64,000 nt of DNA from Ophelia neglecta (Eukaryota), in NCBI GenBank assembly GCA_965285935.1, contig OZ260667.1, forward strand, positions 32,426,001-32,490,000, given 5' to 3'. The position numbers were made by a program, and so were the translations under genes. Shown in pieces: positions 1 through 64,000 of the stretch (position 1 is its first letter; every line of letters starts with the position of its first letter). The notes below the pieces were generated by a model. The model saw only the letters and a program-made list of their open reading frames with translations, did no database searches and was not told the DNA's origin.

Positions 1-262
1 TGAAAATGTTATTCTAATAAACGGTATACTTTTATCAACTTATTTGTTGACAAGCGAGCACATGGGAACTTAACACTTTTGTAATAGACACGTGATCACA
101 ACTTTGTTATAATATTAATAACCTTATTAATCCCAATATCACTGATATCTTAGGCCTATAGATTCTGACATGCTGATAGCTGAGATGAAAACAAATACTC
201 ACGGCTAGCAGTCTTAATTGAATGATGTTATTGTGATTGGTGAATTTCCTCGTTTTTTCTAG

Positions 263-3200
263 CATGCCCTAGCAATTGCAAGACATGTCATGACCCAGAC
301 GGAAATTGCGATTCTTGTTTTGAAAATCATTACATTCGTAACGGAGCTTGCGAAGGTAAATGGAAAACATTCCATAAGAATATTGTATTCTCGACGCCTA
401 CTCATAAAATTTTTCCTTCATTGGAGAGGGGTGGATGCGGTAAATCTGTAAAAAAGACAAATACGTTTCGGACCCAGTTTTCTTGATTTTAAGGGAGTGC
501 CCAGACAACATTCGCATATTTTAATAGCGTATGTTATTGAAAAAAGGGGTAATGCCCATGCCTGTTTTTCTGACTCGTACACCATTTTAATTTGTGACTT
601 GATAGAATAATGCTTTTAGGCCGGCATTGTCTGTTATTTTTCCTTCATTTTGTTAACGTCATTACAGCTTGTTCGTCAGGATGTCTGGAATGTGATATGT
701 ACGGGAACGGCGCCTGTACTCTCTGTCGTCTGGGTTACAGCTTACAGAACAACATATGTGTCCAGGCTAAAGGGGGTTGGCGGTCATTGCATTATACATC
801 TGAAGGCTTGAATTATAATATCAGACGATAAGAATAATAACATGCTAAGAGTAGCTAAACTAAGTCAAAAACTCTGTCAAAAATGTATTAACTAGGGGCA
901 ATTATACCAAATTACATTGCAGCATGGTTCTCCAAAAGAAATAATCATTTTAACATAAATATTAGTCCATGGAGGGCCTTTAGGTGTATAATTATAGCAT
1001 TACTATTATTATAGGATACCGATGTGCCCCCTTCTGTTCAGCATGCGACTCGCAAGAAAACTGCATCCAATGTTTTCCCGGCTACCGGCTCAACGAACAG
1101 AAATGTGAACAGGATTTAGCAGGTAAATTGAATAATTAGATGTTTTCTGATAAGGAGTCTAAATAACGAATAGTGTTATTTTAGCTATCACGATAGATTT
1201 TGTTTTGTCAAGTGACAAGCTCAACTTTCTGAAATAGTGATCAACACAATGAACAGAGTGAAAGGAAATATTCTTCTTTTCAGCGTGCACTCTGAGGGAC
1301 TGTGAGAAGTGTTCCTCCGGTTCTTACTGTGATGTTTGCAAGAATGGATTTTACATAAGCAGTGGAATCTGCAAGGGTATGGTTTGGGATTGTTAAAGTG
1401 CATGCATTAATAAAAAAAAGTCCAAATTCAGATATAAACTTCTAAGAAACCCGTTAGGTTGGAACATTTTTATTTTTATTCTGAGTGGGTTGTGGACTTG
1501 CCTTCTCTTAAATGTAGGATAAAATAAATTTGTCCTTGGCCCATTCTTAGTCTTCTCGAATGCCTTTAACACAGTAGCCCGCAATTTTTTCTTTCACACT
1601 TGAAAGCTATTGCATAAAGGGATTGGTTTCAAAGTTAATTGGTCAACAGAAAACTGTTGTTACTATGGTGGTGTGCACTAGAGCATGAGGTATAATAGAT
1701 GTGGTGTCCCTCAGGGGTCTATTTTAGGAAATCTATTATTCTTATTGAATATATACAGTATAGCATTTTATTGTAATATACTGTTTCTGTTCCTTCCTGA
1801 CGATGAATCAAATGCTTATATTTGGGTTATGGTTTTCGATATTATGATTTTAACATTGGGGAAAAAAGAAACAAACATCGGGTGGCTCCATGTTATCGAA
1901 CTTACTCGTAACTTAACGGAAACATCCGAAGAGCCTCATAAGCGAATCCTCGGTTTTAACACCCAACACCAACAGCTAGATGGTTTTCAACTGGTACACG
2001 CACTTGATTTTAAACCTGAAATTAAATTTGGCCACTTGTTACTTACTTAATCGGGTTGCCATTCTTGTTTATCATGTTAAAATATGAGTTATTTTATTGG
2101 GAGCAATAAAGCCTGATTTCCCGCCTTTGCCTTGTTTCTTGATATAATTTTGCTTGAAATGATTTAGATGTACATAGTATAATTGAAATAAATCGAATTG
2201 AATTGAATTTCCACAGCATGTCCGACTAATTGTAAACACTGTACATCTGATAATGTCTGCACGGAATGTGTGGACGGCTTCTACTGGGACGGCTCGTCTG
2301 CGTGCATAGGTGAGTGGATATCGTTAAACTGTCATTCTTTGATTCACATATTAAGGCTGTATTGTTCAGTTGTCTTAATAATCTGTTGTAACAAAGACTA
2401 TTTTTAAAAAATCGATATTATAAATTACACATGTCTATTATAATCGTATTGTTCATTTTTGGGGCATATCTGTTGATATGTAAGACAATAAATGACTTAC
2501 GATAAATGAAGTTACATTTTCACTTTTAAATGTAATATAGAATAAATTTGTCGTTGGCCTCTTCTTAGACTTCTCGAATGCTTTTGACACAGACTGTCAG
2601 TCGATCACAAAACATTTTTGTTCAAAGTTGAAAGCTATTGCATTAAGGGACTGGTTTCCCTAATTTGGTCAACAGAAACCTGTAGTTAACTACAGTGATG
2701 TGCACTCGAGCATAAGGGATTATAGATGTGGTGTTCCTCAGGGGACTATTTTATGTCATTTTTTTTTCTTGTTGTATATTATATATAGCATTTTTTTGGT
2801 AAATTACTGTGTCTGTTCCTTCTTGACGACGAATCAAATGCTTATATTTTGGGTGTGATTTTCTGATATTGTGATTTAACATTTGGGAAAAGGAAACAAA
2901 TATCACTTGGTTCCATGTAATTGAAGTTTCTCGTAACCTTAACGGAAACATCCGAAGAGCACCATAACCGAATCACTTGTCTGTGACAATAGCAAAATTA
3001 TTGCCCTTATAAGGCTGAAGCGATATAGGAGTTACATCTCAGTTTTAATGATCAGCTCTGTGGTACCAGACAGGCAGATAGTTTACCCCTTAATTCCGAT
3101 TCGTAATTCTAATATGGTAAAGCAAAGGATTCAATTCTACCAAACAGCCATGTTTTTAATAGTTAATTGGTTCAAGTCAACCACCTTTTCTCCAACAATG

Positions 3201-6200
3201 TTGTAACGCCTCAGTTATAACACCTAATACCACCAGATAGATGGTTTTCAACTTGTAGACGCACTTGATTTTAAACCTGAAATTAAATTTGGCCACTTGA
3301 TACTTATTTAGGTTGCCATCCTTGTTTATCATATTATAATATGTGTTATTTTTAGTGGGCAATAAACCCTAATTTGCCGCCTGTGCCTTGTTACTTGATA
3401 TAATTGTGCTTGAAATGATTATGATTTAAATAATATAGTGGAAATGAATTGAATTGAATTGAATTTCCACAGTATGTCCTACTTATTGTAAACACTGTAC
3501 ATCTGATAATGTCTGCACGGAATGTGTGGATGGCTTCTACTGGGACGGCTCGTCTGCGTGCATAGGTGAGTGGATATCGTTAAACTGTCATTCTTTGTGG
3601 TGGATTATCATATCCAGTGTGTAATTCTTTGATTCACATATTCAGGCTGTATTGTTCAGTTGTCCTAATAATCTGTTGCAACACAGACTATTTATAAAAA
3701 GTCGATATTATAAATTACACTTGTCTATTATAATCGTATTGTTCATTTTTGGGGCATATCTGTTGATATGTAAGACAATAAATGACTTACGATAAATGAA
3801 GTTACATTTTCACTTTTAAATGTAATATAGAATAAATTTGTCGTTGGCCTCTTCTTAGACTTCTCGAATGCTTTTGACACAGACTGTCAGTCGATCACAA
3901 AACATTTTTGTTCAAAGTTGAAAGCTATTGCATTAAGGGACTGGTTTCCCTAATTTGGTCAACAGAAACCTGTAGTTAACTACAGTGATGTGCACTCGAG
4001 CATAAGGGATTATAGATGTGGTGTTCCTCAGGGGACTATTTTATATCATTTTTTTTTCTTGTTGTATATTATATATAGCATTTTTTTGGTAAATTACTGT
4101 TTCTGTTCCTTCTTGACGACGAATCAAATGCTTATATTTTGGGTATGATTTTCTGTTATTGTGATTTAACATTTGGGAAAAGGAAACAAATATCACTTGG
4201 TTCCATGTAATTGAAGTTTCTCGTAACCTTAACGGAAACATCCGAAGAGCACCATAACCAAATCACTTGTCTGTGACAATAGCAAAATTATTGCCCTTAT
4301 AAGGCTGAAGCGATATAGGAGTTACATCTCAGTTTTAATGATCAGCTCTGTGGTACCAGACAGGCAGATAGTTTACCCCTTAATTCCGATTCGTAATTCT
4401 AACATGGTAAAGCAAAGGATCAATTCTACCAAACAGCCATGTTTTTAATAGTAAATTGGTTCAAGTCAACCACCTTTTCTCCAACAATGTTGTACCGCCT
4501 TAGTTATAACACCTAATACCACCAGATAGATGTTTTTCAATTTGTACACGCACTTGATTTTAAACCTGAAATTAAATTTGGCCACTTGATACTTACTTAT
4601 TTAGGTTGCCATCCTTGTTTATCATGTTATAATATGTGTTATTTTTAGTGGGCAATAAACGCTGATTTCCCGCCTTTGCCTTGTTTCTTGATATAATTTT
4701 GCTTGAAATGATTTAGAGGTACATAGTATAATTGAAATAAATTGAATTGAATTGAATTTCCACAGTATGTCCTACTAATTGTAAACACTGTACATCTTAT
4801 AATGTCTGCACGGAATGTGTGGACGGGTACTACTTGAACGGCTCGTCTGCGTGCATAGGTGAGTGGATATCGTTAAACTGTCATTCTATGTGGTGGATTA
4901 TCATATCCAATGTGTGATTCTTTGATTCACACAGGCCTATTCAGGCTGTATTGTTCAGTTGTCTTATTAATCTGTAGCAACAAAGAGTATATTCTTATAG
5001 TCGATATTATAAATTACAGTTGTTCATTATAATTGCATTGATTATTAAATAATTTATATCAATGACCATAAGTAACTGTTGTGCTAACAAAGGCCCATTG
5101 TTTCGTATTTTTTCCTGACACCAAATCAATGTATGAAGAATGCTACCCCTCTAACTGTTTGCGCTGTAATTATTATGGAGACTGCGAGGAATGCAGGGAT
5201 GGATACTCCTGGGATGTAGGCTTTTAGTGGGCAATAAACCCTGATTTCCCGCCTGTGCCATGTTACTTGATATATATTTGTGCTTGAAATGATTATGATT
5301 TAAATAGTATAATGGAAATAAATTGAATTGAATTGAATTCCCACAGTATGTCCGACTAATTGTAAACACTGTACATCTGATAATGTCTGCACGGAATGTG
5401 TGGACGGCTACTACTGGGACGGCTCGTCTGCGTGCATAGGTGAGTGGATATCGTTAAACTGTCATTCTTTGTGGTGGATTATCATAACCAGTGTGTGATT
5501 CTTTGATACACATAGGCCTATTCAGGCGGTATTGTTCAGTTGTCTTAATAATCTGTTGCAACAAAGATTCTTTTTTTTAAATCGATATTATAAATTACAC
5601 TTGTTTATTGTAATCGTATTGTTCATTTTTGGTGGATATCTGTTGATATGTTAGACAATAAATGACTTACGATTAATGAAGTTTAAGTTACCATTAGATA
5701 ATTTATAACAATGACTGTAAGTAAATTTGAATAGTTTGTTGTGCTAACAAAGGCCCATTGCTTCTTTTTTTCCTGACACCAAATCAATGTATGAAGAATG
5801 CTACCCATCTAACTGTATACGCTGTAATTATTATGGAGACTGCGAAGAATGCAGGGATGGATACACCTGGGATGGCAAGTCATGCTATGGTGAGTGGTTG
5901 GCCAAACTACCATCCATGTATTTAGAGGGTGTTTCCATTGCAGTCTCTTTGGAACCAAAGTGCCAATATAAAAGCCAATACTTCTAGACCTACTTATTGG
6001 TGACTCGTTTTGGTCAGGTGTGGGAGATAACAACAAATAAACAAATAATATTGATGAAATGTTAGCTTACAGAATTTTTCAAGCGCAAACGAATACTGTG
6101 TCCTTTGGCAGTTAAGACCCCGGAGTCAAATCTCAAGGATAACAATACTCCGGACATTAAGACCGCGGAACATACATGCAATAGAGCATATTAAATTTAT

Positions 6201-9200
6201 AAAGAGATAAAGTCCATGATAGGAATCAGAGCATAATAGAATTGAGTCAGTGGTCAACAAAGGAGAGAGATGAACTATAGACTCGGATCGAGAGTCTTGA
6301 TATGTTGGATTAAGCTCGCACATAGTCTTGAAACGCAAGAAGAAATTGTTCCAATAACACAAGACCAAAGAAGGATGTAAAATGAACCCTGCGTACTTAA
6401 GAATGTGCATTGGCGCGAGGAGTGGGGTGGGGGGTGAATTCGCTTGTTTTTTACCCAAATGCAACTACCAATCAAAGCACATTTTCCTTATCTTTTCACC
6501 CTTTAATGTCAGTGAAGGTAACAAAATTGAAGAATTTTTAAAGGGGTTTAATTGAGATATATATATATGCATACTAAGTACCGAATATATTTTTTATTAA
6601 AGAATGCCAAGAAGGATGTCATAAATGTACAAATACCTCATGTACTGCTTGCAACACTGGCTACTACCTGGAAGCATCCACGGATCAGTGTCAAGGTAAG
6701 TATTTCTAACCGCAGAAGTTGTAGTGGTGTGCTTTTGAATTGTTCCAACATAACCAGGATCATACTATACGGCCGAATGGCAGTTCTTTTTCATTACTCA
6801 GTAACAAATCTGTAGACTGAAACGTAAGCTGTGAACCAACTTGACACCTTTTACATTGTTCCAAAAGTGGGCACAGTGAAAAGGCCTCGTGAACTAGCTT
6901 GATATTTGCTTCATTATCTAAAAAACGTTATATAGAAACATAGATGGAGAACTATTTCATATTTAAAATGTCTGAACAATGAAACGTGAAACGGGAACCA
7001 ACATACTCATTACTGTTACCACTCTACTAAGTACCCACCCCTAGTTCATTCAAGGCCGATGGACACCAGTATTTTTCTCTTAGCCCTATATATCAATATT
7101 TAGAAAACCAGAAGGCTATACTTTTCAAATCTGTTGATTTGCCTTATTGGTCCCTAGTTACTATCATGCGACACTGTTGGCAATGTTTCCATTTTTGCGA
7201 TATTGAATAATGGCAAAAAAAATTAAAGATCCTTGAACATTTTCATTTCAATGCACTGCAACTTGAGATAAATTTGAAGAGAAATGTGAATCACAAAATA
7301 CACGATCGGTCTGCAACACAAATATTCGTTTTCCGCTACCATCCAAACATTTCACCCGGCGAAAATGCCTAGATCACATTATAATGGTTCTTTAATTTCT
7401 TCTAATTATTTGCTGCTAGCCTGTCCGGGATCCTGTGAGAAATGCTACTGGCCTGATACTGATTCGGCAGTTCATTGCACCCAATGCCAAGCAAGGTTTA
7501 CTCTTGTATCCGGAACGTGCATAGGTAAGTCCATTAATTGTCCATTTTTTAACTAGTGGACCCCTTATCATTATTTTAACATATTATTATTTCCTCTCTC
7601 TGGTGTAGCGTGTCCATCACAGTGTCAGCGTTGTTATGAAGTTTCTCCTGGTTTGGTAAGCTGTCAGTTGTGCGACAAACGGTTTGGCCTGTCCAAAGAA
7701 AGTCAGCTATGTTTTGGTGAGCACCGCATTTGTTCCATATCCATACTACGGTAAGATAGAAAGGCTGTAGCATGTAGCTTTTTTAATGTCTTGACTAGGC
7801 TATATTATTTAGGCGTGAACAATTCATTGTTTTTTTCGACTTCAGAATGCCCTTCGAACTCAAAAAAGTGTGAATTAGAAAATGGTCGGTTGATAAGTTC
7901 AGAATGTTATCCTGGTTATATGCTAGGAAGTGACAAACTATGCCACGGTAGGTTTGATCAGTCATTAAAAAGTTAAAATGAAAATTTTCCTAAATCAACA
8001 TAATTGAAAGGGATATACTTGGAATTTTCTTTTTGAAGCTTGTCCTGGTAAATGTAAATCGTGTATCATTTCGGAGAGCGACGCCGTGGTTTGTGACCCC
8101 GGCCAGTGTGATGAAGGCTACGGCAGATCATATGATGGCTTGACATGTCTGGGTCCGTATTGTAACTACTAACTGTTCACATTAAATGACGTTTTTACTC
8201 TCTTTTTTTAAATTTTACCTCGCAAGTCGCATTTTTCTTATTGTTAAAACGGTTACTAAAGCTTATTAATGGCTTTTTATTTCCAAAGTTATAAATATAC
8301 GATAAACCTATAACTTATATAACTGATAATAGTTTCCCAAGAAACATGACTCGTCGACCTGTAGGTGCGTTTTAAAAAATAATTACCGCCTTGTTGTTCA
8401 GACTGTGTGGTAGCCACGGGTCAGTACGGATGTTCTCGGTGTGGCGACGTTCCCAGTCCTTCCCAGCCAGCCATTTGTAAACAATGTTCTATCGCTATGG
8501 GATACACGCTCACTACCAACGGAAATCACACAGGATGTGCTAGTAAAGAACTGATCCAAAAATACACTTTATTAAACACATTTCATCCGTTTATTTATTT
8601 TTTTGCCATGCATGCGGATTTTTCAATATATACTTCTCCTCTTAATACAATGGATACACACTATTTGTATGATATTTGTTTAGGTTTCAGTGAATTGGAA
8701 GATGCAAAATTCTGTGCTGAATATGTGGATAAACCTTTACAGTGTGACAAGTGCCAGCCGGGATTTAGACTAGTGAACAATGTTTGCCTTGGTTAGATTT
8801 AGATATACGTTCCTTTTACAATTCCCAAACCACTTGTTTACTTTGCATTCTCATGAAAAGAAGTTATATTCAGAAAACGTTACTTGTACATGATCCCATC
8901 GGCAATTTTGATATCATTTTAGTCGAATGTTTGGTGTGTGGAAATTTTACGACCAACACTTACTTAAACGACTCATATTGCAACAACGAAAATCAGACTT
9001 CCTACAAAGAAACTATGTGTAAGAGAGGATGTTGGGTAAATATGATCATAATTGACAAGGTCTATCGACTTGATAACAGTTGATTACTAAAATATTGAAT
9101 GTATTTTGTAAAGTTCATTATATTAACAATTAACCTACAAAGATAATAAATTAATGAGGAGGCTAGTGCTTTTTTCAAGGTTGAAAAATCGGTAAGTTTC

Positions 9201-11197
9201 CAAATTGGTTAACATGTTCCTTTTGGGTCAAATTAACAATCAACGTTTACCGTCTGGTTTAAGACTAGTTATAGCTACTACAAGTATAAACAACCGTTTA
9301 CAAATCATTATCATGTTATCTTATTGATCTGTTATGTTATTAAAAACTGTCCGAGAAGTCTATTTAGTAGGCTGTCACGTTTATGAATTTGGTTTTCTTC
9401 TCAGAGGGAGACCTATGTAATTTCATTTCATTTTCCCCTTAAGCGAAAAATTGGCAAACACGTACACGTATAGTCTACACTGTCATCTTTATCTTGATTG
9501 AGTCATAATTAATATTCAATGTCATAAACAAACGCGAAGGTCACACATTGGGCCAAATCTACAGAAGATAAATTTTGTACGTGTTCTGCTCAAATAGCTA
9601 GTGCAGGCGTTTTGGCAGAAAGGTGAGTTGCGAAACTTGGCCTGGAATAGTTTGGAAATTGGTTTCGTGGTGCGAGTCATGTGTCAGGGACACCTGGTTT
9701 GGCGAATATACACTTTCACTTTTTTTCGGCGCAGACATAATAAAAACGTGGGCTGGAACGCCGCAGAACTAGATTTTCATGCTAATGGTCAAAGGTCAAA
9801 TCAGGAAATCTGGCTCAATGAAGGCAGTAATCCTTGCACGAACTTTCGGATGAGAGACGCTGGCATCCTCAGCCTACTTGAAGGGATGAATACCAATACA
9901 ACATTTTACAATCCACAATGAAAATCAAGGTTTAATACATGAAATGATCAGCGTTTGATGCAATTTAAAAACTCGCTGATGTGAATCCTAAGTGGGGGCC
10001 GAAAGACACATTCATATATGCCGTTGAGAAAGGCCTGGCTCTGCAAGAAGGGCCTACCTGACATTTCTGTTTTTGCAACTGTTGCTTAAACATGTAGTGC
10101 TACCCTATAAGGTTAGGATACTATAATAATGAGGTGAACGCCGTATATTTAACATACTGACCTGACATACCCACTGAGGGATAACGGTGGTGAAGGGAGA
10201 GGAATTAATAAAATTAACCTAATTCAATGAAAAGCAACTTTTCTAATTTAGCACCTATGTGCTCCAGTCAAGCGATGCTATTAACTACAATAAATACCGA
10301 ACTTGACGAACCATGTAGATCATCATGATCATACATGTACATACATTTTCCCATCCATGGATCACCGAGTTTATAGACAACATTATAATGTTCCGGGTAG
10401 ACCCTTGGGTTCTCAAAAAGTTCTTAATATAACAACAAATGACTAGTCTAAAGTTAGCGGTCATGATCAGTTTCTACGAGGGTGTATAACTATATATTAC
10501 CAGGCTGAGAGATGGGAGAATCAGACTCACCACGGCATAGCTCGGGGCTGCATGGACGACAGAGCTTGTGATAAGGACGGCGAGATGTGTCGGGAGGTGC
10601 CATCAAGTTACAAGGTAGGCTACGGTTTAAGCTAGTGAAGAAATATTTGAAACCGAAATTTGATTCGACTTTGAGTTACATTGCTGTATTCTATTCGCAA
10701 CGAAATTATCTCAAAACAGACGTCCTTGTTCTCTACACACGTCTTTGTGCCTATCTCATTGTATCCCTCTATAGGCTTATTCCAACTTAAATATTTAATT
10801 AAATTTTATTAAACATTCAATTTGGCATTACATTGGTGAAGGGCAAAGTTTCTTAAAAATAAAGATAAACAGACAATAGACATGACTTGAAGCCATAGTT
10901 TTTAAATTTATAATAATTGGAAAACAAGAGAGTAAATAATACACAAGGATATATTAAGGCCTATTACATAAGCCTAAATAAAGAAAAATTTCTATGTCCC
11001 TGCAAAGCAATAACAGTCAATGCCCTGGTTGACTTGTATTTCAGACATGTGCTCGTTGCTGCACCTCGGATAAATGCAACAACTTTATTATCACCATGAA
11101 TTTAGGGCAAAGAAATGTGTCACCCTTGTTCTTTACAACAATCGTCTTGCTATTAATCGTATTTGCGACGAACTACCCTTGGATCTACAGCTATTAA
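263..11197 (+). CDS. Furin-like (CxxC) cysteine-rich repeat cell-surface protein with C-terminal Ly6/uPAR (three-finger) domain and hydrophobic GPI-signal/TM tail; 5' end lies outside the window
   Basis: AG/GT-bounded, frame-preserving phase-1 exons: 263-355, 668-775, 1015-1122, 1284-1376, 2217-2309, 3473-3565, 4766-4858, 5347-5439, 5797-5889, 6603-6695, 7420-7524, 7609-7716, 7846-7947, 8039-8152, 8402-8542, 8684-8791. Each encodes roughly CPxxCxxC...CxxC..G(F/Y)...C. LU exons follow: 8923-9035 (ECLVC...CKRGCW), 10504-10614 (...ARGCMDDRAC...), 11045-11197 (TCARCCTSDKCN...LFFTTIVLLLIVFATNYPWIYSY*). Confidence 0.85.
1400..2209 (+). mobile_element. Degenerate CR1/L2-clade LINE fragment (RT region plus 3' tail) in an intron
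   Basis: Remnants FLxFSNAFNTV and CGVPQGSILGNLLFL (RT motifs). Ends in an AAATAAA-(GAATT)n tail. Confidence 0.75.
1508..5889 (+). repeat. Recent tandem segmental duplication of (LINE fragment + 93-bp cysteine-rich exon) units
   Basis: Near-identical exon copies start at 2217, 3473, 4766 and 5347 (spacings 1256, 1293, 581 bp), with matching flanking intron and LINE sequence. 2525-3815 is nearly identical to 3815-4990 over the LINE and exon. Confidence 0.95.
5139..5216 (+). pseudogene. 3'-truncated duplicate (pseudo-exon) of exon 5797-5889
   Basis: Encodes ECYPSNCLRCNYYGDCEECRDGYSWD, then switches abruptly into LINE sequence (cttttagtgggcaataaacc). It lacks the final Cys and the phase-1 donor. 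Confidence 0.8.
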
Positions 11198-12276
11198 TGG
11201 ATAGATGGCATCAGTTGGCGAGGAAAATACACCGGCGTCTTCTTAACGGAATATTTCACTTTTCTTGAAGTAACAAGTACATCATCGAATAATGATTGCT
11301 CACATATCCAGGAAAACAATTGACTTTTATAATGATATATATGTATATACCCAACCGTGTGAAAAGATATAGTAATCATTATCGAATCGTGTAACGAATA
11401 AGAATAAGCATTTCATAAACAGTTTAAGGTGTTACGTTGAAAATGGTCCGAATAGTTCTGATTCCTGTGAACATTTAACGACCAAATATGCCTAGGTCTT
11501 ACTAGGCTTACACACTTTATCTTTGCGGTAATATACGTCCAGTTTTTAACTTGATTAATCATCATTTCCATATTGTACATTGTATATCTATAATAAAAAA
11601 TCACTCCTTTCCATAATGCCTTGATCCAGCGACCCCTCGTCGGGAACATTGATTGTTCGTATATATTCGAGTGTAACAGCTATCTCTATTGACAGAAGTG
11701 ATAATTATCTGTCATACAGGGCTTTGACCCCTGTAGCATCTTTTCACGAAAACGTCTTCACTATATAAATATCAAAGATGCAAACAATACGCTAGTGATT
11801 ATCGGCCGTATTTTTTACATAGAGGTCAAGGCTTGACCTCCCCAATCCCCATGTGTTACTCGCGCTGTCCAAGCTGCTGCCTATTCATCTACCATTCTAC
11901 ATCTGTCCTCTATCAAACAACTGTCTAATGAGACACCATACGCCCTAACTCACCAAACAATCGCACATTTACCAATGATGTGGCCGCAAATCAGTAATTA
12001 AAACGACCAGCAAGAGTTATTTGTGATGTCTTGATTTCCTGTCATATCACAAGTGACTCGTTGTATGTATTTGATCACAAACGTAAGCCACTGTCCTTAG
12101 GAATGCTGTGTCGGGTTACATTAAAGATATGATGAATTGGAGTTAAAACTAATAAAAGCGCATGAGAAAACAATTATCTCATTACTTCCATGTTTACAGA
12201 GAGCTGAACGGACTAGTTATTTACTATTATTTGTGAATACCTATACCCTGGAATTGGAGACGTGATTATTTGTACA

Positions 12277-15200
12277 ATGTCTCTCCAAACCTTTTCGCGG
12301 ATATTCTTTCTGTGTTTATTTTTTAGCAGCGCGCTAGGTGAGTCATGCTATCATTCTGTACTTAGAGGGTGTTAATTTTTCCTGATTTATTTGTATTTAT
12401 TAATAATATATATGTCCCTGAACAGTACCTGCACTAATCAAGAAACACATAACGATCGATGCACGTGTAGTTGCATACACACAAGTATAAATTATGTACC
12501 TAAAGATAAAGATATTTTATTTTCAATACTGTAATTAAAATCTCGATCTCAGACGAATAGCAAAAAAAAAAAGTTTAAATATAGAGAGCATATTACAGAA
12601 AGGGATGATAGCCTGTTTGTTTCGTTCCGGCAGGCCAAGACCCTTCTGAGAATGCCATCCCAGACTTGGGGGGAGAAAACGGTGGTGGCAACGAAAAGAT
12701 GAACGACCGTGCGTAATTTTTGTATAATAATATACTTAAACATAATCATAATTATTGTCATCATAACCAATGCAGCCGACATCACAGGCCTTTAATTATA
12801 TTTGATGTACATGTACATACAAAAAGGCCCATGTCGTAACATGTTGAAAGATTGGTCATACTTATCAACGTGTGTAATGATGAAATAAGCACTTCGTAAA
12901 CAGATTAGAGTGTTATATTGACAAGTGTATGAATAGCTCAAACTTCAAAATAGCTGTCTCCTGTTAGTTGGGCCCAATAAAATAATTTTATTATTGTAAA
13001 ATTGTGTTACATTAGAAGGACCCAACTAAGTACCAAAATATTAGCATGATAAAGCCAGTACTAAAAAGGAAACAATTAAAAAGAATCTGCTCATCCCCAT
13101 GCTGTCTGCAACCAGCAGAAATTGTCATTCGCACCCTCTCTTTCATTTCAAACTGAATATTTATTCCATTGGTAATATTGCCATATGTACACAACGTGTA
13201 AATAATAGATAGATATATATATATATACTTTAAACAAAAATGGAATACTGCAGCTTTAAACTTTCCCTCTTGACGGCGACAGTACCTAGCAGCACCTCCG
13301 ATGACCCGTGTACCGGCATTCCGGCGGCACTCCGAAGCGAAAAAGGGAGCTTCCACTCTCCAGGCTTTATCGCCGGCGGATATCCCAACAACGCAAACTG
13401 CCAGTGGCTCATCGTAGTCCCGTCAGGACAGGTAGGTCTACAAGATTTCATCTGACTTAAAGCCCCGCCCTAATTAAACCCTCCCTCACGTGCACACCCC
13501 GTCCCATTTTGGTCCCGACTTTCGGAGACAGGTTGGTTATTGGACAGAGGGGAGTGGTGGAGGGTGAGGGATGTGATGTAATTACCTTGTTTTCCATTCA
13601 TCTACATACGTATTTTAACCATAGCGGGACAATTTAGTATTTGATCAAGAACATAAAGTTAAATACCAGCTTAAATTAATGTTGTCTTTATGATTAATTT
13701 AGTAATTTTTAAAACATTCAATTTTGGTGTTGTATAATTATTACATATCAAAAATTGCTAATACATGTACTATTTATTAGTATGCTAATATAAGCATCCA
13801 AATTCGTCATAATGATTTCGACTTTTGTTTTCTAATTGTGGTGTGATAATTTTATTTGTATAGTGCTACCAATATGTCATTATGAAATGTAGCCCACTAG
13901 GTTAAGTATTTATTAGCCTAATATTTAAAAAAAACTATCGTCGGTTTTTCAGGCCCAGTTGTATTTCCGAGAGTTGTTTTTGGAGGCGGGAGCCGGGTGT
14001 CTGTTTGATCACGTGAGGGTTCATGACGGACCCTCAATCAGTGACAGGCAGATAGGACGCTTCTGTGGTACCAGCCTACCGGGTAGCTGTTACTATTATG
14101 TATCAACATCATTCGTATGATCCTACTATATCGTTAATCGTCGGCGGGATTAGGCATGTTAGGATGTTGTGCATGTATTAAATACAAGCACTACGTCCTA
14201 ACATGTCTCATTTTGTGTTTCAAATCTCAAATATAACTCCCCTTTGCCAACATAGCCTCTAACATACATTTGCGAATTAATAATAGTAAAAATTATATAC
14301 ATTACAGAGATTACAATAGAATACATTCCATTGATATACTGGTCAACTTCTTATCAAAATGTAACAACAGAAAATCAAAACACAAACGTTCGATGACATT
14401 GAAATACAGGAGTGGACATCCCACAGACAAAGCAAAGCATGGACCAAGAACAGTTAATTAAATCGGCAGGAATCTTCAGCTGCTGGCACACAATTCAATC
14501 AATACTTCCCAATTGGATAGGTCTATAAGCTTGTAACGAAATGAATAAGAACAACATTGAGATTGTTATCACTTGCAAAAGAGTAGGTGAAAAGAATTGC
14601 CTTATAAAAATAACAACACCTTTTTATAGCTAGTCCTGTTTTATCTGATTCGTTTTGTTTCAGGTCCTATCGTCGGGTCAACAAACACCCTATCTGTCGT
14701 CTTCTCAACCGACTTCATCGTTTCAAATCGTGGCTTTAATGCATCTTACGCCAGTTCAGGTGAGCATGGAGACCACTTATAATCTGCTCTTAAAAAGTTC
14801 CTTCCAAACAGATTTTTAAAGGTGTCAACATTATAAAAGCGGTTTCTAGTTTTTCATGAAATCGCTACAGTCCAACAGAATATGTTGGATGGTGATCTTG
14901 CACTGGCAGCGGTCACAAAATGTTGAGTCCTCTCTCGTTAGAAGATAAGGGTGTGTAAAATGAGCGTGACCAAGCCGCAGTCTAGATATGATTAATTCGT
15001 CTCTTCGGGAGGCGAGTGGCTGTCTAAAACATATTAGTATTGTGGGGCAGATCGCGTGTAATATGTATTCCTTGGACTGACCCCAGAATATCTGCAATAG
15101 GTTCCAACCATACTCCTTGATTTTGCTTTTATAGCCAGAGAATGGAATTTGTTGAGGAAGATTGCATCCCATGGCTCTTGCCCATTTATCTTCAGCCCCG

Positions 15201-18200
15201 TTGCCTACATGGCTCGGCACCCATAGAAGGACAATGTTTTTTGTTAATTGTCTCTCCTCTGGAGAGAAACAAAGGATTTGACCAGTTGAACGCATCATTT
15301 TATAACGTCGGTGTGATTATCAAGAATAGCTACAGTGGATGTTCACTGACTCTCAAAACAAGGATAACCCAGAAAGAAGTTATTTTTTTTCTCTCCATAT
15401 TTCAGGTTATTGTATCCATTGGAACAAGACCCTTATATTCGTTTTCTTTTTCGATAGATTTGGTAGGCCCTCCAGTTGACGCGTGCGCCGGACCAAGAGC
15501 GATAATGCGGGGAAGCCGAGGAGCGTTCATCTCTCCAGGATACCTTGATGGCTCGTACCCAAACAACGCCGCCTGTGTCTGGACATTGACAGTACAACAA
15601 GGGAGGGTAAGAATCATTTCCCGAGTCCCAATCTTCAAAAACCCACTCGATCTATTCTGTTCTTTCTTCAACCTGCATTTTTGGTCGTCAGCATTTCCCA
15701 TTTAAAGGGAGATGGGCCAAGTTACTTTAAATATATATATTTATTCAAGTTTGTACTTTTTAATGCTTTGTCATTTCAACAGTGAACCAAGAATTCATTA
15801 GGGAATCATTGTTGGAATCCTGACCCTCTATCCTTATGAACAAAAAGTAATGGAAAGTAATGTCTCGGTTTTTTTAATGTCTCCAGTTATCGCCCGATTA
15901 TTACATTTTTTTCACTATTTCTGCCGTGTTTCATTACGAATCAAACGGTTCAAAATTTGTCACGGTAATGACAGACTCTCCCTTTTTCTACTAGAATGTC
16001 TCGCTCGTAATTTAGGCAATAAACTATGCCAACTTTTCACTACTGTTTTCCGGAAGTCGTCAAGGTTTTCTCCCAAGTATCCAATAAATTCAATCTCAAT
16101 ATTGTAATATATGCATGTATATTTGCGTGAACCTCCATATTTGAAATCTCTCAGTATGCCAGACCGAAAACTATAAGAACCTGCAATGGCTTTCCAACGG
16201 ACGAGGCTTTTTCGATCCTTCTTGTACCTACCCCGAGCACCTTCCACACCTTCTGATTAAATGCAAGAACCGGAAAAGTTCTAAACAGTCGACGAATTTC
16301 AACACCAGGCCTGTACCCCCTATAGACAAAACCTACGAGTTCATACTGAAACTCCGATCGGCTGCTGCAGCGGTTAATTAGTTTGAATCAGCATTATTTA
16401 AAACTCTGTCTCAACGGGTAGGCCTACCGTATAAATATCTGATATTCACGGTTTTTGACGTACTTAGCCTACCAGATAAGCGCCTATGGTACGCTATATG
16501 ATACGCCCTGTGTCATATATTTCTTAGGTTTTAGCAATATAAAGGTGGCACGTTGTTAAAAGTAAGAAAAAAAATAAATATAAAGCAATGATACATCAGT
16601 TGCCAGAACGCCTTTTGGTTCAGCAAAGACCAATTATTTTTAATTGAAAATGTTTGTAATGATGGCCTTTCATATTATTGACTATAGCATTGATATTGGG
16701 ATATACCAATGATTCCGCTTTTATGTATACACGAAATCAGCCTTCAAAAAGCTTTAGAAGGACAATGCTACTTCCTTGAGGATTTTGTTAATGGTGTTTC
16801 GGCTGAATGGACTGGATGGCATAGTCTAGAGCAATATCGATGGTAGTAAGTTGTGCTGTATATAGATACATAGGATGAGAACTCACTTTGATTGTCATCT
16901 CTTTCTTCAGATCCGTTTAAAGTTCACTGATTTTGACGTTGAGGGGGTTGGAGCCAATGGAGGCTGTGTGGACACAGTCATTGTCCGAGACGGTAGCACG
17001 CTCACCAGCATCAGGCTAGGTTTGTATATTCCTTCATATTCATTTGTTGTGGTATCTGTTATTTAGTTGATTGTTTCCATATGACTTTACAAATACATAT
17101 CGTCCACATATATAACATAGGAACAGCCTGCGGTACTGGAATGCCCAATGAAGTAATCTCCTCTTCCAACTCGCTGACTGTCACATTTTCCACCAACACG
17201 GCGGTGGCACTCAGAGGTTTCCGCGCTGAGTATCAACAAGTCTCTCAGACAGGTCAGAAGGCTGAACAGTCCAGCTAGAAAGGGCTAATGAAATAAATGT
17301 AGATCATTGTCATTAGTGCTTTAACAAATAAATGTTTACCGATAACCGCGTAGTAGGAACTGGACATTAACATTCATTACTTGTCCTGTAAACAAAGTTC
17401 TCATTTGCGGCCATATTTCCAGAGGTAGGCAGTGGGTTTTTAGGTTGTAACGGACAGATATTCAGTCTGTCCCGAGTGAGTGGCCTCTTCACTTCCCCCG
17501 GGTACTTTTTCGGCTCCTACCCAAATTCTGCAACATGCAGATACCAGATCACCCTTCCACAGGGACGGGTAGGTAAAGCTTTAAACTCCAACGTTAAGAT
17601 TTTGTATACTACTCTATATTTACTTGATTTGAACAGTCAAGAGATTAATCGGGTGACTCTGCTCAGCCATGGACTATGCCTACCATAGAAATTGCAGGGG
17701 AATTCACTTTGAATTCACTAAGGGCTATTACATATAGGTTGGGGTTCAGTTTTTGACTTTCAACATGGAAGAGAGTGAAGGTTGTACGAATGACTGGATG
17801 ACCGTTTTTGATGGACCCAACCCAATCCCCGCCACCCAGCTAGGCCGATTTTGTGGTACCAACATCCCTGCACAGGGCATCATGGCCTCATCGGGAACGC
17901 TCTTCATCCAGTTCAGCTCCAACGCCGCCACCAGTGCTACTGGATTTGCTGCTATATATCTAACATTGGGTAGGTATTTGATAAACTAAACATTGATTTT
18001 AACAGAAACAGATATTGTTGGATTAAAGATGTTTTGCACCTTCGAACTAATAATAGAATGTTGAATTTACCGTACAGTAAATGAGGTTTTTTATTTGTAT
18101 AGCCGGATCTGCCACTGGCATACCACCAGGTCCGGTGCCCACACTGCCTTCAGTGGGAACCCCAGGAACAACAGTATCAGAGCAATCAACAACTACGCCT

Positions 18201-20040
18201 GTCCCGACAGATGGCACTCAACCACGTCAGTTCATAACCCATTACGTTGTTTTGCTTCCCTTCTGCTTTTAACCATGATAATCAGGTTAAAATTAGACAT
18301 GTTAATAAAGGGGTTTGGCTGTCGTATAAAAATTATATGTTTGCAAGGAGAATTTGATCTATAATGATGCTGAACCATCAATATCCTATAAAATGTTGTC
18401 GCGATGAAATGAAAGATAAATAACCGTTTACCTTGTTTTAACTGCTTCTAGCGCCAGTGGTGGAGATGATTAACAGAGGTAAAGTAAACCTTCTAGTTTT
18501 TATTTATTTGGTCTTGTTGTATGCAAAGGGAATTAATAAAACTATAATGTGTGTGATATTCTAGTAGCTTTTGTTTTTGACATCGTGTGCAATGTCCACC
18601 CTTGAAGTCTGCTTTCATTCCTTTTTCTCCTTCTTCCAGTGCCCATTGTATACACATTCCTATAACTATGTACATTCATGTATCTTGATTACTGTGCTAT
18701 AGCCAACAAGTCTACCCCTGTCTAATCTGTGGTCGGGATCCCGGTCTCTCTATCATCCCCATTTAAACGGTTATAACGTCAAGATTGTTGTTTCTTTGTT
18801 GATTGTGGTTCTTATTGACTCCATGCACTCAGTGTGCTTCTGTCATTTGTACACGCGAAATAATTGGGACATCCTAAAATATTATTATTTATTTAACTGG
18901 AAATGGATTTAGAAATGATTTAGTTTCATAATTTAAACATGCGTGTGATTTTTGTATGATAAGGAGTGAAAGAGACCTGTCTGCTGGCTCACAACCGTGT
19001 GAGGGCGCTTCACCAGGACACTGGACCGCTGATGTACGATGATACTCTGGCTGAGGGCGCTGCCCAGTGGGCCCAACATCTGGCTGAAAACGAGCTGTTT
19101 GAACACTCCAACACAGGCCTCGGAGAAAACCTCTTCTTCGGCTCCATCTCCTTCCGGGACTTTACCTTCAGCCCTGGCCAGGCCGTCTTTCAATGGTAAG
19201 CAAAGCGGACTGTCATCCTGAGGGTGGTCCAATGGTTTAATATACATTGATATTCATTATCAATATCATCTTTAAACTTGTGCTGTGGTTCGTTCAAATA
19301 TATATATCTTTAAGGAAAAGAGCAGTCTACCAGTAGTCTATTTGTTATTGGTTTTATTGAACAACAGGTACAGTGAGTTCAAAGACTACAACTTTGATAC
19401 GGCATCCTCCAATACCGGCGAGTTCATGGATGTAGGGCATTTTACTCAGGTAAAATAAAATTGAAGTTTGTTCAGATCACAACTAGGTATTATCCTATTC
19501 ACTGTATCTATGAAATTGAACACATTACCACATTATTGACAATGTTTGCATGCGGTGATCTTGGTTCATTAATAATTAATTAGAAAGACCATAGAGTATT
19601 AAACACTGTCTGGGCTTTTTTACAAACATTTTTCTCAGACAGAATAATATCGTCAAAGCCTATCACCACTTTTTGTAATTAATACATAGATACCAACGAG
19701 CATTTAAAAAAGGGTTCGTTTATTTGAAGGTGGTTTGGCGTAACACCCTAAGGCTTGGCTGTGGAGTTGCCACGGTTTTCAGGAATGGCCAGCAGAACAC
19801 TTACATCGTAGCCAGGTACTCCCCTCCCGGGAACTTCCTCGGTCTCTTCGCAATCAACATCCTCCCTTTCCGAGATGCAGGTGAGTTGGGCAGCTTTTCT
19901 CACTTTGAAAATCCTTCGAGTTATAACGAACCAGATGTTTAGATATTATGGAAACTTCTGACCGATTTTAATGACACTGAGTTTTCTTCCTCATCTTTTC
20001 AGCCCAACCACCAACTTCATTCCTGGAACTGACTGCTTAA
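12277..20040 (+). CDS. Secreted protein: signal peptide, three CUB domains, Pro/Thr-rich linker, CAP (SCP/PR-1/GAPR-1-like) domain, ~643 aa
   Basis: 16 exons splice into one frame: 12277-12337 (MSLQTFSRIFFLCLFFSSAL), 12634-12708, 13283-13431, 13953-14082, 14664-14759, 15458-15606, 16911-17019, 17121-17252, 17423-17568, 17738-17969, 18103-18225, 18452-18478, 18964-19195, 19368-19449, 19730-19880, 20003-20040. CUB motifs SPG..YPNN..C.W, GRFCG and GF.A.Y occur (with variants) three times. CAP motifs: HN.VR, GENL, WYSE, GHFTQVVW, VARYSPPGN. Confidence 0.9.
14790..15420 (-). mobile_element. 5'-truncated I/R1-group non-LTR retrotransposon fragment (RNase H end plus CCHC knuckle) in an intron
   Basis: ORF 14846-15298 contains WVPSHVG, RLRLGH..TH.YLL and CDRC..ITIQHILLDC, typical of RNase H-bearing LINE ORF2 C-termini. 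Confidence 0.85.
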
Positions 20041-20531
20041 GTCAACAAGTGATGTCAGCGTACGTCAGTCAGTGATGTTGTGAAGCATCTGAGTCAATGT
20101 TCCAACAAAAACAAGTCCGTTAAAAATTCTGAATAACTGCTAACGGTTAAGTTAATTTTCACATTTAGATGGAAATTTGACAGACCATTTCATTCAATTT
20201 TAATTTCTTTTTCGAATATTCGTTTTCAACACCGCATGCGTATTACATGCTACAATAGCCCATTTTAGGTTGCTGACTAACACCAGGACGGGAGTGTTAG
20301 AATGGGGGTTGGAGGGGGTGGGGGAGGGGGTATTCTTACTGTACAATGTCGATATACAAAATTTGTCGGCAAAAAAGGCTGGCCGTTAGATATTAGGGTA
20401 ATGATAAAATTAGCGATAGAGGTAGCCAAACTCTCTGATATACATATCTACTCTGGTACTGAAAAGCCTAGCGGAATGTGACATTAACTGGTTATGCATA
20501 ACTCTATGGCACGCCATACATACTAACTATA

Positions 20532-20662
20532 TTTCTTATTTTGCATGTCCGTCACTTAGAAGTTCATTTGTAAATTGAACAAGACCCAACGCATGTTTGT
20601 GTTGAAATGGTTATATATTGAATATAACATTAGGCAATTTACAAAGGTGGGGGAAAACCCAC
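20532..20662. repeat. Split direct repeat B2 (131 bp), 3' terminus of the YR retroelement
   Basis: No differences found by eye versus 21037-21167. Confidence 0.95.
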
Positions 20663-20736
20663 AACAATACATAATATATATAATATATATAATATATAGG
20701 TACTGATGGATGATGACGGGGGTAGGTGGGAGGGTG

Positions 20737-21039
20737 TTTCCAAACACACCTATCTGGTAAGAGTGAAGCTCGCTGAAAGGCAGATAGTCTGTAGAACAGG
20801 CCAGTCTTGATCCGCATGGCTGCTTTTGGGCTGGCCTATTATCCGGTCAATGGCTTTGCCACCTTCACCCCTTTGGCACAATAGTTTAGTCTGCATAGCT
20901 AATTACCTTAAGGCTGGCTTGTACCAGTAAAATGTAGCATAGAATGGCATGTGTGTACAATAGGTAATATAACTGTTATCGAAACAAAATACTCCCATGA
21001 AAACAAGAAATGCATTTATTGTTACAATAAATTTGTTTT
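20737..21039. repeat. Split direct repeat A2 (303 bp)
   Basis: No differences found by eye versus 28155-28457. Confidence 0.95.
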
Positions 21040-21167
21040 CTTATTTTGCATGTCCGTCACTTAGAAGTTCATTTGTAAATTGAACAAGACCCAACGCATG
21101 TTTGTGTTGAAATGGTTATATATTGAATATAACATTAGGCAATTTACAAAGGTGGGGGAAAACCCAC
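21037..21167. repeat. Split direct repeat B1 (131 bp)
   Basis: Direct repeat of 20532-20662. Overlaps A2 by TTT (21037-21039). Confidence 0.95.
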
Positions 21168-21364
21168 CGCTACTCCCGAAGAGTAGCCCCCCACCCAAGA
21201 AGTGACGGACAGACAATTGCTAACTTTGATATCCTAGATATATATACGCCTATCACCTATAATTAAATTGACTGTTAAATTGTATATAGTGCTGAAGACA
21301 CTCCATTAATGTTTGTATACAGTGCATTTTATGTGCCCTTGCTGTAACTTAACATTATTAATTA

Positions 21365-22985
21365 TGCATTACCATAACTTAAGGCACTTCAGAAATTCCA
21401 ATTATGTAACTCGCTACACCATAGCAGCGTCCCTTCTAACTTGGTGGTTCAAAATGAGTACAATGCGTTTACTAACGCCATTTATCTGAAATAACTATCT
21501 TTAGCCTACCCCTGATAGGCAAAAGAGATACGAGACCTGATGGTCTTCTCTAAATACATTCAGAAATTAATACTGCGCACAATAATATTCGCAGTGAGCT
21601 TGGTCTAATTAAAAGGATGATAAATTACAAATCCTAAATTGCTGTTACCCATACTCGGTGACAGTTTCCATCACAGCTACGTCAGGATTTTGCGCATTGC
21701 TCTGCGCTACATATCCCTAACATGTATATCCACTTATCCTTTATAATCATTTGATAAAACTTAAAACATTATGGATTATGAATTACCATAAATTTGGGCT
21801 TTTAAGAAATTATAAAACTCATCAGACAATAACATAGTCCATTCTAACTATCTGGTTAAACAATGTGTATATTGCGTTTACAAACGCCAATCATGTTAAT
21901 TAAGTATCTTTAGCCTACCCCTGATAGGCAAAAGAGATACGAGACGTGGTAACAATAAGCGTCTTCTCTAAATACATTCAGAAATTCATACTACACACAA
22001 TAATATTCACACAGTGAGCTTGGTCTAATAATAAAGGATGATAAATTACAAATCCTAAATTGCTGTTACCCATACTCGGTGACAGTTTCCATCACAGCTA
22101 CGTCAGGATTTTGCGCATTGCTCTGCGCTTCATATCCCTAACATGTATATCCACTTATCCTTTATAATCATTTGATAAAACTTAAAACATTATGGATTAT
22201 GAATTACCATAAATTTGGGCTTTTAAGAAATTATAAAACTCATCAGACAATAACATAGTCCATTCTAACTATCTGGTTAAACAATGTGTATATTGCGTTT
22301 ACAAACGCCAATCATGTTAATTAAGTATCTTTAGCCTACCCCTGATAGGCAAAAGAGATACGAGACGTGGTAACAATAAGCGTCTTCTCTAAATACATTC
22401 AGAAATTCATACTGCGCACAATAATATTCACACAGTGAGCTTGGTCTAATAATAAAGGATGATAAATTACAAATCCTAAATTGCTGTTACCCATACTCGG
22501 TGGCCATTTCTATCACCGCTACGTCAGGATTTTGCGCAATGCTCTGCGCTACATATCCCTAACGTGTATATCCACCTTTCCTTTATAATTATTTGATAAA
22601 AATTTAAACATTATGGATTATGCATTACCATAACTTAGGGCTTTTAAGAAATTATAAAACTCATCGGACAATAACATAGTCCATTCTAACTGTCTGGTTA
22701 AACAATGTGTATATTGCGTTTACAAACGCCAATTATGTGAATTAAGTACCTTTAGCCTACCCCTGATAGGCAAAAGAGGTACGAGACCTGGTAACTATGG
22801 GCATCTCCTCCGAATACGTTCAGGCATTAATAGTTCACACAATAATATTCGAAGTGAGCTTAGTCTAGTGCAAGATACATTATAGTATCGTAATTTGCTG
22901 TTACCCATATTTGGTGACGATTTCCATCGCAGCTATGTTAGGGTTTTAGCGTTGCTCGGCACTGCGTATCCCTTACATGCGCAGC
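21365..22985. repeat. Tandem array of ~421-bp units (about 4 copies) inside the YR element
   Basis: Landmark tagcctacccctgataggcaaaagag recurs near 21502, 21911, 22332 and 22753. Central copies are nearly identical, outer copies diverged, and a distant relative lies near 23722. Confidence 0.95.
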
Positions 22986-23822
22986 TGTTTATGATCTATT
23001 GAACAAGTTGTCATGGCTTACTGCTTACATCTCCAAAAAAAGACGATACGTGCATGTACAACCACTGAAAATGAAATGCTCCCACCAGCGGGGTTACCAG
23101 TTAATAAGGCACACAATAATACAACAGCGACATGCATTCAGACTTATGGAATATGTTAAGGACAACTTCGTTTGCTGCTGCAGATATTTAGGGACAATAT
23201 GTCTATCATACGATTGGTTAATTGATTGATTGTTTATTATAGTGGCATAGTGCATATATTTATAAGCATAAAAAGTAAACCCTAGACAAACAAATTACAC
23301 CCAGCCCTACTGGGCTTGTTAGTCACCTGCAAATATGGCATTTCGTAAAAGGAAAAAGGCAAAGTGCATGGCACGACCTAGCACAGCCTCCCAAAAACCC
23401 ATCTTTATGTAACGTGTTTACACTGGGCATAGTATACCATGTGCAGGAAAATCTAAGTACAATTTCTAAATTTTCGAGCATACTTTATACTTGTTTGGAA
23501 CGCCTATACTAAAATATTTTCAATATTAGTGTATACAAATTAAACATACTATCATGGTTATAACAGGCCAGATACATGTATATGGGTACAATATTTGGAT
23601 TAACACAACCCAGGCTATAAGAAATGGGTTAACATGCAAGATATAACGATATTAGGTTTATTGGAATAAAAAGTAAATTAAGCAAGTGTAGCTGCTTCAA
23701 TTTTTAACGCTAATGAGCCGTGCCTACCCCTGATAGGCCCGCTTTTAAAGATTTACTAGTCTTGTTGCTACCGATTGGTGATTAACCCCGGTATTAATTT
23801 CAATGCTTACAACAGGTGTATA

Positions 23823-24000
23823 CAGTGGAACCTGTGAATTAAGACCACCAATGGGACTGGAAAAAGCTGGTCTTATTTTGGAGGTTGTCTGTTAAGTCAT
23901 GTTATTAGACATACAAAGTATACAGCATGGTCCTCGTATTAGTGGTCTGAATTGACAAGTGGTCCGATTATAGAGGCGGTCTTTAAGGCATGTTTTACTG
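23823..24000. mobile_element. Tc1/mariner-pogo (Tigger-like) MITE nested in the YR element
   Basis: TA target duplication (23821-22, 24001-02). Imperfect TIRs cagtggaacctgtgaattaagaccacc / cagtaaaacatgccttaaagaccgcc. Confidence 0.8.
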
Positions 24001-24306
24001 TATATCTAAAAACTGAAAGCATCGATGCAATAGAGTCGACTTGCGATTTTTACCAAACCTGCATCATGCGTGCTGACACCTGTTGGGCATCTACAAGTAA
24101 GAGTATGACATAAGATGACATGGTGTATAAACCTAATCTATTTGTTACGTATGACATAGTGAAATGCGTAATATAAATTGGGTGACAATTTATGACAAGT
24201 GTGCAGAATTGAATAATAGGCACCCCAGGCGGCTAGCCCCTATTTGTGTGGAATCTTCGGGGGTATGGGCATGTCTACCCCAGATAGACCTTGACCCAAG
24301 TGTATA

Positions 24307-24780
24307 TTATAACCGTATGTATTTCTGAAATGCATTCGAATGCCACAGTCCCGTAGCTTGGATTTCTAGGTCGGGTTTCCCTTGTTTAACTGCGACCGAA
24401 GCATCTCATATTCGAACACTATGGCCCTTGTATAAATTGGGGCCGAGCCCGCCTGATTTAGGCAGGCACTTATGTTCTGTAAAGCAGTATCTAGACACTG
24501 GCTTGCCGTCTAGGCAGGTAAACAGCGGACCAGGGTAAGTTCCTCTCGCTTTAATACAAGACGTTAGTGCTGTTGTAGGACACATGCCTATCGTGGCCTT
24601 CTCTGATCGGCAATGTAACTGGTCTAGATGCAGTGGTCATTTGGGTAAGAGCGGGGAGGTTGTAGAGCTTATGGCAATATGAAATTGCTGCCCAATGAGA
24701 AGTTATTGTGGCGGGAGCTAAGCCCTGGTCAAATTTAGGACCTATGCATGAGCAGAGGACACTTGTAGGAATAGGAAAGG
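24307..24780 (-). pseudogene. Tyrosine recombinase remnant of the YR retrotransposon
   Basis: N-terminal core-binding motif GLAPATITSHWAAISYCHKL. Catalytic C-terminus PGPLF..DGKPVSR..YKGHSVRI*DAS..GLWHSNAFQKYIRL*. Middle deleted, in-frame stop. Confidence 0.88.
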
Positions 24781-25680
24781 ATGAATGAAACAAGATATTG
24801 TACTTCATATATGCAAGTACGAGGAGTTGCACTAAACACATGAATTGGGGATTCTTGAAGTCTGTTTATTGATAATGTCTACTGTACCCCTATTATCGGT
24901 GTGAAATAACACCCACTGAATGCGCCAGGCATCACCCAAACTTCTACCGCCAAGACGATTGGCACCAGTTCCAACAATGGAGTTGAGAGATCGGCCCAGG
25001 ACTTTGGGAAAGGGACATAAACCCTTTTGTATTCCTAAGTGCAGCTAGCCCTACCGTGGAAGGTGCATACGTGTAGATTCAACAGATCGGAGGATTGCAA
25101 TATTGGATTAAGAATAAAGTAGTACCGTTGTAACTCTTAATAAAGAATACCATGCTTCGCCTCATTATTCAAATGAATATGGTGGTGTGGTTTGTTAGCG
25201 TGGCATGTCACGACGAAGGCACGGCCCAGGGCAACTGCTATAGTGTCAAAATTCCCAGGGACGGGCAATTGATACCAAAGCGGATTAAATTATCCGAATT
25301 TTGTCTAATGGCATGTGGATTTCCATACAGATAGTATCACCATCCGACACCATGAGCTATAGCGACATTTAAAGGTCTTTCATTAATCGGTATGCTTACT
25401 TCTTCACAGAACGTTAGTAACAGGTTTAAATGTTCTAAATAGGTTTCGTCGGATATATACCAATTGACAGGAGCACCAGGCCTAAGGGACTGCATATCAG
25501 CTCAGAGGTTCTAGGACAGGTTCTGCTACTCTGTTTAAGGATACTTCTATATGAATGGATTTTGTCGCTATGTTGGGCTTCTTTAAACTGTTGTGTGATT
25601 CTTTACTATCCTAGCTTTTGGTGGCCCCTGATAACCAATGCGCTAACCCCCTGTAAACCCTTCAAATATAAAGGTAGCCC
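24781..25680 (-). pseudogene. RT/RNase H remnant (DIRS/Ngaro type), RT catalytic core deleted
   Basis: Pol motifs in the expected order with stops and frameshifts. No YxDD found between CSPLGLV and the DT..ME..P.DK block. Confidence 0.85.
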
Positions 25681-25689
25681 TTTATGTGC

Positions 25690-26417
25690 ATAATGTCATA
25701 TTGGTACCATATATCGTTTAGGCAGGAGTGATGGATCTCTCGAATGGTTGGGATATATCTCATAAATCAGGGCCCAGCCTACGGAAAGGTCTCTAAATAG
25801 GTAGCCGTGTAGGTGACAAAGACTAGGGTCCACTCATCGAAGGAATTGATCTTGTCAGGTTTCTAGAATCTTCAATGGGAATCGAAGGTTGATTGTTTCT
25901 TTCTATTAACGTAAAACGTATGTTAATATCCTCATTATGGGCAAGGAGTGAGGCAAGATCTCCGTACTGATTGGCGCTATTCTATGATATAAGGGTATAT
26001 TTTATCCCCCCTCCCAGGGGCATGCTAGAACTTTGGGCTGTTGTTGGCCAATTAAAGGAATCGTGACTAGCCGCCTGGTTACCTTGTAGTGCCAATACTG
26101 CAGTTTTTCTCTAGTCTAGAGTGGTGAGTTCGCTGCTGGCTGGTATGTCGGTGACCTGGTCATAATCCTCAATTGGCCGACTGGGCTCGTATCAGATGCC
26201 GACGGTGTTGCGTCGTTGACATCCAGGTTCGAAACGGAAATCCGCTAATCGTGGTTATTCGCTGGGTCCTCCTTGATGGCGTCCTGAAGACCATGGGTAA
26301 CTGTAGACATGCTTTTGAGGGCTTGGATGTTTAGGAATCTGGTGTTTTTTGCCTTGTGTGATACGGCCGTTTCTCCGGATGGTCCCCATGGGTTGTTTTC
26401 TTGTTAGTCGGAGCCAT
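25690..26417 (-). pseudogene. gag-like ORF remnant
   Basis: Probable start MAPTNKK at 26417, low-complexity N-terminus, then Ngaro/DIRS gag blocks Y.DLA.LL and W..(A/V)F..Y..(I/T)YLE.FP...Y...IR...W..YD. Confidence 0.75.
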
Positions 26418-26719
26418 GCTGAAACATATACTGACCAACCAGAGTATGCGTGTATAATATCCTAAGCTGTTCAACTTTAGACACTTGCTACCCAACCAGT
26501 GTTGTACGTACATTACCGACTAGCAGTTGCCTACATATTACTTAGGAAAAAGGATATAGGGTCCATAACTTGTCACGTTTAATAATAAGGGTGTTAATAT
26601 ATGTACCTGAGACATGTATATTTGTCATAGTTATACCTAAGACGAATATCCCCTGTGACGCAAGCGTGTAATTGTATTCGGCCTATGGGTCAGTTGCCTG
26701 ACGCAGCACATTAGTATGG

Positions 26720-27300
26720 CTAGTAGGCCAGCCATAGGCACGGGCCACATCTAGCCGAGTCCAGCTCACAAAAAGCATAACCGGATGTGACCCAATAGGT
26801 GCACTTATATGGGTATTTGGCCAGCCATAAGCACGGGACACATCTAACGAAATCCAGCTTATAAAAAGCATGGCCGGATGTGTCCCGCTAAGTGCAAATA
26901 TATGGTTATTTGGCCCGCCGTAAGCACGGGCCACATCCATTCAAGTCCCGTTTATAACGGGCATGGCCGGATGTGACCCAATAAGTGCAATTATATAACG
27001 CGTTCAGGCGCAAGCACTAGGCGAGCACAAATGTAGAGAATGGTTATAATACGACAGGCCGATAAACCATAGTTAAATAATTTTGGCCAGCAAGTAGCAC
27101 GGACCCCGTCCAGCCAAGTCAAGCTTATAGAAAGCATGGCTGGGCGTGACCCAATAGGTGCGATTATATAACACATTCCGGCGCAAGCACGAGGCGAGCA
27201 CAAATATAGAGAATGGTTATAATATGCTAGGCCAATAAAGCCACAAATAACAGTAATAAGGCGAAATAGGCCATATCTAGCTAAGTCCAGCATTGTGGAA
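26720..27300. repeat. Diverged 93-bp tandem repeats (plus two longer composite units) in the 5' leader of the YR element
   Basis: ggcc.gcc.ta.gcacggg.cacatc recurs at 26726, 26819 and 26912. gcgcaagcac.aggcgagcacaaat.tagagaatggttataat recurs at ~27008 and ~27181. Confidence 0.85.
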
Positions 27301-28154
27301 AAACATAGCCGATAATAACCATTCCGCGTGGTTACTATCCAGGTGGCAAATATAATATACGTGCTGTATATAGTATATATGGCAGGCCCGAAGTTTTCAC
27401 GCACGCTTACACCGGGGAACACTCGTCTACTGATAATAGGTACAAGCTTGTGACTTACAATAGGTTATAATTGTATAATCAAAGTGAGCCCACTCTACTA
27501 TGGATGCTCAATAATAGTAATATTGTCCACTACGAGTCGTTGAGAAATTTAAATGCTTTCGGCACCGCCCCTCTGATATCTCAGTAGAGGTACCACTCTC
27601 CCAGGGTATTCAGGTGAAGTGGTCGGCGAGCAATATGTGAATTGGCTCGTATAGAATCTTATCATTTTTGCTATGGTACAAACTAATACAATATTGAAAT
27701 TCCCAAGGGATGCTAATTCATCACCCTTGTGTATAGTAAAACATAGCAAGTATGAGCAAGGCCACTGAAATAGCTAGGGGTATTAACACAATACAGCCCT
27801 CTTTAGAAGACAGTTCAAATGCGTACAAATTTTACCCCATAGCCTTCTATAAGGAAACCAGCAGATGGTATAGCGTTGATCCCCAATTTTGGGCGCACAC
27901 CAGGCAGCTAGTTTATGTAGCCTCAGGCCAGCGCAACCAAATATGAGAGAACTGTACAAGTGCCTCTAGCACTAAAGTATTCTGAAACTTCCAATGGAAT
28001 GTATCAGTATATTTGGGATTTGCCCAGTAGGCAATGAATGAATGTCCAAATATTTCTACAGTGAACATAATGGCTATGAAGAAGTACCAAAACTAGCAGA
28101 GACACTAACCCAATTGCTCGCCGACCACATGTATCACTGCTATAGGTAGGGGAA

Positions 28155-28457
28155 TTTCCAAACACACCTATCTGGTAAGAGTGAAGCTCGCTGAAAGGCA
28201 GATAGTCTGTAGAACAGGCCAGTCTTGATCCGCATGGCTGCTTTTGGGCTGGCCTATTATCCGGTCAATGGCTTTGCCACCTTCACCCCTTTGGCACAAT
28301 AGTTTAGTCTGCATAGCTAATTACCTTAAGGCTGGCTTGTACCAGTAAAATGTAGCATAGAATGGCATGTGTGTACAATAGGTAATATAACTGTTATCGA
28401 AACAAAATACTCCCATGAAAACAAGAAATGCATTTATTGTTACAATAAATTTGTTTT
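28155..28457. repeat. Split direct repeat A1 (303 bp), 5' terminus of the YR retroelement
   Basis: Direct repeat of 20737-21039. Confidence 0.95.
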
Positions 28458-28848
28458 TAGATCTGAAATTATAGAAAAGAAAACATGATGCAAATATAGG
28501 CGTAGCCTATATGGCTGACTGCTTTCTGTTTTAAAATATGCCATTCTCTCCTGGTCGCCGATAGTTTCTCCGTCGGTTATAATGTACATCAATACAGTAG
28601 GGGTGCCCTGTATAGTTATAGTTTTCCTTTTGTCATCTTGTCAATATTTCTTGCCGTCCTTTCTCATTTTCAAATCATTTGGGGCTGAATACTTCCGCTT
28701 ACTAAAGCTGTTGCCAAATGGCAGCTCTCTGATGTCAATTTAACTCTTTTGTATTTTATTTGGGATTTCCATCTATCTCCTCATAAAGTCTGGGTGGGAA
28801 GCCTATCTGTTCTGTGTTTCAGGACAGGCCTAGCGTGAAATGTTTCTT

Positions 28849-28870
28849 TGTGTGTGTGCGTGTGTGTGTG
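28849..28870. repeat. (TG)n microsatellite
   Basis: tgtgtgtgtgcgtgtgtgtgtg. Confidence 0.8.
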
Positions 28871-30510
28871 TTTCTCCTTTTCTTTCAGAAATAGTATCTC
28901 TTATTGTGCACATGTATTAGTACCTGCAGCACGAGTTAATTATAGAATTGTATAATTGTATAATTAAAGAACAGCGTTTGGCTTGAGCACTTATTTTGCC
29001 GTATGAGTTTCTAGTCATTTCAGATTTTAAGGTGAATAAAGGGCTTGTGTGCAATGATTGAAGAAACTTTAGTAATAGTGAACTACCCGATGTAGTATTA
29101 TATTCGAATTAACTCTGAAATGTGCAACTCCTGATAGTTCTAGTGATATCACAATCTGTATGCTTTGAAACTGTTAAATAAAAATGTGGTCAAACATTGA
29201 AAAAGTATCACTCTTTGTTGATTAGGATGAACGACTCAGATACTATATAAAACTATATTGAATTTCATGGCAAACACATATTTTTAGCCAAAGGGGAAAA
29301 CCTGATACGAGATACGACGGAAATATGAGATTCACAGATACGAGAAAAATAAGATAGAGTTGGGCTATGAAAGGGTTAGGGGTAGGGTTGAGCTAGCAAC
29401 CTAACTAAACCATTCATTACTAAATTTTTAAGGGAAAAAAACAATACAAAAAACATGGGCATATCATTACACCAATGCACATTCAGGCCTGTCGCGGAGG
29501 AAGGGGGGGGGGGGGGGGGGCTACAAATTTAGTACGAAAACGGCCGTTTCCATTGTAAAGCATGGTACTATTTTTATACCAAGTAAATAAAATTACTTCT
29601 TATATCTCAAATAATATAAAAATATGAATTAGAGACCTCCAAATATGAAGTTTGAGGTCGATAATAACCGGTAGGTTCGTATCTCTGCAGCAGCTGTGAG
29701 ATGCATACATACAGAAGTATAGATATTCAGGGTTTTCCGTACTACTAACGAAATGTTGAAGTCAACTCGGTTATGTGATATCGTATTTTCGTACGAGTAA
29801 ATAATCTAGCAGCGACATATTACACATTATGCACACCCTATAAATGCTTCTAATTCTAGACGTGGGGTGTAGTTAATGCTGGGGCTCACCCCGGTGTTGG
29901 CTTTAACTTCTGGGACGCATGGAGGAAGTGCTGGTCCTGCTTCTAAATTATGGGTGTGGGGTGTGGTTGAGTGTACGTAGCCCTGATATTGCTTCTAACT
30001 TAGAAATTCACGTTGGGTGTGGTTAGAGTTGTCCCCGTCTTGTTTCTAACTTTTGGTGTTAGGCCTAGGTGTAGACAACTTAGGGGGTTGCCCTATATTG
30101 TAACATCTCTTTCGAATCGAATGACCGGAACAGTTGAACCAGAGACATGATCGTTACAATCGATTGAACATATAGAGCTATCCATTATATACTTACCACA
30201 TCAGAGTTGAACGATCGAACACACAGTTGGATAACTCCGGATACATTGGCATTAGTACTGGCATTGAGCCATCGCAAGTAGTACATGTACTTTAAAATGC
30301 GTTTAAACCCGGGACAGTGTACCATGTCTAATTTTTCTTCGATCATATATTCTGTCATCGGGCCTGTACAAGCTAGGAGGAGATCCTCATCTAAATATAG
30401 AAAACACGTCACATTGCAAGGGACTTCCCCATGTGATAGTGCAAGTCGACACAGGCAGATTTCACAATCTTACACGTCCTTTACATTGCTGAGCGATCAA
30501 TAATGCGTGC

Positions 30511-30686
30511 TATAAAGGGCTGTGAATCATAGCTCGCTTGGCAATCGACTTTTTACCGGCAAACAGTACTGTACTTCTCATGTCTAGCTCTTGACGACTG
30601 TAATTTAGTGATAGACTTGAGCCACTGTCTGCGACGTGGATCTGTATGTGTCGACAGGCTGTATGGTTACATCATCCAGTTCTGTG
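30511..30686 (+). promoter_or_regulatory. Putative TATA box and non-coding first exon of the E2 gene
   Basis: TATAAAG at 30511. Donor GTG|gtatgt at 30686/30687 and an acceptor at 31803 upstream of the ATG. Confidence 0.45.
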
Positions 30687-31818
30687 GTATGTACACTTTA
30701 TGTAGACCTTCTAAGCCGTTTAAAATCGCTTATTTCACAGTCAATTAAATTTAATTCATGTAAATTCGTTTTGCCATCAGTACACACAAAATTTTTTCAT
30801 TACAATAGCCTGTTGACGGAGTGTTACTGCTTCAAACAATATGCTGAATTGTTTGTTTTTTTTCAAGGGGGGGGGGGGGGGGGAGGGTTGGATCATTAAT
30901 GAAATCATGCCCAATATTTGTTAGCTTAGAGTTAAGTGATGTCATTGTCTGAATAAAAAACTATCAACCACTGAAAAGATTCCAAATATAGGCCTGCCAA
31001 TGATGGAGTGGCCTCCTAACATGTTTGCACTGCACAGCTCAATTCATGGAAAATGGCCAAATTTTAGTGATTGACCAGCAAAATAATATGAGTTTAGATC
31101 AGAACCAGGTGTTTTTATTAGGCCTACACACAGCTCAATGTCAGACAGTCAGTACACATTTGCCATGTAAAACATTTTGTTATCTGGAAGTTTATTTTTG
31201 TACTGCATATGTATTTCTAAAATGTATTTCCTTTTGTGGGTATTTCATCATTTTTTTTGTAAGATAAAGCACTTTTTGTCATTTATAGGGATCAAGCCAG
31301 GTGTATCATGTAGTTTTAACTCATTCTCGCTGACTTTTCTGTAAGCAATGGCATTTAGTACAAGAACCCCCCAGAATGGGTTACGATCAATCATAAAATA
31401 CCAATGATAATTGGGTCATGATTCAAACATGAGTACCATGAATATCTAAATCCACTTCTTTGTAACACTTAAGCCTGCAAACATTGGTTCTTTTAGTCGG
31501 GCTTAACAACATTGTGACTGATCTGATGTATGCTTGTTATGAAGCATAAAAGTGCATAGCAAGCAAGATTTACATGTATGATGTGAACCTAACATATTAA
31601 GATATGCTGTGTATAGCAGGAAGGTTCTATGCTCAGTTATCAGGTTATTCATTGACCAAATATGGTATGCATTATCCACGACATGGGAACTTCAATTTTC
31701 ATTTAAATATTGCATGACTCATTCTTCTAGTCATGCCCTGCACTCAGAGTTTAATTTTTCGGATCACTAGTACTTGCACTGAATGCTAAACTCTTGTTTT
31801 CAGAAGTAAGCAGGCAAA

Positions 31819-34095
31819 ATGTTTACCAGGAGAGCAAAAGATATCCAGCGTTGCCTGAGAAGCATTGATAGCTTCACTGAAGGCCAGGCACGGGTGGTGA
31901 ATTGTGATTATGATGAACTTAAAAGCATCCAAGTAGAACTAGTCCCAAATGAGGGGCCCTACAAGGGAGGAAGATTCATATTCACTGTAAGTATGTCATT
32001 TATTGTTTAAAGGGTTGTGATAATCTCAAAATTTGTTTTAACATACTATAAATATGGTTTTTTAAAGTATGCTATTCCTATACTATTGAGAGAATATTTT
32101 GGCACTGGCAATTGTTGGCAGAAATTGCCACAAGATTTGTTGGCCCTATGAACATTTGGCAATCCAGGCAAGGGTCCACAGACCATAGATGATAAATTAT
32201 AATATTGGTGCAGAAAATATTGGTGCCCAAGGAGCTAACTTGCCTATTCAGTCAAAATTTTTTGGTTTACATTAGGCAAGTTCTGCTAAATTTTTTCATA
32301 TAAAAACAATAATTGAATGTTGAACTGTTCAGACCTCTGCATATACTTTGATATATATTGCATAAATTTATTATAGATTGGAATGTCCAGCCAATTTCCA
32401 GAAGTACCTCCAGATGTGACATGTGAGACAAATATCTATCACCCCAATATAGATCCCACAACAGATGAACTTAATGTATGCCTGAGCCTGTTTGATGAGT
32501 GGGAGACTACCTTTGGATTAGAAGATACCATTCAGGTAACATGGTTTTCAGATATCATTGAGAGAGCTCTGGATTTAATAATAATATGTACTTGTAAATT
32601 ACATTTACATTAAATGTAATAATAATATCTACTTGTAAATTGCATAAATACATGTATGCAACACAAATCAACATATTTGGCGGCTTTAATTCTGTCATTT
32701 TTTTGGTACTGGGAGTATTAATTAGTTTTCTGTTAATTTCAGGGTCTGCTGTTTCTGTTCCATGAGCCAAATCTCGAGGACCCTCTTTCTCCCTACTTCA
32801 GTGGAGAATCATACGACTCCTTTGATGATGATGTGCTTAAATCCATGAAAGGAGAGTGTGTTGAAGGGGTTAGATTTGATATTGTATTGGACGTGACAAA
32901 CATTGGCAACACTGCGGACAGTAGCGTGGTAAAAAGTGTACCGAAAACAGAAGATTCTTTGAATGCAGAAATAATGCCTGTGAACTCCTTTGCCACAGGG
33001 TCTCTGTCGTTAGATAATGCCATAGATATAGTAGAAATTGTGATGGAGATGGTCTGCCAAGTATCTGATGACAACTGTGAGGCCAATGAAGTTGCTATGA
33101 ATGCTAAAAATGAAGCAGAAAAGATGGCCACAGAAAATGTTAGTGCAAATTGTAACATTGCGTCTGTGATAGACAATGATTCTAGTGAAACACTGGTGAA
33201 CAGTAAAGAAACTTTAACTGGCTGTGAGGTTTGTATCGGCATTCCTGCAGATCAAAACTGTGATACAGAAAAGGCAGAGGCATGTGCCTCCAATGAGCAA
33301 AAGGAAACAATTGTGGTTCAAGTAAATGCTCAAGCTGTTAAAGCTGACTTAGAAAAATACAAATTAAATGAAGATGATAAGCCTGTGGGGGAATGTGATT
33401 CACCACTGACTGTTTCTCAAGAGCCTTCTTCTAGTGGAGCTAGTGACAGTGACTTTGACGCTCCAAGAGTGCCTGTGAGTTCTGAATCAGACCAAGAAAA
33501 TATCAATACTATACCTCAAGAGCTGCTGGAAGACACCAAAACAATTGTACCAAGATTAGATTTCGATGATATTAATACAATAATTGAAAAAGTTGACAAT
33601 TTATTGGCCACAAAAGGAGAGGAAGTTGATAAAAAGGAAGAGGAAGAAAATAAAAGACTAGAAGAAATGGAAGAATCTGATGAGGAGGAGGAGGATGTTA
33701 TAAACAATAATGAAGTTAGAGAAAATGAAGACGCACAAAATGAAATACAAGAAAATAACAGTGCTACTACTACCAATTCACTTCCTGCTGTAAATATAAC
33801 AGAGATAGAAAACTCCTGCCATAATATTAACAACAATGAAATGCATTCAAACCAAAGGCCTGATAGCTTAAACAGACAGATTTCGAAAATTGAAAAATTT
33901 GACCTAATCTTTGAGAAAATTTCCCAGGAACATAAAAGCACCCAGACTGACTTCAACATGCTTTTTGGTAACTTGTCCTTCCTCCAATATGCTAGTCCGA
34001 CCAATACGATGGCTTTTCTTGTTAACCCACAGTTGGAATATAGTACAGTTATATTAATAGGCTCATTATGGAAATATTTCATCTCTGTGAGATAG
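31819..34095 (+). CDS. Ubiquitin-like conjugating enzyme E2, NEDD8-E2 Ubc12/UBE2M-like, with long acidic C-terminal extension (~559 aa)
   Basis: Exons 31819-31986, 32377-32535, 32743-34095. PNEGPYKGGRF, YHPNID...NVCL (catalytic Cys) and LFLF.EPN.EDPL...V.KSM.G match the Ubc12-type UBC fold. Confidence 0.85.
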
Positions 34096-35512
34096 AAGTG
34101 CATTTATAACAGGTGAATTATTTATGTAAATAATGTACAGTATCATCTCATATTTTTTGCATTTCATAAATTCAGTGACATTAGCTTCTGATATTTATTA
34201 AGAGCTGTGCCTGAATCAATGCCAATGTTGTTGCCTATTTGCTGTAAAAGTATTCTGTGATAAGCACAAGTATAAAAATTCAAGAGTTTTACAATTTTTG
34301 TACATAAAATATGGTAAATTCTTCAGAATCATGACTGCTTTTCCAACACACTGAAGATATGTATCTGGAAAATTAAAGTGCCACTTAACAGTAGATCTTA
34401 TAGAATTATATATCCTGATGCCATGTGCAATTAATTCCCATGTATACAAGAAATCTGATTGTATTGTGTATCAAGTCATATATAATGGCATGCCTTTGGC
34501 TTGTGAACATTGTGATATGAACTAAATGAAGGTATATATTGTCTTGAAGCTTGTGACATACTGTAACTGATTGAAAATGACCTTGGGACATTGTGTCAAT
34601 GAATGGATTTAAGAAGAAAGTGAGTGAGTGAAAGCAGGAAGTGTGTGCTTGCTGGTATTAAAGTATTTAATGCATATTTGTTAAACTTGTGTGTTATGCT
34701 TGCCTGGCACAAATAAAAGTTATACTTGAATTTAATCATACTTTTGGCTTTTAAACTTGAATAACTACTGTGAGGACATTTAAATATGTTGTGTGCCAGT
34801 TTCATTTTAATTCACCAAATTCCATAATTGAATCAAAACTCCTGCATTAAATTAACCTGTATCCAAGATCTTCACTACTAGGATCTTCACTGACCTTGGT
34901 GTCATAATTTGGTAGTAGCATAAAATACAAATTGACCGTATACAAGGCAAAGGCTATGTGAATATTCAAAAAAAAAAAAAAGCAGAAGACCTATTTAAAC
35001 AAAACCTGCAAATGATTCCTACCAGTAATGAGATTGAAAATACACGCACAAAGCCTACTTACAATTGCTACTCTTGCTCAATTCATTAAATGATCCAGAC
35101 CCGAGAGAAAATCTATTTGTGGTAGATTTTTGTCATGAATAGGCTAGTTCATGATGGGTTGCGGTGCCCATTGCAGAATTGTATTTCAGGCAAATAAATT
35201 GGGCGGATTGTTAAGTATGCACTTTGACAGCATCAATAATTAAACAACACAACCTGTTGTGACATTTTTGCACATCAGCTTTATTTTTTAAACTTATAAA
35301 TAAAAGTTCGAGTACTACTTCTGTAAGGAATTCATTCCCTTTTACATGTCATTATATTCATTACCCTTCTAATGCTTTAGGCTTTTTTTCTCGTTCATTA
35401 CAGTCAATAATGGTAGGAATCGTGTGCGGGGAGAGAGATTTATTTGGATATGTCAACATGGCCGCATGAAGTCCCTTGTACACCATAAGCCTAGTAGGAG
35501 TATCGCCTCCAG

Positions 35513-35941
35513 TAGGACTGTCATTGACATCCAAATTTTGTCGATACGATTATCACGATACTTTTTGTCGATATTTCGATTTTGTCAATATTTCGATATA
35601 CTAGTTTTAGCACCTTTTCCTGGTACAAAAGTTACCAGAAACAATTGTTTTTGCAAGAATCAGGCCTAAGTCTCTTCGAGCCATGTTTGCAGGGGACTGT
35701 TTCTATTATAATCTGTGTATGTGTGGATAAGAAGAGGGCTTCTATAGTGGTTTGTGTGAAGCATGCTTGCGAATTTGAAAAGTTTTCTCTGTTTTCTTCA
35801 TTATATGGCATTTTTATGGCATTTTTATGGCATAAATATGATTATTTCGATATTTCGATATTAAGCCATGTATATCGATACACATATTGATAAATAGGGA
35901 ATAGCGATATATCGATATGTAGGATATCGATGACGCTCCTA
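35513..35941. mobile_element. hAT-family MITE
   Basis: Perfect 8-bp TSD gcctccag (35505-35512, 35942-35949). TIRs taggactgtcattgacatcc / taggagcgtcatcgatatcc. Many subterminal tcgata motifs. Confidence 0.9.
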
Positions 35942-36364
35942 GCCTCCAGGGCCATTTTAGAAACAAAAATGATACTTTGGAATATTGTAGTTCTTCAAAC
36001 AGAGGTGTCAGAACACTATTCAATAAAATTAGGTAGAGTTCTGTCATTCATATCAATACTTGATATCATTGGCATTTAGCTCCAAAAACGATAAGGCAGC
36101 GTCGTATTGCAATCACTTATTTTTGACCCATGGTATGATATTTTGAAGTATTTCAACCATAATGTTTGGATCGGTCTAGCAAAGTGCAAGGATTTTTCCC
36201 TACTTTCATTGCAGTTGGGAGGTGTCAATCTTAACTAACACACAGGCCTGTGATGGTATGGCAAATTATTAATTATATAGCAGTGACGGGAAGCTGATAT
36301 GAGGTGTGCAATGGTGCACCGGCAGCCATTTTAAATAAATAAAATAAACAACAGGATAACTAAA

Positions 36365-39300
36365 TCAATTCAAGGGGTCTTTATTGAGATCTCCTTCTTG
36401 GACCAGAAAGTCATATATTTTTCTAGTCTTATTCACGTCTATTTTGATCATAGATCGAGCTTGAGCGAGCTTTAGACATCCGAGTTTAGTGCACTCTGCA
36501 ACCAACATCCTCTTAAACTCCAAGTAAGACTCCGGCACAAGACGCACTGTAGAACAAAGCTGCAAAAAATAGAAATAATAATATTTAATACACTATTTTT
36601 TACAGACTCTGGCGACCATAATCATATCATTAGGTAGTTGAATTCTTTAAAGTGTTTTTTTTTTTAAAGTAGGTGATAAATGACATTCTATAAGACAAAA
36701 CATATATAAATATACAATATTTGCTTAATGTTATTGATTATTTTGTCACCCATACACTACCAGTTCACTACCAGTTCACCTTCTCTCACCTCCCTACACC
36801 CCACACAACTAAATAATTAACTCTGTCATTAAAAACCTGTTAAAGCAAATATTGACCAGACCTAGAATAAATGTGTTGGTAAACATGTTCTACTCGTATC
36901 TATGGGGAAGAAAATGTTTTTCTACACAATGTCCACTTTGTTGCGACCAAAATACCTGACACACTAGGAATAATATATCTTCTCTACCAAAATAAAGTCG
37001 AATAGGGACTTCATGTAAAAAGTTTAAAGATATGTTATTCATTAAATGTGTCGTAGTTTTAGTCTATTTAAACTCCACAATCTACTATAATTAGTATCAT
37101 GTGACATCTACCAGACATAAAAATTTGGCCAGAATAATTAAATAGGTTTTGTCTTGTGGAAAATATGATTCCTCTACCCTGTATTGTCCAAAAAAGAGCA
37201 ACCTCATAATAGTATGGCATGTAAATAAAGTGTAAAAGCAAAATAAACTTGAAAAATATAGATCTTATTTGTTCGTTCAAAATGTTGGAAGCCATACTGT
37301 CGGACAAAACTATTTTTTATCCGATTTGTCCAACAGTCCGATTTTTTTTGCAAACACTAATATACCTTTCTCTCCCTGTCATTTAAGCGTTCATATCCAG
37401 GAAGACCAATAATATCTAATGGTGGTGCACTGCGACGATCTGAAAATAAACAAACACATCAGTTCTGTAGTACAAATATCTCATTCCAAACTGCTGACTT
37501 AACTTATAAATGTAACTATTTTACCATTGATGAAAATCATATCTTTACATGAACACTATTGGTAGATAATAATAAACCTTCATATATTAACTTCTCACTA
37601 ATACCAGACTGGTATTATATATTAAACATACTTACTGGCAGAGCTCTGAGTGGAGGAGTAGGCTTTACCCAGGTTTTCAAACATGGCATGTTTCTGTATC
37701 CACTGCTGGGTAGCCGAATCACTCTGACAAAAAGATAATTTTCTCACACATGTGCACTGGGAACACACAGTACTTTCAATTTACTAATGCTTTGGTCTTT
37801 TATTAATCTCAATTTAACAAAAATAGCAGTTTATGTTTTTTCTAACACATTGATATATTTGTACATTGACTGTGCCTGAGTATGACCTACATACAGTACC
37901 TGTATATTACTAATGACATCAGTTAGTAAGTTGCGTTTACTTCTTTCCTCATCTCGATCAGCTTTTAACCTGCTGTATAGCTTGGCAGATAGTATTCGGG
38001 TTACACCATTATCTCTGTATTCCTGAAGCTTCTTTATATCTTGTCGTAGTTCTGCCTCATCTACAAATTTAAAGTAGGAAGCCGATTTAAAAGTGATTTT
38101 AATTTAATCTATTCTCAAACAAAATTCATCAACATATATTTGGACCATAGGAAGTCATCAACAATTATTTAATACAAATACAAAATAGCTTAAATTTTTG
38201 AACTTATGTAACTATAGTCCATTTGTCAAGACTATTCAGTAAATTGACAAATCTTACAGTGTAGGCTTTCCAAATACTTGTCAAACTCCATGGGTGGTAC
38301 ACATTTATACATGGGCCGGAGAGCATCCATAAGTAAGGGTCCCAGGGTTCTTTCAAACCTCCGGGCATAAACTGAAAGGTAACCAAATCATTTCAATTTT
38401 ACCTAAGTAGAAAAATGGATGTGGCATTTCTGCTACATACATGTACACTGCAGCTAACACTATGGCAGACCTATGTTTGTCTACAATAAATTACCCTGTG
38501 GCTCACTTTTGTCAAAGAATGTTAAGCCACAAACACATCCTATCTATTTAACAGTATTAATATGAGATATCAACATAGAGCCTGGTTGAACAGAACATAT
38601 ACTGTGAACATTGCTTATTGAGTGTTGAATAGCCACCCTTGAAAAACTAAAATGTACCAGTATGGCCTATTTGGACCATCTGTAATGCTTGTATGTATGA
38701 TGAAAATAATTATCTACTTCTTTCACCCTTCCATCTTATTTCATACCAACTATATTTTTAGGAAAGTTTTATTTGGAAGAACTTTGGAGTAACTGGTTAT
38801 AATAATCAGAAAGAACGCATATATAATTATAACCATCAATTTTTTGATTTTTCAAATAATTAAGCCGCAAATATAAGCAAATGTGATACGCTGGTAGAAA
38901 TGTTCTATACAACACACTAGATACTTATATTAAAGCAATGATGAATTGCAAAATAATAAAAAACAAATTCTCCTAAACTGTGTAAGTCAGCACACTATAA
39001 TAATTAGAAAATATAACAGCATAATATGTTCATTTTCCAAGTGAACGTTGGAAACTTTGGAAACATAAAATATACCTCCTTGTCTTTTTATATTAATCAG
39101 ACCATAATCTTTGATAATCCTGAAAAGAAGAAAAAAATTGACTATATGATGCATATGTATAATTACAAGATACAGATTTTAATGTAAAAATGCATTAAAA
39201 ACATATATGGGTCTCATCTGCACAAAACCATTCATGTACATGTATCTATGAATGATCTGGACACTTTAAATTTATCAATGACATGTACATAGAATGAGGG

Positions 39301-42300
39301 TTGAAAATGCAAACAAAACAAAACAAAGGTTCTGATAACTAGCATATTAAAGAATCAAGACTGTTTGAATTTTACACAGATTGGATGCATAATGCAGAAA
39401 CTAAAATGAGGAGAAAATGCAGTTCCAGTTATATCAAGTGTACCATACTTGATTGTTAACATATTAATGGATTTCTTCTCTAGGTAAATACTCTAAAGAG
39501 CTCTATTGTAAATTGAAATGATCAGGTAAAAACCCCAATAAATTCACATTTCAATTCATAATCTCTGGCACCTGATAGGTCATCCCATATTTAAGTCAAA
39601 TCATATGCCTTTCCATATAAAATCAAGTAAAATTACCAGACATGACATCATGTCTTCTGATTTTAGGTAGGACTGTATGCGGTTTGCCTATATGTTACAA
39701 TGTTGAAATGTGTCAACTGTTTTCCTGTTCGAATATAATCAGTAGGAGATCAAAACGAGTGGAAGAGGATCAGGATGGGTTAAACATCAATTGAAAAAGA
39801 TAGCCACATGTATATATAGATGTAAAGAACTTTCTAGCTTTGTTAGTATAAGAATAGTCAATTGCAGGTCTCCCTAGTTTTTGGTGTGGTATACAGGGAT
39901 ATTTCTTTTTTCATGTAGTGAGAAAATATGGAGGCTAGGCTATATGTAATGTACATAATATCTACATTAAAATACATGTATTGAGATTTAACTTTGTTTG
40001 ATATTAGGGAGAAAACCCATGGCAATAATGTTGTGAATCCGGAATACCCATGGGTTGCACACATTCCTGGGAAAGTTGTGATAATCCTATATTTCCCAAT
40101 GAACCACCAGAAACCAAATGCTCCATAAAAACTGCCTAAGCAAGTAGCTTTCTGTAAAAAATTCGAGAAGAACCAGGAAAACCTGAACGTTTTTACTGGC
40201 AAAAAGACCAGGCAGAAATATTGAGAACAAGTGCCCCCTGAGGCCTGGAACCCCCCTCCGCAGGATCATGTATGAAAAGGTCAATGTCAACAAGTCATAT
40301 AACTCATGTTAGATAGTTATCCTAGACTAAATAGTTGGATAATTATTAAAAAAGTTGAAAATTGACCCACAAAATGTGGGTCAAGGGGTCACAGGAAGGT
40401 CATAGGTCATTCTTGACCTTAATTTGGTAGTAGCAGACATATAACATTAAAAGATTGGATCATTAGTAAAAAAGTTAAAAATTTACACAAAAAGTTCAAG
40501 GTCGTACTCAAAGGTCAAACATCACAGGTGACCCAAAAGGTCAAAAGGCACAACTTCATGATATGGACAAACACAATTTTGTGGTTTTGTGTGGCTACAA
40601 TGAAAGCCTTTGGAAATCTGCTCCGGAAAAGAAAAACAGCTCCAGAGGTCAAGGTTCTAGTGTAAAAGATCACAGGTCATAAGTAGGTCATGTGCTGCAT
40701 GCCAGTACCAAGGTAATATTACAAATGTAAGATGATTATCCTGGACCAAATAGTTTCACAGTTATACCTCTGGACCCTCTGCATGACGTATGGACAAACG
40801 GATGGACAGGGGGGGGGGGGGGGGCTGGGGACTAAAATTTATGTCAATAACTAGGAAAAATCGGGAGGCATTTCTTCTGCCTTGAGATACATCCAAAAAC
40901 TGGAATTAGGAGCGCCTACTTGGCAGTTGTTTGGTTGATGTTGTGCACCCGTAAATACTGCATAATGGTATGGCCATTCACAAGGATGTCTGAAATTAGT
41001 CATATTTATGATATTTTTCTAATAATAACTTATATAATAACTCACTTCTTTCTCCTCTGCCTCTCCCTCAGAATATTTTGATATACATCCACAACTGCCA
41101 ATTTCAACTCTGAAATAATAAAAAAAAAGGTGGCTTATATAGAGAATTATGGTATACCACAGCAATTTTTTTTTATTGGTAACAATTTTTTTTAGCTATC
41201 AATTAAGTTTTGTGGTGCTTGTTGTGTGGTTATTTTTGTTTAAATCTTTGTTTTAATCAAATTACAAAGTATCTGCCAAGTATCTGAACGCATGTTCAGC
41301 ACAATAACATATATTTTACCTGTTTACATCCAGGATTATTTTAATACAACAATATGCTTGATTCCATGCGTGGTGCCAAAACCATTTTTATTTTTGCCAA
41401 TTTTTGCCAGCCAAGCATTTGTGAAATTAATGTGCTGTGAAATTTCTATGCACCATTGGCACCAAATGATGCCATTCAGTTATCATGAAAAAAAGAGCAA
41501 AATGTCATGTTTTACAGTATACAACACTGATAAATGGTATCCTTCTTGCATTTAGTGTGCATTCTAATGTCTTGCACCAAATGATATTAGCCACATTGCA
41601 AAAAATGAGTTTTGCCTGAATTTTGCTTTGTCATCAGGCCACTTGGTTAGGGGAACCAGACATATTATGTTGCTTGCCCTACCTTGATCAAAGGCACTGT
41701 CACCCTCTGTGAACTCCACATCTCTAAGATCAGATTCAGCAAAGTTTTCATGTTCCACACTGAAGTCTCCCCTGGCAGCGGTGTAACCTGATAGCTCTGC
41801 TTGTAATACACTGCCCTCTGCTGGCCTAGGGGGGTCCTCACCCACTGAAAAGTTCATAACATATCCAATGATATCATGGTTCATATAACTCTTTTGCTGG
41901 TGGTATTTAAATGTTACTTTTATAATGTGCTGCCGGACAATTAGGTAAAGACTAAAATGATCTATTTTTGAACATGAAATATCATTTAATACCAAAGTCA
42001 ATGTCAAGTTAAGGTGACCTTTACTTAGCTACAGATGGTAAAATTCCCATTACCTTCTACTACAATTCCATAAAAACTAAGTCAATTCAACTTTTGATTC
42101 ATAGTGTTATTGTCTATGCACGCATGATGCATTCCTATGTTCTAGATTCAAATGTTTATATCTTCTCAAATTGAGAATAAATATGCCTTAGAACCGTCTT
42201 CTTTATCAAGTGCTATGTCAAAGTGTATCATTCCAAGAATGCCATTTATATTACCATTAAAATAGATTGTAACATTGTTAACAAAATACACCAGGAAGAC

Positions 42301-44356
42301 AGTGTAAATGACCCAGGGCCTTATACAGGCTACAAGAATAATCCCACCTTTTCTCAAAGGTGTGCTAAAATGTACAATACAGTTATCTTGTGTACAATTC
42401 TTGTTATGCCCTTAATAGTAAGTCGGACACGTAAAATGAAGCCTGCTTACCTTTAAATGGTACTGGACATGGTAGAACAGTTATGTTGGCTTCTGGGAAC
42501 TCTGTCAGGAAAAAATGATTTAAAAATGTATATGCAATGATCTGTAATCATCCAATCCACATTCACAAATTTACATGTAGTTATCTAACAAACCAGATAT
42601 CCATACATAAGCTGTGAACTCTTAATTCTGAACAGCTCATATTCAAATGCAATACTTGTGTTATGAATGGTGAAAAGATTGTTTACTGCTGTTTCATTAA
42701 ATAGGCCCACCCCCAATATACAAGTTTTCAAAAGGTCCCATTAATTTTTTGCCCCGGAGGGGTAGCAGGTAAAAAGGAATAAAATGGTTCCACTACACCC
42801 CCACCCCCACATATTTTCAAATGGGATGGTCAGATCTTAATTAAGCATTCTGAAACAAATTAGTAAAGTGGAAATGCAAGAAAACTGACTGGGCAATGGA
42901 TCTCTGGGATTCTCCACGAAGTACTTGTAGAAGTGCTTCTCACACTGTCGCCAGTGTTTGGTCTTCAACTGGGCCGCTATCTCCTGCCTGCAATATACAT
43001 GTATCAATACCATGTGTCCAAATTGTGTGCACTGAATTTACCAGCTATAACTGGTCATACACAAAAATATGTCAGAGATAATAAGCATAAAGCTGAAAAC
43101 AATTTTATTTTATTCATTTTGTCTGTGATTTTACTGGCCTGTGGGTTTCCAGAGAAGAACAGAGTGGGCATAAGTCTGCCATTCCCAAATTAAAGGAATA
43201 TATCAACACTATTTACATCATTTGACAGAGTGATGCCTTAATTGTATGAGAATTTTTTTTACTTAGGTATCATAATTTAGATTATTGGAAATTCAATGTG
43301 AATATATCTCTGTATCTCTGTCTAGAATGATCCCTGGGGCTTGTCAGTGTTAGTGTGAATTACTTTATTTTCCTGCCTTGCACATAGACTACGTTTTTCT
43401 CACCAGTTGCCCAGACCACAATCAGACACAGCATCCACCAACATCTTCTCCTCCTTAGCTGTCCAGCTCCTCTCATGCAACGGAAAGTCATTTTTCTGAA
43501 AGGAAAAACAATCATACAAAATAAAACTTAAGGAGTAAAATATGAGGAGATAATTACGCCTGATTTTTCTGAATATTCACCCAGCATTCTTTACATTTGT
43601 TTCTTCTTTCGATCTCATCCAAGAACCTCGAGATTAGGTTAAGTTACGAAAAACCTCAAACATGTATCTTTTCACTACACTGATTGAGAGAGTGTTGAAA
43701 TGTGTTACACTTGCATCATGTGATACAAAACATGCATGATCTGAAACGGGATAAGTCAGGTCACTGTGATAAACGAGTCACACCCTAAATTTTTTCAGGG
43801 TGTTTCCATTCATTTCAATATAACACAATGATTACCAGATGACAGGTAATAACCTGTATCAATTACCTTTTTTTGCTTGACCTAATGGGTGACCTGAGTT
43901 ACCATGTATCAGATCATTTTAAACATTTCAAGAGACTGACTATGTTCATCATGAAGTCTTGTAGCCTATATTATAATAAACAAGGTTCTCAGATAGGATT
44001 AAATAAAGCAAATGCTAATGGTATTCAAGGAACTTCATTGCTACACAGTGGGGAGAGAAAAATAATTAAATGCAAACTGTAGATTCACAGTAACTACTGT
44101 TTCAGTGACATTAATCCCATTAATAATAATGAACTCAAACAGTTCAGAATAGGAAATGAAATGCAGATAACAATCTTACTATGACTTCATATTTATGATT
44201 GCTCTCATGTGCTCCAGTCTCAAGGCCCTTCCCGAAGCAGTACAGACAAAGATGAAGGGAGGACGGTCCACACTCGGCACAGCGTATGTATGGTTCTACT
44301 AGTGACGCCCCACAGCCTTTGCATGGCTCTTCTTTCTCTGATTCTAACCAATACAT
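36365..44356 (-). CDS. TADA2A: Transcriptional adapter 2-alpha (ZZ finger, SANT, Ada boxes, SWIRM), ~439 aa
   Basis: 12 exons splice in frame: 44356-44180, 43495-43404, 42987-42890, 42501-42451, 41844-41683, 41109-41046, 39119-39076, 38371-38258, 38060-37900, 37723-37636, 37439-37366, 36559-36365. Motifs EPYIRCAEC, WTAKEE..CGLGNW, DPPRP..GY.AARGDF, LQEYR, RRSAPPL..GLPG, LAQAR..IKIDVNKTRKIYDFL. Confidence 0.96.
40260..40840. mobile_element. Degenerate non-autonomous repeat rich in GGTCA/TGACC motifs (Helitron/HINE-like)
   Basis: Dense aaggtca and tgacc motifs, ending in ggac/ggat microsatellite-like sequence and a G-run. Family assignment is tentative. Confidence 0.35.
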
Positions 44357-44675
44357 ACTTCTCTCTTTCTCTAACTGAAGGAAGACAACACTCACATATC
44401 ATTTGATTATTTAAATGCATGTAGGAAATAAACTTAGATACACTCAAAAAAGCAGATATCATTTAATACACTTATATAGCATATACCAATAGATCAAACA
44501 TTGATACACATAAGACCGAAGTACAACTCAAGTCTTATTTAGGTTAGACATTTGATTCCTTTATTTCACTTACTTCAGATCATGTAGGGATCATGTTGGC
44601 TGTGAGAGGGCTAGCTAACAGGCTTCAGAGGCAAGCTCCTGACTGACTTTATGTACTGTAATGTCTTACTTATAT

Positions 44676-45236
44676 TGTGCTGACAGGTTAAGCCTGCCAG
44701 CCCATAACCAATAGGGAGTGGCCGGGCCAGTCGCCCACCTGACTAGCCCCGCTAATCCCTGACCAATCACGGCTCTCTGACCAACGCTGGGGAAGGACAA
44801 AAGGTGAGAAAAACACCAAGGGATTTCCTGCCCTTCCTAATCAGAGGTTTACTTTGTAGGAATTGGACATACTAATTACAATAGAGAGGGGCCCGATAAG
44901 ACAATAGCACCGGGTCAGATAAGTGGGATTGTGTGATCAGGAATCAAGAACCAATGCCTTAGTGGGGCAAGTAAATGCAGACAATACATAGACAGGAAAT
45001 AATAATTACAGGGTTTGTTTGTATCCCCCCTGGGTCAGACAGCCGCGATACACAGATAATTCTAATCAGCCTTAAACTAACATTTGAACAATTAACATTA
45101 CGAATGAATACACTTCCCCTTCCCGGTGTGAGAATTATATACAACAAAAAATAGAAATTAATAAGTGGCAATATCGCAAGAATTATATACAACAAAATAG
45201 AACTTAAATGACTGGCAATATCGCACCAGTGATACA
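44676..45236 (-). mobile_element. Possible solo LTR
   Basis: TG...CA ends, flanks tatat/catgt (possible decayed 5-bp TSD), CCAAT boxes, GC-richer than the surroundings, internal ~48-bp duplication at 45131-45225. Confidence 0.3.
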
Positions 45237-46210
45237 CATGTAAAAGGAGAACAAATGATAACTGATACTACTACAGTCCTACCAAGTAACAAGGATCACA
45301 TTGTGATCATGTGACTACATGTACCATAAATGTATATAGTGCAATGGGCACTGTAACAAACCCTATTTATAGACAGGCCTGATTATCAGCCATACATGTT
45401 AATGTGGGGCACCAGTTGTATGAACAATATAATCATTGACCCGGCTAAGCATCTTGTACTTTGCCCTGTAGACACACACTATGAAGATCCTTCATTGTGA
45501 TTTAAAGAAGGCTCTGGGTGACTGACCATACAGGTACATGCTTGTTCATGCATGCCTGCATGTTCATCTCTGACATTATGTTAATGTGTACCAATATCAT
45601 TAACCATTATACTGTATAGGAAATACTGTATGGGAAATAGTATATATTTTGACTACTTTAAAAGTTTAACAGGTGCACCATCAAATATATAATGGATTAT
45701 ATGTACATACAAAGGCAGTTATGGATATGGACTTAAAAGCATTGTATCTTCATACTCACAAATATACATTTACATGCATGTCCAATTTACACAAGCTGAG
45801 GAATAATTATTAATGGCAGTGACTGGTACTAAATCTTTGTTAATACAAGGTTGGTATAATTATATAATCAGGTATATTTATATAGTTTTACTTGTGACAA
45901 ATATTTAGGAATTAGTATCCACCATAACAATTATAAGTTGTTTATGTTGTACGGTACCTTGCAGGCTCACAGACGGCAACAAGTTACCTTGTAAGATCAC
46001 TGGTTAAATTGATCTTATGTACTGCCACTGTGAGCAGGGTAGTAGTAAAGATACTTACAGTTAAACATTTAAAATTCTGTCACAGTGCACATGCTGTATG
46101 GAGCAATGGTTTAGTCAGGTTAAGTATGATCGAAATGAAATATGCCAACTGCCTTACAACATTTGAATTTAAATATTTCTCATGCTAAATTTGTTTCTAA
46201 TTTCAGGCCT

Positions 46211-47857
46211 ATGAATACGGACATCACAATGGCCAAATTAGATGCATCCCTTTTACAGATGATAAATAGAAAAGATGAGGCAGAGCATATACGCGAGGCC
46301 TTCAAACACCTTTACCAAGCCTCTGTTTATCCAACTCAACCAGTTTATGCTTGTCTGTTTCTCTGTGCTGCTATACAGCATAAACACCGCCCTCTGGTGG
46401 ACATTTTACTAATCGATCAGCTTTATCTCGGAAAGGATGTGATGGAATACAATTTTCCCCGGCCACTGCACACTGCTGTCTTGTATGGTGACCATCAACT
46501 AATCGAAAAACTACTGCATCTAGGATTAGATTCTAACCAGATTGGAATAGCAGGCATTCACAGGCCTGGGCAGGGCATTTTTGGTTTGCCAATAGAAATG
46601 GCTATAAACAAGGATGATGCCATGACCATGCAACTATTACAGGCTTCTTATGATCTAAAGAAAACCCATCAACATATGACTCCCCTTCATTACGCCTGTA
46701 AATATAAAGCTGAAAATTGCCTCAACTGCATACTGTCAGATGATAATGTTGAGGTCAATCCATACAGTAATGATGGATGGACCCCACTCATGTTTGCTGC
46801 TCAGAAATCCCCTGCTATGGTCAAGGCACTTTTAGCAAAGGGAGCCGACGTAGGAGCATATATTTCTGGGATAGGTCATACAGCCCTGCAGATAGCTGTG
46901 ATTCCTACCAGAGATAACTGCACTACTCACATGGCGGAGATTGCCCGTCTGTTAGTGGAGGCAGGAGCAGACATAACCCACAAGAGCTCACAGGACGAGG
47001 AGAGCACTCTCACACTTATATGCTCAAATCTTATGCCAATGGCATTGGGGTTCGATTGGGCAACTGTAAATTCAAAGCTACATTGCCAACAAGTATTGGA
47101 ATGCGTAGAATTCTTATTAAAGAATGGAGTATTAAAATCAACCGCCCATGCCAATCCAATAACAAGTGTTCTACAAAAGCTACATTCTATTGCTGGGGGT
47201 ATGTCAACCCAGTTTACTACTGGAGATGAAAGGAGGGATAGAGCTGCGATGGCGGTGTCTGAGGATGCTTTCTCATTGGCCAGAGACCTGATTCACCTCT
47301 GCATCATCCATGGTGTCAATGTTAACAGCCATCACAACAGAATGCGGAAAACCCCCGCTGCCCAACTGATCTGGACAATGGAGGCATATCTTCGACAAAC
47401 CATTCTGGCTGGCAATCCTTATTTGGCAGCAAGACAGGCCAGCGACTCCTTCAAAACTAACAGAAAAATATCCTCAGTGATGACTGATATCTTCACAGAG
47501 TTAATCTTACATGGATCCCAACTTTTGAGTCCCCAAGATCACAACAGCATTTTCACTATAGCAAAGGCGGATTTTGACCAATTCTCTCCTTTTCTGATTA
47601 TTTTCTTAAACTCTCTTAAGCATGAAGATTGGGTGAATGTCATTCATGAGTTGTTGGAATATATCAAGAGTTTTCGAGAGACAATAAGCAATACTCTGCT
47701 TCAAAACCTCAACAGGTTTTCATATCCTCGGTCTCTGAAGCAGATGTGCAGATGCACCATTGCCGAGGCTGTCAAGCCCTCACCTACCATGGAGAACAAA
47801 ATACACAGCTTACCTCTGCCAGAAGCAATGAAGACATATATAATAAAATTAACATGA
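46211..47857 (+). CDS. Ankyrin repeat and SOCS box (ASB-family) protein, single coding exon, ~548 aa
   Basis: Ankyrin motifs PLHTAV, TPLHYAC, GWTPLMFAA, GHTALQIAV. C-terminal SOCS box PRSLKQMCR...LPLPEAMKTYI. An acceptor tttcag at 46206 suggests the start is ATG 46211 rather than 46142. Confidence 0.9.
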   Translation: MNTDITMAKLDASLLQMINRKDEAEHIREAFKHLYQASVYPTQPVYACLFLCAAIQHKHRPLVDILLIDQLYLGKDVMEYNFPRPLHTAVLYGDHQLIEKLLHLGLDSNQIGIAGIHRPGQGIFGLPIEMAINKDDAMTMQLLQASYDLKKTHQHMTPLHYACKYKAENCLNCILSDDNVEVNPYSNDGWTPLMFAAQKSPAMVKALLAKGADVGAYISGIGHTALQIAVIPTRDNCTTHMAEIARLLVEAGADITHKSSQDEESTLTLICSNLMPMALGFDWATVNSKLHCQQVLECVEFLLKNGVLKSTAHANPITSVLQKLHSIAGGMSTQFTTGDERRDRAAMAVSEDAFSLARDLIHLCIIHGVNVNSHHNRMRKTPAAQLIWTMEAYLRQTILAGNPYLAARQASDSFKTNRKISSVMTDIFTELILHGSQLLSPQDHNSIFTIAKADFDQFSPFLIIFLNSLKHEDWVNVIHELLEYIKSFRETISNTLLQNLNRFSYPRSLKQMCRCTIAEAVKPSPTMENKIHSLPLPEAMKTYIIKLT

Positions 47858-49350
47858 TTAAGTTTCAGTTGTGAAATATACTTTTATTTAACTCTCAACA
47901 TCTAGTTATAAGTACATTCACCGCCATACTAAATTATTTTTAATGATGATGGCACAATGCCAGTTTTTTGAGAACATTTAGTGACAAATTATTTTGGGCT
48001 TTGTGGCATTATTTAATCTTATAATGTTATTCTTGTATTGGACTTATTGTTTTTAGATTTTACTTGATGCTAACCAACAAACTTTTTTAACTGGATATTG
48101 ATGCAATCAGATAAGTGGTTTGAGCATGGGAGTTCATCAATGCAATGAGCTTTTAATTTCACTGAAAATGGGCAAATTGCTCCAAATTTTAAAAATCCAA
48201 AATTTGTCTCTGAAACTAGAATTGCTCATTCACATAGGAGAACATTCCTTCATAAAGGAACATGCATGTGCCAAAGGATAAAAATACTTCTGTGTAGTTA
48301 AAAATGTCTGTCTTGCATTGCCAATATTCCACAGTAGTTAAGGATGACATCAGAATGATATCAGAAATCCTTCAAGAGTTCAAGACACTTTTTATTATTT
48401 GACGCAAGTGTGAATGGGTAAATGCCTCCTTTAACAGGAGAAAGTTCCCATTTTAAGGTGAATTCAGCCTAACTGCTGTTGAAAGATCACATTTTTTTAC
48501 TCATTGAATCTACCTCTAGTCACCCTTGATGGTCTTTATTGCCCATGCTAAAATTAAAAGAAACAACATTTTTTTCTGAGGTTGTTTGTAGGCTTACCAG
48601 AAAGTGAGCTATTGATACATGCAAACATGTGAGCAATCATGAAAACCAGAATGATCCCTGACTGTAGTACAGACCTAAAACATTTGATTTATATGTATAT
48701 GAAACAGGCACCTAGCCAGTTATTTTGATACAAGGGTTTCAACTTTTCTGACCATCAACTTATCAGTGAGCCTGCATGCTTGTGTGCCCTGGCCAACCAA
48801 GGAATATTTTGAAAAGGTTTTTGCTCTGAAACAACTTGTATTTAATGCATCTCCAATCAAACATTATTCAACACACTCTTGCACTGAAGCGAGTCCCATA
48901 ACTCACTAAGTTTTAAAATGAAGGCTTTAATACTACATGGAAGGCTCAGTAAATATACATAAGGATATTTTTCACCATCGAGTCCTGGTTCTTGTGCCTC
49001 CAAATTTCTAAATAAATGACTGTTCCCCCCCTCACCACGCACTTAAATCATTGCCCCCCTGGTGATAGATAATGACTATCCAAAAGATCAGAACATGATA
49101 AACAGGTGACACAGAGATTCATTTAGTTTCAGGATGTTTCAATTTTTTTTAATATGGCTCAGTGTTATTGTAGTAGGTAACAGGTATTATCCTTAATTTA
49201 AGTTATTATGGAATGACCTGCAGATGACCCAGGTATCCAATGCTCAGTTATTTCAATCATAGCTTCAGCAATTACTTTTGGACAAAAAAATACTATTTGC
49301 TGCGAAATCTATTAAACAAGTGCTTGTCATTATAGGTTCTACCAGCGAAG

Positions 49351-49929
49351 GGGTGTATCTAAAATGCGCCACCGTGTCTAACCGTGTCAAACCCGCTGGT
49401 TTATTACCCAAACCGAGCTGAAATAGCAAGGTTTTTATGCAAAATGCATCAGGATTGGTGCTACAGTTGGTTTTGAATATTTTGCTAAGCAATCAGACCA
49501 TTTAGTAGCAAAAAAAGAAGCCTACCTGTTCTCCTGTGTTTACATCTGATCGCAGTTTTAGGTCCAGGACAGCTAGAGGTCACTCCTGTTGGCTATTTTG
49601 ACAGATAGACCTTGATTTTCTACTATCAGGTTCTTGGAATTTACCAAACAGTCCACACTTGTTCGCATGTTCTCCAGTGTTTACGTTTGATCGCTGCCAT
49701 AACACCTGCACATCACATGCCCTCTGGTGGCAATTGCCCCAGACAACACCAGAGGGCAGGTGATTTGCAGGCGTCATGGCCGCGATCAGATGTAAATACG
49801 GGAGAACAGGTAAGCTTCGTTTTTTGCTACTAAATGGTCCTTGCTATTTCAGCTTGGTTTGGGTAATAATCCAGTGGGTTTGACCCGGATTGACACAGTT
49901 AGACACGGTGGTGCATTTTAGATACACCG
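49351..49929. mobile_element. Mutator-like (MULE) foldback MITE with long TIRs
   Basis: ggtgtatctaaaatgc.ccaccgtgtctaac.gtgtcaa...ttattacccaaacc.agctgaaatagcaagg...accatttagtagcaaaaaa is inverted at both ends. The 9-bp flanks ccagcgaag/ctggcgaag match 7/9. Confidence 0.8.
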
Positions 49930-50309
49930 CTGGCGAAGTTCTTCCAGAGACATCTGCTTGATCCTTTGCTTCTCCTATATTTCCAGGTTCTACCAATACA
50001 TATTCTTATCTGATAATGAAACTACCCTCAAACTTCATATTATATACGCCTGTTTTTGGACATTTAATAAATTGAAAAACACTGTCGGTTGCAAAGAGGC
50101 AGACAAAATGCCTGGGGGCCAAATGCCTGAGACCAAAATGCCCGAACTACTACTTCTTATCGAACAGTGGGCGATAATACAAGCATAAACAGAAATATGC
50201 CGGTATTATAGACATAAGTGTACTGTACATCACAATACAACAACGTTTTAGATTTGTTTTCAATACAAGCGAATGAATTACAAACTAGCATATCGAACAA
50301 TGAATTTAC

Positions 50310-50430
50310 CTTGTTTCTATGCGAACATTTTTTACTCCGGTTTTTCTGAACTCGTCGCCCCAAGTTTGTTACTTATTCTTTATTCGAATATTTTAGTAAC
50401 CAACTTCGCATTGACCGAAAATCCAGAAGT
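50310..50430 (-). promoter_or_regulatory. Candidate non-coding first exon / TSS region of TADA2A
   Basis: TADA2A exon 44374-44180 begins at an acceptor, so an upstream exon must exist. A good donor AAG|gtaaat at 50310 lies in a CpG-containing stretch. Inference only. Confidence 0.35.
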
Positions 50431-50918
50431 TGGTACTTATTTAGATTTTATATCATACCTATTTGCCAATGTTGAAATTATTAATTATTACAATTATAAA
50501 CCTGAAAGTGTATCCATGTACGAAACTGAACCAACTAGATAAATAGTAGGTGTAGCTTCACGTGTTATGAAGCGGGATGACAAGCTATATCCGCTCGTCT
50601 TTCTCCGCGGAACAGGCCATTCGGTACGAATCGCCGAGCTATCAGCTTGGCGGGATGACATTAGTATGGAACGTACCGATTGGCGGAAAACGCGGAATTT
50701 CGCGGAAATCGCGGAAATCCATTTTCTGACCCTTAAAAGGGTTTTTAAAGTGCAAAATAACTTTAACTTTCCTTTAACTATGTATCTGCTGCATAATAAA
50801 CTTGAATTGAACCTATCTGTCTTCTCCGCAAAATAATTCCGTGAAATATTATATTTGGCAGTCTCCATTCAGTTACCCCTGGCCGCTTATGCAATGGATA
50901 ATATTGGCGTGTATTCTA

Positions 50919-51085
50919 GGAATGTCAGACGACTCGGCACCTGGACGACTCGGCACCTATACCATTCTGCCAACTCGGCACCTAGCCCAGGACAACTCGG
51001 CACCTAGCCCAGGACGACTCGGCACCTGGTACCAGGACGACTCGGCACCTACTATATTTTATAAATATCTTAAGACTCGGCACCA
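50919..51085. repeat. Cluster of (ggac)gactcggcacct motifs, typical subterminal repeats of a DNA-transposon end nested in the Ginger-like element
   Basis: About 7 copies of actcggcacc at 16-35 bp spacing. Confidence 0.75.
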
Positions 51086-51854
51086 ACCATCTTTTATTAA
51101 AAACCTTTATGCTTTATACATGAAATATTTCTATATGATCATTTTTGATCCAATTGATGGAAGATCAAGCATCTTTAGGGTATATGTATGTGTGTAATTA
51201 CTCCTCAGCTTTTACGTTTGTAACTAATGTTTTCTTTGGCATATATATCCCACATTATAATTACTCTGTTTCTTCCGTTTTCACGCTGAATTACTATTTC
51301 CTTCCCTTATTAAGAGGAAATTTAATTAACTTGCCGAAATTTCATTGACAACTGCTGTCACTGTCAATTGTTTCTTAAAACCACGGTGACAGCAGCTGTC
51401 AATGGCCGGGTCACATTTCTTACACTGTGCTTATCATTAACCAGTTTAACCAACTTTAATAAATAATTGTCACCTTCACCAAAGCTTCGTTCACCAAATA
51501 TTTCAAGACATGAACACGAGGTAATTGGACATCTGAAACTGATTTTTATACATTTTTCACAAAGTACTTTTTATCAAATAGGGTTTCATAAGTTTTGTTT
51601 GCCAACTATTTTGTCGTGGTTTTCGTTATTAGAATATCTTTTTTTGTCTTGGAGAATTGTGATGACAGATTTTTTTTAAGGTGATTACAAATTCAACATT
51701 ATCAAGCATCTTCATTATAACATGAGTAATATTAAATTATACAAGATCAATATGAGAGCTGGGTGCCTAATAATTCCTGCCAAATTTTCCATGAGAAGAC
51801 TAGTTTTTGTAAATATATTGCAATCCTTTTAATATATCATATTGCAATTAGTTT

Positions 51855-52330
51855 TCAGTTATCACTGTTTGTACATAATTTGCATTCCCATCCGTGTCTA
51901 CTTGTTTTAGATACAATAGCATTACAACTCTGAAAAAAACCACTTATTGCAACATTTTTTAGTACATTTTATCATATCATCATAAATTTCTGGCATTTTG
52001 CATGAACAATATAATTCTATCTTTTTTACTGCTTCCCTTCCCATGGTTTTGGCTTCCCCTATTTTAGGAAATGGTTCAAATTTCTTTTTTCTAAACATTT
52101 AGCTAAATGAGACTTTAATTGTTTCACATCATATTGTGGGGTATTTCTTTCTATGCCAGCAACTCCTCTATGACAATACTCCCCTAGACTTTCTATTGCT
52201 ATGTAGACCCTAACCACAATCATCAGAATGTTCTTGCCTCTGAATTGGTAGAACTCCAACAGAAAGCTCATCCAAATCTTTGCCAAAAAGTGCACAAATT
52301 TGTATTTGCAACCTTGGGTGAATACTATAA
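51855..52330 (-). pseudogene. Frameshifted Ulp1/C48-like cysteine protease C-terminus plus PHD finger
   Basis: VLPIQRQEHSDDCG*, YDVKQLKSHLAKCLE, FEPFP, LYCSCKMPEIYDDMIKC..CCNKWF..SC...GWECKLC. Confidence 0.75.
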
Positions 52331-55099
52331 CCTCTTTTCCAAAGAGAATGTGGCCTTTTTCATGGTCTGAATAACAAGAATATTCGACCAAATAAACAAC
52401 AAGAATACTCAATGAAATAAATCATATCCTAATTAAGGTTATTGGGAAGAGAATTTTAAGTCGACAGCATGAGAAACACCAACCGCGCCAGTCTAGATGA
52501 CCGTTTGCATGGCCTTTTGCATGATGTATGGGGCCCTGGTCAGCTGTACAGGTTTTGTGATGTTCCAGACTGCGAAAATGTCTGACACGAATGTTGGTTT
52601 TTTAGTCGTTTTTGAAGTGATAATGGTTAAAAAAATTACCAAAAGTGTTCTTAAAGGTGAGATTACTTGATTAAAACAATTTGCGGGGTGGAAAACTCTA
52701 ATACATTAGCAACAAGGAACCTTATTAACTTGAGTAATAGATCTTTCCAAATTTCCGCAAATTGCGAGTTGACAGCCCGATTACAATATTTGTTGCTATA
52801 AGCATTACATAGCTTTTTTTAGAACAAAAACACTGGTTACAATTATATATACCCATATTTATTGACATGTAGCATTAAATTGGCCAAATGTGATCAGAAA
52901 TGTGAAATATAAGCATTTCCGCGATTTCCGCGAAATTCCGCGTTTTCCGTCAATCGGTACGTAACCATTAGTATTCAATATGGGGGGCATGGAATCACTT
53001 GTTATGAAGGGGGGGGGGGTGAAATTAGTATTCAATGTGGCGGGGGGGGGGGGCATGGAATTGGAATATAGCTACACCTCGCTACGGTCAGCTTTACATG
53101 CTTTGTAAGTCATGAAGGGAGTTGGTAAACCAAAAAAAAAAAAAAAAAAAAAAAAATGAAGAATTGGAGGATATGCAACAGATTTGGTTGGCTGTCACAG
53201 GCAGACGACATTTTGAACAGACGAACCGGCCAGTAGTAGAACAGCTAGAACGTGTTGAACGGTAGGCGGTAGTTTAAGTTAATAAAATGTAATCATAAAT
53301 AAACAGAGCCCTAAAGTGAGGGCCCAACCATAACCAACAATGAATTTTACTAGGCGGTCAACGAGGTTTTGGAAGGATTTAGCGTAAATGCAGGAACAGT
53401 GAACTCAATCTTCAGCTGTAGGCCGGGTCAGGCGAAACACCGGAATAACCCGTAATATCCAGTAAAAACCATTAGTTTTGACGAAATAACCCCCTGATCA
53501 TGTTAGGTACTAATACTATACTATTTTTAGCTGTTTTTGTATCGGTAAAGGCCTTTCTTTTGACCTTTTTTCAACTTGACACAGTGCAACCTATGCGCTG
53601 TCTAATACAGCATTATGGCAGCTATATCATCATTAATCGCTAGTTGTCAGCACTCGGGTTTATTTAACTTACTTGCATGGAAGGCAACTACTTGTTTAGG
53701 TGCTTGTTCAATGTGCTACTATTGTATTTACATATCGAGGCTGTATATGTATAGGTTAAACAAAACAGGTTTATTGTTTAGGGTAATTGCACGATGACAC
53801 TTTTTTTTTTGGGGGGGGGGGGGGGAGGTGAGCACTGCCTTCTCCTTGGTTAGTACATATTTTCCCTGGTATTGTAAAGGGGGCAGACAATTTTAGCCTT
53901 GGGACCATTCTGTGTGCCTTTTGTTCTGAAAGTTTTGTTTTATTTTTACAAAATCAAATTGACCTTGGGTGAACATAATATGGAGTACCAAATATAAGTT
54001 TGTATCTGATACACACTACAACCTTTATCCAGACTCTTGATATGGTAGAAAACTCCAATGACCAACAGAAAATTTTAGCAGCTCCCATCCAACATATTTT
54101 TTTTATATTAAAAATCCCTGTGTTTAGTTACAATCATAGTTAACTCATCAGCATCAAAATATATATAATGTGTGAAATTATTTTAAGCTCTGTATATTCA
54201 ATTTACTCTGTATATAGTATATACATAGACAAAAAACTCAGAAAAGCCAAACATTCATCTGTTTAGATAATTTAAGCACTTACCTTGTGTGGTGTTGGTT
54301 TAAACATATTTTGTTTAAACATTGTGTGGTGTTCACTGTGTTGCTTGTGCAATGTAATCTAACCTTCCAGGTAAAAACAATTTGGAGCACAGTTATGCTG
54401 ACAAATTTGTCTGGTATAACAGCAAATAGATGAATTGAATTTTTAAAACTTGTACACTGGTAACTTCTACACTGCTAAGACAGCTTGGAAGACAGCTATA
54501 ATATTAATGACTTGGTATAACAGCTAATGTGAAACTGTCCAAAACTTCTAAGCTGATAACTCTAGCTCAATCTGTCAACCCACAAGGCTGGTAAATCTAT
54601 CTCAATCTCTTAAACTTCTATTATGGCAACAATTCTTACTATTCCCAATCTTCAATCTTGTTAATCAGTCATTTGGTGTTATGAACACTTGACCTTATAT
54701 TTATGGTACCTGAACATACATGTAATTAAAATCTTATCCCTGTGTCATAGCTCGGAATAGCACAACTATTTGCTTAACTTTCTACCATATTTTGAACTTA
54801 TGGTGTGGGAACAGTACAGTTGTTACAGAACAATGTTGCACCATGCTGCCACCTGGGGCGTGTTCGGCATAAATGTGCCCCATTGCCAGGTTAGCCCACA
54901 TTTTTATTTGCGCACTCTCAAAATTTGCATTAAAAACTGTAGGGGTGTTGCATGGAAGGAAAGCAAAGCATAATTATTGCGTGAAGCCTAAACACATGTT
55001 ATTAACATTACTTTTCATCATAAATAAGAAGACGCATTATTGCAGTTATTTTTACAACTTGCTAAAATAAGAAGTAGATGGAATTTACAGTTCAAATGG

Positions 55100-56500
55100 G
55101 GTGAGTTCTCTTGAAGCCGCAAGTTGTAGCCAGACAGTAGTATGCGAAGTCTGTTTTAAATCACAATACACAAGTAGTATCAATGATCTAGATTAAATAT
55201 TTTATGATGCGGTTATTAGCTTTTAGAACAAAAAAAAACAAGTTAGTCTTTTGTTTCTGGTTGATTTGAGAAAGCCTTTTGAAACTATTGAAAGGAACTA
55301 TATTTATACGGAAAAGACACTCAAGTCTTATCATTTTTGCCCATTATTTCTTAAATGCTTCATATCATATTCTAGTCTCTGCATTCTTTACAGTCACCTG
55401 ATGCTCTACATGGATTGGCCACGACCATCAACATTGAACAAGTTACCTCTTAAAGCCAAACAGACCAAGGCGATGATTTTTCCCACACCACAAAGGTAAG
55501 TACTGAAACCTTTCATTCAAATTGACAGTATCACTTTGGACTTTAAGGACAATTTTAACATTTTTGGACTAAATTTGCACAAGATAGTCAGGATTGAAAC
55601 ATTAATTGGTTTCAATGCTGACACCGATCCCATTTTGAAGAAACTCAAACTGCTGAAAATCCACGATTGGTATAAAAATTCAGCCTCTTAAAATTTTATC
55701 ACAAGTTCTCAAATGATCAGCTACCAGCATATTTTTCAAGCTTTCTTATTCAACTTCACTCTGATATTCAAAGCTGAAATGCATAAAATGGGCAAAATTT
55801 CTATGCCTCAAATAATAGGCCTGTGATTGTTAACAAATTTCGACAACATAGCATTATTGTCACCTTCAACAGCACTCCTAGAGCATAATAAAGGAAAATT
55901 TTAGAATGCAAAACATACAAGGATATACACAGTACATTTTTAAGTATATGTTATGATACATGTTCACTCGTGAACTGTTAAGTATGTCTAAGCAAATTAC
56001 TAGATAGAATGCTATATAAGTTACTAAAATATTTGTTTATACATATACTTATATACATGAATTAGTTGAAAAAAGAGAGCATGTCATGCTAGGTCATGTT
56101 AAATAATGCTTCTAAGATTCAACTGAGAATGCTTCATCCTTCATCTTGTGGCTCATCTCTCATAGGATATCATTATTGAATGTTTTGATCTGTCTTTCGT
56201 TCCATTTTTTCTTCTTTTTTTGTGAAAGTTTAATATGAATGTGATCTGCAAGTGCACATTCTTGCATGAGTGGTTTAGGGTAAATTTTGATACTACATGT
56301 ACATACCCTGGCTCTGCCTTATAATTATGTGACTTACCGGTATTGTATCTGTGGAATTTGCTGACACCAAATTTGCCCTGCCCCCTTTTCTAGGGCAAAG
56401 GCCTTGAGCTCTCTCTTAGGCTGTCTACAGTAATGTGAATGGTGATGGTGAAGCAATTGAACCCAGTGCCCGTACTGTCATGAGAAGGAAATAAAAATTG
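55100..56500 (+). mobile_element. Degenerate CR1-clade LINE 3' fragment
   Basis: FLVDLRKPFETI, NKLPLKAKQTKAMIF, NA.TDPILKKLKLLKIHD, NDQLPAYF. Possible 3' end aaataaaaattga near 56490. Confidence 0.65.
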
Positions 56501-56859
56501 AGGACAAGGGAAACAGGTTTTCATATAAAATAAAAAGTGTCATTTTGTCCTTCACAATAAAATGATATATTTGTCTCTTTGAAATCACTCTGCAATTGGT
56601 GAAACGGCACAATTTTTCAATTGCATGCATCAGTTTGAGTAAATGCATACATTAGGCAAAAAGAAAATCACATTTTGACTATTATTGTGAATGTGAGTAT
56701 ATAGTGTTCAATAATTTTCTATACCAGTTGCCACCTGCAGATATATGTCTTGAAAGGTTCAAGAAACCTGAAGTGGAACTTGCCTTCTGAATCATGTTAT
56801 GATAACCAATGTGCACCAATGAAGGGTATGCCCACTTCCATAAAGCACCAAGACAGCTC

Positions 56860-57430
56860 TTGCTTTATACATTAAGGAATCAGGATTTCTCCTTTAAAAT
56901 TATGGGATGACTGGAAACTTTTATAAACCAGTAACTGAGGAGTGGCAGAGATTCTTGGACTAAAACCACTTTACTGGAGCAATCCTGACGGAATTATCAA
57001 ATGCCTTGACTGCTTCCCTTACCATTTGGTTGAAAAGTTGCTGGCTTATACTTTTAAATGGTTTTCTGAAAACCATATGAAGAAGAATCCTGATACATTT
57101 CGGGCACTAGCGATTGGCCAGAGGACCCGTGATGCTGTACCAGCTTTAATATAGGTGACTCAAAATAGCTGGTAACTAATCTGTTACACATTTTGGTATT
57201 GCAATTGGTTATATGTTACATTTTGGTACTCCAATCACAAAATGTTGTAAAACATCATCTGGGCAAAGCAATTTCCTCACACGAATAGGTATGCCTAAGG
57301 GGGTATCAGAGTTATTTACTCTGCCCACAACTAAAACGATAGTCTTTAATAGAAGAGTATATTTGAATATGCTACATAATACAAGTATTGCCAAAATAAA
57401 TATGATGAGAAATCTGACTAACACCATCTA
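56860..57430 (+). mobile_element. Degenerate CR1/L2 LINE fragment
   Basis: LDCFPYHLVEKLLAY and WFSENHMKKNPDTF resemble RT motifs AFD.LPH..L..KL.AY and WF..N.MK.NP.KF. Confidence 0.55.
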
Positions 57431-58325
57431 AATTTGCTTAAACCTATTGCCTTTTATTCGTTTTATTATTTATTTACTTCATTTTTGCCTTCTTCTCTAA
57501 TAAAAGTTATGTTTTCCTGTACCCTGTTATTTCTTGCTTAAATAATTTAATTGGTGTTTTGACTAAGGACTGGCAACAACAGTCCTTGAAGAACATTAGC
57601 GTTATGTTGGTTTGCCTCTGTACTTTATACAATTTCTTATAAGTGTTTTACTATTTATCAGGTGTACGATTTTTTTTTAGTTATGAACGTTCTATAGTGT
57701 GGAACTATTAACTAAATCTGAATTTAAAACTTGATGTGGTTTAAGCAAAAAATGTGGATTTTTTTTATTTGTTGCAAAGTACACACATTTTTATCAACCA
57801 TGTTATATGTTAGAAGAAATCAGTTGATATACGTTATTGGCTAGGTGATATCACATAATATCCTCAGTATGCTAGGAGACATTTCTATTAGAATGTGTCT
57901 TGCGACATCATGCGGGATATTGCTGATATTGAAACTATGTTAGGAGCGAGGGGATACATCATGCATAACTACGATAAATATTATAAGCAATAGATTTATA
58001 ACTAAAGTCTGATAAAACTTTATATATTTTTTGTGCATATTTATTGACTAACTTCTGTGGTCAAATAATAGTTAATTATTCAAAATTCAGGTGTAACCAA
58101 TATATTAAGTGCTTGGATTTCATTTTTAATGAACTAATTGTTGTCATGTGATCAATACACTTTGGAGCTACACAATATTATATATACAACACAAGTTTAT
58201 ATGCTTAGGCCTCAAAGGGCCTCAAATCTGATGTCCTTCCATTGAATGTGTTTATAAAGATAAGCAACCATACCTGTTTATATTCATACAAGCAAGTGTA
58301 TAATTATAATTAAATACAGATATTT

Positions 58326-58949
58326 TCAAACAATGGAGGTGATTATGAGTTCTATAATCATAGCCAGCCCAGTAAGTGTGATGATTGCAATCGCTATACA
58401 GGTTATCCGATTCCACAATTGAAACGCTCGGTGCCACTTTTCTTCTGGCAGTATCCACACCTTTGAGGAAGGTTGTTAAATGTATTAATATTTATATATA
58501 TAAGCGCAGTATAAGTACAATTAGACGTTGTAACCAGATTCTGACTCATCCATTATCATTATCATCTATGTGCTCATTTTTCTACTAAAATATCACATGA
58601 ATAGAAGCTAACAAACAATTATTGCGGGTTACATGTGATGGTTTTAAAACTGAGGTATTCCACTAAATTGTAGGCAAATATCACTTAATTAACAAATAGT
58701 ATATAAGCAGTTTGCGATCTCAACATTTACTTTCCGCGGAAAGTAACGTTGACATACAAAATGTACATGCTCTGTCTGCGAATAGGACTATAAACTGATA
58801 ACATATGAGAAACCGGTGTAAAATAAATTACTTACCTTGAGAATAAGGAAAACAAGACAGCTTAGTAAAATGAGGGTCATAGAGAGAACAATAATCACCG
58901 ACCCCGCCACACACAGGTTATAGCTCGTACATGACTTGGAATGGGCCAT
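58326..58949 (-). CDS. Candidate 82-aa two-transmembrane microprotein (two exons)
   Basis: Exon 58949-58836 (ataATGG Kozak context, donor AAG|gtaagt) joins exon 58460-58326 in phase 0: MAHSKSCTSYNLCVAGSVIIVLSMTLILLSCLVFLILKVWILPEEKWHRAFQLWNRITCIAIAIITLTGLAMIIELIITSIV*. Confidence 0.5.
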
Positions 58950-61900
58950 TATTTAACATGTATCATACACCTAGAGTTTGGGGTATCTTCCTTGAGAATT
59001 TGAAGCCTTTTGAAATGTCACTTGAACGATTGGTAATTTTGATTCTCTTTTACTATAAGCCCAGTTTCTTCATATCGTTGCTATGAGGTGGACATATGAC
59101 TAGCTGAAACAAGCAAACATCGAAAACAGAGGCTAATTAGCGAAGTAAACACTGCGTGAATATAAACGTAATTTATGGTTAATAGCTAATATTTGATGTG
59201 ATATAGTTGATTTACTCGCCGACTGTAATGAATGTACCTGTTTATATCATTACACTGGCAGCCAAGTAAAGTACGACAATTAACCTCTCTACTGTGTATT
59301 TCGAAGGTAGCAGCGTCCACATGCCTGAGATCATAGAAATCATCTGATGTTCGAGATTCCATTTGCCATAAATTCCTTGATGTGCACAACCAAAAACACC
59401 TGCCTTAACCTATGTTGACTTCTGAATATTGAGGAAATGTGCATGCCGTGCCGAAAGAAACTCGCCCCTTATTCATGCAAATTTTCATTAACAAATTCGC
59501 ATGAGTTCACTGCCAGATGTTTTTATAATGGCAACATTTTTCCCATCAAAAGTCTCTGTGTCCCGGTTTTCATCCATGGCCGACCAACTGTGCAAACCCA
59601 TAATTGAGAAAACTACTACTTAACAAATATATACATTTTCATTTCTAAATGTACAAATTTTAAGCATATTTTTAAAAAATATGCTTCATTTGTTAATTAA
59701 GCCTTTATTCTATAAACTCTAGAAGATGAACGCCAGAAATATCAAATTTATATTTAGGCTGTGTTCTTATTACCATGTTCAGGACGGGGCATGTTCGACT
59801 TAAAATATCTGCGCTTCTTTAACCTTCCTAACGGTTCCAACTCGTTCTGATGGGATGTTAGCCAAATGCCTAGTGATAAGTTAGGATGTCTTTAGGCACG
59901 GGTTTACAACATGTTGACCTTTATCACCAGAGCCAAATTAATGACCAAATGATGTATTTATTTGGACATCATCGTTTATACCAGGAGCATAATATAATCT
60001 CACGCCATCATGCGTGGAACAGATAAAGGATAAGGAGTTTGTTTGAGTGTTGACGTGCACAGTTGAACGATTTATGTATGGTACAATCATACCGACCAAA
60101 AGCCATACCACTTGTAGAAGAAAGTTTTTACCTTCATGTACTTTAATATACAATGAAATAATGATCGCCTTTATGTTTAAACGCAACACTGCCATACATA
60201 TATATATATATATATGTAAATATATTAAACACAGGTTAACACTGACTGAAACAAAATTTAAATATCATGCGTGCATTTTTCTTGTTATTTAGATATTTTA
60301 ACAAAATAAATGCTTCATTGCTTTAGTTATAATTGATTTGAGTGCTAGGCGAGTAGTCCTAGATATAGCACGTAAAGATCCCTTTGGACTTAGCTATCTT
60401 ATCGCGTCCCCCGTGACTGTCCTACAGATCGAAGAACATAGATCGCACATGGAAGAAATTATTTTATCACCTGAAATAGCTTGTCATACTTTAGAATTCT
60501 GCACTGAGCATTGAACATGGCCAGATTACGTCTTCTATTATGTGTGTTAATTTTGCAAGTCTTTGGAGTTCCTGCCGAGAAGAGACAATTGAGCTTGAGG
60601 GTAGGTCACGTTATTCGGCCCACTGCATATTTATAAAAGAAACATGCAACAAATGGCTTTGTTAACCTCTTTTTAAGATATAACATTTTGTAAAGGTGCT
60701 TTAAACAATGCTCGATTGTAGTCCCCTCAAGTGTATTTACTTGTGCATAAGACCAAGTTGTAATGTGAGCGTATCGCATGACGATAAGTTGTTATGAACA
60801 TCTTTGAATATAACACGCACGTCGCATTTACGAGGCAGTGTCGTGTTGCCTTGGAGGCCCTAGTATAAGTGACGTTTTTTTCGTCTTAAAATAATGTCCA
60901 ATGAATTTTGCATACCGGTGGTTGGGTATCAGCAGAGGTGGGATGGTAGTGAAGGCGGAATTTAACGTTTGGCTTTTTTTGCTGTTCATCCCTGCGAGAG
61001 GGTCACTGCTTCAGAAAATTTGAAAACGTTATCATTTTACCACTTTGTTTATACTTTTTTTGCGCAGAACTGTCCCTTCCTTTTTGTACACCCGTCATTT
61101 AAGAGCACACCGGTCATTGCGTGCATGGATAGTCTAAATAAAGTAGAAGTTAGAGTTTAGCATGCGGGTATGGCTAAACAATGATATTTTGACAAATGTC
61201 GTTTTATTAAATATTAGGCTGAGATGTAATCCCACATTAAAGCCACGCTCCACAGCAATAAAAGGAACGCAGGCTGATCAAGACAATTATATATCATTAT
61301 CATATCATTTCTGTCAGTAGGAATCTCTAGACTATTCAATAATGGGCCTATATTGAATATATATATACTTTTCTTGTTCGTTAATGACCGGGATATTATA
61401 CTGTAATATTAATCACTGTATTGCTGCATAATAATATTGTTAGCTGCAGTGACATTTCTCTGTCCTCAGTCCTTACAATAATGCCGTCAGCCTAATAAGT
61501 TTAAATATCAAATCGCGGAGTCCCACTTTGTTCAATCCTGGAAAGGAGCCAGACACCCTTCACCCTTCAAACGTAATGACAATGAAGATAAATTAGGCTA
61601 ATTAACTACACTGAAGTACAGTCAAAGTTTAACAAGTGTAGTGGGTAGTTTAAATGTAGCCTTCAGCCGGATAGGCCTATACGTTGAAATTTCACTCTTA
61701 AGAGCTGTCAGGACTGTATATATATTATATAATCCTTAACAGTATATTGATGTGTTATATATGTTTATGTAGTTGGTGGCATTAATTTTGACAAATTGAT
61801 ACTTCTTATATGTTATTACTTAGATCGAGACTGCGCTTCTCTAGGTCCCTCGTTGTGTTAAAAGATAAAGAAACTATGATTTCCAGTGGTAATTATCTCT

Positions 61901-62057
61901 GACTTGCTTTCTGCAGGACCTGCTAGTTGGCGGTTATGCCCGTGACCCGTCACGCCCTGTCGGATATGGGCTGAGCAGGAGGGCGGCTCAAATCCCTCAA
62001 CCCCAACGACCACTCGGAGAATTTGGCACCTTTAACAAACAGGAACCTGAACAATTT

Positions 62058-64000
62058 ATGGACATGAGCGCAGTATTATACTCTTTATCTTATGTTCAAA
62101 AGCAAAATTAGAAAGAAGACAACAGCATATTCTCACACCAGTTTTAAACATGGTTTACATTACTATTATCTCTAGTTTAAGTAATTGCATATTATTTAGC
62201 ATGGTAATATAGGTCACATGCCACAAGGAACAATATTTCATTTTAGGTGTTATTTTAGATGGGAAGCAGTGCTTACTTTTGGTATCTGGTCGATTGGGTG
62301 TCTTTCATACTTACGCTAACGTTCTTTCTCCGGGGACAGGTGGAAGTGGGGTGGCATTTCCTATTTCCATGCTCCAACCAACCACCCAGATAGTGAACGA
62401 ATATGTTGACAAGGTTGGACAGGAAAATTAGGTCCGCACCGGACGAGAAGTGCGATGTTTTTTTTTACTAGACAGAATGTGTTTGGTGCAAGTCCTTTGC
62501 GCTTATTTTGTTGGCCGTCTCCCGTTTTATGCATCGTATGCCTTTCTGCCTCGAAACCTTGTTATTCGGAGTGAAATAAAAGGAAAAGATGATTAGTGTC
62601 TTCAGTTAGACACAGCCTAGAAATTTGGCTAATTTACTGGAGATTGTCTGAACGCTTCATTTAAGGGGAAGAAACGCTCTACAAACTTTTTTTTATTAAT
62701 ATTTACTGAAAAAACGGGCCTATATATTGAGATTACATTATTGTAGAATTTAAAATTGAACTGATTTGATATTTTAAGCAAAAAAATTATGTAGGCAACA
62801 GCAAAAGGGTGAATATTGTTCATTCCTATCACGGAACAAGAGCAGTGTGGACTGACTGTCATTGTAGGAAGGGTCTTACATAAAGCAGTGTTATATGTTT
62901 ATTGACATGCAATCATCGATTTAGGCTAAACATGACAGTTACAAATATAGCTTTGTATTGAAATATGTTTGGATGTTTTGTTTTAGATGTATTTCCATGT
63001 TGGAGTACACGAAACTATACTTTTCAAAGGATGGCATACCATGAATGCAGGAGGTACATGTATTGTTACATCAGTAAACGGATATTGATTTGAACCCACT
63101 TTCTTTCAGTCAAATCGAATTGGCACTTCTCTTCCAAATGAATAGGACTATGCCGTATAAAGATTATGCAAACTATTAACTTTTCAGTTAGAGATCATGA
63201 GTTTGAATTTCACGTCAAGATATCTTTCCTTTTTTAAGGTACTAATAAAAAAGAATACACATCAACAATGAAATTATACTTTTATACACTATATCAAAAT
63301 TAGCGAATTTCTAACATAGCCTGAGCTCAATATAACATTGATGTACACAGAGTTGGTTGGATCTTGTCTTGGTATCATTGTCTTGGCGTTGTTGTATGAG
63401 GGGCTGAGACTGCTGGCCTTAAAGCAACATCAACCAAAAGATAAAAACAACTATACTTTGTCACCTGTATCTTACATAAGTGGGAACCAGAATAGCTCCA
63501 ATGGAATTGGTAGCTCAGACATCACCCTGCAGGAACAAAGCCACTCGGTACACAGCAAAAATAACCAGGCAACTAAACAAGAAAGGTTAGTACAGCCATC
63601 CGTCAAACTAAGTGGAAAATAAGGCCAATTGCTTATCTTTTTCAATTCAGTTAAATTTTCATTCACTTTCGCAATAAATCGGAAAAAGCTTCACTACCGC
63701 AATCACTTTCTATAGATATGGATCTGTGAATAACATTGCGTGTATTGCGGATATTTTAAATTTATAGCAACAATGTATTTGATGGATGTATTAAAGTTAG
63801 AATAATTTGTTACATTTGATGGCGTTATGTATTCAGTGACAGCTCTTCGCTCCTGGGCCACCTGCTGAGCAGCTGTCTCCATATGTTGAACGTGTTTGTT
63901 AGCTACTGCCTGATGATGGTGTTCATGACCTTCAACGTGTATCTCTGTCTCTCCGTGGTACTCGGCGCTGGACTCGGCTACGCAGTCTTCTTCTGGAAAC
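62058..64000 (+). CDS. Ctr/SLC31-family copper transporter, 3' end outside the window
   Basis: Exons 62058-62072 (MDMSA, tentative), 62987-63053 (MYFH..ETILFKGW), 63351-63585 (TM1 ..LALLYEGL), 63837-64000 (HLL..LH..SYCLMMVFMTFNVYL...GAGLGY). MxxxM and GxxxG motifs are present. Confidence 0.92.

What the first reader, a model, noticed from the sequence alone, without database searches (positions are those of the whole stretch)
20532..28457. Recently inserted but long-dead YR retrotransposon: identical split direct repeats around ruined genes
Seen: A1=A2 (303 bp) and B1=B2 (131 bp) with no mismatch I could find. In contrast gag, RT/RH and YR have many stops, frameshifts and large deletions (gag runs into the RT N-terminus, the RT core is missing, RNase H runs into YR), and there is an old nested MITE. 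Established: A1...B1-A2-B2 is the PAT/Ngaro layout, and replication re-copies the repeats. Inference: this is a large (7.9 kb) non-autonomous Ngaro lineage that keeps being mobilised in trans, carrying decayed and amplified cargo, comparable to LARD-type LTR derivatives. An active helper with compatible termini should exist in the genome.
Basis: partly seen in the sequence, partly recalled or inferred. Interest (0 to 1): 0.8.

Follow-up and report, generated by a model that had tools for sequence, protein, structure and literature searches.

The report
Non-autonomous Ngaro-type retrotransposon, recently copied
This 7.9-kb mobile element has wrecked genes but perfect ends: it is one of at least 30 near-identical copies that must have been copied recently by borrowed enzymes, and an intact relative with matching ends sits elsewhere in the same genome.

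Summary
On the minus strand the layout is A1 (28155-28457), interior, B1 (21037-21167), A2 (20737-21039), a 74-nt spacer, B2 (20532-20662). A1=A2 (303 nt) and B1=B2 (131 nt) have no mismatch.

- The genome holds at least 31-35 copies at 94-99.8% identity, with unique flanks.
- All 13 full-length copies I aligned share the same large deletions, and nearly all of the same stops and frameshifts.
- Each copy carries its own variants in both members of a repeat pair: 7 differences in 5,566 nt within copies, against 2-3% between interiors.
- A paralogous empty site shows precise integration at AAA. The targets fit AAA-N5-TTT, like the element's own B|A junction.

The predicted helper exists at G000:C2:18230359-18238094. 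It is a 7.7-kb Ngaro-type element with four open frames: SGNH hydrolase, gag-position ORF, RT/RNase H, tyrosine recombinase. It has the same repeat layout and is collinear with the dead element. An 83-nt stretch across the B|A junction is identical between the two.

Non-autonomous tyrosine-recombinase retroelements are already known (TOC1, SIRE), so this is a new member of a known kind. Earlier notes of this scan describe intact and defective Ngaro elements elsewhere in this genome. Trans-mobilisation itself is inferred, not shown.

The parts
28155..28457 (-). A1, the 5' split direct repeat (303 nt). Its first 3 nt (AAA) are the crossover trinucleotide.
   Evidence: Identical to A2. 92% identical to A of the intact relative.
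27536..28086 (-). Remnant of ORF1 (SGNH/GDSL-type hydrolase): 3 stops, 8 frameshifts, an 82-nt deletion.
   Evidence: tblastn with the intact relative's ORF1. Lesion map. ORF1 identity from Atlas features, score 0.96.
26715..27244 (-). Array of ~93-nt units, each folding into a ~14-bp hairpin, between the hydrolase and gag remnants.
   Evidence: Consensus hairpin with 3 compensatory pairs over 8 units from this element and the intact relative.
25686..26434 (-). Remnant of ORF2 (gag position): 59% retained, 4 stops, 7 frameshifts. Its C-terminal part was lost with the RT N-terminus (474-nt deletion at 25678/25685).
24782..25678 (-). Remnant of ORF3 (reverse transcriptase/RNase H): 44% retained. 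The RT core with the ILDD motif is deleted (412 nt, at 25453/25475). 18 frameshifts, 2 stops.
24310..24811 (-). Remnant of ORF4 (tyrosine recombinase): residues about 66-125 and 245-336 only. The N-terminus is lost (249-nt deletion at 24782/24783). Residues 125-228, including the first catalytic Arg, are lost (308 nt, at 24630/24633).
23819..24004 (.). MITE-like 186-nt segment with 16-nt imperfect inverted ends. It is old, because the intact relative has it too.
23212..23698 (-). 487-nt segment absent from the intact relative and shared by all copies. No inverted ends. Origin unknown.
21338..22980 (-). Tandem array (period 421 nt, about 4 units) made from one ~390-nt unit of the relative's 3' untranslated region. 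One copy (L014) has one unit fewer.
21037..21167 (-). B1 (131 nt).
   Evidence: Identical to B2.
21000..21082 (-). 83-nt stretch across the B1|A2 junction that is 100% identical between this element and the intact relative. It contains an imperfect hairpin/palindrome and the motif AAA-ACAAA-TTT.
   Evidence: DNA fold z = -2.4.
20737..21039 (-). A2 (303 nt).
20663..20736 (-). 74-nt spacer between A2 and B2, with a 9-nt simple repeat whose copy number varies among copies. The intact relative has a 49-nt spacer.
20532..20662 (-). B2, the 3' end of the element. Its last 3 nt are AAA.

Best explanation
This is one young insertion of a non-autonomous family of Ngaro-type (DIRS-order, tyrosine-recombinase) retrotransposons.

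The family descends from a four-gene element: SGNH hydrolase, gag-position ORF, RT/RNase H, tyrosine recombinase. It lost all coding capacity long ago. It kept the parts needed in cis: the split direct repeats A and B, the B|A junction, the hairpin array upstream of gag, and 3' untranslated sequence, one module of which it quadruplicated.

Proposed mechanism (inferred):
1. Its RNA is reverse-transcribed by proteins supplied in trans by an intact relative.
2. The internal B1-A2 copy restores the cDNA ends, which makes A1=A2 and B1=B2 at each cycle.
3. The helper's recombinase joins the B2|A1 junction (G-AAA-ACAAATTT) to a genomic AAA-N5-TTT site by conservative recombination in the AAA trinucleotide.

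What is shown: the anatomy, the copy number, the shared lesions, the renewal of the repeats, the precise AAA integration, and the existence of an intact collinear relative.

What is inferred: reverse transcription in trans, the circular or joined intermediate, and the identity of the helper. These follow the Poulter-Goodwin model as summarised in PMC7192593 and PMC6681497.
For: Copy number and exact ends. 16 near-full-length copies, 31 loci with the same recombinase remnant, 35 exact junctions. All have unrelated flanks starting exactly at the A1 and B2 ends.

Shared lesions. All five large deletions and nearly all stops and frameshifts are shared by 13/13 copies. Subfamilies carry their own shared indels, as expected of replicating lineages.

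Repeat renewal. Within copies A1/A2 and B1/B2 differ at 7 of 5,566 nt (0.13%), while interiors differ by 0.2-3.6%. Variants such as the four A changes of L010 or the 1-nt B insertion of L011 occur in both members of the pair.

Dead genes. Polymorphism among copies is even over codon positions (p = 0.50). Differences from the intact relative are not (13/17/23%, p = 8e-6).

Constraint on the cis parts. Diversity among copies is 0.1-0.35% in B and 0.8-1.0% in A, against 2.0-3.05% in the interior. 83 nt across the junction are identical to the relative, although the rest is 71-88% identical.

Integration. A paralogous empty site reads ...cagag[AAA]agctg..., and the occupied site has AAA at both ends with nothing else changed. 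T occupies +6, +7 and +8 in 12, 13 and 12 of 14 targets (P about 5e-5 per position).

Helper. G000:C2:18230359-18238094 (minus strand) has open frames of 214, 437, 664 and 336 codons. It has an RVT_1 match (1e-13), the ILDD motif, and the recombinase motifs LRVGE / HSFR / GRW...Y. It has the same A1...B1A2-spacer-B2 layout.

Literature. A DIRS-1 RT can act in trans on a truncated element, and a junction trinucleotide is expected at both ends (PMC7192593).
Against: No direct evidence of RNA, cDNA or trans-complementation. No RNA run holds the locus.

The candidate helper is not a perfect match. Its A is 92% and its B 95% identical to those of the dead family, and its recombinase is only 66-68% identical to the remnant.

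The helper's own repeats differ at 5 of 429 nt, so that copy is older than most of the dead copies it would have served.

I saw only one intact copy, plus a second copy of the same lineage for which I hold 3 kb from its 5' end.

The 74-nt spacer between A2 and B2 is not part of the textbook A1...B1A2B2 scheme.

The genome search scores only the best candidates, so copy counts are lower bounds, and a closer helper could have been missed or be absent from this individual.
Confidence: 0.85

Rival explanations
1. The family is mobilised in trans, but by a different helper than the C2 element: another Ngaro family of this genome, or an intact copy that is unassembled or absent from this individual.
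For: The genome holds very many intact Ngaro-type RT and recombinase frames from several families. The C2 copy's repeats are about 1% diverged, so it is older than many dead copies. Its termini are 92-95% identical to the dead family's, not 100%.
Against: With a probe from the dead recombinase, 150 of 161 candidates were scored. The C2 element is the only intact frame above 51% identity (66%). It alone is collinear with the dead family along the whole length, and it shares an 83-nt identical junction.
Confidence: 0.2
2. The copies spread as DNA, by segmental duplication or by recombinase-only excision and reintegration of a DNA circle, without reverse transcription.
For: The element ends in a recombinase-type site, and integration is conservative. 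DNA transposons that use a tyrosine recombinase (Cryptons) exist in this genome, according to earlier scan notes.
Against: Flanks are unrelated right up to the ends, so these are not segmental duplications. Cut-and-paste would neither raise the copy number to 30 or more nor renew both members of each repeat pair with copy-specific variants. The split-repeat layout is the one tied to reverse transcription in Ngaro, PAT and VIPER elements (PMC6681497).
Confidence: 0.04
3. This is a single old copy whose repeats were homogenised by gene conversion, or an assembly artefact.
For: None beyond the identity of the repeats in this one copy.
Against: Many dispersed copies have the same anatomy. Short-read unitigs of the source sample lie on the element's parts at very high word depth, and no joint contradicts the assembly. 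However, no listed contig bridges the 20531/20532 boundary, so this adds little.
Confidence: 0.01

Closest known systems
Ngaro-like retrotransposons (DIRS order; Goodwin and Poulter 2004, as described in PMC6681497, PMC7192593, PMC8547959)
   Same: Split direct repeats A1...B1A2B2. Gene order gag, RT/RNase H, tyrosine recombinase, with no methyltransferase. An extra hydrolase gene, as in some Ngaro elements. No target-site duplication beyond the junction trinucleotide.
   Different: This copy has no working gene. A 74-nt spacer lies between A2 and B2. In this lineage the hydrolase gene lies first, upstream of gag, as in other Ngaro elements of this genome (earlier scan note s1-733643). Placement in an RT tree was not done.
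TOC1 of Chlamydomonas, an active non-autonomous DIRS-order element (with TOC3 as a coding relative), as cited in bioRxiv 10.1101/2022.06.16.496473
   Same: A non-coding retroelement of the tyrosine-recombinase order with peculiar terminal repeats that still transposes, presumably using a relative's proteins.
   Different: TOC1 belongs to a different superfamily and a different host kingdom. The element here still shows the whole decayed gene set collinear with its relative.
SIRE, the short non-autonomous derivative of VIPER in Trypanosoma cruzi (PMC6681497)
   Same: A non-autonomous derivative built around the split-repeat ends of a tyrosine-recombinase retroelement.
   Different: SIRE is about 0.4 kb and consists of little more than A2-B2. 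This family is 7.9 kb and keeps decayed genes plus amplified untranslated sequence.
LARD/TRIM derivatives of LTR retrotransposons
   Same: Large non-coding interior between intact terminal repeats. Amplified in trans. Repeats renewed at each cycle, so repeat identity dates the insertion.
   Different: Those have LTRs, integrase-made duplications and tRNA priming. Here there are split repeats and recombinase integration at AAA.

Membership tests
Ngaro-like (DIRS order) | Split direct repeats in the order A1 ... B1 A2 B2 | tested here: met
   the order is found in this copy, in all full-length copies and in the intact relative. One deviation: a 74-nt (49-nt in the relative) spacer between A2 and B2.
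Ngaro-like (DIRS order) | Tyrosine recombinase instead of a DDE integrase | tested here: met
   The remnant at 24310-24811 matches intact recombinases of the genome. Those carry Pfam PF00589. The intact relative's ORF4 keeps R, H-x-x-R and Y, though Pfam itself did not score it.
Ngaro-like (DIRS order) | RT/RNase H upstream of the recombinase, and no methyltransferase domain (which separates Ngaro from DIRS1-like and PAT-like) | tested here: met
   The intact relative's ORF3 is 664 codons with RVT_1 only, and it overlaps ORF4 directly. The related L037 has RVT_1 plus an RNase H-like match. Absence of the methyltransferase is judged from length and Pfam, not from a dedicated profile.
Ngaro-like (DIRS order) | Integration without target duplication, with the junction trinucleotide at both ends | tested here: met
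   The paralogous empty site has AAA and the occupied site has AAA at both ends. No duplication in 14 flank pairs.
Ngaro-like (DIRS order) | RT/RNase H groups with Ngaro in a phylogeny | not tested
   No tree with reference DIRS1, PAT, Ngaro and VIPER sequences was built, because no reference set was on hand.
Non-autonomous retroelement mobilised in trans (TOC1 / SIRE / LARD type) | No intact gene for RT or recombinase in any family member examined | tested here: met
   Large deletions, stops and frameshifts are shared by 13/13 copies. The recombinase probe finds open frames of at most 168 codons in the family.
Non-autonomous retroelement mobilised in trans (TOC1 / SIRE / LARD type) | Many dispersed copies made after the genes died | tested here: met
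   for the copies. Unique flanks. Neutral codon-position pattern among copies.
Non-autonomous retroelement mobilised in trans (TOC1 / SIRE / LARD type) | Termini matched to those of a coding partner in the same genome | tested here: met
   Same layout. A is 92% and B 95% identical. 83 nt across the junction are identical.
Non-autonomous retroelement mobilised in trans (TOC1 / SIRE / LARD type) | Demonstrated copying by the partner's proteins | not testable with these tools
   This needs an experiment or population and expression data. No RNA run was found.

The most novel reading that the evidence does not exclude
The dead family is a specialised parasite of a nearly single-copy Ngaro element and outnumbers it by at least 30 to 1. 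What it has kept or multiplied would then mark the minimal cis-acting set for split-repeat retrotransposition. That set is the 83-nt invariant B|A junction with an att-like AAA-N5-TTT core, the hairpin array upstream of gag, and a 3' untranslated module present four times. On this reading the quadruplicated module is a selected decoy or extra binding site for helper proteins, not junk.
Probability: 0.3. Interest if true: 0.6.

Novelty: new member of a known kind. Interest (0 to 1): 0.42.

Why it matters
How tyrosine-recombinase retrotransposons with split direct repeats complete their cDNA and choose targets is still known mostly from models.

This genome offers a natural helper/parasite pair that points to which sequences matter:
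- an 83-nt junction held identical while the rest drifted 12-29%;
- B and A repeats under clear constraint;
- a retained hairpin array;
- a target motif (AAA-N5-TTT) that mirrors the element's own junction;
- an empty site showing conservative integration.

The pair also gives genome annotators a 7.9-kb family that protein-based classifiers will miss, since Pfam saw nothing in it. As a category, a non-autonomous DIRS-order element, it is not new.

Tried and rejected
- Pfam on 20 open pieces of the minus strand gave nothing usable. The remnants became visible only with intact elements of the same genome as queries.
I therefore read the intact relative's locus from six overlapping 3-kb loci found by exact 30-mers taken from tool output. 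These are the assembly's own letters.
- A global MAFFT alignment of the relative with the copies forced non-homologous columns over the deletions (about 41% identity in ORF3 and ORF4). I replaced it with block-wise alignment on the BLAST blocks.
- The 487-nt element-specific insert as a MITE: no inverted ends and no other copies in the DNA I held.
- A long inverted repeat search over the element found none.
- Reads. Only three runs of one sample were available, held as short contigs, with no RNA. One X3 contig (309 nt, carrying the 20480 G>A variant) follows the flank to 20534, which is the boundary plus the three overlap letters, and then leaves the reference. This fits a heterozygous empty site, but the unmatched letters were not shown, so I do not count it.
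- Word depth on the repeats is about 100 times that of the flank. The tool warns this is not a copy number.
- The gag identity of ORF2 rests on position only. Pfam found nothing, and the Atlas found only unnamed clusters.
- All 12 searches of the own genome are spent, so I could not count the MITE-like segment, the 421-nt unit or the shorter size classes genome-wide.
Full report
OBSERVATION

The repeat finder and a base-by-base comparison give two perfect direct repeat pairs:
- 20737-21039 = 28155-28457 (303 nt, no mismatch);
- 20532-20662 = 21037-21167 (131 nt, no mismatch).

On the minus strand this reads A1 (28457 to 28155), interior, B1, A2, a 74-nt spacer, B2 (ending at 20532). B and A overlap by three A's. 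The window contains no N. Two tandem arrays lie inside: period 421 nt at about 21340-22980, and period 93 nt at 26710-27240. The coordinates of the finding are exact.

IS IT A FAMILY?

A search of the window's own 762-Mb assembly with the whole element returned 16 near-full-length matches at 94-99% identity on seven large contigs, plus fragments.
- Every copy I could read has the same order A1 ... B1 A2 spacer B2.
- Flanks are unrelated from the first base outside A1 and B2.
- A 76-codon piece of the recombinase remnant finds 31 loci at 88% identity or more. 26 of them have exactly the same 76-codon open frame, so the same flanking stops.
- The exact 30-nt B|A junction occurs 35 times, and 110 times with up to 3 mismatches, which also picks up A1 starts.

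These are lower bounds, because the tool scores only the best candidates.

REPEATS ARE RENEWED AT EACH COPYING

Thirteen full-length copies differ from one another by 0.2-3.6% and fall into subfamilies with their own shared indels, for example a 51-nt insertion in L003, L004 and L006. Within each copy, A1/A2 and B1/B2 differ at only 7 of 5,566 compared bases (0.13%), and the window's copy has none. Variants that distinguish copies occur in both members of the pair. Examples are four changes in A of L010 and a 1-nt insertion in B of L011.

This is what replication through a template that restores both repeats predicts. It also means that most divergence between copies arose in replicating source lineages, not after insertion.

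THE GENES ARE DEAD, AND THE LESIONS ARE SHARED

Pfam found nothing in 20 open pieces. Intact tyrosine-recombinase loci from the same genome located recombinase and RNase H remnants at 24313-24936.

The closest intact recombinase frame (66% identity, 336 codons) lies at G000:C2:18232342. An exact B|A junction lies 1.5 kb downstream of it, and an A start 7.26 kb upstream of that junction. A 664-codon RT/RNase H frame lies just upstream of the recombinase frame.

I read this locus from overlapping 3-kb loci of the assembly. It is a 7,736-nt element at C2:18230359-18238094, minus strand:
- A1 (300 nt), B1 (129 nt), A2, a 49-nt spacer, B2;
- open frames of 214, 437, 664 and 336 codons;
- ORF1 resembles GDSL/SGNH hydrolases (Atlas features 0.96; Pfam silent);
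- ORF2 has no named relatives and is called gag by position only;
- ORF3 has RVT_1 (1e-13) and the ILDD motif that other intact RTs of this genome also use;
- ORF4 keeps the recombinase Arg, His-x-x-Arg and Tyr motifs.

The dead element is collinear with this relative over its whole length at 71-88% identity. Relative to it, the dead element lacks:
- 82 nt in ORF1;
- 474 nt joining ORF2 to the RT N-terminus;
- 412 nt holding the RT core and ILDD;
- 249 nt joining RNase H to the recombinase;
- 308 nt inside the recombinase, including the first catalytic Arg.

It also has 10 stops and 36 frameshifting indels in the aligned blocks. Seven of the stops are present in 13/13 copies and three in 11/13. 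All large deletions are shared, since the copies align end to end with only small indels.

One ~390-nt unit of the relative's 3' untranslated region is present four times in the dead element. One copy has three units.

Among the dead copies, polymorphic sites are spread evenly over the relative's codon positions (7.4, 8.3 and 9.0%; p = 0.50). Differences between the relative and the dead element are not even (13, 17 and 23%; p = 8e-6). So the family has evolved without coding constraint since before its amplification.

WHAT IS CONSERVED

Diversity among the dead copies:
- B: 0.12-0.35%
- A: 0.8-1.0%
- interior segments: 2.0-3.05%, except the recombinase remnant (1.5%)

A run of 83 nt across the B1|A2 junction (46 nt of B, 37 nt of A) is identical between the dead family and the intact relative, although A as a whole is 92% and B 95% identical. 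This run contains a 9-bp perfect palindrome within a longer imperfect one. As single-stranded DNA it folds moderately better than shuffles (z = -2.4).

The 93-nt units between the hydrolase and gag remnants each form a ~14-bp hairpin, with three pairs kept by double changes across eight units of both elements. This agrees with an earlier scan note on another Ngaro element of this genome. I tested it only this far.

INTEGRATION

Copy L010 sits inside a member of another multi-copy recombinase element family (loci L041-L046). The uninterrupted paralogues read ...cagag AAA agctg.... The occupied site reads ...cagag AAAAC...(element)...AAGAAA agctg.... The B|A junction reads G AAA A C, so the product is what conservative recombination within AAA gives. 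There is no duplication and no loss.

Two of 17 copies, and the relative itself, start with ATA or ACA instead of AAA. That is as expected if the middle base of the target may differ.

Downstream flanks have T at +6, +7 and +8 in 12, 13 and 12 of 14 sites (P about 5e-5 per position at 32% T). The target is therefore AAA-N5-TTT, the same pattern as the element's own AAA-ACAAA-TTT.

A junction trinucleotide at both ends is what the published model for DIRS-order elements expects (PMC7192593).

MECHANISM

Shown: anatomy, family size, shared lesions, repeat renewal, constraint on the ends, precise AAA integration, and an intact collinear relative with the same ends.

Inferred from the published split-repeat model (PMC6681497, PMC7192593):
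1. transcription from A1 to B2;
2. reverse transcription by proteins made from an intact element;
3. use of the internal B1-A2 copy to restore and join the ends;
4. recombinase-mediated integration of the joined form.

Trans action of a DIRS-order RT on a truncated element has been shown experimentally in Dictyostelium (PMC7192593).

Two weak points:
- The C2 element's own repeats differ at 5 of 429 nt, so that copy is older than most dead copies.
- I found only one intact copy, plus a second copy of its lineage at C1:26388374, for which I hold the first 3 kb.

The actual helper may therefore be a sister copy that is unassembled or absent from this individual.

AGE OF THE WINDOW'S COPY

There are no differences in 434 nt of repeat. 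Its closest relatives, L002 and L014, differ by 0.4-0.5%.

Short-read contigs of the one available sample show two haplotypes in the left flank. One contig follows the flank to 20534, which is the boundary plus the three overlap bases, and then departs. This would fit a heterozygous empty site, but I could not see the unmatched part and the tool's single call is spent.

COMPARISON WITH KNOWN ELEMENTS, AND NOVELTY

The layout, gene order, lack of room for a methyltransferase, extra hydrolase and trinucleotide integration place the lineage with Ngaro-like elements. An RT tree was not built.

Non-autonomous members of the order are known: TOC1 in Chlamydomonas (cited in bioRxiv 10.1101/2022.06.16.496473) and SIRE of VIPER (PMC6681497). 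A phrase search of the paper library found no described non-autonomous Ngaro family. That search is by wording only and is not proof of absence.

I class the finding as a new member of a known kind. It has useful detail on cis-acting parts and target choice. Earlier notes of this scan describe, elsewhere in this genome, an intact four-gene Ngaro element, a hairpin array upstream of gag, and a defective hydrolase-first copy.

Noticed in passing
L010 / L044 (G000:C5:80152189-80162188) and L041-L046: One dead copy is inserted into a member of another, very young recombinase element family. That family has a 348-codon open recombinase frame and at least 9 near-identical copies listed. This nesting supplied the empty-site comparison.
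   Followed up: partly
G000:C1:8928414/8934174, C1:126382536/126388294, C9:24173445/24176806: Shorter size classes with the same ends. The distance from A start to B|A junction is 5.76 kb at two different loci and 3.36 kb at one. They look like further-deleted derivatives that also transposed. I could not fetch them.
   Followed up: no
G000:C5:115405233-115414061, C5:114616036-114626757, C2:121169196-121177823: A sister subfamily with a one-base variant of the junction palindrome (GTGACAAT). Its A-to-junction distances are longer (8.6-10.7 kb). Its recombinase remnants are 88-91% identical to the window's, with open frames of up to 168 codons.
   Followed up: no
L048 = G000:C1:26388373-26391402: A second copy of the intact relative's lineage. 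It is 96% identical over the first 2.1 kb, with the 214-codon hydrolase frame open. After that it bears no similarity to the relative, so it is interrupted or truncated.
   Followed up: partly
window 26715-27244 and L049:1162-1606: Each ~93-nt repeat unit between the hydrolase and gag regions folds into a ~14-bp hairpin, with a few compensatory changes. Both the dead family and the intact relative keep the array. It may be an RNA signal.
   Followed up: partly
whole genome: The genome is unusually rich in tyrosine-recombinase elements. At least 95 Phage_integrase-type matches were scored, most in open frames of 330-450 codons. More than 100 RT/RNase H matches were scored, mostly in open frames of 500-670 codons, from several families, some with 100% identical copies.
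   Followed up: no
window 19000-20534: Contigs of the source sample show a second haplotype in the left flank, with about 10 single-base differences. A 309-nt contig of that haplotype leaves the reference at 20534. It may be an empty-site allele.
   Followed up: partly
G000:C2:58672120 and 58675613: Two exact B|A junctions lie 3.5 kb apart on the same strand, next to one recombinase remnant. This could be a tandem, nested or rearranged arrangement of two elements.
   Followed up: no
window 23819-24004 and L002:565-672: A MITE-like 186-nt segment with inverted ends beginning TATACAGTGGAACC. One 72%-identical copy lies outside any element. Repeats of this kind may account for the 4,104 first-look candidates, but I did not test this.
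   Followed up: partly
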